From an uncultured delta proteobacterium (lineage in GTDB: Bacteria > Desulfobacterota > Binatia > UBA9968), in NCBI GenBank assembly GCA_963727625.1, contig CAVSHR010000011.1, forward strand, positions 64,001-128,000: a DNA stretch of 64,000 nucleotides, read 5' to 3'. A program made the translations under genes and the position numbers. Below the pieces are notes generated by a model. It saw nothing but the letters and a program-made list of their open reading frames with translations, had not been told where the DNA came from and made no database searches. Within the stretch, counting starts at the first letter, position 1. Each line of letters begins with the position of its first letter. Of the stretch, positions 1 through 64,000 are shown one piece after another.

Positions 1-174
1 GAAGTTGCCCAGGCGAACATCGACTTCCTTCACTTGCCCGGCTTTTTTTTGTTCCTCGGTCGGCTCGACCTTTTTGACGATCTGTCCGCCGATCACTTTG
101 GTATAAAATTCCACCGCCTTGTCGAGATCCTTGGCGCTGGTGGCGAAGGTTCGGATTCCTTTGATATCGAACAT
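1..174 (-). CDS. VOC/glyoxalase family protein (5' part; runs off window)
   Basis: Manual translation MFDIKGIRTFATSAKDLDKAVEFYTKVIGG..., with the VOC-type DLxxAxxFY motif and an AAGGAGG RBS upstream. Confidence 0.75.
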   Translation of the reverse strand, partial: MFDIKGIRTFATSAKDLDKAVEFYTKVIGGQIVKKVEPTEEQKKAGQVKEVDVRLGNF

Positions 175-365
175 GAGCCTCCTTGAGGAAAAAATGTGGG
201 TTTGTGAAATCACGCTAGTGCGGGGAAGCGCGTTGTCAAGGCTTCGGCCCTAGACGGCATGAAACGATATCAGATGCATTTGAAAAATCCAGTTTGCTCC
301 GCGCTGTTTTCGCGCGATGCGACTAAAGGTGTCTTAAAATCGGTATTGTGTCCGCGGAATTACGG

Positions 366-418
366 AATTAACCTCGGAACTAGCCCCCCCGCTCGTTGGC
401 TGCAGCCGCGAGTTGTGT
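366..418 (-). mobile_element. degenerate attC-like site
   Basis: After the stop of 433..1260 (gene sense): ACACAAC-TCGCG-GCTGCAGCC ... GTTAATT. The left half is attC-like and the right half is decayed. Confidence 0.4.
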
Positions 419-432
419 CTCAGCGGCGACGA

Positions 433-1260
433 TTAGCGATCTTTCCACCCGTTCGGGAGAATCACCTCAAGAAAAGTTCGCTGGTAGAGATCTGAGTGCC
501 GAAAAGGCCCAGCGTACCCGAGGCTTTTTGCAACTGTTTCTCTTTCGATTCTCTCGAACGGAGCCAGCCTCGGATCGAATGATACTTCCTCAAAGACTTC
601 ATTCGGCTCAATCGGAAGTCGAATCTGACCCTCCGCGTTGATGCCTCGTTCATCGACGCACATGAGACGGATCTCGGCTTCGTGCGCAAATGCTGTGCGC
701 TTGAGCAGTAGCAAGTCGGCACGGAGATGGCCGCGGCCGACAGCGGCGGGCCCGTGGCGGTCAATCAAGTTGGCTGCGTACTGCAGAATCTGGTCGCGTG
801 TTCCGTAACGCACTGCGCCGAGGTAGCAGGAAACACCTTCTAGAGTAGCTGCCCAAGATCGAGCGGCTCCAATCAATTTCCGCGGCGAAGTGCGCACGCG
901 AACACCCTCGTGACGTGGGTCTGTATTGCGGCCGAAATGAGTATCCTTGTTCACGCGCGAATAGGCCCGTAGTAGCGTGTCTGACTCCTGAGTTCTCGAC
1001 CAGCACTGCGCATATACCGGCAAGAGGAATGTTTCGAGCGACTGTTGCCGCCAAGGCGTGGTACGCTGGTCAACCATCATTATGCTCGACGCCAAGATCT
1101 CGAATGGATCTTCCCACTGCTGTGGTGCCACGAGTACCAATTGGCGCAATCGAAGCGCCTCTTCGAAATACCAAAGAGGGAAGATTCGATATACAGGTCC
1201 ATCGGGGTGCTCGATCCCAAGTAGCCCCTCGATAATGGACGGTGTGGTGTTATCAGCCAT
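433..1260 (-). CDS. DUF2971-like protein (putative cassette gene)
   Basis: QCWS..ESDTLLRAYS and KRTAFAHEAEIR motifs; ATG at 1260 lies just inside a GTTGGGC core site. Confidence 0.6.
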   Translation of the reverse strand: MADNTTPSIIEGLLGIEHPDGPVYRIFPLWYFEEALRLRQLVLVAPQQWEDPFEILASSIMMVDQRTTPWRQQSLETFLLPVYAQCWSRTQESDTLLRAYSRVNKDTHFGRNTDPRHEGVRVRTSPRKLIGAARSWAATLEGVSCYLGAVRYGTRDQILQYAANLIDRHGPAAVGRGHLRADLLLLKRTAFAHEAEIRLMCVDERGINAEGQIRLPIEPNEVFEEVSFDPRLAPFERIERETVAKSLGYAGPFRHSDLYQRTFLEVILPNGWKDR

Positions 1261-1275
1261 AAGAAGTGTGTCGCA

Positions 1276-1333
1276 GCCCAACGCCACGCTCAGCAGGCGC
1301 TCATAGCGATCGGGCTGACGCGAATGATTAGTG
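1276..1333 (-). mobile_element. degenerate attC site
   Basis: Gene sense CACTAAT-CATTC-GCGTCAGCC...CTGCTGAGC-GTGGC-GTTGGGC. L''/L' pair with one extra base, R' is intact and R'' is degenerate. Confidence 0.55.
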
Positions 1334-1367
1334 CCAAAACTTCAGAATGTACACCTTTTTCGTCCTC

Positions 1368-1973
1368 TTACTCTGGGGTCAGGGATGCAGCGCTCATTCG
1401 TTCTAGGACCCCTTCGACCAGATCCTTGCGGTTCGCCATAGAAAAAATTTCGGACGCGGCAAGCAGCGCAATGGCGCTGGAGGAATTGATCACCTCCAAC
1501 ATCTCACCTTCGGAGTAGTTCGCTGTTATCTGACCCGGAGTCATTCGGCGTACCGCTTGCAAGTAACCGCCGTGAGCATAGCTGCACATAGCACTCCAAG
1601 CCTCTTTTTTCACCTTCGAGAGAACACCTACGTCGTAACCACGCTGCGCCTCAATCTCGTCAATCAAGGCGCCAAAAGTCTTCTCATTTATCTTGCCTTT
1701 TGCAAAGTTCTCGACTTCCTTTTCCGATGCACAATGCCAGAGCCATACCCCGCGGACGAAGGTTTCAAACGTTGGGCGAACAAGTGAAAATGCCGATCCA
1801 ACAAATGATTTTTTAAGGAGCAACAAAATGGCTTTGTGGTGCTCGTGAACCTGGTCGAACAGCGCCGCGGCCATGACCTCACGGTCGCCAGAGGGAATCT
1901 CTAGGCCATGGATTGAGCTATCGATCCAGTTCGAAAGATCGGCGGAACGTGCCAGTGCGGGTTGGATGGTCAT
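1368..1973 (-). CDS. DUF6988/DUF5677-like hypothetical protein (putative cassette gene)
   Basis: 201-aa ORF with HH..I..L...SAF.L.RP.FE..VRG.W and MCSYAHGG, flanked by attC-like sites. Confidence 0.65.
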   Translation of the reverse strand: MTIQPALARSADLSNWIDSSIHGLEIPSGDREVMAAALFDQVHEHHKAILLLLKKSFVGSAFSLVRPTFETFVRGVWLWHCASEKEVENFAKGKINEKTFGALIDEIEAQRGYDVGVLSKVKKEAWSAMCSYAHGGYLQAVRRMTPGQITANYSEGEMLEVINSSSAIALLAASEIFSMANRKDLVEGVLERMSAASLTPE

Positions 1974-1983
1974 ATTCTGACAA

Positions 1984-2064
1984 GCTTAACGTGAAGACTG
2001 AACGGACGGGGTCCGCGAGCGTATTGAGCGGGTCTGAAGATCCGTTTCAAGCCGCTTGTTCGAC
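1984..2064 (-). mobile_element. integron attC site
   Basis: Gene sense GTCGAAC-AAGCG-GCTTGAAACGGA...TCCGTTCAGTC-TTCAC-GTTAAGC, directly after TAA (2066-2068) and before the next ATG (1973). Confidence 0.75.
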
Positions 2065-2065
2065 T

Positions 2066-2751
2066 TTATTTCTTGGCCTGCTGTTTAGCCAGTCGACTCT
2101 TAAACTCCTCATACCGATCCGTGAGATCGTATATGTATTCTATGATTGCATTTACGAACGCTTGAAGATCCTCGGCATCTTGCCGTGAAATTGCGATATC
2201 CTCTGGGTGTTCCGCAATAATCCGAAACCAGTGCAATTTGACTCCAAAATCAAAAAACGCCCGTCCATATGGTTGCCCCTTTCAGCTACCGAAATCCTTC
2301 TAGCATTATTTCTTCGTCTGAGCACAAGGCCTCGGCGTCTAAGGTGCGAAACGGCGGGGAATCAAAACATCGCGACAACACTTCGATTGCGGCGCAAGAT
2401 GACGCACGAGGCGGTGCAGGCGCCAGCCTGTAGGCTCTTGTCGGCTTCTAATAACGAGTCCGTCACGACTCGTGGAATCCGCCAACTTGAGAAGGTTCGC
2501 GAAGGTTTGGGATGGATGCGAACAATGTCAGACATTGGTCTTCAGTGGGCATTATGTCCTTCAAAATTTATTTGATGAGACTCCCCAGCGAGAAGCGTTC
2601 CGCAGCTTGGGCACTTGCCGACGTAAAGGCGATTACCATATGGTTCTCGGGCCTCATCGTCGAAACCGCCATTCTCGGCCAACCCCGTTCTCTCTGCGGC
2701 TACTTTAGCCTTGCACCACGGGCAGTCGATAATGAATGTCTTAGTGTTCAT
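2066..2751 (-). pseudogene. DUF4145 (HEPN-fold) family protein with N-terminal CxxC pairs, frameshifted
   Basis: Pieces in different frames: MNTKTFIIDCPWC...CPSC; RIPRVVTDSLLEADKSLQAGACTAS; EHPEDIAISRQDAEDLQAFVNAIIEYIYDLTDRYEEFK..KK*. Confidence 0.7.
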
Positions 2752-2901
2752 ATTATGTATTCTATGTCCAAGCGCGGTGTCAGACTTGCCTAACTCTACT
2801 AACTGTTTTGTCACTGCCAAGCTCGGCTATGGAGCATGATAAAGCTCCAACATCCGGGGCGTGAATTGTACGCAAGCCGCGCGGGCAGAGAAAACGGAAT
2901 C

Positions 2902-3180
2902 TCATTTTTCTACCCGCCGCTGCCGTAAGGCCTCGTAAGAATCTCGAGGGTCCTCGAAATACACGCCGCGGCCGCCGTCGTTCCGGTTGATTTCGCCGGG
3001 GCGTTTTCTGTTGGGGTCGGCCCAGCAATGAAGGCCTCGGTCGCGGACGCGGGCGAAGATCTGGTCGAACTCTTCTTCGCTGATCAAGAAGGCGTCGTGC
3101 TCCGCCGAAATCTTGCCGTCGTTTTCGCAGAAAACGATGGAGACGTTCTTATTGAGCGGGACGACGAGCATCGGTGCCGA
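2902..3180 (-). pseudogene. truncated copy of the VOC family gene at 5905..6288
   Basis: PMLVVPL...AFLISEEEFDQIFARVRDRGL..WADP..KRPGEI..NDGGRGVYFEDP matches the paralog; the N-terminus is missing and the C-terminus is frameshifted. Confidence 0.8.
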
Positions 3181-3184
3181 ACGT

Positions 3185-3940
3185 CTAAACAGAACCGAGC
3201 CGATGCGCCCGAAGGAAGGAACGTATCTGGCGCACCGCCAGGGGAATCCGCTCCTTCGGCTCCTTCCAGGGGAACATGCTGACTTCCGCGTTCGGCGCGA
3301 GCATCGCAGCTTCCATGGCGACGGCATACGGATGCGGTTTTGTATCATCTGGCAGAATCAGTACGGGCGTCCGGCAATTGCGCACGAAATCCCGTGTCAC
3401 GGTCTAGACGAAATCTGCGTCGGTGCGGTACATTTTGGTCAGAAATTTGTCGACCATCTCCATCGTGATGTCCGGCCGGCGCTTGACTAACTCCGGACCC
3501 CAGCCTTTCATATTGCCGTCGTAGGAGTGGGTGGGCAGCTCAGGGCGGAATCCGCTCGGCTGCGCCAGCACGGCCGCGACAATACGATCGGGTGCCCGCT
3601 TCAGCAGGTTCCAAATCAAGGGACCAGCGATGCAGAAGCCCATCACCATGAACTTGTCGATTCCCAAGTGATCCATCACGCCGATATGGTCGTCGGTATA
3701 GGCATCCCAGGGCCGATCGATCTCGAGCGGGCCGGAGGACTGGCCGCCATTGGCGTTGCGCATGTCCGAGAAGATGCAGCGGTACTCTCCCTTGAACTCC
3801 TCGATCGCGTTAAAGGGCACGCCGCGTTTCAAGCCGGCGATCGTCGAATTCAATCCTCCGCCGGGGACGAGTAACAACGGGAAGCCGGAACCGGCCTCCT
3901 CATATTGGATGTGAACGGGGCCTTTTTCGTAGAACGACAT
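3185..3940 (-). pseudogene. alpha/beta hydrolase interrupted by in-frame TAG (3404-3406)
   Basis: ORFs 3404..3940 and 3185..3400 are in frame (DFV*TVTRDFVRNC); GFCIAG nucleophile elbow. Confidence 0.75.
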
Positions 3941-4063
3941 GGCAGTTCCTCGCTGTCTAGTTTATTGATTTAACACTCGCCGCGCTGTAACCATCGCTGT
4001 TACGGCGGCACCGTATTTTGCGTCTAATCGGATCCACCATCCGAGTCCTCCTAACTTTCGGCC

Positions 4064-4136
4064 GGATAACGCCCGCGCTCACCGGCGCCAAGGGAGCGAA
4101 GCGCCCGAGGGCGTCCGGTGGAGCGCACAGTAGGAC
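4064..4136 (-). mobile_element. integron attC site
   Basis: Gene sense GTCCTAC-TGTGC-GCTCCACCGGACGCC...GGCGCCGGTGAGC-GCGGGC-GTTATCC, 4 nt after the stop of 4141..5019; extra-helical bases are in the canonical positions. Confidence 0.8.
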
Positions 4137-4140
4137 GAGC

Positions 4141-5019
4141 TCATAGTGGGTCCGCACCAAAGAGCTTTGCTTCAAGCTCTGTATGCGTTGGCACACGGTT
4201 GTCTTCGATCATCTTGATGAGGGCGCGACGGGCCAAGGCGTAGGTCTGCTGCAAGGAGTCTGCCTTTTTGTCTTCTCGGCCATGCGCAGCAGCAGACCTG
4301 GAGTCGTACAACTTGGCGATCGCCTTCTGTGTGTTCATTCGGGGAATTCCAGCCGGTTCCAGGAAGCTAGCCAGACCGCTGGAAATGCGATACCTCAACT
4401 CTGCTTTGTCGGGGGAAAAGATGGCTTCAAGGCCGCCCCAGAGGGATAACATGGCAAGGCTTCGATGCCGGACGAACATGCTCTGGTCGGTTGCCTCGAG
4501 CAGTACACGAAAGTTATCGTTTGACTGGTACAGGTTTGAAGCCTCCGCCCAGTGCTTTGCTACCCACGCTGCGTCGGTCTCTGAAATGTTTCGCCTTGCT
4601 TCTGAGTCGAGCACAAGCATCTGTGACTCAACCTCAATTGGGTGATACACAGCTTTGGCATGTTGTTCTTTCGCTTCTTGGAAGGACCGTTCGCCGACCG
4701 TTGGGACAAGGAATGTTGGTCCGACCCGAAGTCGCAGCATGGCCGTGATCCACCAGGCGACGTACATAGGATCGAGCGAAAGAGCCGTGACTGTTGAAGC
4801 GGGGACTTCCAGCTGAACCGTCAAGTCGAAGCCGAGTCCGCCTTTCACTGCAACCCAGGGGCCTGGATGATGGCTCCCCTTGGGTGCTGGAGAGAACGCC
4901 ATCATGAACGGGGCGAATAGATGTGCGTAGGAGTTGCTGAGTTTCACTCCGTAGCCAAGCGCGGCCTCGGGAACATCCAGTGTCACTCCGGCCAAGCCGG
5001 CGAATACTCCCTTGCTCAC
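4141..5019 (-). CDS. HEPN (Apea-like) domain protein, cassette-borne
   Basis: LWGGLEAIF...LRYRIS...LYDSRSAAAHG (RxxxxH motif). Confidence 0.75.
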   Translation of the reverse strand: MSKGVFAGLAGVTLDVPEAALGYGVKLSNSYAHLFAPFMMAFSPAPKGSHHPGPWVAVKGGLGFDLTVQLEVPASTVTALSLDPMYVAWWITAMLRLRVGPTFLVPTVGERSFQEAKEQHAKAVYHPIEVESQMLVLDSEARRNISETDAAWVAKHWAEASNLYQSNDNFRVLLEATDQSMFVRHRSLAMLSLWGGLEAIFSPDKAELRYRISSGLASFLEPAGIPRMNTQKAIAKLYDSRSAAAHGREDKKADSLQQTYALARRALIKMIEDNRVPTHTELEAKLFGADPL

Positions 5020-5035
5020 TTCCAGCCTTTAGATC

Positions 5036-5125
5036 GTCCAACTTTTGAGTATACAGGTCTGCCATTACCCTGCTTGGGCGTTTGCATAGCGACGGATTTT
5101 CCTTCAGTTTTCAATCTCTTGTCAA
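5036..5125 (-). promoter_or_regulatory. candidate attI-like site and upstream cassette promoter
   Basis: Gene sense TTGACA-N18-GAAAAT ... CCTGTATACTCAAAAGTTGGAC; a GTTRRRY core without an attC palindrome. Confidence 0.35.
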
Positions 5126-5341
5126 GGATTTTGGCTACGAGATCGCGCCGCAATATACCGGTCTGCGAAAGCTCAATTTACCTGACCGGGATGGAGAATG
5201 GTCTCCCTAAAGCATTGTGGTTGGCGCCAGTTCGGCCGTCTCGGTGTTGTCACGCTCTGGTGCGGTGTCGGACTGTACAATCGAGGTCGATGTAATGGCT
5301 TGCTACAAATTCCCCGGCCGGTCATCCGCTCAATAAGCGAT

Positions 5342-5554
5342 CTACAAATCTTCCGAATTTAAGCCCGTCCGTTTCGCAATTCGGGCAAGCATCCGCGGAC
5401 CAAGTTCTTCGTTATCATGAAAGGCAAAGACAAAATCCGGCCAACCAGGCCGGGAAAGTGTGCGGTGTGAACCGGATTGTCGCTTGATGGCCCAACCGAT
5501 CCGAAGAAGCGCGGCCAATACACGTCTAGCACGTGTGCTGGCCCACTCACTCAT
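5342..5554 (-). CDS. hicA: type II toxin HicA family
   Basis: GW...RQSGSHRTL...AFH..ELGPRMLARI; start overlaps the antitoxin stop (ATGA). Confidence 0.85.
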   Translation of the reverse strand: MSEWASTRARRVLAALLRIGWAIKRQSGSHRTLSRPGWPDFVFAFHDNEELGPRMLARIAKRTGLNSEDL

Positions 5555-5757
5555 GCCGCTGCAAACGAGATGCTGACGAGATTCGGGCCAGCTTCACCAT
5601 GTTCGAGACGGTCAGCTAGGACACGGAGCGCAAGAGCTTGAACCTTTGCCTGAGCCTCGTTCGAAGTGCTTCCGTACGCGAGAACGCCGGCCAGGTCAAC
5701 GACTTCGGCTAGCCAACGACCGTCTTCTTCTTGTTCAATTTCCACGCGGAAGTTCAT
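5551..5757 (-). CDS. hicB: HicB-like antitoxin (short form)
   Basis: EIEQEEDGRWLAEVVDLAGVLAYGST..EA motif, 68 aa. Confidence 0.8.
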   Translation of the reverse strand: MNFRVEIEQEEDGRWLAEVVDLAGVLAYGSTSNEAQAKVQALALRVLADRLEHGEAGPNLVSISFAAA

Positions 5758-5904
5758 GGACCAATCTTACGCCTTTACTCAGCAGTTGAAAAGGATTGTA
5801 AGTACAGCCCTCTAACGCAAAGACTGGGTGGAAGTGGCCCGGACCAGCGAGACCAGTTTCAAGCTGCCTAATTCTACTGATTCTTTTGTCGCCGTCGGCA
5901 TTAT

Positions 5905-6288
5905 CTATCCCCCGCTGCCGTAAGGCTGGGTCAAAATTTCCAGAAAGTGACCGTCGGGGTCTTCGAAATAGATGCCGCGGCCGCCGTCGTTGTGGCTGAT
6001 CTCGCCGGGGCGTTTTCTGTAGGGGTCGGCCCAGTACTTGAGCCCGCGATCGCGGACGCGGCCGAAAATCTGGTCGAACTCTTCTTCGCTGATCAGGAAG
6101 GCGTAGTGCTGCGAGGATATATCGCCGTCGTTATCGTAGAAGTCGATGGAAACATCGTTGTCGAGCGGGACCACCAGCATGGGTCCGAACGGCGTGGCGC
6201 TCGGCAGGCCGAAGATCTCGGTAAAAAAGGTTGCCGACTTCTGTTTGTTTCGACACCAAACTATCGTGTGATTTAGCTGTACACTCAT
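5905..6288 (-). CDS. VOC/glyoxalase family protein
   Basis: LNHTIV, QHYAFLISE, YFEDPDGHFLEILT motifs. Confidence 0.9.
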   Translation of the reverse strand: MSVQLNHTIVWCRNKQKSATFFTEIFGLPSATPFGPMLVVPLDNDVSIDFYDNDGDISSQHYAFLISEEEFDQIFGRVRDRGLKYWADPYRKRPGEISHNDGGRGIYFEDPDGHFLEILTQPYGSGG

Positions 6289-6420
6289 TTTAGAGTTCTC
6301 CTTACCGGGCGTCGTATGCGTTTATTATCGGCTTGGCAACGCCGCCGCTTAGAAGGCACTCTATCAGTTTCCTGACGCGCCGTTAATCGGGTCTTGCCGC
6401 GGCTGCTGAATGCAAAGCAA

Positions 6421-6444
6421 ATTCCTCGCTGCGCTCGGAATGAC
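6421..6444. repeat. REP-like palindrome (GTCATTCCGAGCG-N-AGCGAGGAAT family)
   Basis: ATTCCTCGCTGCGCTCGGAATGAC; related copies at 9485-9554, 12527-12550 and 13280-13361. Confidence 0.65.
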
Positions 6445-6557
6445 AGCCCTGAATTTCGCCGTTTTCAAAGACAGCCGCAGTGGCGTGGCGTCTTGCTCTC
6501 GTTTGATGTAAGAAGGCGGGCAGTGAAACATTACCGAATCCCAGGGGAGGAATAGCT

Positions 6558-8216
6558 ATGATCGCCGGCCATGCAGTCGCTCAGTGTCTTCGCAACGAGG
6601 GTGTGCGCCATGTATTCTGCGTGCCGGGCGAGAGCTATGTCGCCGTGCTCGACGGACTCTATACGACGCCGGAAATTCAGGTAATCACCAATCGCCAGGA
6701 AGGCGGCGCCTGCTTCATGGCCGAGGGCTACGCCAAGGCGACGCGCAAGCCCGGCGTGTGCATCGTCACGCGCGGGCCGGGGGCGACTAACGCGAGCATC
6801 GCGGTGCACAGCGCCAAATACGATTCGGTGCCGCTGGTCTTGCTGGTCGGACAGGTGGCGCGCTCGGCGCGCGGGCGCGAAGCGGGGCAGGAGATCGACT
6901 ACACGCATTTTTTCGGCACCATCGCCAAATGGGTGATCGAGATCAACGACGCCAGGCAGGTGCCGCGGATCATGGCGCGGGCGTTTCACATCGCGCGCAG
7001 CGGCCGTCCGGGCCCGGTGGTCGTCTCCTTGCCGCGCGACATGCTCGAGGAGGATGCGAACATCTCGATGATCGATCCCTATCCAATGTTACGCGTCGAG
7101 CCCGATCCCAAGGCGATGCAAGAAATCGTCGAGCGCATCAACGCGGCGAAGAAGCCGGTGTTGATCGCCGGCTCGGGCACGCAGTATTCCGACGCGCGCC
7201 AGGAGCTGATCGACTTCTCGGAGAAGTTTCATATTCCGGTGCTGACGTCGTACAAACGCCAGGACGCGTTCCCCAACAGCCATCCGAACTACATCGGCAA
7301 CCTGGCCAACGCCAACAAGCACACGCGCAACCTGGTCGCGAACGAGGCGGATTTAGTCGTCGTTATCGGCAGTCGACTGAACCAGCAGACAACTGCAAGT
7401 TTCGCTTTTCCCAAACCCGGACAGCCGTTTATTCAGATCTATCCCGATGAGCAAACCATCGGCCATAACCTGCGCCCCGACTCGGGCATCGTCGCCGACG
7501 CGAAAATGGCGCTGGCCGCGGCGCTCAAATTCCCGGGACCGCGGCCGAACGAGAGCCGCGCCGGTTGGATCGCGGAACATCATGCCGCGCAAAAACGCTA
7601 CGCCACACCGGCCGAGCGCCCGACGCGGCGCGTGTCGATGGAGCGGGTGCTGGTCGATCTCAAAGCCGCGCTGCCGCCGGACGCGATTACGACAACCGAC
7701 GCCGGTAGCTTCGGTCAGTGGCACCAGCGCTACTTGGAATTTGACCACGCGGATTCCTACATCTCGCCAAGCTTGGGCTGCATGGGGCCGGGAGTGCCCT
7801 CGGCCGTGGCGGCGAAGCTCGCCCATCCAGAGCGGTTGGTCGTGACCCATGCCGGCGACGGCGGTTTCCTCATGACCGGGCAGGAGATGGCGACGGCAAA
7901 ACAATACGATGCCGACATCATTGCCATCGTCTACAACAACGAAGGCTACAACTCGATCCGCATGCACCAGGTAGCGCAGTATCCCGGCCGCCCTTGCGGC
8001 AACGATCTGGTCAATCCGGATTTCGCCGGGCTCGGCACGGCCTACGGTGCTCTGGGATTGAAAGTGAATCGCGACGAGGAATTCCTGCCTGCGCTCAAGC
8101 AAGCGATGGCAGCGAACAGGTCGGCGTTGATCGAGGTATCGACCGACATGGAATACGTCACACCGACGGCAACGCTGACCGAGCTTTCGGGAAAGCCGCT
8201 GCAGGGCGGGGATTAA
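6558..8216 (+). CDS. thiamine pyrophosphate-dependent enzyme (acetolactate synthase-like family)
   Basis: VPGESY, RQEGGA, TRGPGATN, and GDGG...NN TPP-binding motif. Confidence 0.9.
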   Translation: MIAGHAVAQCLRNEGVRHVFCVPGESYVAVLDGLYTTPEIQVITNRQEGGACFMAEGYAKATRKPGVCIVTRGPGATNASIAVHSAKYDSVPLVLLVGQVARSARGREAGQEIDYTHFFGTIAKWVIEINDARQVPRIMARAFHIARSGRPGPVVVSLPRDMLEEDANISMIDPYPMLRVEPDPKAMQEIVERINAAKKPVLIAGSGTQYSDARQELIDFSEKFHIPVLTSYKRQDAFPNSHPNYIGNLANANKHTRNLVANEADLVVVIGSRLNQQTTASFAFPKPGQPFIQIYPDEQTIGHNLRPDSGIVADAKMALAAALKFPGPRPNESRAGWIAEHHAAQKRYATPAERPTRRVSMERVLVDLKAALPPDAITTTDAGSFGQWHQRYLEFDHADSYISPSLGCMGPGVPSAVAAKLAHPERLVVTHAGDGGFLMTGQEMATAKQYDADIIAIVYNNEGYNSIRMHQVAQYPGRPCGNDLVNPDFAGLGTAYGALGLKVNRDEEFLPALKQAMAANRSALIEVSTDMEYVTPTATLTELSGKPLQGGD

Positions 8217-8247
8217 GAAAAAGGGCGCTGGATTTTGTTCGTCGATG

Positions 8248-9375
8248 CTAAAGCGAATAAAATTCTTTCGGATTATGAATGAGAATCTTTTCGACTAACT
8301 CTGCTGAAATATCCTCGCGCGACTTCATCGCTTCCACCAGAGCTTTTTCTTCTGCCGGATCGTTGTGGCCGTAATCCGAGCCGATCATCAAGTGATCCTC
8401 GCCGATCTGCTCCGCCAAATAAGGAATATCCTCGTCCGCTTCGCAAGCGACGTAGATACGGTAGTCGCGGAACAGATCCTTGCACGAGGCGTGTTTCCAG
8501 CGCGCGTTGGGAAAAGACGGGCGCGGTCGCGCCGATCGCTTGAGATGATGGTACAGATACGGCACCCAGCTCGCCGACGCTTCGAGAAAACCGAATTTCA
8601 AACTTGGATACTTCTCGGGAATCTCGCTCGCCACCAGATCGCGAAAGCCGATCACCGGTGGCAGTTGCGAGGCGGCGAAGGTGCCGTTCAAGCCCAGATC
8701 GAAAAAATCGTTGATGTGGCGCGAGCTCTGGCCGGTGTGCACACAGATCGGCAGGCCGAGCTTTTCCGCTTCAGCGTAGATCGGATAGAAATGCGGATTG
8801 TTGAGTGTCAACGAACCGACGATGCCGCTGAAGAATAGTCCGACGGAGCCGTTCTTTTTCGCTTTGTGCATCTGCTCGATTGATGCGTCCACGCTGTGCA
8901 GCGGCAGCACGGCAACCCAGCGCAAGCGGCCGCGGCTCTTGGCGAACACTTGGGCTAGATAGCGGTTGTAAGCGGCGCAGAGCGCGCGCTCCAAGGCGTC
9001 ATCGTCGGTCACCTGGATGAGAAACAGGGTCGGGTAGATGATCTGGACGGCGACGCCGGCGCGATCCATGTCGGCCAGGCGGACCTCGACGTCGGTCAAT
9101 TCGCGCGACTCGCGCAGGATGTCGCGGCGCCCGGTCTCGCGCTTGGATGCCGCGGGCGTGATCAGACGGAAGCCGCCTTTGCCGGCGGCTTTGGGAAAGA
9201 TATTGCCGTCGATCAGCCAGAGCATGTTGAAATCGCCATACAACGTGTCTTCCGGAGCAGCGACCATCACCGGCCGGCGCCGTTGCATGTCGTTGTCGAT
9301 CAAGGTCCACATGCTCTGCGATTCTGCGATATGGGTGTCGGCGTCGATGATCCCGTTCATTTTCGTCTCCTCCAT
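8248..9375 (-). CDS. amidohydrolase family protein (Amidohydro_2)
   Basis: IIDADTH, ICVHTG, FLEA, GSDYGHND. Confidence 0.9.
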   Translation of the reverse strand: MEETKMNGIIDADTHIAESQSMWTLIDNDMQRRRPVMVAAPEDTLYGDFNMLWLIDGNIFPKAAGKGGFRLITPAASKRETGRRDILRESRELTDVEVRLADMDRAGVAVQIIYPTLFLIQVTDDDALERALCAAYNRYLAQVFAKSRGRLRWVAVLPLHSVDASIEQMHKAKKNGSVGLFFSGIVGSLTLNNPHFYPIYAEAEKLGLPICVHTGQSSRHINDFFDLGLNGTFAASQLPPVIGFRDLVASEIPEKYPSLKFGFLEASASWVPYLYHHLKRSARPRPSFPNARWKHASCKDLFRDYRIYVACEADEDIPYLAEQIGEDHLMIGSDYGHNDPAEEKALVEAMKSREDISAELVEKILIHNPKEFYSL

Positions 9376-9484
9376 CCGGTTGTCCCCGACTCTATCGAGG
9401 AGCGAAACTCCGGGTCAAGTGGTCGACGGCCTGTGGCGGTGCTTTCGCGGTTAAAAATAAGTCTGCCGACATTCGGTCAGCGAA

Positions 9485-9554
9485 AGATCTCTCGCGTTGC
9501 TCGATATGACACAGCCGATTTTTGGTCGTCATTCCGAGCGTTAGCGAGGAATCT
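9485..9554. repeat. inverted pair of REP-like palindromes
   Basis: AGATCTCTCGCGTTGCTCGATATGAC ... GTCATTCCGAGCGTTAGCGAGGAATCT in a divergent intergenic region. Confidence 0.6.
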
Positions 9555-9675
9555 TTCCCTGTATTTCGACGCGGGCAATCTCTGGCTGAATCAGCGGCAT
9601 TCCGAATTCTGGTTTGACAGCAAAACAGCGCGCGTGGTTAAAGTTACCGAGAATCGACGCGAGGGAGGGCGGCTT

Positions 9676-10794
9676 ATGATCGGGGGATTTCGAGTCTATG
9701 ATGCCGACGCGCATGTCAATATCGCGCCGCAAATGTGGGAAGATCTGCCGAAAGAGTTCGCCGCGCGCCGGCCGCGTCCGGCGTTAATTCACGATGGCAG
9801 CGAGCTCGGCGGGTTCACCGCCGGCTGGTTGATCGACGGCCGCATGGAGCCACACGCCTTGGGGCCGGGTTTGCAGCCGGCCACGCCGCCGCGTTGGGTG
9901 GTCGAAGGACCGGATCGCGGCTCTTTGACGCTGGTCGACCCGGAGGCGCGCATCCGCGATCTCGATCGTCTGGGGATCGATGTGCAATTTTTGTTTCCCT
10001 CCACTTTATACGCCCGCTGGACCGCGGATCCACGTTTCGAAGCGGCGCTGTGTCGCGCTTTCAACCGCTTCATCGCGCGGCAAACCAAGCCATTCTCGAA
10101 GCGCTTGAAATGGGCCGGCCTGGTTCCGCTGCGCGAACCGCGCGAATCTATCCCGGCTCTAACTGAGATGATTGAGCTTGGCGCTTCCGCCGCGGTGGTT
10201 TTCGGCACCGCCCAGGACAAGATGCTGAGCGATCCGAGCTTCACGGATTTTTGGGACGAGTTCGCCCGCTGCAAGCTGCCGCTCTGCGTGCACATGGCGG
10301 CGAGCTTTCCGCCGTTCGATAGTTGCGTGGAAACGTTTCTGGGTGCGCACGCGCTCAGCATGGCTCTGCCTGCGCAAATGGCGTTCGTGGCGTTGCTCGC
10401 TACCGGCATGATGGATCGTTATCCCGATCTCCGGATCGCCTTCATGGAGTTCGGCGCCGAATGGATTTTCTACATGGTCGGCCGCCTGGATCATTATTTG
10501 GCGCGGGACCGCGAAATCCAGCCTCAAGTGCTTAACGCGCGCATGCCGGCGCACACGATGAAGGAATACCTCCGCTCTGGACGGGTGTTTATCTGCGGCG
10601 AGATGGAAGATCCGCTGATGAAAGAGGAAATCGCGCTGATGGGAGAAGACCAATTGCTTTACTCGTCGGACTATCCCCACGGCGAGGGGCGCGAAAAGGC
10701 CGCCCAAGAGCTATTGGAAAGACGCGATATCAGCCAAGCGCAAAAGCAGAAAATCCTCCACGACAATCCGATACGATTGTTCGGTGCAGTTTGA
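9676..10794 (+). CDS. amidohydrolase family protein (Amidohydro_2)
   Basis: VYDADAH, LCVHM, SSDYPHGE; start moved to ATG 9676 after a GGAGG RBS. Confidence 0.9.
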   Translation: MIGGFRVYDADAHVNIAPQMWEDLPKEFAARRPRPALIHDGSELGGFTAGWLIDGRMEPHALGPGLQPATPPRWVVEGPDRGSLTLVDPEARIRDLDRLGIDVQFLFPSTLYARWTADPRFEAALCRAFNRFIARQTKPFSKRLKWAGLVPLREPRESIPALTEMIELGASAAVVFGTAQDKMLSDPSFTDFWDEFARCKLPLCVHMAASFPPFDSCVETFLGAHALSMALPAQMAFVALLATGMMDRYPDLRIAFMEFGAEWIFYMVGRLDHYLARDREIQPQVLNARMPAHTMKEYLRSGRVFICGEMEDPLMKEEIALMGEDQLLYSSDYPHGEGREKAAQELLERRDISQAQKQKILHDNPIRLFGAV

Positions 10795-10891
10795 TCGCTA
10801 ATCGCAACTCAAACCGCTGAAACCGTCCGCGCGGTTTTGACCAAAGGGTGCAGTTTGTATTATGTAAAGAGCTAATAAGGATGCACAACGG

Positions 10892-11293
10892 ATGGAACTG
10901 GCGACATTCAGCGACAAGATCCAACAAACAATCGATTCCGGCAAAGAGAAAATGTACTTCGATTTGGTGGGAACGGCGAACATGCGCTGCTGGTTGAACG
11001 TCTATATGCCTGGCTCGGGCACCGTGGGGCTGCATTACCACAACAGCGACGAGACCTTTACGGTGATCGAAGGCAGCGGCGAACTCGTTCATCGCGACGG
11101 CAGCCGGACGGCGATCGAGAAGGGCAGCGTCGTGCTGATCCCGGCGAAGTCCTATTACAACATTAAAAATGCCGGCGACAGCGTGATGGCGCTCCTGGGC
11201 AATCGCGCCGAACCGTTCGGCGGTCCGACGATTTTTCTCGATCCGGAGCTCAACGAGAAAATGAAAGGGCGAAAACAGTTCGAGCGGATTTAA
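10892..11293 (+). CDS. cupin domain protein
   Basis: GLHYHNSDETFTVIEGSG cupin motif. Confidence 0.85.
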   Translation: MELATFSDKIQQTIDSGKEKMYFDLVGTANMRCWLNVYMPGSGTVGLHYHNSDETFTVIEGSGELVHRDGSRTAIEKGSVVLIPAKSYYNIKNAGDSVMALLGNRAEPFGGPTIFLDPELNEKMKGRKQFERI

Positions 11294-11427
11294 AAGAGTC
11301 TAGAGTTTGGGTCTAGCTCGGGCAAATCGCCGGGCCTGCAACGAGACGGCGGCGCCGGCTCTTTCAAAACCATAGAACGCGTATTAAGTAATAAAGCAGC
11401 AACTTATGTTTTTAGGAGAGAAGCACC

Positions 11428-12516
11428 GTGGGAATTATTGACGCGGACACTCATATCGACGAAACAGATGACACCTGGGAGTACATACAAGAGTCGGATC
11501 TGACCTACAAGCCGACGACGGCCTATCCAGCCAATCCTGACCCGAAGCTGCCGCCGGCGCGCTACTGGGTGATCGATGGCAAGCGCCAGGTTCGTTTTAT
11601 CCGAAGCGACAAGGATTCCGGCACCACCGTCGAAACGCGCGAGCTTTTGGACGTGAAGGCCCGGCTCAAGCATATGGATGAGCTGGGCACGGACATTCAA
11701 GTTATCTATCCGACCTTGTTTTTGATGGAGGCGACGGATAAGCCGGAGATCAACACGGCGATGCGCCGCAGTTACAACCGCTGGCTGGGCGAGCGGTGCG
11801 GCCAGTCGGGCGGCAGGTTGCGTTGGGTGTGCATGCCGCCGCTGCAAAATATGGCCGCGACCGTTGAAGAACTCACTTGGGCTAAGGAGCACGGCGCCTG
11901 CGGTGTGCTCAAGAAAGGCGACCGTGAGGCGGGAAAATATCCAGCCGATCCCTATTTTGAACCGTTGTACGCCGAAGCGGAGAAACTCGACTTACCCATC
12001 TGCCTGCACACCGGTTCCGGGATTCCGGATTTTTCTCCGGCCAGAGAGTTTTCCCACGGACAATTCATGCGCACGAAAGCCGCGGCGATCAATGGCGTGC
12101 TCGGGATGGTTTTGCACAAAATCCCGATCAAGTTTCCCAAGCTCCGCATCGGCTGCATCGAAGCCGGTTCGATGTGGACGCCGTTCGTGGCTTACGATTT
12201 AAAGCGGCAGGCGTTCCGGCAAAAGGGGCGCGAGTCGGTAGGAGTGCTCGGCGTGCCGCAGATCGAGCTTCCGTCCAATGTATTCAAAGACAACCGGATC
12301 TACGTCACTTGTCAGGTGGATGAAGATCTGCCCTATATTTTCAAAACCGTCGGCGAAGATAATTTAATGGTCGGCTCCGACTACACCCATCGCGATCCGT
12401 CGATGGAGCTTGAGTTCCGCAAGGAACTGCAAGCGCGCGCGGACAAGGGCGATATCCCGCAAGCGGCAATTCAGAAGATTCTCTATGACAATCCGAAGGC
12501 GTTTTACGCGCTTTAA
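11428..12516 (+). CDS. amidohydrolase family protein (Amidohydro_2)
   Basis: IIDADTH, ICLHTG, CIEAG, GSDYTHRD. Confidence 0.9.
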   Translation: MGIIDADTHIDETDDTWEYIQESDLTYKPTTAYPANPDPKLPPARYWVIDGKRQVRFIRSDKDSGTTVETRELLDVKARLKHMDELGTDIQVIYPTLFLMEATDKPEINTAMRRSYNRWLGERCGQSGGRLRWVCMPPLQNMAATVEELTWAKEHGACGVLKKGDREAGKYPADPYFEPLYAEAEKLDLPICLHTGSGIPDFSPAREFSHGQFMRTKAAAINGVLGMVLHKIPIKFPKLRIGCIEAGSMWTPFVAYDLKRQAFRQKGRESVGVLGVPQIELPSNVFKDNRIYVTCQVDEDLPYIFKTVGEDNLMVGSDYTHRDPSMELEFRKELQARADKGDIPQAAIQKILYDNPKAFYAL

Positions 12517-12639
12517 GAGCGGGCGAGGTTCCTCGCTTTGCTTGGAATGAATTTGCCCTGTGATTTCGACCGAAGTTGTTTTGACAGAATAGCGGCGGTG
12601 AATTACAGTGAATTCAAATTTAACAGGAGGAGGGCGCAA

Positions 12640-13188
12640 ATGATCGTTCTCAGCCCGGAAGGGAAAGCGAAGACTTCGGCGGCGAAAATTGCCCCGGTGG
12701 CGCGCTTTACGAGTTTACAGGGGAAAACCATCGGGGTGCTAGATAATAGCAAGCCCAACGCCGACAAACTTGCGGAACGTTTGGCTGAACTGTTGAAAGA
12801 GCGCTATGGCGTGGCCCAAGTGATCACTCGGCGCAAGCTGACGGCGCAGCAAGGCGCGCCAAAACAATATATCGAGGAGCTGGCCGCGCAGACGGATTTT
12901 GTCCTAGCCGGTCTCGGTGATTGAGGCTCCTGCACGTCGTGGAGTGTCCACGACTCTTTAGAAATCCAGAAGCGCGGCAAGTTCGCCGTGACTTTCATCA
13001 CCAACGCTTTCACGGCGCTGGCGAAATCCGAAAAGGAAGCGTTCGGGGCGCCGGATCACCCGGTGCTGGTGGTGCAACATCCGATCGGCACCGTCAAAAT
13101 CGAAGAAGTGAACAAGCGCGCCGAAGCGGCGCTCGATCAGTTGGTCGAAATTTTACTCGAGCCGAGCGCTAAAGCGAAGGTTGCGTAG
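12640..13188 (+). CDS. UGSC family selenoprotein 1 (182 aa, UGA at 12922-12924 read as Sec95)
   Basis: ORFs 12538..12924 and 12988..13188 are in frame across TGA: LAGLGD-U-GSCTSWSVHD (UxxC). AGGAGG RBS before ATG 12640; hairpin follows the UGA. Confidence 0.85.
12936..12954 (+). promoter_or_regulatory. putative bacterial SECIS hairpin
   Basis: GTCGTGGA-GTG-TCCACGAC, a perfect 8-bp stem starting 11 nt after the UGA. Confidence 0.75.
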
Positions 13189-13279
13189 TAAAAGCACTTG
13201 CAAGTTTCGGGTTTCGAGTCTTGAGTTTAAGCGGAGATTCGAAACCCGAACTTTTTGTATTGTTACTTTTCCTAATTCC

Positions 13280-13361
13280 GTCATGTCGGCGCTGGCCGGC
13301 ATCTATACTTAGTCTTCGGTTGCGCGAACCAAACCTGGATTTCCGCCTGCGCGGGAATGAC
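13280..13361. repeat. REP-like inverted pair
   Basis: GTCATGTCGGCGCTGGCCGGCATCT ... GGATTTCCGCCTGCGCGGGAATGAC. Confidence 0.5.
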
Positions 13362-13401
13362 GGATAGGAAATTCAAAGTTCCTTGTTGAAGGGGTAGTCT
13401 T

Positions 13402-14454
13402 ATGGCAACGGCAGCACTGCAAGCGGAAAAGTTCGAAATCCCGGATGATATTTGGGAAGCGCAGGAATACTTCGTCGAAAAAGGTTGGTCCGATGGGCTG
13501 CCGGTCATACCTCCGACCGAAGCGCGCGTGGCGAAGATGCTAACCGGAACTAAGCGCAAGCCTGACGAAGCGATCGGGTCTGTGCCGCCGCGTTGGGCGG
13601 TCGCCACGGTGGAAAAGATCGCCATCAACGGCGTCATGGCCGGCTGCAAGCCCGAGTACATGCCGACTTTGATCGCCGTGGTCGAAGGGCTCTGTGATCC
13701 CAAGCTCAATCTCTACGCATTGCAAGCGACCACAGGCGGGCCGGCGGTGATGGCGATTATCAACGGTCCGGTGCGCAAACAGCTCAACGTTAACGGTGGC
13801 TCCAACGCTCTCGGTGAAGGCTGGCGCGCCAACGCGACCATCGGCCGTTTCGTGCAGATGGTCAAGCGCAATATCGGCGGTTCGCTCCCTGGCACGACCT
13901 GTAAGGCGACGTTGGGCTGGCCGGGAAAATATTCCATCTGCATCGGCGAAAACGAGGAATCGAGCCCTTGGGAGCCGCTGCACGTCGAGCGCGGCTTCAC
14001 AAAGGAACAGAGCACCGTGACGGCGATCAGCGCAGATGCGTCCGTGCGTGCGTCCGATTTGGACAGTACCAAGGCCGTAGGCATTCTCACCAATTTTGCC
14101 CAGCGTATGGAAGGGCCCTCGGGGCCGGAAGCGATCATGGTGGTCTGCCCCGAGCACGCCAAAATCATCGCGGGCGACGGTTTCAGTAAGAAAGACGTGC
14201 AGCAATTTGTCTGGGAGCGCGCCGCCTATCGGATGAAGGACCTGCCCGAGGAGACTTTCGCGCAACGGGTCAAACGCCGCTCCGATCTCAAGTTGACGCG
14301 CGACAGCATTATTCCCGTGACCGATAAGCCGGAAGATATCCTCGTCGTGGTCGCCGGCGGCGACGGCTCGCAGTCACAATATATCCATGTCTGGGGCCAA
14401 GGCACGCCGGAAGGCGGGTCGACGCGGTCGGTAACGAAATTGATCAAAGCATAA
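13402..14454 (+). CDS. UGSC-associated hypothetical protein 1 (DGLPVIPPT motif)
   Basis: 350 aa; GWSDGLPVIPPT, IAINGVMAGC.PEY, QATT, NATIGR, GWPGKY, SPWEPLHVE; paralog of 15190..16254. Confidence 0.85.
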   Translation: MATAALQAEKFEIPDDIWEAQEYFVEKGWSDGLPVIPPTEARVAKMLTGTKRKPDEAIGSVPPRWAVATVEKIAINGVMAGCKPEYMPTLIAVVEGLCDPKLNLYALQATTGGPAVMAIINGPVRKQLNVNGGSNALGEGWRANATIGRFVQMVKRNIGGSLPGTTCKATLGWPGKYSICIGENEESSPWEPLHVERGFTKEQSTVTAISADASVRASDLDSTKAVGILTNFAQRMEGPSGPEAIMVVCPEHAKIIAGDGFSKKDVQQFVWERAAYRMKDLPEETFAQRVKRRSDLKLTRDSIIPVTDKPEDILVVVAGGDGSQSQYIHVWGQGTPEGGSTRSVTKLIKA

Positions 14455-14528
14455 GAGATCAAACGTTCGAGCCGTTCAATTCGTTCCAGACGTTAAAGCC
14501 GAAAAGATTATTTTTGGGAGATTCATCT

Positions 14529-15089
14529 ATGGCAACGATAAAATTTCTCGATCCGAGAGTGACGATAAATCCCAAAGACCGGCCGCTGGTGCCGGCTCTG
14601 GATACGCTGGAAAACAAAGTCATCGGCATCATCGATAACGGCCAGGCCAATTCGACAACGATGTTTCAGGAGCTGGCCAAATTGATTCAAGAAAAGTTCC
14701 AGACAAAAGAAGTGCTTTTCAAAACCAAGCCGACGCATATGCAGGGCGCGCCGAAGGCAATGATGGACGAAATTCTCAGCCGGTGCGACGCGGTGATCAC
14801 CGGTTTGGGGGCTTGAGGGTCGTGCACGTCGTGGAGTGTCCACGACGCCATCGAGCTGCAAAAGAAAGGAAAGCCGACGGTGACGCTGTGCCAGTCGATT
14901 TTCATGGAGCTGGCGCGCACCGAAGCGAAATTTTTTGGCCTGGCGAAACTTCCTTTAGTTGAAATCCCGCATCACCCAAGTGGCGGTGCGCGGCCGGGCG
15001 AACATCGAGCAGACGCAGAGGGGGCGATTAATTTGGTCAATGAGCAGTTGACGCTGGGCGGGAGAATGAAAAACTCGCAGGTGGCGTAA
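14529..15089 (+). CDS. UGSC family selenoprotein 2 (186 aa, UGA at 14814-14816 read as Sec96)
   Basis: ORFs 14514..14816 and 14880..15089 are in frame across TGA: DAVITGLGA-U-GSCTSWSVHD; GGAG RBS before ATG 14529. Confidence 0.85.
14827..14847 (+). promoter_or_regulatory. putative bacterial SECIS hairpin
   Basis: CGTCGTGGA-GTG-TCCACGACG, with the same core and spacing as copy 1. Confidence 0.75.
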
Positions 15090-15189
15090 CCTCCCACCTC
15101 GGTCCTCCCCCGAGGTGGCGGAGGAAATGAAATTACCCGATATGATCTTGATAGTGCGATTGCCATTCTAATTCGGAGCTTCGTAACAA

Positions 15190-16254
15190 ATGACTCTCAT
15201 TTCAAACGTCATCGAAGTCGAAGACACTTGGGAAGCGGTCAATGACTGGTTTTGCAAGGAAAAGCTGAGCGATGGCTTGCCGATCGTGCCGCCGACGGCT
15301 GAGCGCGTTGAGAAAATGCTCAGTGCGACGGATCGTGATCCCGCCGAGGTGATCGGGCCGATCCCGCCCAGGTGGGCGCCATGCTCGATCGAAAAGATTG
15401 CGATCAACGCGGTCATGGCCGGCTGTTTGCCCGAGTATCTGCCGGTGATCATCGCCGCGGTCGAAGCGATCTGCGAACCGCGTTTCAACCTTTATGGTGT
15501 TCAGGCCACGACTGGTTACGTCGGGCCGGCGCTGTTGCTCAACGGTCCGATTCGACGGCAATTGAACGTCAATTGCGATTCCGGTGTGTTCGGTCCGGGC
15601 TTCCGCTCCAACGCGACCATCGGCCGCGCCATGCGCTTGATTCTCATCACCGTCGGCGGCGGTTATCCGGGCGACACGGATCGATCGACGTTTGGTTGGC
15701 CCGGCAAGTACACCATGTGTTTCGGCGAGAACCAGGAGAAAAGCCCCTGGGAGCCGTATCACGTCGAATTCGGCTTCACGCCCAGCGATAGCACGGTAAC
15801 CGTGTTCGGCATCAACGGCTTTCTGCCGATCCACACCGCCGGCAATCGCGGCGAGCAGGCGCTCGCGTCATTGGCCGAAGTGATCAAAATGCATCACGGC
15901 GTGAGCCATCTCGACGTCGGCAGTTTCGGCGGCGGCACGCCGCTGATCGCGCTGGGCATCGAGGACGCCGAGATCATGGCGCGCGACGGCATCACCAAGA
16001 AGCAGGTCAAAGACTATCTCTGGGAACACGCGTCGTTAAAATTCTCCGAGGTCCCGGCGCGGCGCAAAGGCCATAAGAGCGACGAAGAGTTGTGCCGCGA
16101 AACGCCGAACATGACGCCGGACGGCGTGGTCCATTTGTCGACCAAACCCGAAGACATCATGATCATCGTCATTGGCGGCAAGCATCGCCATTCGGTGTTC
16201 CTGCCGATGTGGACCGGGCGCAACACTTTGTGCGTAATCAAGGGGATAAAATAG
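15190..16254 (+). CDS. UGSC-associated hypothetical protein 2 (DGLPIVPPT motif)
   Basis: 354 aa; same conserved blocks as 13402..14454. Confidence 0.85.
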   Translation: MTLISNVIEVEDTWEAVNDWFCKEKLSDGLPIVPPTAERVEKMLSATDRDPAEVIGPIPPRWAPCSIEKIAINAVMAGCLPEYLPVIIAAVEAICEPRFNLYGVQATTGYVGPALLLNGPIRRQLNVNCDSGVFGPGFRSNATIGRAMRLILITVGGGYPGDTDRSTFGWPGKYTMCFGENQEKSPWEPYHVEFGFTPSDSTVTVFGINGFLPIHTAGNRGEQALASLAEVIKMHHGVSHLDVGSFGGGTPLIALGIEDAEIMARDGITKKQVKDYLWEHASLKFSEVPARRKGHKSDEELCRETPNMTPDGVVHLSTKPEDIMIIVIGGKHRHSVFLPMWTGRNTLCVIKGIK

Positions 16255-16277
16255 AGAAATAGTTTAAAGGAGATCGC

Positions 16278-17279
16278 ATGCATCAGATTGGGCGTTTCGT
16301 CGGTTTGGTAATTTTATTGATTGCGGTTGTCGCGACGCCGTTTGCGGCGGCCCAAGACAAGGTTCGCATGGGGTTGAGCTCGGTGAGCGCATTGCACAGC
16401 GCCGTGTGGGTGGCCGAGCAAAAGGGTTTATTTCGCAAGCATGGTATCGATCCGGAAATCATCGTTACCGGGCAAGGCGGCACCGCCGGCATCGGCGCGC
16501 TGCTCGCCAACGATATTCAAATGGCGAGCTCGGCCGGCGATTCGCTGGTAGCGGCGGCGTTGCGCGGCGGCGATACGGTGATGGTTGCGGGCGTCGTCAA
16601 CAAGGGTTTACAGAGGATTGTCACGACACCAGACATCAAGGTGCCGGCGGATTTGAAAGGCAAACGCATCGGCGTCACCCGCATCGGCGCGGTGTCGTAT
16701 TCCGTTTTGCTCATGATGCTGCAGCGCTGGAAGATGACCACGAACGACGTGCAAGTCATGCAAGTCGGCTCGTCGCCGAACATGCTCGCCGCCATGGCCA
16801 AAGGGGGGCTCGACGCCGCCGTATTGACGATTCCGTCGATGTTCGTCGCCGAAGATCGGGGCTATCGCACGTTGCTCGATATGGCCGACACCGATATTTA
16901 TTATCTGCACACGATGATCGCGACCACGAACCACTATATCAAAGCCCACCGCGATGTCGTGCTGAGATTTCTCAAGGGCTACCTTGAGGGGATTGCCTAT
17001 GTGAAACAGCATCGAAAGGAAAGCGCCGAAGTCGTCAAGAAAAAACTCCGCATCGGCGCCGCTCAAGAGCACAACCTGGAGCGGTCCATCGATTTGCTGA
17101 GCGATAAATATTACGAGCAGGTTCCGTACCCCGCCATGCGCGGCGTCGAGACCGTGCTCGGTTTTGTCGAACGGGACAATCCCAAGGCAAGCGGCGCCGA
17201 TCCCAAGTCATTCGTCGATGATAGCCTGCTGCGCGAGATCGATCAGAGCGGTTTTATAAAGAAGCTCTACCAGCGCTAG
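16278..17279 (+). CDS. ABC transporter substrate-binding protein (NMT1/THI5-like)
   Basis: Signal peptide, WVAEQKGLF.KHG, DLKGKRIGVTR, FVDDSLLREI. Confidence 0.9.
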   Translation: MHQIGRFVGLVILLIAVVATPFAAAQDKVRMGLSSVSALHSAVWVAEQKGLFRKHGIDPEIIVTGQGGTAGIGALLANDIQMASSAGDSLVAAALRGGDTVMVAGVVNKGLQRIVTTPDIKVPADLKGKRIGVTRIGAVSYSVLLMMLQRWKMTTNDVQVMQVGSSPNMLAAMAKGGLDAAVLTIPSMFVAEDRGYRTLLDMADTDIYYLHTMIATTNHYIKAHRDVVLRFLKGYLEGIAYVKQHRKESAEVVKKKLRIGAAQEHNLERSIDLLSDKYYEQVPYPAMRGVETVLGFVERDNPKASGADPKSFVDDSLLREIDQSGFIKKLYQR

Positions 17280-17710
17280 AATTGGCAGCGCTTACATCCG
17301 GCGCCACGGTCCAACGTGATCGCGGATATGGTCCGTGGCGCTGGTTTCTCATTCCACTTAAACTCTCCGCAAATTTTCCGCCGCGATCTCTCCGGCGGAC
17401 TGATTCCAATGCCGGTGCAAGGGGACTCGCCGTTTGTCAACGCAGCGGGTACGCCGTCGCGTTAATCGTCCGGTAGATCTTTTATAAATAAGAGTCACTC
17501 TCGCAGGGCCAGAGGCAAGATGCCTTGGCGCTTCTTGTCGTTTTTGGGCGTCCGAATATAGCTTTCGTGAATTTGGATTATTTCTTGGTGGTTTCGTGCG
17601 CGTCGCGATGGCGCAACCTTTCGGATCATGACGTGAACATTGGTTACGGGAATCTCTCGCCCAGTCCGTGGTTACCTGGGCAATTTTACATGATCTTGCC
17701 GAAGGGTCGG

Positions 17711-17726
17711 TGGCACGAAACATGCT
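17711..17726 (+). promoter_or_regulatory. putative sigma54 (-24/-12) promoter
   Basis: TGGCACGAAACATGCT (GG-N10-GC) upstream of the response regulator/EAL operon. Confidence 0.5.
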
Positions 17727-18000
17727 CAAGATTGTCAAATTGAATGCTAAAGCTCCCGGAGTCAAAGTCGCGGCCAATGCTGGTAATTCACGGATGTGCT
17801 CTCTTTGAGGAAAAAATAAGGAATTAAGGAAGTTGCCGCCGCGTTAAATGTTTTCAGCGTCCATATAACGAGATTACCGGATGGCGCGCTGTGAACGGCA
17901 ATGAACAAGACTCGACTGCTAAGGACAATCAGCGTTACACGCAAGCGGAATCCTCGGGGCGGCTCCCGCGCAGCGCGCAGAGGGGAAAGTAAAAAAAGCG

Positions 18001-18402
18001 ATGGGAAAATCGATATTAATAGTTGATGACAATCCAGTGAATATGAAGCTTATCCGGATATTGCTCGGCGGCGAGGGCTATGATGTCCAGACGGCGGCGG
18101 ATGCAGAGGAAGCCTTGCGAATCCTGCAGCAATCGCATCCGTCCATGATCCTGATGGACATCCAGTTGCCGGGGATTGACGGTCTGGAGCTTACGCGGCG
18201 CCTCAAAGGGGACCCCCTGACACGCGATATTCGTATCTTGGGGTTGACCGCTTATGCCATGAAAGGGGACGAAGAGAGAATTTTAGCCGCCGGTTGCGAC
18301 GGCTACATTGCCAAGCCCATCGACACGCGCTCTCTACCGGGCGTCATAGAGAGCTATCTCGAACTTGATCCAGTGAAAAAGCCTACAGCGGCGCGTTTGT
18401 GA
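18001..18402 (+). CDS. single-domain response regulator (DivK/CheY-like)
   Basis: ILIVDD, LMDIQLPG, TAYAMKGD, AGCDGYIAKPI. Confidence 0.9.
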   Translation: MGKSILIVDDNPVNMKLIRILLGGEGYDVQTAADAEEALRILQQSHPSMILMDIQLPGIDGLELTRRLKGDPLTRDIRILGLTAYAMKGDEERILAAGCDGYIAKPIDTRSLPGVIESYLELDPVKKPTAARL

Positions 18403-18437
18403 TAGCGACCCATGGCAATCCGTGCGAATACACCTCA

Positions 18438-21161
18438 ATGAAAATTCTTGTTGTTGAAGATAACCCGTTATCGAGGAAGTTTACCCGAGTCGCGCTAGAA
18501 GCTGATGGTTTTTCCGTGGTCGAAGCGAAGGACGGGCAGTCCGCCATCGCGAGCCTTGAACGCGAGCTTCCGAATCTAATTTTGCAGGATATTCTGCTTC
18601 CCGATATCGACGGATTCGAGCTCGTGAACCGATTGCACGCCGTGCCCGGCGCGGAATCCATTCCAATCCTGGCGTTGACTGGATTGATCAGCAAGAACGG
18701 TGAAACCAAGCTGCCGCAGGCTGCCTTCGAGGATTATCTGTTCAAGCCGGTTGACCCGGTGTTTCTAACCAGCACCGTGCGCGCCCATTTGGCGGCGAAT
18801 CAGACTTCGAAGCAAAAGCCGGGGCAAGGGCTCGTCATTCTTGCGGTCGACGATGACCCGAGGCAGCTCAAGCTTCTGGCGACCTATTTAGGCAACCTCG
18901 GCTTTGGCGTGACCACGGCTAAAGACGGTAATGAAGCGTTGAGGAAAGCCTCAGCGACGCTGCCCGACGCTATAATTTCGGATGTTTTGATGCCCGGGCT
19001 CGACGGTTTCGAGCTGTGTAGGGCGATCCGAAAACATGACCGGCTCGGGCTGATTCCGGTAATCTTACTGACCAATAGTTACTACGACTCAGCTGACAAG
19101 CGGATGGCGGCGGAGATTGGCGCCAACGCGCTGGTGATGCGCACACCGGACTGCAAGGACGGCGTGAAAGCCCTGCTCCACAGCCTTGTTGATCCCGCCC
19201 CGGTGCCGATGCCCGATGAAAGCGGATTTGAATCCCTGCACCGTGATAGTTTGATGCGACAGCTCAATCGCCAGGCGAAGCTCAACGTCGACTTAGCGCG
19301 CCGCTGCGCGGTGCAGAGCGCCCAGATCGCCGTCCTTGCCAGCGTGGCGCAAAGCTTTTTGCGCTCCGGGGAAAACATCGAAAGCCTCTTGTCCGAAATT
19401 CTCGCCCATTACATGGCGGTTATCGGTTTTTCGCGCGGCGTCGTCTATCTGATGGATCAAGACTCGGTCCTGAAGCTGTCAGGTCAGATTGGATTTTTCA
19501 CAAGCAGCGAAAATGCCTTGACAGACTTTTTCGGCTGCAGCGATCTCTTATATTCAACCATGGCGCAGAAAGAACCGGTGGTCTTCAGCGCGCCAGCCGT
19601 CGAGGAAAAATATCAAACCCTGCTGGACCGCTCCGGGGTGCGCTCCGTGCTCCTCGCTCCGCTCGCCTTCAATGACCGCGCGCTCGGCGCCATCGGATTG
19701 TTTTCCGATAGCCGACAGCTATATCCCGAATGGATTAGCTTTTCGAAATTGATTAACGGCCAAATCAGCCAAGCGGTGGCGCTGTGGCAAACGATTTCTC
19801 AATTGAAATTTTTGGCCGCCTATGATCCTTTGACCGCTTTGCCGAACCGGGCTCGGATGGCCAAACGGGTGGATGAAATCCTCGATCGAGGGGACAGTTC
19901 GGCCGAGGTTGCATTGTTGCGGATCAACATCGATCGATTCGAAGAAATCAACAATGCGCTCAGTTATCAAAAAGGCGATGAATTGTTGCGCCAGTTCGCG
20001 GCCAGGCTTCAAAAATCCGTTCGTAACGCCGACCTGTTGGCGCGGCTCGATGCCGATGAATTCGCCGTGGTGCTTTCGGGAAACGGTGTCGCGCAGCAGG
20101 TGCCGGAAACCGCCCGGTTGATTTTCGCCGCATTGGAAGCGCCGTTCACCATCGATCATCTTCCGTTGGAAGTTAACGCGAGCATCGGCGTGGCGCTGGC
20201 GCCCGAGCATGCGACGAACGCCGAAGATTTGCTGCGTCGGAGCGATATGGCAATGCGGGCGGCGAAGCGCTCGGTTTCGGGTTATTCTATTTACACAACG
20301 GCCATCGACAAATACGATCCGCAGCGTTTAACGCTGATGGGCGAGCTCAGTTACGCCATCGATCACGACGAGCTTGCACTCTTTTATCAGCCGAAGATTA
20401 GCTTTAAAAGCAACCGGATCGTCGGTGTCGAAGCACTGCTGCGCTGGTACCATCCGCAACGGGGCATGGTCGCACCGGATGAGTTCATACCGCTCGCCGA
20501 AAAAACCGGCGCGATCCAAAGACTCACTCAATGGGTGTTCACCAAAGCGATCCGACAAGCGGCACTCTGGCGTCGCGCTGGGATTCCGCTCAAAGTTTCG
20601 CTTAATCTATCGGTGCGCAATCTGCTCGAGCCGACGTTCCCGAACCGGATGATGTCGATCATCGAAAGCGAGGGCGCCGGGGTTGATGGCATCACCATGG
20701 AGATCACCGAAAGCGCCTTGATGGCGGACCCGGCGACGGCGAGAAAAGTGCTGATCGTTTTGAGTGAGCGAGGTCTGCATTTTTCGATCGATGATTTCGG
20801 CACGGGTTATTCCTCGCTAGCCTACCTCAAGCATTTGCCGGTGGGCGAAATTAAAATAGATAAACTGTTTGTCGCCAAACTAAACACCGACGCGGACGAC
20901 AGCGCCATCGTGCGTTCGACCATCGAGCTCGGCCATAACCTTGGTCTCTCCGTGACCGCGGAAGGGGTCGAAGACGAGCAGACCTGGGCGAGGCTGGCCG
21001 AGCTGGGGTGCGATGAGGCGCAGGGATATTACATGAGTCGGCCGCTCCCTTTGGATCAACTGGAGCGCTGGCTGATCGAATCGCAGTGGGGTGTGCAACC
21101 GGCACTTGATGGCGCGAAGGTCCAAGCGCCATTGAGTGACGCAAACTTGAGACCTCTTTAA
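18438..21161 (+). CDS. REC-REC-GAF-GGDEF(degenerate)-EAL c-di-GMP phosphodiesterase
   Basis: Two receiver domains, RLDADEF, VEALLRW, IDDFGTGYSSL. Confidence 0.9.
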   Translation: MKILVVEDNPLSRKFTRVALEADGFSVVEAKDGQSAIASLERELPNLILQDILLPDIDGFELVNRLHAVPGAESIPILALTGLISKNGETKLPQAAFEDYLFKPVDPVFLTSTVRAHLAANQTSKQKPGQGLVILAVDDDPRQLKLLATYLGNLGFGVTTAKDGNEALRKASATLPDAIISDVLMPGLDGFELCRAIRKHDRLGLIPVILLTNSYYDSADKRMAAEIGANALVMRTPDCKDGVKALLHSLVDPAPVPMPDESGFESLHRDSLMRQLNRQAKLNVDLARRCAVQSAQIAVLASVAQSFLRSGENIESLLSEILAHYMAVIGFSRGVVYLMDQDSVLKLSGQIGFFTSSENALTDFFGCSDLLYSTMAQKEPVVFSAPAVEEKYQTLLDRSGVRSVLLAPLAFNDRALGAIGLFSDSRQLYPEWISFSKLINGQISQAVALWQTISQLKFLAAYDPLTALPNRARMAKRVDEILDRGDSSAEVALLRINIDRFEEINNALSYQKGDELLRQFAARLQKSVRNADLLARLDADEFAVVLSGNGVAQQVPETARLIFAALEAPFTIDHLPLEVNASIGVALAPEHATNAEDLLRRSDMAMRAAKRSVSGYSIYTTAIDKYDPQRLTLMGELSYAIDHDELALFYQPKISFKSNRIVGVEALLRWYHPQRGMVAPDEFIPLAEKTGAIQRLTQWVFTKAIRQAALWRRAGIPLKVSLNLSVRNLLEPTFPNRMMSIIESEGAGVDGITMEITESALMADPATARKVLIVLSERGLHFSIDDFGTGYSSLAYLKHLPVGEIKIDKLFVAKLNTDADDSAIVRSTIELGHNLGLSVTAEGVEDEQTWARLAELGCDEAQGYYMSRPLPLDQLERWLIESQWGVQPALDGAKVQAPLSDANLRPL

Positions 21162-21450
21162 TCCTTGTTTCGACTTTCCAATATTTTCCCTAATATGTGT
21201 TGAACTGAGCCGCAGCTGGCGCGGCGCTTTCATCGAGTTCCCTCTCCTATTCAGATTTTCTCATTGATTTGCTGCCGCACGGACGAGGCGAAAAGCGCCG
21301 CGCCGCACGCGTTGGCATTTCTCCGACTTCTTCAAGGACACCGTGATTGATCTTCTGATCGCCGCATCGCGCGCAGAAAACCTGCTTCGCTTGACAATCG
21401 GTTCGAGGCTCAAATAAGGTCAGCACAAATTCTCAAGGAGGTATCGAATC

Positions 21451-22290
21451 GTGGCAGCAACTTTATGGAAAGAATACAAGACGGTTAAGGTCGAAAAGGA
21501 AGACGGGATTACCTGGTGTATTCTCAACCGCCCGGAAAAGCGCAATGCGATGAATCCACAGCTTCATTACGACATGCTGGAAGCCCTCACCGAGCTGGAA
21601 GTTGACAAGGAAACCAAAGTACTGGTTCTTACCGGCGCCGGGCCGAGCTGGTGCGCCGGACAGGATTTGCGCGAATATTTCCGCGGTACCGACACCAATC
21701 CGTTGGAAAGGCGCCGAGCGAGTTGGGCCTCGCAAGAGTGGCGCTGGCGCCGCTTGTTCTACTTTCCCAAGCCGACCATCGCCATGGTTAACGGCTTTTG
21801 CTTCGGCGGCGCGTTCACGCCCCTGATCGCTTGCGATTTCGCCATTGCCGCGGAGGATGCGACCTTCGGCTTGAGCGAAGTCAATTGGGGAATATTCCCG
21901 GGCGGATTGGTCAGCCGCGTGTTGGCTGACGCCATGTGTTACCGCGACGCCATGTGGGCGATCATGACCGGCGATCCGTTCGACGGTAAAAAAGCCGCTG
22001 AGGTCAAACTGATCAATTACGCGGTACCGAAAGAAAAGTTGCGCGACGAGACCATAGCCCTGGCGCAGAAACTTATGAAGAAAAATCCCCAAGTGCTGCG
22101 CGCCGCCAAGGAAGTCTATAAATATTGCCGGACGATGGATTACGGCCAGGCGGAAGATTACATGGGCGCGAAAGGCACGGCGTTGCGCTTCACCGATCCA
22201 GAAAAAGGCCGGGAGACCGGAATGGAGCAGTTTCTCGACAAAAAAACTTACCGGCCGGGTCTGGGCGAATACGATCGCAACGCGAAATAA
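21451..22290 (+). CDS. p-hydroxycinnamoyl-CoA hydratase/lyase (crotonase family)
   Basis: NRPEKRNAMNP, AGQDLREYFR, EWRWRRL, GLSEVNWGI.PGG, YRPGL. Confidence 0.85.
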   Translation: MAATLWKEYKTVKVEKEDGITWCILNRPEKRNAMNPQLHYDMLEALTELEVDKETKVLVLTGAGPSWCAGQDLREYFRGTDTNPLERRRASWASQEWRWRRLFYFPKPTIAMVNGFCFGGAFTPLIACDFAIAAEDATFGLSEVNWGIFPGGLVSRVLADAMCYRDAMWAIMTGDPFDGKKAAEVKLINYAVPKEKLRDETIALAQKLMKKNPQVLRAAKEVYKYCRTMDYGQAEDYMGAKGTALRFTDPEKGRETGMEQFLDKKTYRPGLGEYDRNAK

Positions 22291-22391
22291 AGTTCAAGGT
22301 TCAATAGTTCAACGTTCAAGATCGGATGCGGGTTTTGGGTTGACAGTTTGTCAGCAATCCAAAATCCGCACTTCGATATAATGGAGCAGCA

Positions 22392-23555
22392 GTGGATTTC
22401 GATTTACCTGAAGAGCTGCAGCTTTTGAAGGGAACGGTTCGCAAGTTCGTTGACCGAGAGCTGATCCCGCTCGAGCGCGAGTGCCGCCCGGAAGGCGAAG
22501 ACATGCCGGAGCAGTACATCAAGCCGCTCCAGGAGAAAGCCAAGGCGATCGGCCTCTGGCTGCTCGACGTGCCTCAGGAATACGGCGGCGCCGGTCTCGA
22601 CTTGATGAGCCGCTGCGTGATTATGGAAGAAGTGGCGCGCACGGTGGCGATTCCGTTTCGCTACGCGCCGATCTTCGGCCCGGAAGTCCGGCCGGTGCTG
22701 TTTCACTGCAACGATGAACAGAAGCAGCGATTTCTGTTTCCGGTGATTCGCGGTGAGAAGAAAATTTGTTTCGCACAGACCGAGCCGGATGCCGGCAGCG
22801 ATCCGGCGGGAATGAAAACTCGCGCGGTGCGCGACGGCGATCATTACATGATCAACGGGACCAAGCGTTTTATCACGGGAGCCAAGACCGCCGATTACGC
22901 TCAGGTGATTGCCGTGACTGATCCGCAGAAAGGCGCTCGCGGCGGAGTGAGCTGCTTCGTCGTCGATATGAAGGCGCCGGGAGTGACGCTCGAAAAATTG
23001 TGGCCTACGATGATGGGCGACACGCCTGGGCAGATCCTTTTCGAAAACGTGCGCGTGCCGGCGGCGGATATGATCGGCAAGGAAGGCGAGGGATTTTCCA
23101 TCGCTCAGGGTTGGATCCAGGAGGGCCGCATCCGCGGCCACGGCGCCCGTCCGGTTGGCATCGCTTCCCGCGCTCTCGACATGATGATCGAATATTCCAA
23201 AGTACGCACGACTTTTGGCCGGCCGCTGGCCGACCGCCAAGCGATCCAGTTCATGATCGCAGACTCGGCGATGGAGTTGCATGCCTGCCGGCTGATGGTC
23301 TATGAGTGCGCATGGCGCCATGACCGCGGCGAAGACATTCGCCAGCTTTCCTACATGACCAAGATTCTGTGCGCCGAGATGGCGAGCCGGGTGGTCGACC
23401 GCTCGATTCAAGTGCACGGCGGGTTAGGGCTGATGCGCGAGTTGCCGCTCGAGTGGTGGTACCGGCAAGTGCGCAGCATCCGAATCACCGAAGGCACGCC
23501 GGAGGTCCTGCGCTGGCGCTTGGCGCAGCATATCATCAAAAATCACAAGGGCTGA
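22392..23555 (+). CDS. acyl-CoA dehydrogenase
   Basis: FAQTEPDAGSD, NGTKRFIT, QVHGGLG, RITEGTPE. Confidence 0.9.
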   Translation: MDFDLPEELQLLKGTVRKFVDRELIPLERECRPEGEDMPEQYIKPLQEKAKAIGLWLLDVPQEYGGAGLDLMSRCVIMEEVARTVAIPFRYAPIFGPEVRPVLFHCNDEQKQRFLFPVIRGEKKICFAQTEPDAGSDPAGMKTRAVRDGDHYMINGTKRFITGAKTADYAQVIAVTDPQKGARGGVSCFVVDMKAPGVTLEKLWPTMMGDTPGQILFENVRVPAADMIGKEGEGFSIAQGWIQEGRIRGHGARPVGIASRALDMMIEYSKVRTTFGRPLADRQAIQFMIADSAMELHACRLMVYECAWRHDRGEDIRQLSYMTKILCAEMASRVVDRSIQVHGGLGLMRELPLEWWYRQVRSIRITEGTPEVLRWRLAQHIIKNHKG

Positions 23556-23683
23556 CCAGGCTGCTGAAAAAGACTCCTATGCTTCGTTGCGCTCGATCGC
23601 CTCGCTCCGACGTACTGAGGAGTTCGCCCGCGCTCGTTGATTCGTCGCGCGCCTCGCCTCTGAGATCTTTTTGAGCAGCCTGG
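23556..23683. mobile_element. MITE-like element with 18-bp terminal inverted repeats
   Basis: CCAGGCTGCTGAAAAAGA ... TCTTTTTGAGCAGCCTGG (1 mismatch), 128 bp, no credible coding sequence. Confidence 0.6.
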
Positions 23684-23706
23684 AGATCCAAATCAAAAAC
23701 GCTCCA

Positions 23707-24915
23707 ATGAATGATAGATTTAACGCAACCTCGCTCCTGCCCGGCTTTCGTGTTCTCGATCTAACCTCGTCGATCGGTGCGCTCTGCGGCAAGTTGCTCG
23801 GCGACCTTGGCCTGGACGTGATCAAGGTGGAACCACCGGCCGGCGACGCGACAAGGTCCGAGCCGCCTTTTGCCAAGGGTCACGCGCACAGGGAAGGCAG
23901 TTTGCGCTTCGCTTATCTCAACGCCGGCAAGCGCAGCCTCACGCTTGATATCACCCAGGCACGCGGTCGAAGTTTGTTACTCGATTTGGTCGAGCGCGCG
24001 GACGTGATTGTAGAAGATTTTGCCCCCGGGTCTCTTGCCGGATTAGGTCTCGGTTACGAAGCTCTGCTCGAAAGGCAAAACAAATTAATTCTCGTCTCCC
24101 TGAGCGGTTTCGGCCAGGACGGGCCTTACGCCAGTTACAAAACGACAGACCTCATCGGCAACGCCATGGGTGGTTTGCTCTACATCAGCGGCGACCCGAA
24201 GATGACGCCGTGCAATCCGCCTGAGACTCAGTCGTTCTACTATACTAGTCTCTTCGCAACCTATGGAGTCATGCTCGCGCTTTGGCAACGCGAGAGCCGC
24301 GGCATCGGCGCATGGATCGATGCTTCGGTGCAGGCGAGCATGGCGCTGCACGAGCACGTCGCGTTCAACTATTCCGCCGAGGGCCGGGTGATGAAGCGCG
24401 CCGGCAGCCAGCACCAGCACAACGCCCCGGCAAATTTGTTTCAGTGCAAGAACGGCTGGATTTCATTGTTTGTTACCCAGACTCACTGGCCCCTGCTCCT
24501 CAGGGTTTGGCCGGATCACGATCCGGAGCTCGACGATCCCAAGTGGATCAACAGCAACCTGCGCCGCCAGCATGCCGACTACATCAACGCGCAAGTCACC
24601 TCGTTTACCTTGCAATTTACCAAGGAAGATCTCGCCGAACTGATGCAGAAGCACGGCATCCCGGGTCTGCCGGTAAATTCTCCTTCGGATTTTATGAAAG
24701 ATCCGCACATTCAGGCGCGCGGGTTTTTTGCAAACGTCAATCATCCCGTACTCGGTTCGTACAGCCGAGCAGGAACTCCTTTTATGGTCGACGGCCGGCG
24801 ATCGCCGCCATTAGCCGCGCCGCTGCTGGGACAGCATAATCATGAGGTGTTTTGCGGCGAGTTGAGATTGAGCGCGAGTGAAGTGGCCGTGTTGGCGGCG
24901 GAGAAAATTATTTAG
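23707..24915 (+). CDS. CoA-transferase family III (CaiB/BaiF)
   Basis: RVLDL, VIKVEPPAGD, NAGKRSLTLD, APLLGQHN. Confidence 0.9.
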   Translation: MNDRFNATSLLPGFRVLDLTSSIGALCGKLLGDLGLDVIKVEPPAGDATRSEPPFAKGHAHREGSLRFAYLNAGKRSLTLDITQARGRSLLLDLVERADVIVEDFAPGSLAGLGLGYEALLERQNKLILVSLSGFGQDGPYASYKTTDLIGNAMGGLLYISGDPKMTPCNPPETQSFYYTSLFATYGVMLALWQRESRGIGAWIDASVQASMALHEHVAFNYSAEGRVMKRAGSQHQHNAPANLFQCKNGWISLFVTQTHWPLLLRVWPDHDPELDDPKWINSNLRRQHADYINAQVTSFTLQFTKEDLAELMQKHGIPGLPVNSPSDFMKDPHIQARGFFANVNHPVLGSYSRAGTPFMVDGRRSPPLAAPLLGQHNHEVFCGELRLSASEVAVLAAEKII

Positions 24916-25030
24916 ACCAATTAATAAATGAAAATGGAGAATGGATAATTGAAAACGGATCAAGCCTCATTCGGTAAACTAAGAGACGAGCTCCGAAATT
25001 CTCAATTCTCCATTCTCAATTAATTTAAAG

Positions 25031-26245
25031 ATGGAAACACCAAGTCATATTCTCAAAGGTGTCCGTGTCCTCGCCTTTACCACCGGATACGCCGGTCCCT
25101 ATGCCGGCCGATTGCTTGCCGCTTACGGCGCGGAAGTGATCAAAGTGGAGTCCAAGAAAGGCGGTCTCGATACCTTTCGGCATTACGGCCAGCACAAGGA
25201 TATCGATGCCGCGCCGCGCTTCATTGAGTGCAACCTCGGAGTGCGTTCGTTTGCCATCAATCTCAAACATCCGACCGGCGCCAAGCTAGTCCGAGAAGTG
25301 GCCGGCAAGTCGGATGCGATCCTGCAAAATTTTCGTCCCAGGGTATTGGATAAACTCGGTTTGGGCGATGACGAGCTCAGAAAATTCAATCCTAAACTTG
25401 TGATTGTAAAACTCCCGGGTTTCGGTTCTGAAGGGCCGAAGAGCGGCTATGGAACCTGGGGATTCAATCTCAACGCCTTTTCCGGCATGACCTATCTGTG
25501 GAACCACCCGGAGCAGGACCGGCCCATCGGTAGCCAGGGTGTCTATCCGGATCACTTGGGTTTTGTCATGGGTCCGACGCTGTTGGTCGCGGCGCTCTTG
25601 AGCAGCCGGCGCAGCGGCAAGGGTGTGACCATCGATTTGGCACAGATCGAAGGGACGGCGTACACGTTGGGGGCGACTTACCTCGAAACAACCATCAATG
25701 GCGACGATCCGCAACCCCAAGGCAATCATTACGCGCTGACTGCGCCGCACGGCTGCTACCGCTGCCAGGGTGAGGATCGCTGGTGCGCCATTTCTGTGCG
25801 CGATGATGCAGAGTGGCGCGCATTCTGCCGGGTCATCGGCCAAGCCGAATTCGTGAGCGACGCTCGATTCAGCGATTTGCCGTCGCGACTGAAAAACCGC
25901 GCGGCGCTCGACGAGATTGTTGCCCAGTGGACACGGGGGCAATCGGCGGAAGAAGTTATGACCAAGCTCCAGTGCGCTGGAGTTCCGGCCGGCGTGGTCC
26001 AGACCGGCGCCGATTTATTGAAAGACCCCCAACTCCGTCACCGCAATTATTTTGCGTCCTTTGATGATTCGCTGATCGGGCCTTTCGAGATTCCCCGCGC
26101 CGGCATCGCTTTTCGCGGTACCAACGAGGAACCTTTGCGTCTACCGCACCGGTTCGGCGCCGACAACGATGCGATCCTCGGCGAACTCCTCGGTTACGAC
26201 AGCGCGACCATCGCGCAATGGCGCCGGGAGGAAATCCTCACTTAA
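25031..26245 (+). CDS. CoA-transferase family III (CaiB/BaiF)
   Basis: AGPYAGRLLA.YGAEVIKVES, NFRP, YPDH, PHGCYRC. Confidence 0.9.
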   Translation: METPSHILKGVRVLAFTTGYAGPYAGRLLAAYGAEVIKVESKKGGLDTFRHYGQHKDIDAAPRFIECNLGVRSFAINLKHPTGAKLVREVAGKSDAILQNFRPRVLDKLGLGDDELRKFNPKLVIVKLPGFGSEGPKSGYGTWGFNLNAFSGMTYLWNHPEQDRPIGSQGVYPDHLGFVMGPTLLVAALLSSRRSGKGVTIDLAQIEGTAYTLGATYLETTINGDDPQPQGNHYALTAPHGCYRCQGEDRWCAISVRDDAEWRAFCRVIGQAEFVSDARFSDLPSRLKNRAALDEIVAQWTRGQSAEEVMTKLQCAGVPAGVVQTGADLLKDPQLRHRNYFASFDDSLIGPFEIPRAGIAFRGTNEEPLRLPHRFGADNDAILGELLGYDSATIAQWRREEILT

Positions 26246-26339
26246 GTTTTGTCCGAATAGGTCCATTGCGGCGCGAAGGAGGTTTTTAGGCTCCGCGCCA
26301 GCGTCGTGGCGAAGACTTTCGGTTTTGCTTTGCTCTGGG

Positions 26340-26740
26340 TGGCGTCGAAGCAGGGCTTCAATACCATCGGTCGGTTTATTGACGTGATTCCGCATTATCA
26401 ACTCTCGGTCTATTCCGTCATGCGGCCGTGGGCGGAAAAAAACGCGTGTCGTCGCGCGCTTCATGAAGTCCATCGGCCTCGCCTGGGGCTGGATCTGCGG
26501 TAACAGGGAAGCGGCGGCGGAATGGCCGGCGAAGGAAATGGGGCTGAAGCGCGATTAGGCGCTCAAGGGTTGGGATTTATACACCGGCAAGGGGTTGTGG
26601 CATCCGCTCGGGGACGTTACTTTCGAGGGGCTCGGCGTCGTCGCGCAAATCTACGCCAAGCAGAACCAACTCAAATCGCCGCCCAATCCGGTTAAATTTG
26701 TCGATCAAAGTTGTCGCGCGCGGCGGTCATAGAGCTCGAC
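26340..26740 (+). pseudogene. remnant of ABC substrate-binding protein C-terminal half
   Basis: Fragments IGRFIDVIPHYQLSVYSVMRPWAEKN and DVTFEGLGVVAQIYAKQNQLKSPPNPVKFVDQS in broken frames. Confidence 0.5.
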
Positions 26741-26900
26741 GGACGCTAGAGGATTTCCTGCACGCCGAAACAAATTCGTTGGGACGGTCCGCAATCGGTT
26801 TTTTTGCCGCGAAGATTGTCGTGACGGCGCGCCGGTCTCTTGATAAAATTTTTCAGTGCTCTTATAAATCAGCGATCATGTCTGGTTGGACCGACGCTGA

Positions 26901-27437
26901 GTGATAAACCCACCCAAAACTCTTAAAACCGAACGTCTGCGACTGAGAAAAGCGAAACTGAGCGATGCCGAGGCGATTTTTCGCCAGTATGCCCAAGACC
27001 CGGAGGTGACGCGATACGTGAGCTGGCGCGCCCACTCGGACATCGAAGAGACCCGTAGGTACATGCGCATGTGCCTGCTCGCCTGGGACGTGGGCAGAGC
27101 GTTTCATTGGGTCATTGAAAACTCGGAGGACGGGCAAGTGATTGGCATGATGATCGCCCGCGTGGCCGAGGAAAAATGGGAGATGGGTTACGTCTTGGCG
27201 CGCGCCTACTGGGGCCGCGGCTACATGACCGAAGCCCTCAAGGGTTTCATCTCTTGGGCGCTTAAAGAAAAAGACATCTATCGCATCTGGGCTGTCTGCG
27301 ATGTCGACAATTTTGCCTCGGCCCGGGTTATGGAGAAAGCCGGCATGCAGAGGGAAGGAATCTTGCGCCGCTGGTCGGTGCATCCAAACCTCAGCCCGGA
27401 GCCGCGCGATTCCTATTGTTATGCGATCGTGAAGTGA
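26901..27437 (+). CDS. GNAT N-acetyltransferase (RimJ/RimL-like)
   Basis: TERLRLR, GYVLARAYWGRGYMTEA, NFASARVMEKAGMQREG. Confidence 0.9.
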   Translation: MINPPKTLKTERLRLRKAKLSDAEAIFRQYAQDPEVTRYVSWRAHSDIEETRRYMRMCLLAWDVGRAFHWVIENSEDGQVIGMMIARVAEEKWEMGYVLARAYWGRGYMTEALKGFISWALKEKDIYRIWAVCDVDNFASARVMEKAGMQREGILRRWSVHPNLSPEPRDSYCYAIVK

Positions 27438-27481
27438 AGGAGATAGAGATCGGAGTGATGGGAAAGGTGTGGTTAATTGAC

Positions 27482-27883
27482 ATGTCAAAACCCCTGGTGA
27501 AAGTCTTAGAGTTTTTGTTTTGCCTGCTGGGCGCGTCGGTCGGCTCGGCCGACGACCGGGTGCGAATCGGCTGGGCGGCGATGGCCGCGTCGCACACGCC
27601 GCTCTGGGTCGCCAAGGAAAGAGGACTCTTTGCCAAACAGGGCCTGCTCGCTGAACCGATCTTTTTCGGCGCCGGTCCGCCGGCGATGCAGGCCTTGGTA
27701 GCGGACGACCTCGACATCGTCGTGACGTCGGCGCCCAATGTCGTCAATCCGCGCCTCGGCGGCGCCGATACGGTGATGGTTTTGTCGATCATTCCGACCT
27801 TCATCGACCACATCATCGTCGCGCCGAGCATCATTCATGAGCTCGAAACCTCGGGTACCATCAAGCAGCTGCTCAAGCGGTAG
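27482..27883 (+). pseudogene. NMT1-type substrate-binding protein with large internal deletion
   Basis: N-terminal third (PLWVAKERGLF) joined in frame to the C-terminal helix (IHELETSGTIKQLLKR). Confidence 0.65.
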
Positions 27884-27959
27884 CAAGGCATCACCGCTGC
27901 AGCCGTCCCCGGTGAATGCCGTGCTACGGTTTTGAATTGAAAGCGTGGGAGTCGATCGT

Positions 27960-29114
27960 ATGCCAGTCATCTTTGCCCTTGGATTCCGACCGTTTTTTCT
28001 GCTCGCGGGCTGCGTGGCAGTTCTCCTAATGGCGATCTGGGCGCCCGCCTTTGTCGGCGGTTTCGCCTTCGAGACCTTCTACGGACAGATCGACTGGCAC
28101 AGCCATGAAATGATCTTCGGCTATAGCGCCGCGGTCATCGCCGGTTTTCTGCTGACCTCGGTGCGCAACTGGACCGGGAAACCGACGCCCACCGGCTCTT
28201 TGTTAGCGGGCATGGCGGTGCTATGGCTTCTCGGTAGAATCCTGCCGTTCTTCTCCAATATATTTTCTAACTGGTTGATCGCTTTCATCGATCTGGCGTT
28301 CTTGCCGGCAGTGGTGCTCGGTATCGGCGTGCCGTTGTTGCGCAGCGGTGAAAGACGGAACTTAATCTTCCTGCCGCTTTTGGCCGCATTCTGGGGGGCG
28401 GATCTTCTCGTCCATGCCGAGCTGCTCGGCCTGGCGCCGAGCCTCGCACGCAAGGGAATCTTTCTGGGCCTCAATCTAATCGTTTTGTTGATCGTGGTTA
28501 TGGGCGGGAGGGTGATTCCCTTCTTCACGGAACGGGCGTTGACCGGTGTGGCGATAAAGCGCTGGCCGATGATCGAGTGGCTGTCGCCGCTCAGTGTGAT
28601 GTTCTTTTTACTGGCGGAGCTCTTTCTCCCGGACTCGCGGTTGTCCGCAAGTTTTGCCGCCCTGGCCGGCTGCGCCAACGGTGTTCGACTCGCGGGTTGG
28701 TACACCTCTCGCTATTGGCGCGTGCCGTTGCTCTGGGTGCTGCACCTTGGCTATGGCTGGATCGTCGTGGGATTTTACTTGAAAGTCGGTGCCGCGCTCG
28801 GGGCCGTTGCGTCGCAGTTCACTGTCCATGCCTTTACCGTGGGCGGTATCGGCGTCCTGACCCTCGGCATGATGGCGCGCGTCTCGCTCGGCCACACGGG
28901 GAGGCCATTGAAAGTCGCACCCGCCATGGCTGCCGCCTTCGGCTTGGTTAATCTTGCGGCCGTGACTCGCGGGTTGTTGCCGATCCTGTCTCCACAATGG
29001 TTCTCCCGGCTCATCATCGTCAGCAGTGCGCTGTGGATCACCGCATTCGTTATTTTTCTCGCCATCTACACACCGATACTCACGCAACCTAGAATTGACG
29101 GCCGGCCCGGCTAG
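27960..29114 (+). CDS. nnrS: NnrS family membrane protein
   Basis: FALGFRPFFL, WHSHEMIFG, GFLLTSVRNWTG, GGRVIPFFT, RVSLGHTGR. Confidence 0.9.
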   Translation: MPVIFALGFRPFFLLAGCVAVLLMAIWAPAFVGGFAFETFYGQIDWHSHEMIFGYSAAVIAGFLLTSVRNWTGKPTPTGSLLAGMAVLWLLGRILPFFSNIFSNWLIAFIDLAFLPAVVLGIGVPLLRSGERRNLIFLPLLAAFWGADLLVHAELLGLAPSLARKGIFLGLNLIVLLIVVMGGRVIPFFTERALTGVAIKRWPMIEWLSPLSVMFFLLAELFLPDSRLSASFAALAGCANGVRLAGWYTSRYWRVPLLWVLHLGYGWIVVGFYLKVGAALGAVASQFTVHAFTVGGIGVLTLGMMARVSLGHTGRPLKVAPAMAAAFGLVNLAAVTRGLLPILSPQWFSRLIIVSSALWITAFVIFLAIYTPILTQPRIDGRPG

Positions 29115-29160
29115 GGGTGGCGCGCCACGCGGCGCACCGCGAAATTATCCCGAGCAAGCA

Positions 29161-29260
29161 AAGTTTCTTGTCGACGCGAATCTTGCGCCGTCTCTGTGTG
29201 TTTGGATGGGACCGCGCGGTCATGGAGCCGAACACCTTGTCGATCTCTTAACCGCAATCG
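29161..29260 (+). pseudogene. fragment of DUF5615/PIN-like toxin
   Basis: KFLVDANLAPSLCVWMGPRGHGAEHLVDL, with no start codon or C-terminus. Confidence 0.45.
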
Positions 29261-29356
29261 ATTTGCAGATTCAGTGGCGTGGTAGGGTTCAATGTTCACT
29301 ATCCCCGTTCGAAACATTAAACTTGGAACATTGAACCTTGAACGGCTCGTCCTGGT

Positions 29357-30367
29357 CTAAGCCAACTCCAACCCCACCACCTTCGCCGGGTTCTTCGTAC
29401 AGACCGTGTACAGCTCTTCCTGATTCAGTCCGAACGCTTCCATGTAACCGCGGACTAAGCGCATCGCTTCGACGGAGTCGGGAAAGAGCGGTTCGCCGGC
29501 GTCGCTGGAGAGCGTGAAATGCTCCGGGCCCACTTCGCGGATGGTGTTGTACATGATCTGCGGATCGACGCCGAGGAGCGGCGAGAGCTCGTCCCAGGTG
29601 AAGTTAAAGAGTATTCCAACTGGGGCGAGCTCCTTCATCATTTCCGGTGAGACGTTCAAGAACGGGCTGAACGGGTGATCGATCACCGCGCGCTTGACTC
29701 CCGCCTTGTCGACTTCCTCGGCGAGTTTGTAAATTTCCTTATGTGTTGCGTGGCCGAAAAAGAGCGCGGCATTTCGGTCGGCGCAAAGGTGAACGATGTC
29801 GCGAACTTCGGGCTTTAACTTGCCGTTTTCATCGAGATCGTAGTGGCCGACCTGCATGGCTTCATTCCACGGCAGCGGGCCGACCCAACCTGGAGTGTTG
29901 CGGCTCTGTACGAACCGCCCGTAGGTTCCCACCGTGCTCATGGTAATCACGTGGCTAAATACCGGGAGCCATACCGCGGAAATGCCGCGGTCGATCATAT
30001 CACTGACAGTCTTGGCCGAGACCGGCGCCATCTGCCGGCCGCACACGTAGCTCGACCAGCAGGTGATCGGCGTGACATCTTCTTTCTCCGCCCAACGATT
30101 GACGTCGTCCTGGACAGATTGCGTGGCTTTTACCGGATCGTCCCCGGGAATGCTCTTGAACAGCAGCCCTTTCATTTCCGCCAAGGAGGCGCGCCGGGCA
30201 AGATCGTAGGGATCTTGTTGGCCTTCATGGGTATGGCAGTGAATGTCGATGGCGTCTTTGACCTTGATGTGTGGCGGATGAACGACGCCCGGTTTGTACT
30301 GCGTTCGCGCGGCGTAGGAAGTCACGCAGCGTTCATGGGTGGGCGTGGACACGATATTTTGGGCCAT
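29357..30367 (-). CDS. DUF6282-like metal-dependent hydrolase (amidohydrolase superfamily)
   Basis: IDIHCH, LFKS, FGH, IDHP, LSSDAG. Confidence 0.75.
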   Translation of the reverse strand: MAQNIVSTPTHERCVTSYAARTQYKPGVVHPPHIKVKDAIDIHCHTHEGQQDPYDLARRASLAEMKGLLFKSIPGDDPVKATQSVQDDVNRWAEKEDVTPITCWSSYVCGRQMAPVSAKTVSDMIDRGISAVWLPVFSHVITMSTVGTYGRFVQSRNTPGWVGPLPWNEAMQVGHYDLDENGKLKPEVRDIVHLCADRNAALFFGHATHKEIYKLAEEVDKAGVKRAVIDHPFSPFLNVSPEMMKELAPVGILFNFTWDELSPLLGVDPQIMYNTIREVGPEHFTLSSDAGEPLFPDSVEAMRLVRGYMEAFGLNQEELYTVCTKNPAKVVGLELA

Positions 30368-30715
30368 GGTTTTTCTCCTTTGACCGGTGGCTGGGATGTT
30401 GCTATAGACGCGGTGAGTTTGTCAAAGCGATTTTGGGGCGAGACGCGCGGCGTGAGAAAAAAAGGTATTAGGAATTAGGCGATAGTCGGTACAGGACAAA
30501 TTCCAAAAACGTGACCCTGTTCGTGTTTCGTGAGATCGATCCCTGGCACAGATCAAAGCGTTCAAGACGTTCAATCGTTGCGCTCCGTTCAAATCGTTTA
30601 GCCCCTCTAAGCAGAAAGAAAAAACTAGTTCGTTTTTGGGTTGGAGTTGTTGTAAGAACGGTCGGATTGCTTCACTTTCACTGAAACTTTCTTATTTCCT
30701 GGAGAGGCCATCGTA

Positions 30716-31084
30716 ATGACGAACCGTTTCAATCCAGGTTGGCGTGCACCGTGTCTATTGCTCGCGACCATGCTGCTGTTTCTGCCCAGTACGCGGGTCT
30801 TTGCGGCGGACAAACTTACTTTGATCTACACGACGCGGGTGATGTCGCAGGCCTATCCGTGGATCGCCCAGGATCTTGGGCTGTTTAAAAAATACGATCT
30901 CGATATGCCGGTGGTTTTCGTCACACCGGGCGCGCCGTCGGTCGCGGCGATACTCTCCAGGGATAGCGACGTGGCGGTGATCGGCGCGGCAAGCATCACG
31001 CGACCCTGGGTGCAGGAGAATAAAGATCCAGTATTTGTCGGCGGCATTAAAAGCCTGCTGAAGCTACGCGACAGATTGAAATGA
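30716..31084 (+). pseudogene. truncated NMT1-type substrate-binding protein
   Basis: Signal peptide and PWIAQDLGLFKKY; ends after 122 aa. Confidence 0.65.
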
Positions 31085-31235
31085 TCCGGGATTGGCGCGA
31101 TGATCTTTGCGCCAACAAGAGGAAAATATTAGGTTCATTTCGTCAAACTCCGTTGTGATAGCCGTTCCCGTCTCCTATAATCAGCCAGTATTTTATCCGC
31201 GCCCTTCGTAATCGCGAGAAGCGGGAGGTGTCGAC

Positions 31236-32063
31236 ATGGATTATGCGCGATGGGTCGAGGCCCTTGAGAAGTCGTTCAACCTTTTCATTCAACGAATCGG
31301 CGAACATTTTCCGAATTTTCTCGGCGCCATCTTGCTTGTTCTGGGCGGCTGGGTGCTCGCGCGTTTACTGCGCGCGGCGATCATCCGGCTGAGCGGCCGG
31401 CTCGATAGCCTGGTGCACAGCCAGGCGAAGGACGATTTTCTCAAGCGGCTGGGGGTGGAGAGGCCCGCATCCGCTCTGATTGGCAGCATCGTTTTCTGGC
31501 TGGTGTTTTTGGTGTTTTTCACCGCCGCCACCGAGACCCTGGGGCTGCCGGTGTTCGCGACCTGGTTGAGCGGCGTTTCTTATTATCTGCCGCGCATACT
31601 GGTCGCGGTGTTGATCGTGCTTGCCGGCCTGCTCGCCGGAAATCTAGCGCGCGACGCGATCACCGCCACGGCGAGCGCCGCAGGCATAGCCTACGCCGAG
31701 CTGTTGGGCCGGGCGATCTACGTGATCATTCTATTGGTCGCGGTTGTCACGGGCGTCGATCAGATGGGGATCGAAAGCCGCTTTCTTACCCTGACGATCA
31801 CCATCGTCATCGCCGCGCTGATCGGCGGTGCCGCGCTCGCCTTCGGGCTCGGCTCGCGCACGACCGTGAGCAATATCATCGCAGCGCATTATTTGCGGCA
31901 GAGTTATCGGGTCGGCCACACCGTGAAAATCGGCCCGGTGCAGGGCAGGATCGTCGAGATCACGCCCACCGCCGTGATCCTCGACAGTTCAGAGGGGCGC
32001 GTGATGGTGCCTGCTAAAGATTTCAGCGAAGTCACTTCCGTGCTGATCACGCAGGGAAACTGA
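31236..32063 (+). CDS. small-conductance mechanosensitive channel family protein (TM_helix repeats)
   Basis: LP.IL.A.LI...G repeats, ALAFGLG.R..V.NI, VG..V.IG.V.G. Confidence 0.8.
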   Translation: MDYARWVEALEKSFNLFIQRIGEHFPNFLGAILLVLGGWVLARLLRAAIIRLSGRLDSLVHSQAKDDFLKRLGVERPASALIGSIVFWLVFLVFFTAATETLGLPVFATWLSGVSYYLPRILVAVLIVLAGLLAGNLARDAITATASAAGIAYAELLGRAIYVIILLVAVVTGVDQMGIESRFLTLTITIVIAALIGGAALAFGLGSRTTVSNIIAAHYLRQSYRVGHTVKIGPVQGRIVEITPTAVILDSSEGRVMVPAKDFSEVTSVLITQGN

Positions 32064-32935
32064 TGCAATCCGATTGGCGGCTCGCCCGGACATTCCTGGA
32101 AAATCATCCCTACGAAGCGGGATTGGTGTTGGAAAAATTGGCGCCGGCGCAGAGCGCCGAGCTGCTGCGCGAGCTGCCGGAGCCGGTCGCCGTCGCGGTT
32201 CTGGAGCAGATGAGCTCTTCGACCGGCGCGGCGTGTCTGCTGGCCTTTCCCACCGATTATGCGGCAACTTTGATTGAGGCTTTGTCGCTCGACGCCGCAG
32301 CGCGGTTGCTGCGCTGCCTTGGGTCGGAGGAGCGGACTCGCTTGCTCGCGGCTGTTTCCGAGCGCCGCTCGATGCCGCTGCGACGTCTGTTAAACTATCC
32401 GTTGGGTACGGCGGGCTCGCTGATGGATCCTCAGGTGTTGGCGCTGCCCGCGTCGCTGGCGGTGCGCGACGCCTTGGAACGGGTCCAGCGCTCACCGCAA
32501 CACTCGCTTTATTATCTCTACGTGATCGACGCCGAACAGAAGCTCGCCGGCGTGATAAACCTGCGCGAGTTGATGCTTGCTGGGCCCGAGGAACAGCTCG
32601 CGGCTGCGATGCACACGCCGGTGTCAAAGTTGATGGCAGGCGCGGCTTTCGCGACGATTTTGCTCCATCCTGCCTGGCGCGAATTTCATGCCCTGCCGGT
32701 CACCGACGACGTCGACCGGTTTTTGGGTGCGATTCGCTATAAGACTCTCAAGCGATTGGAACAAGAACGCAGCGGGCAGCAGAAGGCCAATGAATCGATG
32801 ACCGCACTGCTGAGTCTTGGCGAGCTTTGTTGGATTGGCTTTGGCGGTATGCTGGCGGGTTTGGCGGCGACAGTTTTTCCCCGGGCGCTGGCATCGAACA
32901 AAGACGCGGAGTCTAGCCATGACGGAATCGACTGA
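32063..32935 (+). CDS. MgtE intracellular N-domain/CBS domain protein
   Basis: YP.GTAGSLMDP, CBS pair, no transporter TM domain. Confidence 0.75.
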   Translation: MQSDWRLARTFLENHPYEAGLVLEKLAPAQSAELLRELPEPVAVAVLEQMSSSTGAACLLAFPTDYAATLIEALSLDAAARLLRCLGSEERTRLLAAVSERRSMPLRRLLNYPLGTAGSLMDPQVLALPASLAVRDALERVQRSPQHSLYYLYVIDAEQKLAGVINLRELMLAGPEEQLAAAMHTPVSKLMAGAAFATILLHPAWREFHALPVTDDVDRFLGAIRYKTLKRLEQERSGQQKANESMTALLSLGELCWIGFGGMLAGLAATVFPRALASNKDAESSHDGID

Positions 32936-34232
32936 ACGAGCAGCGACGCAATTGGCGCAGGCCTACCTGGGGCTTTATCCAGCGGAGGCGGCGCGTTCGT
33001 TGGAAGCGCTGCCGCCGGGGGAGATCGCCGCCGTGCTCGAGCGCGAACCCGCAGCTCGAGCATCGGCGCTGCTCGAACGCATTCTCCCCGATCTGGGCGC
33101 CGACGTTTTACTACGACGGGGGCCGGAAGCGGCGCGTCAGATTCTTCCCGGGTTGACTCCCGAGCGGGGGGCGCAGCTGCTCGCGCGCATGGACCGGGAG
33201 ACCCAAGCGGAGTTCTTGCGCCCGCTCAACGGCTGGCTGGTCAAGGAGCTCCAGGTGCTGATGACGTATCCGCCGGGAACGGCCGGCAGTTTGATGGATC
33301 CGCGGGTGACGCTGGGGCGTCGCGAATTCACGGTGGCGGAGACATTGAGCGCCGTGCAAGCCGCCGGGCGCAAGCGCATTTACGACGTCTGCGTGGTTGA
33401 CGATCATGACCGGCTGATTGGCACGGTGGCGCTTCAAGATCTGGCGTTAGCCGAGGGCGATGAGAGGTTGCAAGAATTTTTACGTTTTGCGCCGGTGACG
33501 ATCGGCGCGATGGCGACGCGCGAAGAAGTCGTCGATCTCATGACCCAGAACCGGCTGTCCAGCTTGCCGGTGATCGACGCCGAGGAGCGGGTGGTGGGCA
33601 TCATCCGTCATGACAAACTGATCGCCGCAGCCCAGGAAGAAGCCAGCGTCGATATTCAGACCATGGTCGGCGCCAGCAAAGAAGAACGGGCTTTGTCGAA
33701 CGTCTCCTTCGCGATTCGCAAAAGGCTGCCGTGGCTGCAGATCAATCTAGTGACGGCGTTCATCGCTGCGTCCGTGGTGGGGCTTTTCGAAGGGATCATC
33801 GCCAAGTTTACCGCTTTAGCCGTGCTGCTGCCAATTGTCGCGGGCCAGTCCGGCAATACCGGGGCGCAGGCGCTCGCCGTGACCATGCGTGGACTGGCGT
33901 TGCGGGAAATCCGCCCGCGCCATTGGATGAGGGTGACGTTAAAAGAAGTCAACGTCGCTTTCTTCAACGGCATCGCCGTCGCACTGACGACATCCCTCGG
34001 CGTCTATCTCTGGAGCCGTTCCTTCGGCCTCGCCCTGGTGATCGGCGTCTCCATGATTATTTCCATGGTCGCTGCGGGATTGTCCGGCGCGGTGATTCCG
34101 ATGATCCTGCTCGCTCTCGGCCAGGACCCCGCCCAGTCGTCGTCGATTGTTCTCACCACGGTCACCGACGTCGTCGGTTTCTTCAGCTTCCTCGGTTTGG
34201 CAACGCTGTTAGCCAGCATGCTGCCGACGTAA
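32919..34232 (+). CDS. mgtE: magnesium transporter MgtE
   Basis: RLPWL, GQSGNTGAQ, DPA.SS...TTVTDVVG. Confidence 0.9.
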   Translation: MTESTERAATQLAQAYLGLYPAEAARSLEALPPGEIAAVLEREPAARASALLERILPDLGADVLLRRGPEAARQILPGLTPERGAQLLARMDRETQAEFLRPLNGWLVKELQVLMTYPPGTAGSLMDPRVTLGRREFTVAETLSAVQAAGRKRIYDVCVVDDHDRLIGTVALQDLALAEGDERLQEFLRFAPVTIGAMATREEVVDLMTQNRLSSLPVIDAEERVVGIIRHDKLIAAAQEEASVDIQTMVGASKEERALSNVSFAIRKRLPWLQINLVTAFIAASVVGLFEGIIAKFTALAVLLPIVAGQSGNTGAQALAVTMRGLALREIRPRHWMRVTLKEVNVAFFNGIAVALTTSLGVYLWSRSFGLALVIGVSMIISMVAAGLSGAVIPMILLALGQDPAQSSSIVLTTVTDVVGFFSFLGLATLLASMLPT

Positions 34233-34527
34233 GTCCCGCGCCTTTGGCGTCAAATGGACACACGATCAGGACGTCGCTTTTTCTGGGCTCAGCTCTTTAA
34301 TTGCTCGGGTTGCGGAGGGCTAAGAAGAAGTTAACTTGAGGCCGATGAACCCGGCGAGGATCATGCCGATTGCGGTCAGCTGACTCGGCCATGGACGGGG
34401 GAATCCGTCGGTGTGTTTTACACTGATCGCGCAAAATCACTTCCAAGAGGCCGGTGATGAAAAGGTTGATCCAAGGTATCGCGTTTCTCCCGAAGTTACT
34501 TATGACAAATTTTGCATGAGCCTGCCG

Positions 34528-35031
34528 TTAGGAGCTCGAATCCTGCGCCGGTGTCTTTCGCAAGCTCTCGACGGCCAAGAGGATCGCCGCAGCGGTGATC
34601 GCCATGTCGGCGAGGTTGAAAATCCCGCTGCGCAGCGGGCCGATGCCGACGTTCAGGAAATCAACGACCCGGCCGTCGTAGAGGATGCGATCGATCAGAT
34701 TACTCAAGCCGCCGCCGCAGACAAGGGATAAGCAGGCGAGATAGGCGCGCGGCAGGGAGCGGTTGACTAATAGATACGTGAATAGCGCGAACAGAAAGAC
34801 ACCAACGATCACCGTGAACACGAGATGACGCCAGGGCTCGGGCAACGAAGCGCCGAGGCTCAAAAACGCGCCGGTGTTCTCGGCGTACTGCAAGCGAAAA
34901 GTATCGCCAGCAAACGAAATCAACACATCCGGCGCGAGATGCTTCTTGGCCAGCCCTTTGGTCGCCTGGTCGGCGGCGACGCAGGAGAAGATAATCAACA
35001 GTACAAAAGTTACGCGAGGCGGTCGGTTCAT
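34528..35031 (-). CDS. lspA: signal peptidase II
   Basis: DQATK, NTGAF, GGGLSNLIDR, VVDF, FNLAD. Confidence 0.9.
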   Translation of the reverse strand: MNRPPRVTFVLLIIFSCVAADQATKGLAKKHLAPDVLISFAGDTFRLQYAENTGAFLSLGASLPEPWRHLVFTVIVGVFLFALFTYLLVNRSLPRAYLACLSLVCGGGLSNLIDRILYDGRVVDFLNVGIGPLRSGIFNLADMAITAAAILLAVESLRKTPAQDSSS

Positions 35032-35221
35032 TCAGTCAATAGGGAGAGAAAAGGTGCTCTACCCTATATACACAATATACACAGCTCGGGTTGGATGCCA
35101 ATGAATTGCGACAGTGGATCGGGCTTTGTCGATGTGCGACCCGCGGCGCGGAGAATTGCCGGAGCAGAGACGTTTGTTGCGCTGAGCTTTGGTAACCTTG
35201 ATTTCTTCATGTTAAAAACCG

Positions 35222-37000
35222 GTGATGACTCTTTCCAAGCAAGAATCTGCGAGACTGATTCGAGGCGCTCTGGGCGAGCTCAAAGCCGATCTCATCATAA
35301 CCGGCGGTAGACTCGTCAACGTATACTCCGGCGAACTGCTCGACGGCTTCGAGATCGCCGTGCTCGACGGTCGGATCGTTTACGTCGGGCCGAGTGCCAA
35401 GCACACCCGTGGCGCGGCGACGGAAGTACTCGACGCATCGGGGTGCTTTGTCGCTCCCGGTCTCATTGACGGCCACACCCATATCGGCCACTATGCCCGG
35501 CCGTTCGAAAATCTACAGTCGTTTCTGCCCCACGGCACGACGGCGGTCATGCCATCCTGTGACGAGTTGGCCACCGTGTTCGGTTTGCGCGGCCTCAAGC
35601 TTTTTTTGGACGAAGTCGAAAAGCATCCGCTGCGAGTGTTTACCCTGGTGTCGATGACCGCGCCGCAGGATCCGTCGGTTTGCAACACGGCGACATTTTC
35701 AAACGAAGAGATCGCCGAAGCGCTGGCCGATCCGCGAGTCTTGGGCATGGGCGAAATCGTTTCCTGGTTACGGCTTATTCAGTGTGACGACGAACTTCTC
35801 GAACGCGTCGCGTCGGCGCGGCGAAACGGACAGATCATCCATGGCCACACGGCCGGAGCGCGCGATCAAAAATTATGCGCGGTGGCCGCGCTGGGAATAT
35901 CTTCCTGCCACGAGCCGATCCGCTTCGAAGACGCGCTGGAACGGCTGCGTTTGGGCTACTGGATGATGCTGCGGGAGGGCTCGCTCCGACAGGACCTGGA
36001 AGCAACGCTGCCGCCGCTGATCGCATCGGGCGTAAGCCTGCAACGATTGATACTCGTGACCGACAGCATGACGCCTGACGATGTCGAAGAGCGTGGCCAT
36101 ATGGACCATGTGGTGCGGCGCGCTATAGCGCTCGGACTTTCGCCGATGATGGCGATCCGAGCCGTGACATTGAATCCTGCAGTGTATTCCGGATTGGAAC
36201 AACAGATTGGGGGCATTGCTCCGGGCCGTTTCGCCGATCTGGTGCTGATCGACGACCTGGAGCGCTGTCATGTGCGCGAGACGCGGGTCGGTGGCGCGAC
36301 CGTAGCGCGCAGGGGCGCGTCGGAGGTGACAAGTCAGCCCATCGATTTGCCGCTAGACCTGATGCATTCGCTGCGGGTCGGAGCCGTGATCACTCCCGAG
36401 ACTTTCAAAATTCCGAGCGCGGTCGCTGCGCCGAAGATTCGCGTAATGGAGCTGGTCAATCAAACCATTACGGCGGAACGCCTGGTCCAAGTCGGCACAA
36501 TGGAGGGAATGGTCGACGCGAATTTGGCCGAGGATCTCTTAAAAGTGGCGATGTTCGATCGGCACCGTCATGCGCCCGACATTGCATTCGGTTTTCTCAA
36601 AGGCTTCGGCGCCAAAGTCGGCGCGGTCGGTTTGACTATCAATCTCGACGAAAACGCATTGCTAATCGCGGGCAGCGACGATTGTGACATGGCGTTATGC
36701 GCCAATGCGTTACTCGAAGCCGGCGGAGGAATCGCGGTCGCTAAGGACGGTGAGATTCTGGAGCAAATCGATTTTCCGTTCGGAGGCTTGTTCGCGCTCC
36801 AGCCCTGGCAGGAAGTTGGACGGGGGCTCAGGCGAATCCAAGTGCGTCTAAATGAAATGGGCTCGTCTTTCGACAAGCCCATTTTTGCGCTGCTATTCTT
36901 GCCGTTCGTTACGCTGCCCGAGCTCAGGATCACGGCGCGGGGTTTGGTCAACGCCAAAGAACGAAGACTGGTTCCTTTGTTCGTCGATGGACCGGCTTAA
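35222..37000 (+). CDS. ade: adenine deaminase family protein
   Basis: PGLIDGHTH, HGTT, GMGE, SCHE, LREGS, VTD, LPELRIT. Confidence 0.85.
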   Translation: MMTLSKQESARLIRGALGELKADLIITGGRLVNVYSGELLDGFEIAVLDGRIVYVGPSAKHTRGAATEVLDASGCFVAPGLIDGHTHIGHYARPFENLQSFLPHGTTAVMPSCDELATVFGLRGLKLFLDEVEKHPLRVFTLVSMTAPQDPSVCNTATFSNEEIAEALADPRVLGMGEIVSWLRLIQCDDELLERVASARRNGQIIHGHTAGARDQKLCAVAALGISSCHEPIRFEDALERLRLGYWMMLREGSLRQDLEATLPPLIASGVSLQRLILVTDSMTPDDVEERGHMDHVVRRAIALGLSPMMAIRAVTLNPAVYSGLEQQIGGIAPGRFADLVLIDDLERCHVRETRVGGATVARRGASEVTSQPIDLPLDLMHSLRVGAVITPETFKIPSAVAAPKIRVMELVNQTITAERLVQVGTMEGMVDANLAEDLLKVAMFDRHRHAPDIAFGFLKGFGAKVGAVGLTINLDENALLIAGSDDCDMALCANALLEAGGGIAVAKDGEILEQIDFPFGGLFALQPWQEVGRGLRRIQVRLNEMGSSFDKPIFALLFLPFVTLPELRITARGLVNAKERRLVPLFVDGPA

Positions 37001-37401
37001 GACGCGCTCTCTTTTTTGGCTTCCTGGCGGAGCGGCAGAACTCGCCCTTCGTTCTTCTTCATCGAGATATGACCTTCGAGAACGGCGCCGTCGCCGATGA
37101 CCAAACTCTGTGTGGTGATATCGCCGACCACCGAGCCGGGGGGCTGCACTTCGAGTTTCTTTTCAGCCACGACATCGGCCATGACTTTACCTTGAACCAG
37201 GATTGATGTGGCGGAAATCTTGCCTTTGACGGTGGCCTGCTGGCCCACGGTCACATGGGCTTGGGCGACAATTTCCCCTTCGACTTCGCCGTCGATGGTG
37301 GCCTGGCCGTCAAAATGCAATTTGCCATTGATCTTGGTGCCTGGTCCAAGGTAAGCGCCGAGATCGGCTGGCAGGCCGCTGGGTCGATTGAATTCTGCCA
37401 T
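36997..37401 (-). CDS. bactofilin (polymer-forming cytoskeletal protein)
   Basis: LGPGTKINGKL.F...IDG.VEG.I ... GAVLEG. Confidence 0.9.
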   Translation of the reverse strand: MAEFNRPSGLPADLGAYLGPGTKINGKLHFDGQATIDGEVEGEIVAQAHVTVGQQATVKGKISATSILVQGKVMADVVAEKKLEVQPPGSVVGDITTQSLVIGDGAVLEGHISMKKNEGRVLPLRQEAKKESAS

Positions 37402-37621
37402 GTGGCTCCCCCCTTTTATCGGTTAGTGTCGAGGCCAAACTATAAAGCACAACGTTTGTTTTGTCTAGATTTTTTGTCCGCTCATCCGGCGCGGGCAATT
37501 TCCTAATTATTTTGCCTTTGGATGTAAAGGTCTGCTATAAATTAGTTTATGTTTTAACAATTAATTTTATCGTGCCCAGGATTCGATCCGACCTGATTTC
37601 CGCCGTTTAAGGAGCTTTAAA

Positions 37622-39103
37622 ATGCAAATCGATGATCTAAGAGAATATCTCGACATCCTCGAAGAATACCAAGAAGTGCAACGCATCAGTGTCGAGGTCG
37701 ACTGGGATCTAGAGATGGGCGCGATCACCCGTAGGGTTTACGATCTGGGAGCGCCGGCCGCGCTCTTCGAAAATGTGAAGGGCTACCCCAAGGGATTTCG
37801 CGCGCTCGGCGCGCCGCTCGGGACCAGCAAGCATCCCGGCCATGGGCTGTTTGCACGCACGGCGCTGGCCATGCATATGGCGCCGACCTCAACGCCCCAG
37901 GAGATCATGTCGAGCTATCTCAAACGCAAGGAAAAAACGATTCCGCCGACGCTGGTCAAAACCGGGTCGTGTAAAGAGAACGTCGACATCGGCGATGCCG
38001 TCGACGTGCTCAAGTTTCCAATTCCGCTGATTCACGGTGGCGACGGCGGTCGCTATATCGGCACCTGGCACACCGTGATTACCAAAGATCCCGACAGTTC
38101 GTGGGTCAATTGGGGTATGTACCGTCTCATGGTTCACGATCGCAATACCCTCGGCTGTCTGTTTCCCATGCAGCAGCATATCGGTCAGATTTACCAAAAA
38201 TATGAAGCGATGAATAAACCGATGCCGGTGGCCGTCGCGATCGGCGGACAACCGGTGATCCCGTTGGTGAGCTGTGTGATGCTGCCGCCTTACGTCAACG
38301 AAGTGGACGTGGCGGGCGCGCTGCAAAACGCGCCGATCCCTTTGGTCAAATGCGAGACGGTGGATATCGAGGTGCCGGCGTCGGCGGAAATCGTCATCGA
38401 AGGCGAGGTTCTGCCGCACGAGCGTAAAGTAGAAGGACCCTTCGGCGAGTATATGGGATATGAAGCGGGGAAATCATCGCCCAAACCGATTCTCAAGATC
38501 AAGGCCATTACCTACCGTAATAATCCGATACTGCCGTTTTCCAACATGGGCATGCCGGTGCATGAGGGGCAGACGGCGACGGCATTGATCAAGGGCGCCG
38601 AGATCTATTCCGAGCTCAAAAAACTCGGCTTGCCGGTCAAGAGCGTGTTTTGTCCGCCCTTTGGGGTCGGCCACATGTGCGTCGTCTCGACGGAGGTTCC
38701 CTTCGTAAATTTCGCGCGCCGTGTCGCCCATGCGGTGTGGGCCACCAAACCGGGCTTGTTCACCTATTACATCGTGATCGTCGAGCCCGATGTCGATCCC
38801 ACCAATATGGACGAGGTGGTGCACGCGATCACGACCAAGTGCCATCCCGTTAACGGGATTCATCCGGTGCCGCATATTCCCGGTTTTCCCGTTCTGCTGC
38901 CATTCTTGCCGCCGAAAGAGCGATTAATCGGCGATGCCGCAGGGGTGATCTTCGATTGCACTTGGCCGAAGGATTGGCCGGCGGAAAGCATCCCGGTCAA
39001 GGCCAGTTTCGAAAAACTCTGGCCGGCAGAGCTACAGGATCGGGTGCTCAAGAACTGGGAAAATTACGGTTACGGCAAGCCCGCCGTGAAAAGCGGTCGG
39101 TAA
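37622..39103 (+). CDS. UbiD family prFMN-dependent (de)carboxylase
   Basis: EVDWDLE, DGGRYIGT, NWGMYR, VPASAEIVIEG, EGPFGEY. Confidence 0.9.
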   Translation: MQIDDLREYLDILEEYQEVQRISVEVDWDLEMGAITRRVYDLGAPAALFENVKGYPKGFRALGAPLGTSKHPGHGLFARTALAMHMAPTSTPQEIMSSYLKRKEKTIPPTLVKTGSCKENVDIGDAVDVLKFPIPLIHGGDGGRYIGTWHTVITKDPDSSWVNWGMYRLMVHDRNTLGCLFPMQQHIGQIYQKYEAMNKPMPVAVAIGGQPVIPLVSCVMLPPYVNEVDVAGALQNAPIPLVKCETVDIEVPASAEIVIEGEVLPHERKVEGPFGEYMGYEAGKSSPKPILKIKAITYRNNPILPFSNMGMPVHEGQTATALIKGAEIYSELKKLGLPVKSVFCPPFGVGHMCVVSTEVPFVNFARRVAHAVWATKPGLFTYYIVIVEPDVDPTNMDEVVHAITTKCHPVNGIHPVPHIPGFPVLLPFLPPKERLIGDAAGVIFDCTWPKDWPAESIPVKASFEKLWPAELQDRVLKNWENYGYGKPAVKSGR

Positions 39104-39207
39104 AAAATAGTACAAGAAAGACCAGGGCGCGAATACCTAAGATTGATAGCGAGAGTTAGCCTCGACTCTTATAGGCTTCCACTTCTTGGTATAGTTCAGC
39201 AATCCCC

Positions 39208-40464
39208 ATGCAATACGATCCTCAATCTGAGGCATCCATTTCCGACCCAACCATCACGCCGTTCGCGAGCAGCGTGTCAACCAAGGCAACGATCATTCTC
39301 ATTCGTTGGCCGGTCGTGCTGATCAGCGCTTCGTTAATTTTATTTCGGGTCAGCTCTTTGTCGATGGCCTGGGTCTTTTATGCGTTGGTGGTGATCTATG
39401 TTCTTACCAACGCCGCATTGTATTCCGTCGAAGAGGCGGCCTTTCGCAAACTAACTTTCAATATGTCCATCATCGGGCTGGACACGCTTGCGTTAACCGC
39501 TTCCCTGACACTCAATGGCCAGACCGAGACCAATTTCTTTCTCGCATATTTTCTCTTGATCATCGTCTGTTGCATTTTCGAAAATCCGCGTATGATCGCG
39601 GTCATTTCGTTGCTGGCGCCAATCGTCTACGCGGGAATTTTTTTCGAGGGTCCGGATCAACAACCGGCAAGTTATCTGCAGCTGGTGTTTCTCTTTATCG
39701 TTGGGCTGTTTTATGGACACTTTTCGCAATTGGTACGTACGCAGAGGGCGCTGAAGGAACGGGCCGAGCACCGAAGCCAGGCGAAAGCCGAGCTGCTCAA
39801 TATCTTATCCCATGAGCTTAAAACGCCGCTCACGGTTATTGCCAGTTATACTCAAGCGCTAAAAGGCGCCGCTCTCGGCGAGGTCAACCGGGTGCAAGAT
39901 GAAGCGCTCTCAAAGGTGCTGCGTCAGACTGAGAATTTGGTGGATATCGTCGATGTGATTTTGGCTTCGGCCAGTGTCGAGACCGGAGCAGTGGCGGTTC
40001 GTCGCGAGGAGTTTGTTTTGTCGGAGTTCTTAGACGAGCTAAGACGAAGTTGCGATGGCATCGTGTTGAATCCGAAGGTCAGTTTGGAATGGGATTATCC
40101 GACGCCGCTGCCCATCGTCGTTTCCGATCCCGGAAAACTGAAAATTCTCCTGCAAAACCTGATTAATAACGCACTCAAGTTTACCGACGAGGGGGAGGTT
40201 CGAGTTTCGGCGCGCCATAATCCCAATTATCAAAGGATGGTGTTTACCGTCTCGGACACCGGTATCGGTATCACGCCGGAACAACTGCCGTTCGTATTCG
40301 ACAAATTCTGGCAGGTCGACGCGGCCCGCACCCGCACACAGAGCGGTATCGGGATGGGACTCTATATCGTCAAAGCGTTCACAGAACTATTAGGCGGGAG
40401 TGTGACGGTGTCGAGCACTTTGGGCAAGGGCGCGGCATTCAGAGTCGAGGTGCCGACGGTGTAG
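39208..40464 (+). CDS. membrane-bound sensor histidine kinase
   Basis: Multi-TM N-terminus, SHELKTPL, NLINNALKFT, DTGIG, GIGMGL. Confidence 0.9.
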   Translation: MQYDPQSEASISDPTITPFASSVSTKATIILIRWPVVLISASLILFRVSSLSMAWVFYALVVIYVLTNAALYSVEEAAFRKLTFNMSIIGLDTLALTASLTLNGQTETNFFLAYFLLIIVCCIFENPRMIAVISLLAPIVYAGIFFEGPDQQPASYLQLVFLFIVGLFYGHFSQLVRTQRALKERAEHRSQAKAELLNILSHELKTPLTVIASYTQALKGAALGEVNRVQDEALSKVLRQTENLVDIVDVILASASVETGAVAVRREEFVLSEFLDELRRSCDGIVLNPKVSLEWDYPTPLPIVVSDPGKLKILLQNLINNALKFTDEGEVRVSARHNPNYQRMVFTVSDTGIGITPEQLPFVFDKFWQVDAARTRTQSGIGMGLYIVKAFTELLGGSVTVSSTLGKGAAFRVEVPTV

Positions 40465-40524
40465 CCGGAGCGGGAGATACCGTAGGACGAGGTCATGCAT
40501 TGCCGGCAAAAGACGTCCAACCCG

Positions 40525-41865
40525 TTAGGTTTTTAACTGCGCTGGACCGGTCAACCACTCCTTCAGATCATCGGCGAGCCGCGGCGGACTCAAGAAATAG
40601 CCCTGCACTGCGTCGCAGCCGAGCCGGGCGAGCTTGTCACAAACGGCTTGGCTCTCCACGCCTTCGGCAATCACTTGAAGCCCTAAGCGGCGCCCTAGAT
40701 CGATGATCGACCGAACTATGGCGGCGTCGTTTTTATCGGCCGTCACTTGACGAACAAAAGTCTGGTCGATTTTGACCCCGGCAATGGGTAAATTTTTTAT
40801 ATGGCTAAGGGAGGAATAGCCGGTGCCGAAGTCGTCAATGAAAATGCGCATCCCTTTGCGGCTGATTTTTTCTAAGGCTTGGGAAGCATGCGGAGCGTCG
40901 GTAAGAATGGCGCTCTCGGTGATTTCGATCTCGACCAGATCCGGCGCCACGCCATGAGTCGTCAAGAGATGGTCAATATAGCCGGGCAGATGTCGGTCGT
41001 GAAAATTACGCGGCGACAAGTTGACCGCGACCGGCACATCAATACCTACGCGATGCCAAGCGTTGCATTGCGCGACTGCCGATTGCAGAATCCAGCGGCT
41101 CAAAGCATGGATCAATCCGGTGCGTTCGGCAACCGGTACAAACTGAGAAGCCGGAACCACGCCCAACTCAGGGTGCTGCCACTGTACCAGCGCCTCGACG
41201 CCGATGGTTTTTCCGCTGCTCAACTCGATCTTTGGTTGGTAACAGAGCGCGATATGATCTTGTTCGATAGCGTTGCGCAAACCGCCGACGTACGCTCGTC
41301 TTAACTCCGTGTAGGGATCCGTGGCGGCGTCGTAGATGGAAAACCCTCGGCCAAACTGCTTGGTGTATTCAAGGGCAATGTTGGCGCGCTGAAAAATCAC
41401 ATCGGCATCCACGCTGTCTGCTGGGCACAGTGCCACGCCGATGCTTGCCGAAAGATCGACCGGCACTTGGTCGATGATAACGGGAGGCTCCAACGCACGG
41501 AAGATCCGCTCGCAAAGTTTTTTGATCGCCGGTTCACCGGCGGCGCTGACGATCGCGGCGAATTCATCGCCGCCGAGCCTGGCTTTGAAGTCGGCTACGC
41601 CGACGGCATCCGCGAAGCGGCGCGCGACCTGCCCAAGCAGAAGATCGCCGTTCTTCGGGCCGAAGATATGATTGATGTCGCGAAACCGGTCAAGCCCCAA
41701 GACGATGAGCGCGAAGGGTGTTCGGCGCGCCTTCTTTACCGCTACCTGGAGCCGTTCATGGAAACGGTCGCGGGTCGGTAAATGAGTCAAGGGATCGCAA
41801 TCGAATCGAGTCAATTTTCGGTGGCGCTGGGCAGCGGCACGCCTGTTCCTACCGGTTGTCTTCAT
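40525..41865 (-). CDS. GGDEF-EAL domain protein
   Basis: RLGGDEF, VEALVQW, IDDFGTGYSSL. Confidence 0.9.
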   Translation of the reverse strand: MKTTGRNRRAAAQRHRKLTRFDCDPLTHLPTRDRFHERLQVAVKKARRTPFALIVLGLDRFRDINHIFGPKNGDLLLGQVARRFADAVGVADFKARLGGDEFAAIVSAAGEPAIKKLCERIFRALEPPVIIDQVPVDLSASIGVALCPADSVDADVIFQRANIALEYTKQFGRGFSIYDAATDPYTELRRAYVGGLRNAIEQDHIALCYQPKIELSSGKTIGVEALVQWQHPELGVVPASQFVPVAERTGLIHALSRWILQSAVAQCNAWHRVGIDVPVAVNLSPRNFHDRHLPGYIDHLLTTHGVAPDLVEIEITESAILTDAPHASQALEKISRKGMRIFIDDFGTGYSSLSHIKNLPIAGVKIDQTFVRQVTADKNDAAIVRSIIDLGRRLGLQVIAEGVESQAVCDKLARLGCDAVQGYFLSPPRLADDLKEWLTGPAQLKT

Positions 41866-42184
41866 TCATTGTCTCAATCGCAAGAGCTCACCGCGAGTCC
41901 TGCGCACGGGAGTGCTCCAGCGCTAGAGTAACGCATCCGCTGACGAAAGAAAGGAGACGCGGAAAATTAAGAAGATTATTCACATTCCGCCGGCGCACGG
42001 GCGGAAAAATCTGGCTCTGTGTACAAGTGATTTCAAGAATGCGGTGGACGGTCGGATTCAATTTTAATTAAATGCGCGCGGAATCGGACTTAGCAACAAA
42101 TAGCTAGGTTAGCTGAGTGGCAATTTTTCGGCCAGTGGGTGATTACGGACAGGTTTAGGTGGGAATAGGCTATGCTGTGGTGCT

Positions 42185-42388
42185 TTAACTGGCCTTGGGC
42201 GTGGTGTTTTCTTCCTCTTGAACCCAATCCTGGAAACGACTTTCAAGAATACGCCATTGACCGCCGACTTTGAAGGCTGGGATCTGGTGGTTTTGGATCA
42301 TGCGGTGCAAGGTTCTCTTGGAAATTTTCAATATACTCGCTGCCTCGGCGAGAGTTAAAAGTTTGATGCTAGAATCGGTTCTTTTCAT
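42185..42388 (-). CDS. small helix-turn-helix protein (excisionase-like HTH_17)
   Basis: LLTLAEAA.ILKIS.RTL.R.I....IPAFKVGGQWRI; AGGAG RBS. Confidence 0.85.
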   Translation of the reverse strand: MKRTDSSIKLLTLAEAASILKISKRTLHRMIQNHQIPAFKVGGQWRILESRFQDWVQEEENTTPKAS

Positions 42389-42419
42389 AGCTTTGTCACT
42401 CCTAAAAATGAGATTACGA

Positions 42420-42435
42420 CGCAAGCCATATGCCA
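42420..42435 (-). promoter_or_regulatory. putative sigma54 (-24/-12) promoter
   Basis: TGGCATATGGCTTGCG on the minus strand, about 30 nt upstream of the HTH start. Confidence 0.65.
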
Positions 42436-42964
42436 CTGCGCTCGCCACGAATAAGTATTTGAAATAGAAGATAATTATTTATTCGAGCCCGGTTCAAAGT
42501 TTTGCTTTTGGGTCAAAAATCGACACCCTCGAACTCGCTGTGACAAAAATGGCAGACAAAATTAGGACCGCAGCGCGATAACTGGCACGGCAGTCATCGG
42601 AATCGCGCTCCATGTCGCTTTGAAAGTTTGGTTCGAAGACCGCTCTCTGAATGGGCTGAATGGGCCTAACCATTCACGAATTCAACTCCCTTTAGGTGGA
42701 CACGTTCTCGAACCAACGCAGGCAGCCTCTCCGCGTCGGGAAGCGAGAATGGATCTCGATATCGAAGGTCTCGAGAGAAAACCGAAGGGTTATTCGACTT
42801 GATTGTCGTTGCCGACTTAATTGCGAATTAAAAATGCGGGGCGCGTGTATTGCTATGCGAAAAAGAGCCCGGACGGGACCGCGATACGCAGTTGCACGTG
42901 AAGAAACCAACGGAATGATTGGATGCGCAAGAGTCGGTGAGAAAGTTGATGCAAAAATTCAGAT

Positions 42965-43051
42965 TGGTGCGAGGAGCGGGATTTGAACCCGCACGCCGTT
43001 TCCGGCACTAGCCCCTCAAACTAGCGCGTCTGCCGATTCCGCCACCCTCGC
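42965..43051 (-). tRNA. tRNA-Leu(GAG)
   Basis: GCGAGGGTGGCGGAATCGGCAGACGCG-CTAGT-TTGAGGG-GCTAG...GGTTCAAATCCC...CACCA, with a long variable arm, downstream of secG. Confidence 0.95.
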
Positions 43052-43062
43052 GTCGTTCATGC

Positions 43063-43455
43063 TTATGGTTTGACAGATTTTTCCGCCGCGGGCTTGTCCG
43101 GCGTTACGGGCGCGGCAGGCTGCGCGCTCCCAGCGGGCGCGCTTTGGCGCTGCGCCGGCGCATTTGGTAGCGCCGATGGACGCGACTCCGATGCCGGGGT
43201 CCGGTTGTCAAAGATTGTTGACGACGGCTTCCGTCCGGCAAAGTAACCCAGGGTCAATGAGGTTGCCATGAACACAATCGCCATGCCGGTGGTCAATCGC
43301 GTCAGGAAATTTCCTGCGCCGCTGCTGCCGAAAATTGTCGAGCTGGAGCCACCAAAGACAGCTCCGACCTCAGCGCCCTTGCCGGTTTGTAAGAGCACTA
43401 CGAGAATCAATCCGAGACTAACGAGCACGTGAAGAATCGTTATCGCGATAATCAT
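43063..43455 (-). CDS. secG: preprotein translocase subunit SecG
   Basis: LLQTGKGA..GAVFGG...FG..GAGNFLTR. Confidence 0.95.
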   Translation of the reverse strand: MIIAITILHVLVSLGLILVVLLQTGKGAEVGAVFGGSSSTIFGSSGAGNFLTRLTTGMAIVFMATSLTLGYFAGRKPSSTIFDNRTPASESRPSALPNAPAQRQSAPAGSAQPAAPVTPDKPAAEKSVKP

Positions 43456-44225
43456 AAATCCTGTAATTTTGAAAACGCCCGAATAATCGGCAAAAAAGTT
43501 TCTACCGCTAAGCTGGCGCCGCCGACTAGGAAGCCGCTGATTTCATCGGTCTGCGCCAGCAGGGCCGCATTATCCGGCTTGACGCTTCCGCCATAGAGAA
43601 TCCTTGTTTGTCGGCCTTTGACGTCACCAAACTCAACTCTTAGAAAACTACGGATCCGCGCATGAACTTCGCTGATCTGCTCGGCCGTAGCGTTAACTCC
43701 TGTGCCAATCGCCCACACTGGCTCATAGGCAATTTCGATTTTGTCTATATCACCTTTGTCAACTCCCTTCAATGCAGAGTCAAGCTGTCTAGTGATGACT
43801 GCTGTCATTTGCTCGTTGCGGCGTTCCTCAAGCGTTTCCCCGACGCAGAGAATCGGCCGCATGCCATGCTTGATAACCGCCAGAAGCTTGAGCGCGATCA
43901 TTTCGTCGCTCTCATGAAAAATATGGCGCCTTTCCGAATGGCCGACAATGACAAAATCGCAGCCGATTTCGTGAAGCATCGACGGGCTGACTTCGCCGGT
44001 GAAGGCGCCGCTGTCTTGCCAATGGCAGTTTTGCGCGGCAATTTTGATTTTGCTCTTGCGAATGGCTTTCTCCACCGCTGACAGCGCGGTGAACGAAGGG
44101 GCGAGCACGACCTCGGCGACCGCCGGTTTTTTTTGCAGATCGCGAACGATTTTACGAGCGAGTTCGACGCAAGCAGCCTGGATGCCGTTCATCTTCCAGT
44201 TGCCGGCCACCAGCGGGATAGTCAT
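43452..44225 (-). CDS. tpiA: triose-phosphate isomerase
   Basis: AGNWKMN, GHSERR, AYEPVWAIGTG, YGGSV. Confidence 0.97.
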   Translation of the reverse strand: MTIPLVAGNWKMNGIQAACVELARKIVRDLQKKPAVAEVVLAPSFTALSAVEKAIRKSKIKIAAQNCHWQDSGAFTGEVSPSMLHEIGCDFVIVGHSERRHIFHESDEMIALKLLAVIKHGMRPILCVGETLEERRNEQMTAVITRQLDSALKGVDKGDIDKIEIAYEPVWAIGTGVNATAEQISEVHARIRSFLRVEFGDVKGRQTRILYGGSVKPDNAALLAQTDEISGFLVGGASLAVETFLPIIRAFSKLQDL

Positions 44226-45400
44226 TGGCTGACTTCCAGGGCTCTGATGCCTGGCAGTTCTTTCCCTTCAAGGAATTCCAGGGTTGCCCCACCTCCGGTG
44301 GATAAATGACTTATCTTAGCTTCGACCCCCGACGCGGTGACGGCCGCCACCGTGTCGCCGCCGGCGATGATGCTAACAACCCGTGGATAATTCCCCGCCA
44401 GAACTTCGGCGAGCCTACGGCTGCCCTGATCATAGGGCGGAACTTCGAATAGGCCCACCGGGCCGTTCCACAAAACCATTTTGGCGTTGCTAATCTCGCC
44501 GGCGAATAAACTGGCGGTGGCGGGACCGATGTCGAGTCCCATGCGCTCAGCGGCGATGGGGCCGCTGCAAGTTTGCGGATTGTTTTTCTCGGAATCCCCG
44601 GTCACATGGTCGACGGGTAAAAGCAAACGCACGCCGCGGTGCGATGCTTCACGGAGAAGATCGGCGGCAAGAGCGATTTTGTCTGGCTCGACCAGCGACC
44701 TGCCGATTTCACTGCCTTGAGCCTTGAGAAACGTGTACGCCATGCCGCCGCCGATCAGCAGGGCGTCGACTTTAGGCAACAGGTTCTTGATCACACCGAT
44801 TTTATCGGAAACCTTAGCGCCACCCAAAATAGTCACGAATGGTTTTTCCGGATCGGTGAGAATCGGCGTGAGGTAGTCGAGCTCTTTCTGCATTAAGAGA
44901 CCCGCCGCTTTGTCGGTGAAGAATGCCGCCATTCCGACAATTGAGGCGTGGGCGCGATGGGCCGCGCCGAAGGCGTCGTCCACATAGCTATCGGCCAGGG
45001 AAGCGAGCGCTTTGGAAAAGCCGGGGTCGTTATTCTCCTCTTCTTTGTGGAAACGAAGATTCTCCAGTAGAACGATCCGGCGTTGTTGATCGCGGACGAG
45101 CCGCTCGACTTCCGCTCCGACACAATCCGGTGCCATAACCACGGGCTGCTGCATCGCGCGTTCCAAATAGTCGCGCACCGGCGCCAGACTATATTTTGCC
45201 ATCGGTTTGCCGTCGGGTCGGCCCAAGTGCGAGGCAACGACGATTTTGCGCGCGTGCTCTAGAATTTTCCGAAGTGTCGGCAGAGCGCTGTTAATTCGAT
45301 GCGGTTCGGTGATCCTGCCGTGATCGATCGGCACGTTGAAGTCGACGCGAACGAAGACTGTCTTGGCCTGGAGTTCCAATTCTTCCAGTTTTCGTATCAT
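44222..45400 (-). CDS. pgk: phosphoglycerate kinase
   Basis: RVDFNVP, SHLGRP, LLENLRF, GGAKVSDK, STGGGA. Confidence 0.97.
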   Translation of the reverse strand: MIRKLEELELQAKTVFVRVDFNVPIDHGRITEPHRINSALPTLRKILEHARKIVVASHLGRPDGKPMAKYSLAPVRDYLERAMQQPVVMAPDCVGAEVERLVRDQQRRIVLLENLRFHKEEENNDPGFSKALASLADSYVDDAFGAAHRAHASIVGMAAFFTDKAAGLLMQKELDYLTPILTDPEKPFVTILGGAKVSDKIGVIKNLLPKVDALLIGGGMAYTFLKAQGSEIGRSLVEPDKIALAADLLREASHRGVRLLLPVDHVTGDSEKNNPQTCSGPIAAERMGLDIGPATASLFAGEISNAKMVLWNGPVGLFEVPPYDQGSRRLAEVLAGNYPRVVSIIAGGDTVAAVTASGVEAKISHLSTGGGATLEFLEGKELPGIRALEVSQ

Positions 45401-45500
45401 GGTGGTTGCCCGTCTAATTTTTTAACGACGAATAGACGATTCTCAATTGACTAATTACAAGGCTTGTAATACTTTTTCAAATGGCTGCAGACTACCCGCA

Positions 45501-46244
45501 ATGTCTTTTCTTTGGTCACTTCACCTTTTGAGTCAAGAAGGCGGTCTAACGCTATCGCCGCAGCATAGCATTCTCGATCTGGTGCGCGGATCAGGCGTGG
45601 TCGTCCAAGCAATTCTCTACTTGCTGGTATTATTTTCGGTGGTGAGTTGGGGAATTATCGCGCAGAAGTACCGTCAGATTCGCCGTGCCAAACGGGAATC
45701 GGAGCGATTTATCGAAATTTTTTGGGAGCGCCGCAATCTATCGTCGATCCACGACGCCAGCCGCGAGCTCACTTCGAGTCCCGTCGGTCAGGTGTTCCGC
45801 GCGGGATATGAAGAGTTGATTCGAGTCTCCCGTTCCAAGAAAGAATCTGCACCGGGCGATAATCTCACAACGGAATTGGGCGGCGTCGATAACGTCTCGC
45901 GGGCGATGAAGCGGGCCACCAGTGTCGAAATTACGAAGTTGGAGAAACACTGTTCGTTTCTCGCCACCACGGCGAGTTCGGCGCCGTTTGTCGGGCTGTT
46001 CGGAACCGTTTGGGGGATTATGGATGCGTTCCGAGGTCTGAGCGTCACTCATTCTTCAAGCATTCAAGCGGTCGCGCCGGGGATCGCCGAAGCTTTGATC
46101 GCCACGGCGGTCGGATTGGCGGCAGCCATTCCGGCCTTGATGGCGTACAATTATTTTGTCCAGCAAATCAAAGTGCTCGCCGTGGAAATGGATAACTTCT
46201 CGCATGAGTTTCTCAATATCGCTGAGCGCCACTTCTTCAAGTAA
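45501..46244 (+). CDS. tolQ: TolQ
   Basis: APFVGLFGTVWGIM, APGIAEALIATA. Confidence 0.92.
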   Translation: MSFLWSLHLLSQEGGLTLSPQHSILDLVRGSGVVVQAILYLLVLFSVVSWGIIAQKYRQIRRAKRESERFIEIFWERRNLSSIHDASRELTSSPVGQVFRAGYEELIRVSRSKKESAPGDNLTTELGGVDNVSRAMKRATSVEITKLEKHCSFLATTASSAPFVGLFGTVWGIMDAFRGLSVTHSSSIQAVAPGIAEALIATAVGLAAAIPALMAYNYFVQQIKVLAVEMDNFSHEFLNIAERHFFK

Positions 46245-46443
46245 GCAAATAACAGAGTATACTTGGAGCCAACTCGGGTATGCGGAGTGAACGGACTGAA
46301 TCGCCTCAGGGTGCGCGGCGAAGACGCGGTAAATAAATCTCCGCGTCGGTGTCAAGATGCTTTGATTGAAGCAAATTTACGGCGGACCTTGATTCACGTA
46401 ACAAAATAAGTCCAAAATCGTCAATGGAAGCGATGGGGTAACT

Positions 46444-46866
46444 ATGGCGGTGGATGCTTCGTCCCAGCGTGACAGCAGCACGATTTCACAAATCAACGTC
46501 ACGCCGCTTGTCGATGTCATGCTGGTGCTGCTGGTCATCTTTATGGTGACCGCGCCGATTATCCAGCAGGGGGTGCAGGTCAATTTGCCGCAGGCCAGAT
46601 CGAGCGCGATCCAAGGCAGCGAAGAACATTTAGTCGTGACCATCGCGAAAAACGGCAAGGTTTATCTCAACGATAACGCCATGTCGATTAGCGATTTGGG
46701 CAAGAAACTGCGGGCAATCAAGAAGCTTCAAGCCGATAAGCAGGTCTACCTGCGGGCGGACCAGGATGTGCGCTACGGTGTCGTCATGAAAACCATCGCG
46801 GAAATCAAGGAGGCCGGCATTGAAAGATTGGGTATGGTGACGCGGCCTCAGGCTGAAGCGAGGTAG
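46444..46866 (+). CDS. tolR: TolR
   Basis: INVTPLVDVMLVLLVIFMVTAP. Confidence 0.93.
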   Translation: MAVDASSQRDSSTISQINVTPLVDVMLVLLVIFMVTAPIIQQGVQVNLPQARSSAIQGSEEHLVVTIAKNGKVYLNDNAMSISDLGKKLRAIKKLQADKQVYLRADQDVRYGVVMKTIAEIKEAGIERLGMVTRPQAEAR

Positions 46867-46872
46867 TCGCGG

Positions 46873-47823
46873 GTGGCCGAGAGAAACCCTTCGCCGACGA
46901 TCAGCCTGCGCGAGCGATCTTTTCCGATCCATGATCCCGCGGAGCGTTTGCCCAAGTGGGTGGTGGTCTCGCTGTTGTTGCATCTGGCGCTGATTGCTTG
47001 TCTGTTTTTAATACCGATGTTGCCTTCTCAGACCGAAGCCATTCCGGTATACACCGTTGATCTCGTCGGCGGAGAAAAAATCGGTGCCGCCAATTTGGGA
47101 ACCGAATTGGCCCCACCCCCGAAACAAACGGTGAAAAACCTTCGAGCGCAAAAAAGTTTGCCCGCCCTGGAACCCAAACGGGAAGTCAAAAAGGACAAGC
47201 CGGCGAAGGAAGTGAAGCTCAAAGCCAAGCCAGTGGAGAAAAAACCGCCGGTGGAAAAAACGATCGTTCTCAAAGAAAAAGCTAAGCTGGAGCCGGTGCA
47301 ACCGAAGCCGGGGAACGAAACAAAAAAGGAAACGAAAGAGATTGCGAGGACCGAGACCACTTCGGGGGATAGCGTGCGCGAGCGGTTGATTCAATCAGCG
47401 GTGGATCGTGCCAAGGCGCGAACCGAAAGCGCGGAGAAGCCGTCAAAAGGAGAGCAGCTGAGCGCCGGGTCAGGGGAAGGTATCGGCGCGGCTGCGCTCG
47501 GCGCGGGGGGGCGCGGCGGTCCGGGAATCGTCAAGGGGATGGATTTTATTATTTATCAAAATCGGATGCTGGGCACGATCAAAGGTAACTGGGCTTGGGT
47601 TGGGCAGCGCAGCAGTTTAAAAGTTGTGGTTCATTTTAGTATCAAAGAAACCGGCGAAATCAGCGGCCTTAAAATAGTCCAGCCTTCGGGCGATCCATCC
47701 TATGACGAGTCGGTATTGCGCGCGGTAAAAAAATCGAGCCCCTTGCCGGCGCCGCCGGAAAGTTATCGGAAGGATTTTGCCGACGTGGAATTGACTTTTC
47801 GCCCGCGGGATCTGGGAGCTTAG
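46873..47823 (+). CDS. tolA: TolA/TonB C-terminal domain protein
   Basis: SLLLH anchor, Lys/Pro-rich linker, SGDPSYDESVLRAV; position in the tol operon. Confidence 0.85.
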   Translation: MAERNPSPTISLRERSFPIHDPAERLPKWVVVSLLLHLALIACLFLIPMLPSQTEAIPVYTVDLVGGEKIGAANLGTELAPPPKQTVKNLRAQKSLPALEPKREVKKDKPAKEVKLKAKPVEKKPPVEKTIVLKEKAKLEPVQPKPGNETKKETKEIARTETTSGDSVRERLIQSAVDRAKARTESAEKPSKGEQLSAGSGEGIGAAALGAGGRGGPGIVKGMDFIIYQNRMLGTIKGNWAWVGQRSSLKVVVHFSIKETGEISGLKIVQPSGDPSYDESVLRAVKKSSPLPAPPESYRKDFADVELTFRPRDLGA

Positions 47824-47827
47824 AGCC

Positions 47828-49138
47828 ATGACAAGAGTCTTGATCGCAGTTTTGACTTCGTTGCTGTTGCCGTGGACCGCCCAAGCCGCCGTGGTTGGAG
47901 AAATAGTCGGTCAGGGCGGACAGCGTTTTCCGATCGCGGTATCGCCGCTGAAAAACTTAGGCACGAGAGGCGCGGATTCGGCGCGCTATTCGACCGGAAT
48001 CGCCGACGCGATGGTGCATGACCTGGAACTATCGGGTTGGTTTAAGGTGATCGATCGATCGGCTTACCTTGAAAACCCACAGACTAGCGGGATCGTCCTG
48101 GGTGCTTTTGACTTCAAAGACTGGTCGACCATTGGCGCCGAAGGGCTGGTTAAAGGCGGCTTCTCCGTGCAAGGCGATGAAATCACCGTGGAGCTCCGAT
48201 TGTTCGATGTTTTCCAAAATAAAGAGCGCATCGGCAAGCGTTATACCGGACGGGTGAAAGATTTCCGGCGGATCGCGCATAAGTTCGTCGACGAAATCAT
48301 CAATCAGTTCACCGGCATCCCCGGTATTTTCAATACCCGCATCGCCTATGTTTCCAACAGCGGCGGTCGTTTTAAAGAGATCTTCGTCTCGCACTTGGAC
48401 GGCAGTGAAAAGTTTCAAGTCACCGACAATCACACGATCAATCTTTCGCCGGATTGGAGCCCCGATGGCCGGTCGATTCTGTATTCATCCTTTAAAGAGC
48501 GCAAACAAACCCTCTACTTGTTTGAGCTCTTCAGTGGCAAAGAAGTTAAATTCACGCCGCGAGGAGATGGTAGGTATCTCGGCGGAAAATTTTCTCCGGA
48601 TGGCCAAACCATCGTTGCGACGCTGGAATCGGCAGGTAACACCAACCTCGACCTGCTCGATCGCAGCGGCAAGTTGATCCGTCGCCTCACCCAAGATTCC
48701 GGCATTGAAGTCTCGCCCGCTTGGTCGCCGGACGGTAAGCAAATCGCCTACGTTTCCGATCGTGGCGGCTCACCGCAAATTTACATTCTTGATCTTTCCA
48801 GCGGCAAGTTTCGCCGGTTGACCTACAGCGGCAGTTACAATACCTCGCCGGAGTGGTCGCCTAGGGGCGACCGCATCGTTTACACGGGGCGAGTCGGTAG
48901 TCGCTTCGCGATTTTTACCATCTCGGCTGACGGTGGCGAGCCGCGCAAGTTGACTTCCGAGTCTTTCGACAGCGAGGACCCGACTTGGTCCCCCGACGGC
49001 CGGTTCATTGCTTTCTCATCCAATCGAGCCGGCAAATACCATTTGTATGTGATGCAAGCAAGCGGGGACAACCAACGTAGATTGACAGGTTCCGGGGGTG
49101 ATGATACAAAGCCAAGTTGGTCCCCTCGGTTAGATTAA
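47828..49138 (+). CDS. tolB: TolB
   Basis: Repeated P.WSPDG beta-propeller motifs. Confidence 0.93.
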   Translation: MTRVLIAVLTSLLLPWTAQAAVVGEIVGQGGQRFPIAVSPLKNLGTRGADSARYSTGIADAMVHDLELSGWFKVIDRSAYLENPQTSGIVLGAFDFKDWSTIGAEGLVKGGFSVQGDEITVELRLFDVFQNKERIGKRYTGRVKDFRRIAHKFVDEIINQFTGIPGIFNTRIAYVSNSGGRFKEIFVSHLDGSEKFQVTDNHTINLSPDWSPDGRSILYSSFKERKQTLYLFELFSGKEVKFTPRGDGRYLGGKFSPDGQTIVATLESAGNTNLDLLDRSGKLIRRLTQDSGIEVSPAWSPDGKQIAYVSDRGGSPQIYILDLSSGKFRRLTYSGSYNTSPEWSPRGDRIVYTGRVGSRFAIFTISADGGEPRKLTSESFDSEDPTWSPDGRFIAFSSNRAGKYHLYVMQASGDNQRRLTGSGGDDTKPSWSPRLD

Positions 49139-49202
49139 TTTCCAAATCTGCAGCTAGAATCTAATTTCTCTAATGATTCCATGGTTACCGCAGGAGGTCA
49201 CG

Positions 49203-49799
49203 ATGAAAAGACCATTTATAATGGCGTGTTACTATTTTCTGGGCATCGTCGCTTTGACTTTGGCGGGATGCGCGCCTGCCACAACGCCAAAACCCGGTGC
49301 CGCTTCAGGGTCGGGGGCTTCCACTTCACGTTCACCGGGTGCGGACTCACGTGCGGGTGAAGGGGCGCGCGGCAGCGGTCGCGAATCCAATACCGGCGCT
49401 TCCAGCTTGCAACAGATGCAAGAAGGCAAGTCGACCGCGACCCCGGCATCGAGCCCGTTGAAGGACGTGTATTTTGATTTTGACCGCTATGACCTGAGTT
49501 CCGAGGGGCGGATGGTTTTGCGGGCGAACGCCGATTGGCTGAAGAGCAATTCCGGCGCGCGGGTGGAGATCGAAGGGCACTGCGACGACCGCGGCACTAA
49601 TGAATACAACTTGGCCTTGGGTGCGAAAAGAGCTCAGTCAGCACGTGAGTATTTAACTACTTTGGGGATTGGCGCCAAGCGTCTCTCGACGATTAGCTAT
49701 GGTGAAGAGATTCCGGTTTGCAAAGAACAAACTGAGTCCTGCTGGAAGCAGAACCGGCGCGCCCGCTTCGTCATTCTGAAGGGCCGTCCGACAAGCTAA
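49203..49799 (+). CDS. pal: peptidoglycan-associated lipoprotein
   Basis: LAGC lipobox, IEGHCDDRGT.EYNLALG, NRRA. Confidence 0.93.
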   Translation: MKRPFIMACYYFLGIVALTLAGCAPATTPKPGAASGSGASTSRSPGADSRAGEGARGSGRESNTGASSLQQMQEGKSTATPASSPLKDVYFDFDRYDLSSEGRMVLRANADWLKSNSGARVEIEGHCDDRGTNEYNLALGAKRAQSAREYLTTLGIGAKRLSTISYGEEIPVCKEQTESCWKQNRRARFVILKGRPTS

Positions 49800-49813
49800 A
49801 CGGAGGGATCGCA

Positions 49814-50671
49814 GTGGCGCAACAGATCACAAAAAAAAACACGCTGTTGGCATGTGCTCTGGTCGTTGCGGGTGCCTGGCTGTCGGCTTGCGTGAACCCT
49901 CAGCAAGTCGAATTTCTTGAACGCGAACAGCGGCGCTTGCGAGGCGATATGAATACCTTGCACTCGGACGTCGATGCCTTTCGCAAGACGTTGGCCGATA
50001 CACGCGCGAATATTCAACAGATGCAACGGGATATTGGTGCGATCAAGGAACGGATCGACGAAACCCGGGTTCAGGTTGGCCGCCAGATCGGCCAAACCAA
50101 CAGGGAAGGGGATCAACGCGTCAAGAATTTAGAAACCCGCTTAGCCAAGCTGGAGGAAGATGCCAAGGTACAGGCGGAGGTGCTGATTAGCCGCGAGGAG
50201 GAACTCAAGGAGCTGCGCGAGTCGATGCGGGCCCAGATCGCCACGCAAAATGCGCCGGGCGACGGCGTCGCCGATTTTTCGCTGGCTGAATCCGACAGCG
50301 TGCGCAAGGATTACGAGAACGCATGGCGCGCTTACGAAAAAAAGGACTACCGAGTTGCGATTAACCGGTTCAGAGATTTTATCAAGAAAAATCCCAAAAG
50401 CAGATTGGCGCCGAGCGCGCAACTCTCGATCGGCAATAGTTATCTCGCGATGAAGGAATTCGACAACGCGATTATTGAATTCGACGAGGTAAGGCGACGA
50501 TATCCGCAAACGCAAAAAGTCCCCGGGGCGCTTCTCGGCCAAGGTTCTGCCTTTATTGAGCTTGGAGAAAAGCTCAACGCGCGTTTGGTTCTGCAAGAGC
50601 TCGTGGAAAAGTATCCGCAATCGCCCGAGGCGACGCGAGCAAGGCAAAGATTGAAAACCCTCGAATCCTAA
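49814..50671 (+). CDS. cpoB: tol-pal system TPR protein CpoB/YbgF
   Basis: Coiled coil plus TPR repeats (YPQS), after pal. Confidence 0.85.
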   Translation: MAQQITKKNTLLACALVVAGAWLSACVNPQQVEFLEREQRRLRGDMNTLHSDVDAFRKTLADTRANIQQMQRDIGAIKERIDETRVQVGRQIGQTNREGDQRVKNLETRLAKLEEDAKVQAEVLISREEELKELRESMRAQIATQNAPGDGVADFSLAESDSVRKDYENAWRAYEKKDYRVAINRFRDFIKKNPKSRLAPSAQLSIGNSYLAMKEFDNAIIEFDEVRRRYPQTQKVPGALLGQGSAFIELGEKLNARLVLQELVEKYPQSPEATRARQRLKTLES

Positions 50672-50765
50672 GCCGCCAGCCGTATCGGGTTTTTCTCGCT
50701 GCTGACATCGGTTGCGTCGCCGCCGTTGGCTTTATCAACGCGGTCGATGTATCAATCTCTGAGCA

Positions 50766-51707
50766 ATGGAGATCATACGTCACATCGGTGAACGAAATCT
50801 GGAATTAGCGGGGTCGGTGGTGACCTTGGGGAACTTCGACGGGATCCACCTGGGTCATCAGGCCCTGATCGGCGGTGCGGTGAGTGACGCTCGGCGACTC
50901 TCTGTGCCGTCCATTGTCTTGACGTTCGAGCCGCACCCATTGAAGGTCTTGGCGCCGCAGCGGGCGCCGAAACTGCTTCTGGCTCATAAGGACAAGATTC
51001 AGCTGCTGCAAAAGTTAGCTGTCGATATTGTCGCCGTGCAACCGTTTGACCTTACCTTTGCCGGGATTAGCGCGGAAGAGTTTGTTCGCAGTTTGCTGGT
51101 CGGCCGCCTCAAAGTTAAAAAGCTGTGGGTCGGTAAGGATCTGCGCTTTGGCCAGGGGCGCAAGGGTAGCGTCGCCGATTTGCTTCGCTGGGGCACCGTA
51201 TTCGGTTTTGAGGTTGCGGTGGTCGAACCGATCTTGGTCAACGGCATCCGGGTAAGCAGCTCCGGCATACGCGATCTCGTCAGCGCGGGCCGGGTGGACG
51301 AGGTGAAATCCCTGCTGGGTCGTTATCATTTCGTCTCCGGCAGAGTGGTCGAGGGGCACCGTCGCGGTAGGGATCTGGGATTTCCCACCGCCAACCTTGC
51401 GGTTCGTACGGAGGTGCTGCCGTTGGACGGCATTTACGCCACACTATTTCACTTGGGCGAACGATCGCTGCCGAGCGTCAGCAGCATCGGTCTAAACCCG
51501 ACCTTCGGTGCCGGACCCAGGACCGTGGAAAGCTACATCATGAAATTCAATGAAGAGATCTACGGTGAGGCGGCGCGTCTCTCGTTTATCAAAAGGATTA
51601 GGAAAGAAGAACAGTTTGCCTCAGTGGCGGAACTCGTGGCGCAAATTCACCATGACATCCAATGTGCCGAAGCAATTTTGCAGGACCTTCAAATCAGCCT
51701 CGGCTAA
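50766..51707 (+). CDS. ribF: bifunctional riboflavin kinase/FAD synthetase
   Basis: GNFDGIHLGHQ, TFEPHP, GFPTAN. Confidence 0.95.
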   Translation: MEIIRHIGERNLELAGSVVTLGNFDGIHLGHQALIGGAVSDARRLSVPSIVLTFEPHPLKVLAPQRAPKLLLAHKDKIQLLQKLAVDIVAVQPFDLTFAGISAEEFVRSLLVGRLKVKKLWVGKDLRFGQGRKGSVADLLRWGTVFGFEVAVVEPILVNGIRVSSSGIRDLVSAGRVDEVKSLLGRYHFVSGRVVEGHRRGRDLGFPTANLAVRTEVLPLDGIYATLFHLGERSLPSVSSIGLNPTFGAGPRTVESYIMKFNEEIYGEAARLSFIKRIRKEEQFASVAELVAQIHHDIQCAEAILQDLQISLG

Positions 51708-51722
51708 ACATCCTCTGGTATC

Positions 51723-52754
51723 ATGATTGAATCGCGAGCCCAACGATTGGTGATTGATGATCGCTCGGCGGGGACACGACTCGATGTTTTTTTGGCCGGC
51801 CAGCCGAGCGTTGCGGAGAGCTCCTGGGCAAAGCTCAGCCGCTCGGAAATTCAAAGGCTGATCGCCGAAGGGCAAGTAACGATCAACGGCGGCCAGGCTA
51901 AGGCGAGCACACGCATCAAAGCCCAAGATAGGATTGAAATGATTTTGCGCCCGCCGCGTGATGCAAAAATTCGCGGCGAAGAATTGCCGTTGGAGATTCT
52001 CCACGAGGATCAGGATTGCATTGTTATCAACAAGGCGCCGGGGATGACGGTTCATCCGGCTGCAGGACACTCCAACGGAACGTTAGTGAACGCGCTGTTG
52101 CACCATTGTCCCGATGTCGAAGGAATCGGCGGGGAACGCCGACCGGGTATTGTCCATCGATTGGACAAGGACACATCCGGCGTGATGGTCGTGGCAAAAA
52201 ACGTATTCGCTCATCAAAAGCTTGTGGAGCAATTTAAAAACCGCAGTGTCGAAAAGTACTACCTCGCCTTGGTGTGGGGAATGAAGGAGCCGCAAAAAGG
52301 CGTCATCGACCGGCCCATCGGACGTCACCGCTCTGACCGAAAAAAGATGTCGAGTATCTATTTTGGAAATCATTCACGCCAATCGTTGACAGAATGGAGC
52401 GTAAAGGAGCGCTTCGTACTGGACTGCGAGCATGCGCGACCTCTGGATCTGACTCTGCTGGAGCTTCACCCGAGCACTGGTCGGACGCACCAGATTAGGG
52501 TTCACCTTGCGGATACCGGCTTTCCGTTGGTCGGTGATCGGTTGTATGGCCATCAACGTAAAACCGAAAAGGTAAATTTCTTGCCGGAGCCGATCGTAGG
52601 GACCTTCCCTCGACAGGCTCTTCACGCTGAAAAATTAATTTTTAATCATGTGCGCACCAACCGACGAGTTGAGTTTGTCGCGAGGCTGGCCGACGATTTC
52701 GCTGAGCTGTTGCGCTGTTTACGGAAAGTCGGCCGTGCCCAGGAAAAGGGTTGA
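51723..52754 (+). CDS. rluD: RluA/RluD family pseudouridine synthase
   Basis: S4 domain, RPGIVHRLDKDTSG, TGRTHQIRVH. Confidence 0.9.
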   Translation: MIESRAQRLVIDDRSAGTRLDVFLAGQPSVAESSWAKLSRSEIQRLIAEGQVTINGGQAKASTRIKAQDRIEMILRPPRDAKIRGEELPLEILHEDQDCIVINKAPGMTVHPAAGHSNGTLVNALLHHCPDVEGIGGERRPGIVHRLDKDTSGVMVVAKNVFAHQKLVEQFKNRSVEKYYLALVWGMKEPQKGVIDRPIGRHRSDRKKMSSIYFGNHSRQSLTEWSVKERFVLDCEHARPLDLTLLELHPSTGRTHQIRVHLADTGFPLVGDRLYGHQRKTEKVNFLPEPIVGTFPRQALHAEKLIFNHVRTNRRVEFVARLADDFAELLRCLRKVGRAQEKG

Positions 52755-52777
52755 CATGGAAATCAGACGACTGGGGC

Positions 52778-52806
52778 TTGACAAGGCGGAGAGTTTTAAA
52801 TAATAT
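52778..52806 (+). promoter_or_regulatory. sigma70 promoter upstream of rho
   Basis: TTGACA-N17-TAATAT. Confidence 0.7.
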
Positions 52807-53112
52807 CAAAAATAGTAAGATTTCAATTCAACAGTTTCTTAGAATCATTCCCCACACGAATTAGAAATTCATCGGCGTTAAGCGTTCTAACTTGATTTGT
52901 TTTTCAAAAGAGAGATTTCTGTCTGCGGCGTACGTCTTGTCGCAGTAATATGTGCCTGTCTAAGACTGCCCGTAATGCGATAGGGTTTGGTCGATACGAA
53001 ATTTGCGGCGTATCTGTGTAGAGTCGCAGCAAAGTTGGGTAGGATACAGCGTTAGTCGTGCGTCAAAGTGTCGTCCCCTGGCACCGCCTTAATGAAAGGA
53101 GATTCATAGCGT

Positions 53113-54414
53113 ATGGTTCGAGGTAGAACTCGTGTCGCCGAGCCGGAGGCCGTTGAGGATAACGGCTTGAATCTTAAAGCACTCAAGGAAAAGAAGATCA
53201 GTGATCTGGCGTTAATCGGCAAAAATTTCAATATCGAGGGCGCCGCCAATATGCGCAAGCAGGAGCTTATTTTTGCGATCCTGCAAGCGCAGACCGAGCA
53301 AAACGGTCATATTTACGGTGAGGGCGTGTTGGAAACGCTGCCGGACGGATTCGGATTCCTACGAGCGCCGGACTATAATTATCTTCCCGGGCCCGATGAT
53401 ATCTACGTTTCACCAAGCCAAATTCGCCGTTTCAATTTAAGAACCGGCGATATTATCTCCGGTCACATTCGCCCACCTAAAGAAGGCGAGCGCTACTTCG
53501 CTTTGCTCAAGGTTGAAACGATCAATTACGAGGATCCGGAGCGGGCGCGAGAAAAAATTCTTTTCGATAATCTAACGCCTCTGTATCCCAACGAGCGCTT
53601 GCGTCTCGAGTACCAACCGGATGATTTCACAACCCGAATTGTCGATTTATTAACTCCCATTGGCAAGGGACAGCGGGGTCTCATCGTGGCCGCGCCGCGC
53701 ACCGGTAAAACGATGATGTTGCAGCATATCGCCAAGGCGATCGCGCACAATCAAAAAGAGGTCATTTTAATCGTCTTGTTAATTGATGAGCGGCCTGAGG
53801 AAGTAACCGATATGCAGCGCTCAGTGGATGGCGAGGTAATTAGCTCGACTTTCGATGAACCGGCGACGCGCCATGTGCAGGTCGCTGAAATGGTCATTGA
53901 GAAAGCAAAGCGGCTGGTGGAGCACGGCAAAGACGTCGTCATTCTGCTCGACAGCATCACCCGGCTGGCGCGCGCTTATAATACGGTTGTCCCACCCAGC
54001 GGCAAAATTCTTTCCGGTGGCGTCGATTCCAACGCGTTGCACAAGCCTAAAAAGTTTTTTGGCGCTGCCCGAAACATCGAGGATGGGGGCAGCTTAACCA
54101 TTATTGCGACAGCGTTGATCGATACCGGTAGCCGAATGGACGAAGTCATTTTCGAAGAATTTAAGGGCACCGGCAATATGGAAGTCCATCTCGATCGTCG
54201 CTTAATGGACAAGCGGGTCTTTCCGGCCATCGACATCAATAAATCGGGAACCCGAAAAGAGGAGCTTCTGATCGCCAAAGAAGATCTCAATCGGATCTGG
54301 ATTTTGCGCAAGGTTTTGTCCCAGCTCAGCGTTGTCGACGCTATGGAATTTTTGCTCGACAAGATGCATGGGACCAAGACCAACAAAGAATTTTTTGAAT
54401 CCATGAACCAGTAA
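53113..54414 (+). CDS. rho: transcription termination factor Rho
   Basis: [34 protein letters not shown]. Confidence 0.98.
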
Positions 54415-54555
54415 AATTCCCACTTTCCGCGCAATCTTGCGTCATCCTCTGATCTCTGTTAAAAACGCAAGGATATCGCAAGCTTTAACGATTTTTGGAA
54501 ACCCAGGTGCTGCGTTGCTAGCCCGCAGCGTGAGCGTCCGTGTTATTAATATAAA

Positions 54556-54630
54556 TTCACACCCTTTCCGATCCCTGCTGCGGTGCCCTACGGGTGTAGC
54601 GCGGAAATGACGAAAGGGGAGGTCAGAACC
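54556..54630 (+). ncRNA. rpsB leader (t44/S2 element-like)
   Basis: CACACCC...GGTGCCCTACGGG...GGAGG..AACC immediately 5' of rpsB. Confidence 0.6.
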
Positions 54631-54642
54631 AAAGGAGCAGGT

Positions 54643-55422
54643 ATGAGCGAAATTTCCATGAAACAATTGCTGGAGGCGGGCGTCCATTTCGGACATCAAA
54701 CCAGCCGTTGGAACCCGAAAATGAAACCGTATATTTTCGGCGCGAGGAACGGGATTCACATTATCGACCTGCAGCAAACCGTGACTATGTTCAAGGAGCT
54801 GGAGACGGTGGTGCGTGACCTGGCGGCTTCGGGTGGCCATATTCTCTTCGTCGGCACAAAAAAGCAGGCGCAAGATGCGATCAAAGAAGAAGCTACCCGC
54901 TGCGGAATGTTTTATGTGCATAATCGCTGGCTCGGCGGGACCCTGACTAACTTTGCGACGATTCGCCAGAGTATCGAACGTTTGCGCAAAATCGAGGAGA
55001 TGGAAAACGACCCGAAAATCGTCGATGCGTTGACGAAAAAGGAAATGCTCGGTCTTACGCGGGAAAAGGACAAATTGGAACAGTCCCTGGGCGGCATCAA
55101 GGCGATGCGTAAGTTGCCCGATGCTATTTTCGTGATCGATCCCAAACAGGAAGAGATCGCGGTTAAAGAGGCGCGCAAGCTCGGGGTACCCGTCATCGCC
55201 GTCATCGACAGCAATTGCGATCCGGATATGGTCGACTACAAAGTGCCGGGTAACGACGACGCGATTCGCGCGATCCGTTTGTTTTGCGCCACAATGGCAG
55301 ACGCCATTGTCGAGGGCAAGACGATTTACGAGCAGTCTATGGTGAAGGGCAAGGAAGACGAGAAATCCACAGACGAAATAGCGGGCGAGGCAGCTGAAGG
55401 CGCTGCCGCGACAGGAGTTTGA
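54643..55422 (+). CDS. rpsB: 30S ribosomal protein S2
   Basis: [35 protein letters not shown]. Confidence 0.98.
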
Positions 55423-55427
55423 ACTCG

Positions 55428-56036
55428 ATGGAAGTGAGTGCGAGCACGGTAAAGGAGCTTCGGGAGAAAACCGGAGCGGGGATGATGGACTGCAAGAAAG
55501 CCCTTGACGAAACCGGCGGGGACATCGAGAAGGCAGTGGACTACCTGCGCCAAAAGGGATTGGCCGCGGCGGCGAAAAAAGCCGACCGAACGGCCGCAGA
55601 CGGCGCCGTGGGCGCCTACGTTCATCCCGGTGGAAAAATCGGCGTGCTGATTGAAATCAACTGTGAAACCGACTTTGTCGCTCGGACGGTGGAATTTCAG
55701 TCGTTGCTCAAGGATATTGCAATGCAAGTGGCGGCGGCCAATCCTCGTTTCGTTCGACGCGAAGAAGTTTCGGCGGAGGAGCTCGAAAAGGAAAAGGCGA
55801 TTTACCGTCAGCAGGCTCTGGAAACCGGCAAACCGGAAAAAGTTGTCGATAGGATCGTGGAAGGCAAGATGGAGCGGTTTTATTCCGAAATTTGTCTGCT
55901 TGAGCAGGCGTTTATCAAAGATCCGGATAAGCGCGTTTCTGCAGTGGTTAACGACGCAATCGCGCGACTTGGAGAAAATATTCAGGTTCGTCGCTTCGCG
56001 CGCTATCACTTGGGCGAAGGAGCGGCGAAAAGCTAG
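55428..56036 (+). CDS. tsf: elongation factor Ts (short form)
   Basis: [27 protein letters not shown]. Confidence 0.97.
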
Positions 56037-56049
56037 TTATCCCATATAA

Positions 56050-57341
<1,292 letters not shown>

Positions 57342-57452
57342 ATCACGCGGCCTCCGACTAAAAATGCCCTATCGAGATTACCTCCAAAGTTTTGAAATCC
57401 TACCGGCAGCACTAAAAATCTCGCTTATGGAACCGACGCGGCCCTGGCAGCT

Positions 57453-58232
57453 ATGGAGCTAGACGGTTTAGACAAAGCCCGTTTGCCCCGACATGTCGCT
57501 ATTATCATGGACGGTAATGGCCGTTGGGCCAAGCTAAGGGGCAAGAGCCGCGTCGAAGGGCATCGACGTGGCAAGACCTCTGTCCGAGTGATCGTAGAAA
57601 TGAGCCGGAAGATCGGCGTGCGCTACTTGTCGCTCTATGCATTTTCCACTGAGAACTGGTTTCGTCCCCACGATGAAATTGACGCCCTGATGGGGTTGTT
57701 GGAGCATTACCTGGTTGCCGAGCGGGGCAAGATGATGCGCTATGGAATTCGCTTGGTCGCCTTGGGAGATCGCGAGCGCTTGCCCGTTAGTGTCAGATCA
57801 GTTTTGGAAGACACTCTTGAGCTCACCCGTCAGAACAAGCGGATGACCGTGGTTTTAGCTCTTAGCTACAGCGGTCGCGATGAAATCGTGCGCATGGCAA
57901 AAAACCTAGCGCGCAAAGTCCGGAACGGAGGCCTCGACCCGGATGAAATCGATGAGCAGACCGTGGCATCACATCTCGATTCCGCCGAAATACCCGATCC
58001 AGACCTGCTGATTCGCACCAGCGGCGAGATGCGCGTCAGCAATTTTTATCTCTGGCAGATCGCCTACAGCGAATTGTACATTACACCCACGTTGTGGCCC
58101 GACTTCCGGGAAAAGGAATACCTGCAAGCGTTGCTTGAGTACCAACGGCGACGGCGTAGATTCGGCCGCACCGATGAGCAGCTCGGCGAACCGGTTGCGC
58201 GGTCGGTGGGGACAGGTGGACGCCAATCTTAA
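57453..58232 (+). CDS. uppS: undecaprenyl diphosphate synthase
   Basis: HVAIIMDGNGRWA, FSTENW, IRTSGE. Confidence 0.97.
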   Translation: MELDGLDKARLPRHVAIIMDGNGRWAKLRGKSRVEGHRRGKTSVRVIVEMSRKIGVRYLSLYAFSTENWFRPHDEIDALMGLLEHYLVAERGKMMRYGIRLVALGDRERLPVSVRSVLEDTLELTRQNKRMTVVLALSYSGRDEIVRMAKNLARKVRNGGLDPDEIDEQTVASHLDSAEIPDPDLLIRTSGEMRVSNFYLWQIAYSELYITPTLWPDFREKEYLQALLEYQRRRRRFGRTDEQLGEPVARSVGTGGRQS

Positions 58233-59022
58233 ATCGCGGATCGGCACCGCGGCAGTCGCCGTGCCGCTCCTGTTGTGGCTGATTGGCTGGAGCCCACCGT
58301 GGTTGTTTTCTACGGTGCTTTTTGCGGTCACCGCCGGCGCATTGCGCGAGTATTTTGCGATGGCCTTTCCCCGGTGCTGGAAAGATCAGTGCGCGGGTGT
58401 ACTCTTCGGCCTCGCCTTATCGGCGGCAGTATTCTTAAGCGGTGAATTCGATGTTTCGACTTGGCTCGGGATCTTGTTCTTGACGGTTTTCTGCGCCCAT
58501 CTTTTTAGCGCGGGTGAATTGACGGAACGGTTGCACCGCTTGCTTTTTACCTTGCTCGGCGGCATTTACTCAGGTTTCCTTTTTCCCCAATTAGTCATAT
58601 TGTTCCGTCTCTCGCAGGGTCGCGCCTGGGTGTTTTGGGTTTTCTGGGTCGTGATGATCGGCGACACCTCGGCGTATGTTTTCGGGCGGTGCTTCGGCGT
58701 TCGTAAGCTGGCACCGCAAATCAGCCCAGGGAAAACGGTGGCAGGGGCATGGGGTTATCTTGGTGGCGCTATCGTTGCCGGCTTTGCCGGAGCAATGCTC
58801 TTGTTTGACCAGTTCAGTTGGTTCGAGATTGGCCTTCTGTCGCTTGCGGTGGGAATCCTAGGGCAACTCGGGGATCTTTTTGAATCATGGATCAAGCGGG
58901 TCTTTGGGGTCAAAGATTCTGGACGGCTCTTACCAGGGCACGGGGGCTTGCTCGATCGACTCGATAGCCTGATATTTCCGGCAGTCTTCACGACGACGTA
59001 TTTGAAGGTATTTCATCCGTGA
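58216..59022 (+). CDS. cdsA: phosphatidate cytidylyltransferase
   Basis: SPGKT, GDLFES.IKR..GVKDSG.LLPGHGGLLDR. Confidence 0.93.
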   Translation: MDANLKSRIGTAAVAVPLLLWLIGWSPPWLFSTVLFAVTAGALREYFAMAFPRCWKDQCAGVLFGLALSAAVFLSGEFDVSTWLGILFLTVFCAHLFSAGELTERLHRLLFTLLGGIYSGFLFPQLVILFRLSQGRAWVFWVFWVVMIGDTSAYVFGRCFGVRKLAPQISPGKTVAGAWGYLGGAIVAGFAGAMLLFDQFSWFEIGLLSLAVGILGQLGDLFESWIKRVFGVKDSGRLLPGHGGLLDRLDSLIFPAVFTTTYLKVFHP

Positions 59023-60167
59023 AAACGATCGCTCTGCTCGGCTCCACCGGCTCGATCGGCGTGAGCACACTTGCGCTGGTACGCGAGTTTCCCGAGCGTT
59101 TCACAGTTTCCGGTATGGTGGCCGGGCGCAATCTAAAGCGGCTTGCCAAGCAAATCAAAGAATTCGCACCCAAATGCGTGGCGATCCAGCGCGAAGAGGA
59201 CGTGCCACGGCTGCGCCGTCTCATCGGCAAAGGAAAAGTGGAGATACTCTTCGGAGAATCCGGTGCGGCGACGGTCGCGACCGCCCCGGAAGTCGACGTG
59301 GTGCTGGCGGCCATCGTTGGCGGTGCCGGCTTGATGCCGTCGCTTAGGGGTGTGCTTGCCGGCAAGGAGATTGCGCTGGCCAATAAAGAAGCCTTGGTCA
59401 TGGCCGGTGAGATCTTCGTCGACGCGGCCAAGAAAAGAGGCGTGCGTTTGTTGCCGGTCGACAGCGAGCATAGCGCAATTTTTCAGTGCTTGCAGGGCAA
59501 CCAAAGGAGCGATGTCGATAAGATCATTTTGACCGCGTCGGGAGGGCCGTTTTTACGCACGCCGCTCAACAAGTTGGCCAAGGTGAGCGTAGCGCAAGCG
59601 TTGAAGCACCCCAACTGGAAAATGGGTCAAAAGATTACCATCGATTCGGCGACCATGATGAACAAAGGGCTCGAAGTTATCGAAGCCCGGTGGGAATTCA
59701 ATCTGGCCCCGAGCGCAATTGACGTAGTCATCCATCCCCAAAGCGTGATTCATTCCATGGTGCGTTATCAAGACGGTGCCATTATGGCGCAATTGGGCAT
59801 TCCCGATATGCGTATTCCCATCGCCTATGCTTTGGCCTTTCCAAACCGTCTGAAGGGCAGTTGGCGCCCGCTCGATCTTACCGCCCATGGAGAATTAAAT
59901 TTTTTATCCGTGGAAAAGAATCGTTTTCCCGCTTTATCGCTGGCGTACGACGCTTTGCGTGAGGGCGGTACGATGCCGACGGTGCTCAACGGCGCCAATG
60001 AGATCGCGGTGGAGGCTTTTTTAAGCGGCAGGATAGGATTTCGCGAAATTCATCGTATAATTATCAAGACGATGGCACGCCACGCTAATCGAACCGCCAG
60101 GGAGATCGGCGAAATTTTGGAAATAGACCGCTGGTCAAGGCAAGAGGCATCGTCGCTCATTCATTAG
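59019..60167 (+). CDS. dxr: 1-deoxy-D-xylulose-5-phosphate reductoisomerase
   Basis: LGSTGSIG, PVDSEH, HPNW.MG.KITIDSA. Confidence 0.97.
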   Translation: MKTIALLGSTGSIGVSTLALVREFPERFTVSGMVAGRNLKRLAKQIKEFAPKCVAIQREEDVPRLRRLIGKGKVEILFGESGAATVATAPEVDVVLAAIVGGAGLMPSLRGVLAGKEIALANKEALVMAGEIFVDAAKKRGVRLLPVDSEHSAIFQCLQGNQRSDVDKIILTASGGPFLRTPLNKLAKVSVAQALKHPNWKMGQKITIDSATMMNKGLEVIEARWEFNLAPSAIDVVIHPQSVIHSMVRYQDGAIMAQLGIPDMRIPIAYALAFPNRLKGSWRPLDLTAHGELNFLSVEKNRFPALSLAYDALREGGTMPTVLNGANEIAVEAFLSGRIGFREIHRIIIKTMARHANRTAREIGEILEIDRWSRQEASSLIH

Positions 60168-60190
60168 TCAATGCCGAAGGAGATAGCTGG

Positions 60191-61273
60191 ATGGAGAATG
60201 TAATCTACTCAATCGCGGCAGCGGTTGTCGGACTCGGCTTGTTGATTGTGTTTCATGAGTTTGGTCATTTTTTGTTCGCCAAGCTTTCGGGCGTCGGCGT
60301 GCTGACCTTTTCCATCGGCTTCGGGCCAAAACTTTGGGTCAAGAAAAAAGGGGAAACCGAGTATGCCCTAAGCGCTTTTCCGCTCGGCGGTTATGTCAAA
60401 ATGATCGGCGAGGATCCGGACGAAGAAGTCCAGCCAATCGACGTTGAGAGATCCTTTGCCCACAAAAGTCTGGCGAAGCGCATCGCGATCGTGATCGCCG
60501 GACCGGGATTCAATTTGCTGCTGGCGTTTTTTTTATTGATGGCGGTTTTTACCTTTTACGGCGTGCCGGTGATGTCAACGCAAGTGAGCGGCGTGGAAAA
60601 AGGCTCGCCGGCGGAACGCGCCGGAATCACGAAGGGCGATGACATCGTTGCTATCGACGGCATTCCGGTAAAGGGATGGGAGGATCTCTCCAAGCGCATC
60701 AAGGGCAGCGGCGGAAAAACTTTAGCGATCCAATTGCGTCGTGGTGAAGAGACGATCGAACTCACAGTCCAGCCGATGAAAAAGGAAGGTCGAACGATTT
60801 TCGGGGAAACCAAGGACGACTGGATTATCGGTATCGGCAGCCAGGTTTCCATCGAAAAAGGCAACCCGGGTTTAGCCGTGGTGCGTGCCTTCTACCAAAC
60901 CTACGAGTACGCCAAGATCACGCTCATAGCGTTTTATAAGATGATTCTCGGCGATGTGTCGCCACGCAACATCGGCGGCCCGATTTTAATCGCGCAGATG
61001 GCCGGGCAACAGGCCCAGGAGGGTCTCGGCAGTTTTCTCGCTTTTCTGGCGGTGTTGAGCATCAACCTCGGTGTGCTCAATTTACTGCCGGTTCCTGTGC
61101 TCGACGGTGGCCATTTGCTGTTCTTCTTGGTCGAGGCGGTGATTCGCAAGCCGGTCGCCGTTAAATATCGTGAAATGGCCCAGCAGCTGGGAATCTGTCT
61201 TCTCGCGCTTCTTATGGTTTATGCCTTTTACAACGACATCGTGAGATTTTTTGAGAAGCAGGTCGGGGGATGA
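60191..61273 (+). CDS. rseP: RIP metalloprotease RseP
   Basis: HEFGH, PDZ, NLLPVPVLDGG. Confidence 0.95.
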   Translation: MENVIYSIAAAVVGLGLLIVFHEFGHFLFAKLSGVGVLTFSIGFGPKLWVKKKGETEYALSAFPLGGYVKMIGEDPDEEVQPIDVERSFAHKSLAKRIAIVIAGPGFNLLLAFFLLMAVFTFYGVPVMSTQVSGVEKGSPAERAGITKGDDIVAIDGIPVKGWEDLSKRIKGSGGKTLAIQLRRGEETIELTVQPMKKEGRTIFGETKDDWIIGIGSQVSIEKGNPGLAVVRAFYQTYEYAKITLIAFYKMILGDVSPRNIGGPILIAQMAGQQAQEGLGSFLAFLAVLSINLGVLNLLPVPVLDGGHLLFFLVEAVIRKPVAVKYREMAQQLGICLLALLMVYAFYNDIVRFFEKQVGG

Positions 61274-62019
61274 AAATTCTCGGTATCGATACCGCGATAC
61301 CTACGGCGAGCGTTGCCTTAATCGAAAATGGCGATTTGGTCGTTGAAGCGAGTCAAGCCGAGCCAAGACGGCGATCCGAAATTCATACCGGCGGACAAGC
61401 GATCGGCAATCACGCCGAAATTCTCCTGCCACTTATCCAATCAATTCTCGAGAAGGCGCAAATAACCGTCAAAGATCTTTCGGGTATTTCGCTGTGTATC
61501 GGGCCGGGTTCGTTTACCGGCCTGCGCATCGGGTTGGCGACGGCAAAGGGTCTGGCTTACGACGCCGGCTTGCCACTCGTTGGCATTTCTACCTTGCAGG
61601 CAAACGCGGCTCGGATAAACGACTTCGACGGCGTCATCGGCGCTTTGCTCGACGCCCGCAAAAGCGAAGTTTATATCGCGCTCTTTCGCCGTAACGGCGC
61701 AGCGCTGACGCGTTTAACGGCGGACGCGGTGCTTTCGATTCAATCGGCAATCGAGCTCGTACAAAGTTTCCATGACGACCGGGCTTCCCCCCTTCTGCTG
61801 ATCGGCGATGGCGCGAAGGCGTACGAGCGGCCTTTGCGCGCTGCGCTGGCAGATTGGACATACATATCCACCAGAGCAGGCTATGCATCGGTGGCATCAC
61901 AGGTAGCGATGCTCGCGGCCCCTCGATTCGCGGCTGCTTCATTCGACGATATCGGCACTCTGGCCCCGGTCTATTTGCGTTTGTCAGCGGCCGAAACCAA
62001 AAGTAAAATTTTGCCGTAA
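61270..62019 (+). CDS. tsaB: tRNA t6A biosynthesis protein TsaB
   Basis: ILGIDT, GPGSFTGLRIG, DARKSEVY, PVYLR. Confidence 0.93.
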   Translation: MKILGIDTAIPTASVALIENGDLVVEASQAEPRRRSEIHTGGQAIGNHAEILLPLIQSILEKAQITVKDLSGISLCIGPGSFTGLRIGLATAKGLAYDAGLPLVGISTLQANAARINDFDGVIGALLDARKSEVYIALFRRNGAALTRLTADAVLSIQSAIELVQSFHDDRASPLLLIGDGAKAYERPLRAALADWTYISTRAGYASVASQVAMLAAPRFAAASFDDIGTLAPVYLRLSAAETKSKILP

Positions 62020-62048
62020 CGTATTGAATACATGTAGGGAAGTGTGAA

Positions 62049-62077
62049 TTGACAAAGCCCTGACCGTACGCTACATT
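62049..62077 (+). promoter_or_regulatory. sigma70 promoter upstream of DUF465-ilvB
   Basis: TTGACA-N17-TACATT. Confidence 0.65.
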
Positions 62078-62121
62078 TGAGTCCCGCGCGAAAATGAATA
62101 AATCAAAAAGGAGGCTGCCGG

Positions 62122-62361
62122 ATGGAATTGAAGGATGAACAGACGATCGTCTCCCTTATCGATAAGGATACAGAGTTAAAAAAAATTTACGACGAACATA
62201 GAGAATTCGAAAAACAACTGGCGGAATTCCAGCATAAGCACCATCTCTCGCCGGAAGAAGAAATCGAGATGAAAAAAATCCAGAAGCTCAAGCTCGCCGG
62301 TAAGGATCGTATGATGGAAATTCTGGAGAAATATCGGCAATCGGGGGCTGTTGCTCTGTAG
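62122..62361 (+). CDS. DUF465/YdcH family protein
   Basis: EH..FE..L ... KLKLAGKD.M coiled coil; AGGAGG RBS. Confidence 0.8.
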   Translation: MELKDEQTIVSLIDKDTELKKIYDEHREFEKQLAEFQHKHHLSPEEEIEMKKIQKLKLAGKDRMMEILEKYRQSGAVAL

Positions 62362-62373
62362 GGAGTTTGATTC

Positions 62374-64000
62374 ATGAAAGTAACCGGGGCTGAAATATTT
62401 TGCGAATCCTTGAGACAGGAGGGGGTCAAGACGGTTTTTGGTTTGCCCGGCGGCGTGGTGCTTAAGATCTTCGATGTGCTGTGCCAGCGGAAAGATATTG
62501 ATTTGGTGCTCACGCGCCACGAGCAGGGCGCCGCGCATATGGCCGAGGGTTATGCCAAAGCCACTGGCAAGGCGGGAGTCGTGTTGGTGACGTCGGGCCC
62601 GGGCATGACCAACATCGTCACAGGATTGGCCGACGCGTATATGGATTCAGTTCCGCTGGTCGCTTTTACCGGTCAAGTGTCCACTGATTTGATCGGCAAT
62701 GACGCATTCCAAGAAGCTGATAATGTCGGTATCAGTCGGCCCTGCACGAAGCACAACGTGCTGGTGAAAGACGTCAACGATCTGGCGCAAACGATCAAGG
62801 AAGCATTTTATATCGCGACCTCGGGCAGACCGGGTCCGGTGTTGGTCGATATTCCTAAAGACGTGAGCACGGCGAAAGCCGAATTCAAATATCCCGAGAA
62901 GGTCAACCTGCGCGGTTACAGTCCGAGCGTGACGGGCAGCAAACAACAAATTAAACAAGCCGCCGATGAAATCATGAAGGCTAAAAAGCCGGTGATCTAC
63001 GTCGGTGGCGGCGCGGTTTTTTCCGATGCCGCCGATGAGATTCGTGAGCTGGCCGAAATTACTCAAATTCCGGTGACGATGACGCTCATGGGCTTGGGGA
63101 GTTTTCCCGGAACCCATCTGCTGTCGCTCGGCATGCTGGGTATGCACGGCGCCTATTGGACGAACATGGCGATGCACTATTCCGATCTGCTGATCGCGGT
63201 GGGTGCTCGCTTCGACGACCGTGTGACTGGCAAACTTTCGGAGTTTTGTCCGGAAGCCCGTGTCGTGCATATCGACATTGATCCGACGTCGATCAAGAAA
63301 ACCTTTCATGCCCATATCCCTATCGTCGGCGACGTGAAAACCGTGTTACGCCAGCTCAACGTCATTCTCAAATCGATGGACGGCAACCCGGCACAGGTCA
63401 AGGCCCTGCGAGCACCTTGGATCGAGCAAATCGACGAATGGAAGAAATCGCACCCGCTAAGCTATAAACAGGATGACAAGATCATCAAGCCGCAATACGT
63501 CATCGAAAAACTTTACGAGTTGACCAAGCATGAGGCGATCGTTGCGACCGACGTTGGACAGCATCAGATGTTCGCGGCGCAGTATTTCAAGGGAAACAAG
63601 CCGCGGACTTGGTTGACTTCGGGCGGCTTGGGGACAATGGGATTCGGCTTCCCGGCAGCCATCGGTGCGCAGGTCGCATATCCCGATCGACAGGTGGTTT
63701 GCATCACCAGCGAAGGCAGCTTCCAGATGAACTTGCAGGAGCTGGTTGTCGCCGCCGAACGTAAACTTGCGGTGAAAATCGTTTTGCTCAACAACGGCGT
63801 GCATGGCATGGTGCGCCAGTGGCAAGATCTTTTTTATGAGGGCCGATATTCCGCGAGCCTTTTGGGAAAAATGCCGGACTTTGTGAAGCTCGCCGGCGCC
63901 TATGGTATCATGGGATTGCGTGCGCTCAAGCCGAGCGAAGTGGAACCGGTGTTGAAAGAAGGCTTAAAGCACAAAGGGCCGGTGCTGATGGACATTCACA
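62374..64000 (+). CDS. ilvB: acetolactate synthase large subunit (3' end off window)
   Basis: Manual translation MKVTGAEIFCESL...FGLPGG...RHEQGAAHMAEGYA...TSGPG...TDVGQHQM...SGGLGTMGFG; absent from the ORF track because there is no stop in the window. Confidence 0.95.
   Translation, partial: MKVTGAEIFCESLRQEGVKTVFGLPGGVVLKIFDVLCQRKDIDLVLTRHEQGAAHMAEGYAKATGKAGVVLVTSGPGMTNIVTGLADAYMDSVPLVAFTGQVSTDLIGNDAFQEADNVGISRPCTKHNVLVKDVNDLAQTIKEAFYIATSGRPGPVLVDIPKDVSTAKAEFKYPEKVNLRGYSPSVTGSKQQIKQAADEIMKAKKPVIYVGGGAVFSDAADEIRELAEITQIPVTMTLMGLGSFPGTHLLSLGMLGMHGAYWTNMAMHYSDLLIAVGARFDDRVTGKLSEFCPEARVVHIDIDPTSIKKTFHAHIPIVGDVKTVLRQLNVILKSMDGNPAQVKALRAPWIEQIDEWKKSHPLSYKQDDKIIKPQYVIEKLYELTKHEAIVATDVGQHQMFAAQYFKGNKPRTWLTSGGLGTMGFGFPAAIGAQVAYPDRQVVCITSEGSFQMNLQELVVAAERKLAVKIVLLNNGVHGMVRQWQDLFYEGRYSASLLGKMPDFVKLAGAYGIMGLRALKPSEVEPVLKEGLKHKGPVLMDIH

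Follow-up and report, generated by a model that had tools for sequence, protein, structure and literature searches.

What do two consecutive selenoprotein genes, each followed by a gene of the same second family, encode in this Binatia genome? Positions 12640-16254 of the window (the whole 64,000-nucleotide stretch analysed) comprise two paralogous modules in the same orientation, each consisting of a UGSC selenoprotein gene and then a gene for a protein of ~350 residues, called here the partner. All four open reading frames lie on the + strand where the first-pass annotation had placed them, both partners carry the DGLP(V/I)xPPT motif it had reported, and the flanks are as it described, with three Amidohydro_2 genes, a cupin gene and a gene for an NMT1-type binding protein. 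The two UGSC proteins (39% identity, E 2e-40) and the two partners (43% identity, E 8e-102) are pairs of paralogs. The features of the locus are as follows.

11428..12516, + strand: Amidohydro_2 gene immediately upstream of UGSC1 (PF04909, E 1e-22)
12581..12609, + strand: sigma-70-like promoter match, TTGACA-17-TACAGT, immediately upstream of UGSC1 (10/12 positions in a consensus scan; a consensus match alone)
12640..13188, + strand: UGSC1, 182 aa, ATG start with an AGGAGG ribosome-binding site ahead, Sec95 in D-U-G-S-C-T-S-W-S-V-H-D
12922..12924, + strand: in-frame TGA for Sec95 of UGSC1, conserved as TGA among homologous copies
12935..12955, + strand: SECIS-like hairpin of UGSC1, 9-bp stem and GUG loop, 13 nt past the TGA
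13198..13260, + strand: strong hairpin and ensuing U-rich tail in the UGSC1-partner1 spacer (-34.2 kcal/mol, z -6.44; 0/200 shuffles fold equally well)
13402..14454, + strand: partner1, 350 aa, with motifs DGLPVIPPT, MAGC, NGP, RANATIGR and GENEE-SPWEP
14529..15089, + strand: UGSC2, 186 aa, UGSC-family selenoprotein with Sec96
14814..14816, + strand: in-frame TGA for Sec96 of UGSC2, conserved as TGA among homologous copies
14827..14847, + strand: SECIS-like hairpin of UGSC2 (64-nt stretch, -21.9 kcal/mol, z -2.07)
15190..16254, + strand: partner2, 354 aa, paralog of partner1
16278..17279, + strand: NMT1/SsuA-type solute-binding protein (PF09084, E 9e-27) with an N-terminal hydrophobic leader

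UGSC2 has an alternative TTG start at 14514. The hairpin at 13198..13260 is a possible attenuator or terminator; a comparison with Rfam gave spurious matches to miRNA families only.

Both UGSC genes have the attributes of bacterial selenoprotein genes, namely a SECIS-like hairpin downstream of the TGA and, in the genome, selA, selB and selD, all on contig C5. Among 77 UGSC copies adjoining partner genes, 75 retain the in-frame TGA, and thus U at the Sec position, and 65 have U-G-S-C intact. Over 71 sequences the hairpin had 84.5% paired cells versus 77.0% after shuffling (0/500) and a covariation of 0.225 versus 0.102 (0/500), and its pair 21-27 changes in a compensatory manner (GC in 36, CG in 35). 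The retained TGA, the compensatory changes and the presence of selA, selB and selD together put the reading of TGA as Sec beyond chance.

UGSC1 and UGSC2 match the Pfam UGSC family PF24696 (E 8.1e-48, 163.2 bits, and E 2.2e-41, 142.3 bits; cut-off 25 bits); with NCBIfam NF041046 (cut-off 125 bits), UGSC1 scores above the cut-off at 139.2 bits and UGSC2 below it at 112.5 bits. In the parts of the literature available to us, this is the 'UGSC-containing protein' of Zhang and Gladyshev, an abundant aquatic selenoprotein with no assigned function (PMC2398784), which contributes 255 sequences to the Global Ocean Sampling (GOS) metagenome dataset and makes up 8.2% of selenoprotein genes in an updated set (PMC2398784, PMC9402790). 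The available text of a 2026 review describes the functions of such selenoproteins as still largely uncharacterised (PMC13188914). The first-pass statement that UGSC is a named family with no assigned function agrees with our literature search, which found none in print. What is already known is the family and one UGSC fusion, 'UGSC/Unknown_1', recorded in 2008 (PMC2398784, as far as its available text goes). The literature searched contained no mention of GrdB homology, an obligate partner, a partner fold or alternative fusions; 'Unknown_1' (PMC2398784, Figure S1A) may be the partner family. The same paper, in the portion available, suggests that UGSC is likely to have a thioredoxin fold, whereas the predicted structure of UGSC1 (pLDDT 90.9) has five beta-alpha units with U-G-S-C at a helix start. 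The best PDB matches of this model are flavodoxin/CheY-like, and the matches listed by Foldseek and VIA-align include flavodoxin, CheY, SIS and periplasmic-binding-like structures; thioredoxin does not figure among the listed matches, though such a fold may still apply.

The first-pass annotation had drawn a parallel between the UGSC Sec region and that of the glycine/betaine reductase subunit GrdB, and profile comparison bears this out. An hhalign comparison of the UGSC profile with ten GrdB-like selenoproteins, those of this genome included, matched 98 columns in their C-terminal Sec domain with Sec on Sec (Prob 95.2%, P 2.6e-8), versus P 0.074 for the reversed template and P 0.087 for the best of 20 column shuffles. 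The match persisted at P 1.1e-4 with the Sec motif masked; alignment of UGSC to single GrdB-like sequences reached probabilities of just 20-34%. A HMMER search of 78 UGSC sequences with a GrdB C-terminal HMM gave a best E of 1.1e-8, against 0.0022 for reversed sequences. By sequence homology, then, UGSC appears to contain a counterpart of the Sec-bearing C-terminal domain of GrdB/PrdB. In GrdB, GrdF, GrdH and PrdB (PF07355) as in UGSC, Sec opens a helix directly after a beta-strand; an E-(I/L)-E-(K/R)-x-G-x-P-x-V strand and, later, a (P)HP-x-G motif come after it. Profile homology extends over ~100 residues, and both systems also have a second, larger subunit.

Selenoprotein B has an N-terminal PF07355 domain of ~340 residues that UGSC does not have: the Pfam scan of UGSC1 and UGSC2 found PF24696 alone, and their 182 and 186 residues compare with about 430-440 in the genome's own GrdB-like proteins. 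The Sec motif is U-G-S-C in UGSC but U-G-(T/S)-x-(T/N/S)-R-(C/S) in those proteins. The companion of selenoprotein B is the pyruvoyl proprotein GrdE/PrdA, whereas that of UGSC belongs to an unrelated family. UGSC genes occupy aerobic-type catabolic islands in lineages presumably of soil and groundwater, while GrdB/PrdB genes occur in Stickland operons. A sequence search of the PDB found no GrdB/PrdB chain. The proposal of a minimal GrdB-like subunit working with a partner stands only in part: the Sec-domain homology and the pairing hold, but the partner shows no relation by hhalign to GrdE/PrdA-like proteins (P 0.57), nor to the N-domain of GrdB (P 0.7). PF09338 (GrdE/PrdA) was absent from the window ORFs scanned and from 123 neighbouring ORFs of 29 UGSC loci; in contrast, a GrdE-like gene was present at 10/10 GrdB-like loci. 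As regards GrdA and GrdB, the claim that the window holds no Grd/Prd partner is borne out, since this genome has its GrdA gene and four GrdB-like genes elsewhere. On this evidence no GrdE/PrdA-like pyruvoyl subunit takes part in the UGSC system.

The partner appears to be an undescribed family with a confident predicted fold that has no solved relative. Partner1 had no sequence match in Pfam, NCBIfam or the PDB, and 71 family members compared with Pfam shared no family at E <= 5, giving 13 unrelated single matches; there are 5580 representative homologs. Its predicted structure (pLDDT 95.3) had no neighbour among PDB structures (best Z 4.1). D31, G32, G81, C82, G122, N144, R149 and E183 are kept in 95/95 partner copies, and partner2 retains every invariant residue. 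The conserved pocket comprises D31, G32, the PPT loop, N76, G81-C82, T111, N144, R149 and E183. Cys82 is nevertheless not universal in the family, because the genome's third copy, a fusion, has Ala there (and Phe at position 180).

UGSC and partner genes are adjacent at 67/79 loci from many phyla, and a co-oriented UGSC gene lies within 1.5 kb of 80/93 partner copies; UGSC is absent nearby at 12/79 loci. All three UGSC and all three partner genes of this genome are paired. Among 151 genomes of the phylum both families occur in the same 18, none having one alone, and their copy numbers track one another, with paralog expansions reaching 13-14 copies per genome. UGSC never occurs without the partner family in the genomes sampled: the coupling is obligate. 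Gene order and motif type of UGSC track the partner phylogeny: the character combining partner-then-UGSC order with a UGSCTxC motif (30 rows) needs 4 changes on the partner tree versus a shuffled mean of 24.4 (0/500). The mirror correlation between the two families (r 0.754, 0/1000 permutations) is inflated by shared ancestry and used nearest-gene pairing, which is ambiguous at tandem loci. In other genomes the gene order UGSC-partner-partner also occurs.

Natural UGSC/partner fusions occur in both domain orders; conserved linkage and fusion had been set as a check on the pairing, which they support. Scanning 40 long forms gave 13 full UGSC + partner fusions, five with a post-Sec piece of UGSC ahead of the partner and two with its pre-Sec half after the partner. 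One fusion also has a ferredoxin-thioredoxin-reductase (FeThRed_B) domain (E 1.4e-16), and in three of the 40 forms a thioredoxin-fold CxxC domain (AhpC-TSA/Redoxin) stands in for UGSC. The genome's third copy is a Sec-containing UGSC/partner fusion beside a thioredoxin-reductase-like gene. Partner-partner tandem fusions occur as well; these and the UGSC-partner-partner gene order of other genomes are the sole, indirect support for a possible heteromer of the two modules.

A complex with the UxxC motif at its interface, looked for as a further check, was indeed predicted. The model was built from a homologous natural fusion of Cys type, P0185, split into its two domains, rather than from the window's own pair. 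The split domains reached an ipSAE of 0.81 (median of three runs), against 0.00 for the best of three controls; this mark is reached by 58/80 solved complexes and 2/110 mismatched pairs, counts that hold only roughly for the custom alignments used (12 rows for UGSC). The runs share at least 89% of contacts, with a partner pLDDT of at least 86. On the UGSC side the interface includes the Sec-equivalent residue together with G and S, followed by T-S-W; on the partner side it includes the PPT loop, the N76 helix and the T111 loop. Cys82 lies outside the confidently touching residues.

UGSC and partner probably form a selenium-dependent enzyme. The reading we favour, at a probability of about 0.6, is that each module is a two-subunit selenoenzyme, a selenol/thiol oxidoreductase with UGSC for the redox chemistry and the partner for substrate binding. 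UGSC would correspond, as an independent protein, to the Sec-bearing C-terminal domain of selenoprotein B, five-stranded beta-alpha with U-G-S-C at a helix start. Its U-x-x-C loop would dock onto the partner's conserved surface and supply a selenolate/thiol pair that closes into a Se-S bond in each turnover, presumably to be re-reduced by a thioredoxin-type system; the partner would be the subunit that binds substrate and confers specificity. The two modules, as diverged paralogs, probably differ in substrate or form a mixed complex. Reduction or resolution of the partner's Cys82 by Sec is judged somewhat less likely than not, and direct attack of Sec on bound substrate slightly less likely again; the replacement of UGSC by a thioredoxin-fold CxxC domain in some homologs fits an electron-donor role equally well or better than direct attack. 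Counting against the favoured reading, a reductase gene is seldom adjacent (a TrxR-like gene at 4/79 loci), UGSC is missing near 12/79 loci, and Cys82 is neither universal nor among the confident contacts of the model.

Thioredoxin-dependent reductases may have a CxxC reductant of their own, fused or as a paired protein, as in methionine sulfoxide reductase-thioredoxin fusions. The UGSC system resembles these in joining a catalytic subunit that has a conserved Cys to a dedicated (U/C)xxC module, in the exchange of UGSC for a thioredoxin-fold domain and in links to TrxR-like or FTR-like genes. It differs in that the UGSC module is modelled with five beta-alpha units, probably not a thioredoxin fold, and is almost always a selenoprotein, and in that the partner, as putative catalytic subunit, falls in no known family or fold.

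The alternative that survives best, possible but doubtful, is a strictly GrdB/PrdB-like mechanism along the lines of the first-pass proposal. A small molecule would be bound and activated by the partner, and Sec would attack one of its carbons, reductively cleaving a C-N, C-S or C-O bond and forming a selenoether that Cys98 resolves. Support comes from the kinship between UGSC and the GrdB Sec domain and from the near absence of Cys at the Sec position of partner-linked copies, as expected of a nucleophile for which Cys is no substitute; the U151C variant of PrdB is reported as inactive in the accessible part of PMC11229817. The paralog numbers given above and variable catabolic neighbours likewise suggest substrate-specific enzymes: genes around UGSC-partner loci differ between loci, and the commonest neighbour, CoA_transf_3, occurs at 17/79; the linkages seen here to Amidohydro_2 (7/79) and NMT1 (5/79) genes are not general. 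On the other hand, the partner shows no kinship with GrdE/PrdA or the N-domain of GrdB, no PF09338 gene lies near the 29 loci surveyed, the Redoxin/AhpC-TSA replacement and the FeThRed_B fusion resemble electron-transfer modules, and free-standing Cys-type UGSC homologs are present in Acidimicrobiia and Streptomyces.

A further alternative seems highly unlikely. Here the partner would be a pro-enzyme that cleaves itself at Gly81-Cys82 to leave an N-terminal pyruvoyl or Cys-derived group, an analog of GrdE/PrdA with a different fold, and UGSC would act as PrdB. G81-C82 is invariant in all 95 copies, UGSC has the PrdB/GrdB homology, and GrdE/PrdA make their pyruvoyl group by cysteinolysis, PrdA requiring bound PrdB (PMC11229817, accessible part). 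Yet modelled C82 sits between helices H70-80 and H84-97 with no obvious cleavage loop, the genome's fused third copy has Ala instead, and the partner has no sequence relation to PF09338 proteins. A non-catabolic role, with UGSC as a selenol carrier or chaperone (for the trafficking of metals, sulfur or selenium, or in sensing redox state) and the partner as its target or maturation factor, would suit the unconserved neighbours and the grouping of UGSC, in the literature available to us, with thiol-oxidoreductase-like selenoproteins of unassigned role, but is highly unlikely given diverged paralogs multiplying within single genomes, genes that sit in catabolic islands among those for solute-binding proteins, CoA-transferases and amidohydrolases, and a pocket whose invariant polar residues (N144, R149, E183) are of the kind found in active sites.

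Returning to the two-subunit selenoenzyme, these results suggest that the Sec domain of selenoprotein B is a reusable module, attached in evolution to unrelated catalytic subunits. A wider and rather unlikely extension is a new selenoenzyme class in bacteria of soil, groundwater and ocean (Binatia, Rokubacteria, Dehalococcoidia), in which a portable GrdB-type selenol domain was recruited to a catalytic subunit whose fold lacks solved relatives and the paralogs reductively cleave diverse organic acids. If true, this would explain the role of a selenoprotein family that is among the most abundant unexplained ones in aquatic metagenomes. UGSC now has handles in a detached Sec domain of GrdB/PrdB type, one constant partner family, and that partner's confident fold and sharply conserved pocket; its function is approachable by direct test as a two-protein system.

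Four consecutive genes on the plus strand of the window form two modules, each pairing a small selenoprotein gene of the UGSC family with a gene for a ~350-residue protein, here called the partner:

12640-13188, plus strand: UGSC1, open only if one TGA (codon 95) is read through
13402-14454, plus strand: partner1, directly after UGSC1 in the four-gene row
14529-15089, plus strand: UGSC2, open only if one TGA (codon 96) is read through
15190-16254, plus strand: partner2, last of the four-gene row

The residues around the TGA in both small genes read D/A-U-G-S-C-T-S-W-S-V-H-D, and both small proteins matched Pfam PF24696 'UGSC' (E 8.1e-48 for UGSC1, 2.2e-41 for UGSC2); UGSC1 also passed the 125-bit cut-off of NCBIfam NF041046, under which UGSC2 fell at 112.5 bits. 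Neither partner matched any family in a Pfam and NCBIfam scan, and UGSC1, partner1, and one GrdB-like protein, each searched by sequence against the PDB, had no meaningful match. Judged by identities of 39% between UGSC1 and UGSC2 (E 2e-40) and 43% between the partners (E 8e-102), the two modules are paralogs, in agreement with the first-pass annotation, which had described two co-oriented modules of a UxxC protein and a ~350-residue protein. The Pfam scan likewise recovered the flanks described there: amidohydrolase genes (three Amidohydro_2) with a cupin upstream, and an NMT1/SsuA-type binding protein gene directly downstream. A TPP enzyme is also encoded upstream. Two response-regulator genes, an enoyl-CoA hydratase, an acyl-CoA dehydrogenase, and two family-III CoA-transferases lie further downstream.

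Several other features of the region were recorded. A hairpin (13198-13260; 17-bp stem, -34.2 kcal/mol, z -6.4, U-rich tail) lies in the 213 nt that separate UGSC1 from partner1 and could be an attenuator that governs the ratio of the subunits, or alternatively a repeat element; the UGSC2-partner2 junction has no comparable gap or hairpin. Genes for a response regulator and a REC-GAF-GGDEF-EAL protein (18001-21161) come after that of the binding protein, and the GGDEF-EAL gene is retained (9915-12581) in the syntenic Binatia locus L006 (85% identity). In L006, a DUF559 (endonuclease-like) gene, which might have been predicted in error or inserted, was called at 6725-7174 between UGSC2 and partner2, partly overlapping the UGSC2 frame. 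DUF6282 proteins are encoded in the window at 29357-30367 (minus strand) and, in another related locus (L016, 3013-3861), directly beside a Dehalococcoidia UGSC/partner module. Among the sequencing runs listed, no RNA run carried the module, and metagenomes from soil, estuary, and salt marsh did so only at small shares.

The 6.6-Mb genome (G000, 15 contigs) encodes selA, selB, and a Sec-containing selD adjoining one another on contig C5, and a nearly identical 9-bp hairpin stands 13 nt after the TGA in both UGSC1 and UGSC2. We gathered 79 related loci from public genomes, with 77 UGSC copies, the window's two included. The TGA was kept in 75 of these (U-G-S-C 65, U-G-G-C 5, U-G-A-C 4, U-G-T-S 1), and the remaining two were degenerate. 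When 71 sequences of 66 nt, each starting at the TGA, were compared with 500 shuffles, hairpin pairing was 84.5% of cells versus 77.0% in shuffled sets, and the covariation score was 0.225 versus 0.102 (0/500 as high in the first case, 0/500 in the second); slid controls gave pairing of 49% or less. One pair switched between G-C (36 sequences) and C-G (35); this pair, columns 21/27 of the alignment (A6), corresponds to 12942/12948 in UGSC1 and 14834/14840 in UGSC2. Wherever the UGSC motif types differed by Trp versus Cys (TGG vs TGC), the Val codon on the opposite arm invariably differed too, by a synonymous change (GTC vs GTG), a coupling that is difficult to account for unless the RNA is structured and that implies that the SECIS structure constrains the protein motif and the motif the structure. 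An Rfam search returned no SECIS family, only spurious miRNA matches on the intergenic hairpin.

The two families are tightly coupled across genomes, and show the linkage and fusion that the first-pass annotation had proposed to survey. All three UGSC and all three partner genes of G000 are paired, and 67 of the 79 public loci have a co-oriented UGSC within 1.5 kb of a partner; five of the 12 loci lacking UGSC came from Poribacteria, with a partner match ending near profile position 281. By copy, 80 of 93 partners had a co-oriented UGSC nearby, upstream for 43 (median gap 97 nt) and downstream for 41 (median gap 77 nt). A single sample of 151 genomes from the phylum had the partner in 18, each of which also had UGSC; neither family occurred alone in any genome, and their copy numbers tracked each other (e.g., 13/14, 11/9, 6/6). 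Gene order and UGSC motif type followed the partner tree: the order 'partner then UGSC' with U-G-S-C-T-x-C (30 rows) took 4 changes on a quick tree versus a shuffled mean of 24.4 (0/500). Identities of adjacent partners and UGSCs were correlated (r 0.754, 0/1000 permutations), a value inflated by shared ancestry and by ambiguous pairing in tandem loci. Orthologs in single-module loci identified the cognate pairs as UGSC1 with partner1 (L007) and UGSC2 with partner2 (L061, L011). At a few loci (G124:C3:3790-11676; L071, L083 7400-9900; L063 6242-9023) one UGSC precedes two partners or has a partner on either side, and partner heterodimers may be the rule.

Fusions came from the partner side of the search; searched from the UGSC side, no longer proteins containing UGSC were found, which is weak evidence. 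We scanned 40 unusually long partner relatives against Pfam. Thirteen carried a whole UGSC domain N-terminal to the partner; another five had a post-Sec UGSC piece in that position and are Sec fusions cut at the TGA by gene callers. In two the order was reversed, with the pre-Sec half of UGSC behind the partner, and one joined a piece of UGSC and the partner to a ferredoxin-thioredoxin-reductase catalytic domain (E 1.4e-16). An AhpC-TSA/Redoxin CxxC domain took the place of UGSC in three, and a fourth matched Redoxin below the cut-off. Six forms of ~710-740 residues had two tandem partner domains, with three matched stretches each and no Pfam match. The third copy of G000 is itself a fusion:

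6529-9700 of locus L001 (G000:C7:190000-207000), minus strand: ABM-domain gene, UGSC::partner fusion, thioredoxin-reductase-like gene

This Sec-containing fusion has 553 residues and the motif G-H-U-S-T-C, and the adjacent thioredoxin-reductase-like gene carries a C-A-S-C motif. The partner part has Ala at the position of Cys82 (partner residues are given in partner1 numbering), which is Cys in all 95 other copies. We regard it as firm that UGSC and its partner belong together as the two subunits of a single machine.

The genome also holds four full GrdB-like selenoproteins, all outside the window and each with one in-frame TGA, and one GrdA:

C6:98041-99309, C11:162126-163400, C7:189285-190604, C12:648535-649839 (loci L085, L089, L092, L094): GrdB-like genes
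C12:41412-41843: Sec-containing GrdA gene

Four GrdB-like selenoproteins and a GrdA are an unusual number for a non-clostridial lineage; of 61 genomes sampled from the host phylum, only 4 carried such genes. In each GrdB-like protein of G000 the PF07355 match stops at '...ILTST', the residues after the TGA read 'G-(T/S)-x-T-R...', and a PF09338 GrdE-like gene lies upstream. One GrdB-like/GrdE-like pair is ~7 kb from the third module copy. The first-pass annotation had likened the UGSC Sec region to the C-terminal Sec domain of GrdB. Aligned by hhalign with the C-terminal 100 residues of ten GrdB-like sequences (four from G000, six from three other genomes of the phylum), a 64-sequence UGSC alignment matched with 95.2% probability (P 2.6e-8), Sec on Sec and with the E-x-E-(K/R)-x-G-x-P-x-V and PHP-x-G motifs in register. 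A reversed template gave P 0.074, the best of 20 column shuffles P 0.087, and masking the four motif columns P 1.1e-4. The GrdB C-terminal profile run with HMMER against 78 UGSC sequences gave a best E of 1.1e-8, versus 0.0022 for reversed sequences; hhalign of UGSC against single GrdB-like sequences was weak (20-34% probability). The profile alignment, its controls, and HMMER thus indicate that this parallel is real at the level of sequence profiles, and we regard UGSC, with some firmness, as a detached selenoprotein-B Sec domain.

A sequence search of the PDB retrieved no GrdB or PrdB chain. The UGSC model (pLDDT 90.9) is a beta-alpha domain of five units, for which Foldseek retrieved only generic three-layer alpha/beta structures (best E 1.5e-4, TM < 0.5); the best VIA match (Z 10.6, rmsd 3.9 over 132 residues) was to a de novo designed protein. 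The PDB matches were generic flavodoxin/CheY-like folds, and the thioredoxin fold suggested for UGSC in a 2008 paper (PMC2398784) was absent among the matches listed. A protein atlas search with a natural Cys-type UGSC homolog gave no usable match.

The partner family is large, with 5580 representatives at 50% identity (E <= 1e-3) and >7000 clusters at 90% identity. Relatives among the matches listed were named 'hypothetical protein', the protein atlas returned only the family's own clusters (unnamed or auto-named 'thioredoxin family'), and no Pfam family recurred among 71 members even at E <= 5. Comparison by hhalign indicated no relation to GrdE/PrdA-like (P 0.57) or GrdB-like proteins (P 0.7). 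The AlphaFold model of partner1 was very confident (pLDDT 95.3, pTM 0.93). Its best Foldseek match, class-I fumarate hydratase (E 4.6e-3), is unconvincing as a fold relative at TM 0.22, and an exhaustive VIA search of 48,161 chains reached only Z 4.1; on our reading of the model, the partner fold appears to lack any relative among solved structures, although poor or absent matches are in themselves no proof of novelty. Invariant in 95 of 95 copies are D31, G32, G81, C82, G122, N144, R149, and E183; C180 is kept in 82 of 95. Partner2 orthologs of 78-88% identity (L061, L011, L006) are in MAGs labelled Binatia, Deltaproteobacteria/Myxococcota, and Acidobacteriota, which suggests recent horizontal module transfer, or inconsistent binning or labels.

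The complex was modelled on a natural Cys-type fusion (P0185), rather than the window's own pair, cut into its partner (200-549) and UGSC (1-195) domains, with an alignment (A5) of 83 partner and 12 UGSC rows. The ipSAE was 0.81 (median of three runs), whereas none of three controls exceeded 0.00. Among solved complexes 58 of 80 reach 0.81, as do 2 of 110 mismatched pairs, counts that are rough with custom alignments. Runs agreed in at least 89% of contacts, with partner-chain pLDDT of at least 86. The confident interface comprises, on the UGSC side, the N-terminal strand (11-24), the Sec-equivalent Cys and the next two residues (106-108), and T-S-W (110-112), and, on the partner side, the PPT loop, the N76 helix, and the T111 loop. 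The model supports UGSC-partner binding with the redox motif on the conserved face of the partner. The first-pass annotation had proposed such modelling to see whether UxxC docks into a conserved partner pocket. Cys82 is absent from the confident interface residues.

Neighbouring genes were surveyed by a Pfam scan of 123 of 325 ORFs (L006-L034) and, for the other loci, by custom HMMs for 14 families. Of the 79 loci, 17 had CoA_transf_3, 10 luciferase-like monooxygenase, 9 TctC, 7 each SBP_bac_5, Amidohydro_2, TPP enzymes, and MmgE/PrpD, and 5 NMT1. A general linkage of the window's neighbours (amidohydrolases, cupin, NMT1, TPP enzyme) to the module was rejected, as they occur at only 0-7 of 79 loci.

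We propose that UGSC would act as a redox module cycling between the selenol (or thiol) and an Se-S state, because it is exchangeable with a thioredoxin-fold CxxC domain and because in some cases an FTR-like or TrxR-like gene is fused on or lies next door. The partner would be the substrate-binding catalytic subunit, given its invariant pocket, its many diverged copies per genome, and its placement in variable catabolic islands. Sec might serve only to re-reduce Cys82 of the partner, a tentative reading favoured by the Trx-fold domains that replace UGSC. That Sec itself attacks the substrate, as PrdB does, is favoured by the near absence of Cys replacements in partner-linked copies; we consider it only slightly less likely than the former reading, and neither of them more likely than not.

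Earlier publications already describe the UGSC family, how abundant it is, and one fusion (PMC1976440, PMC2398784, PMC5029168, PMC9312934, PMC9402790, and PMC13188914). The fusion, 'UGSC/Unknown_1', is mentioned in the 2008 GOS paper (PMC2398784), and Unknown_1, as it appears there, is likely this partner family. A full-text literature search found no GrdB link, partner family, or assigned function in the retrieved portions of the published UGSC accounts, consistent with the first-pass remark that no assigned function is known for the family. The genes described here are ordinary members of their family; the novelty lies in reading the pair as a system.
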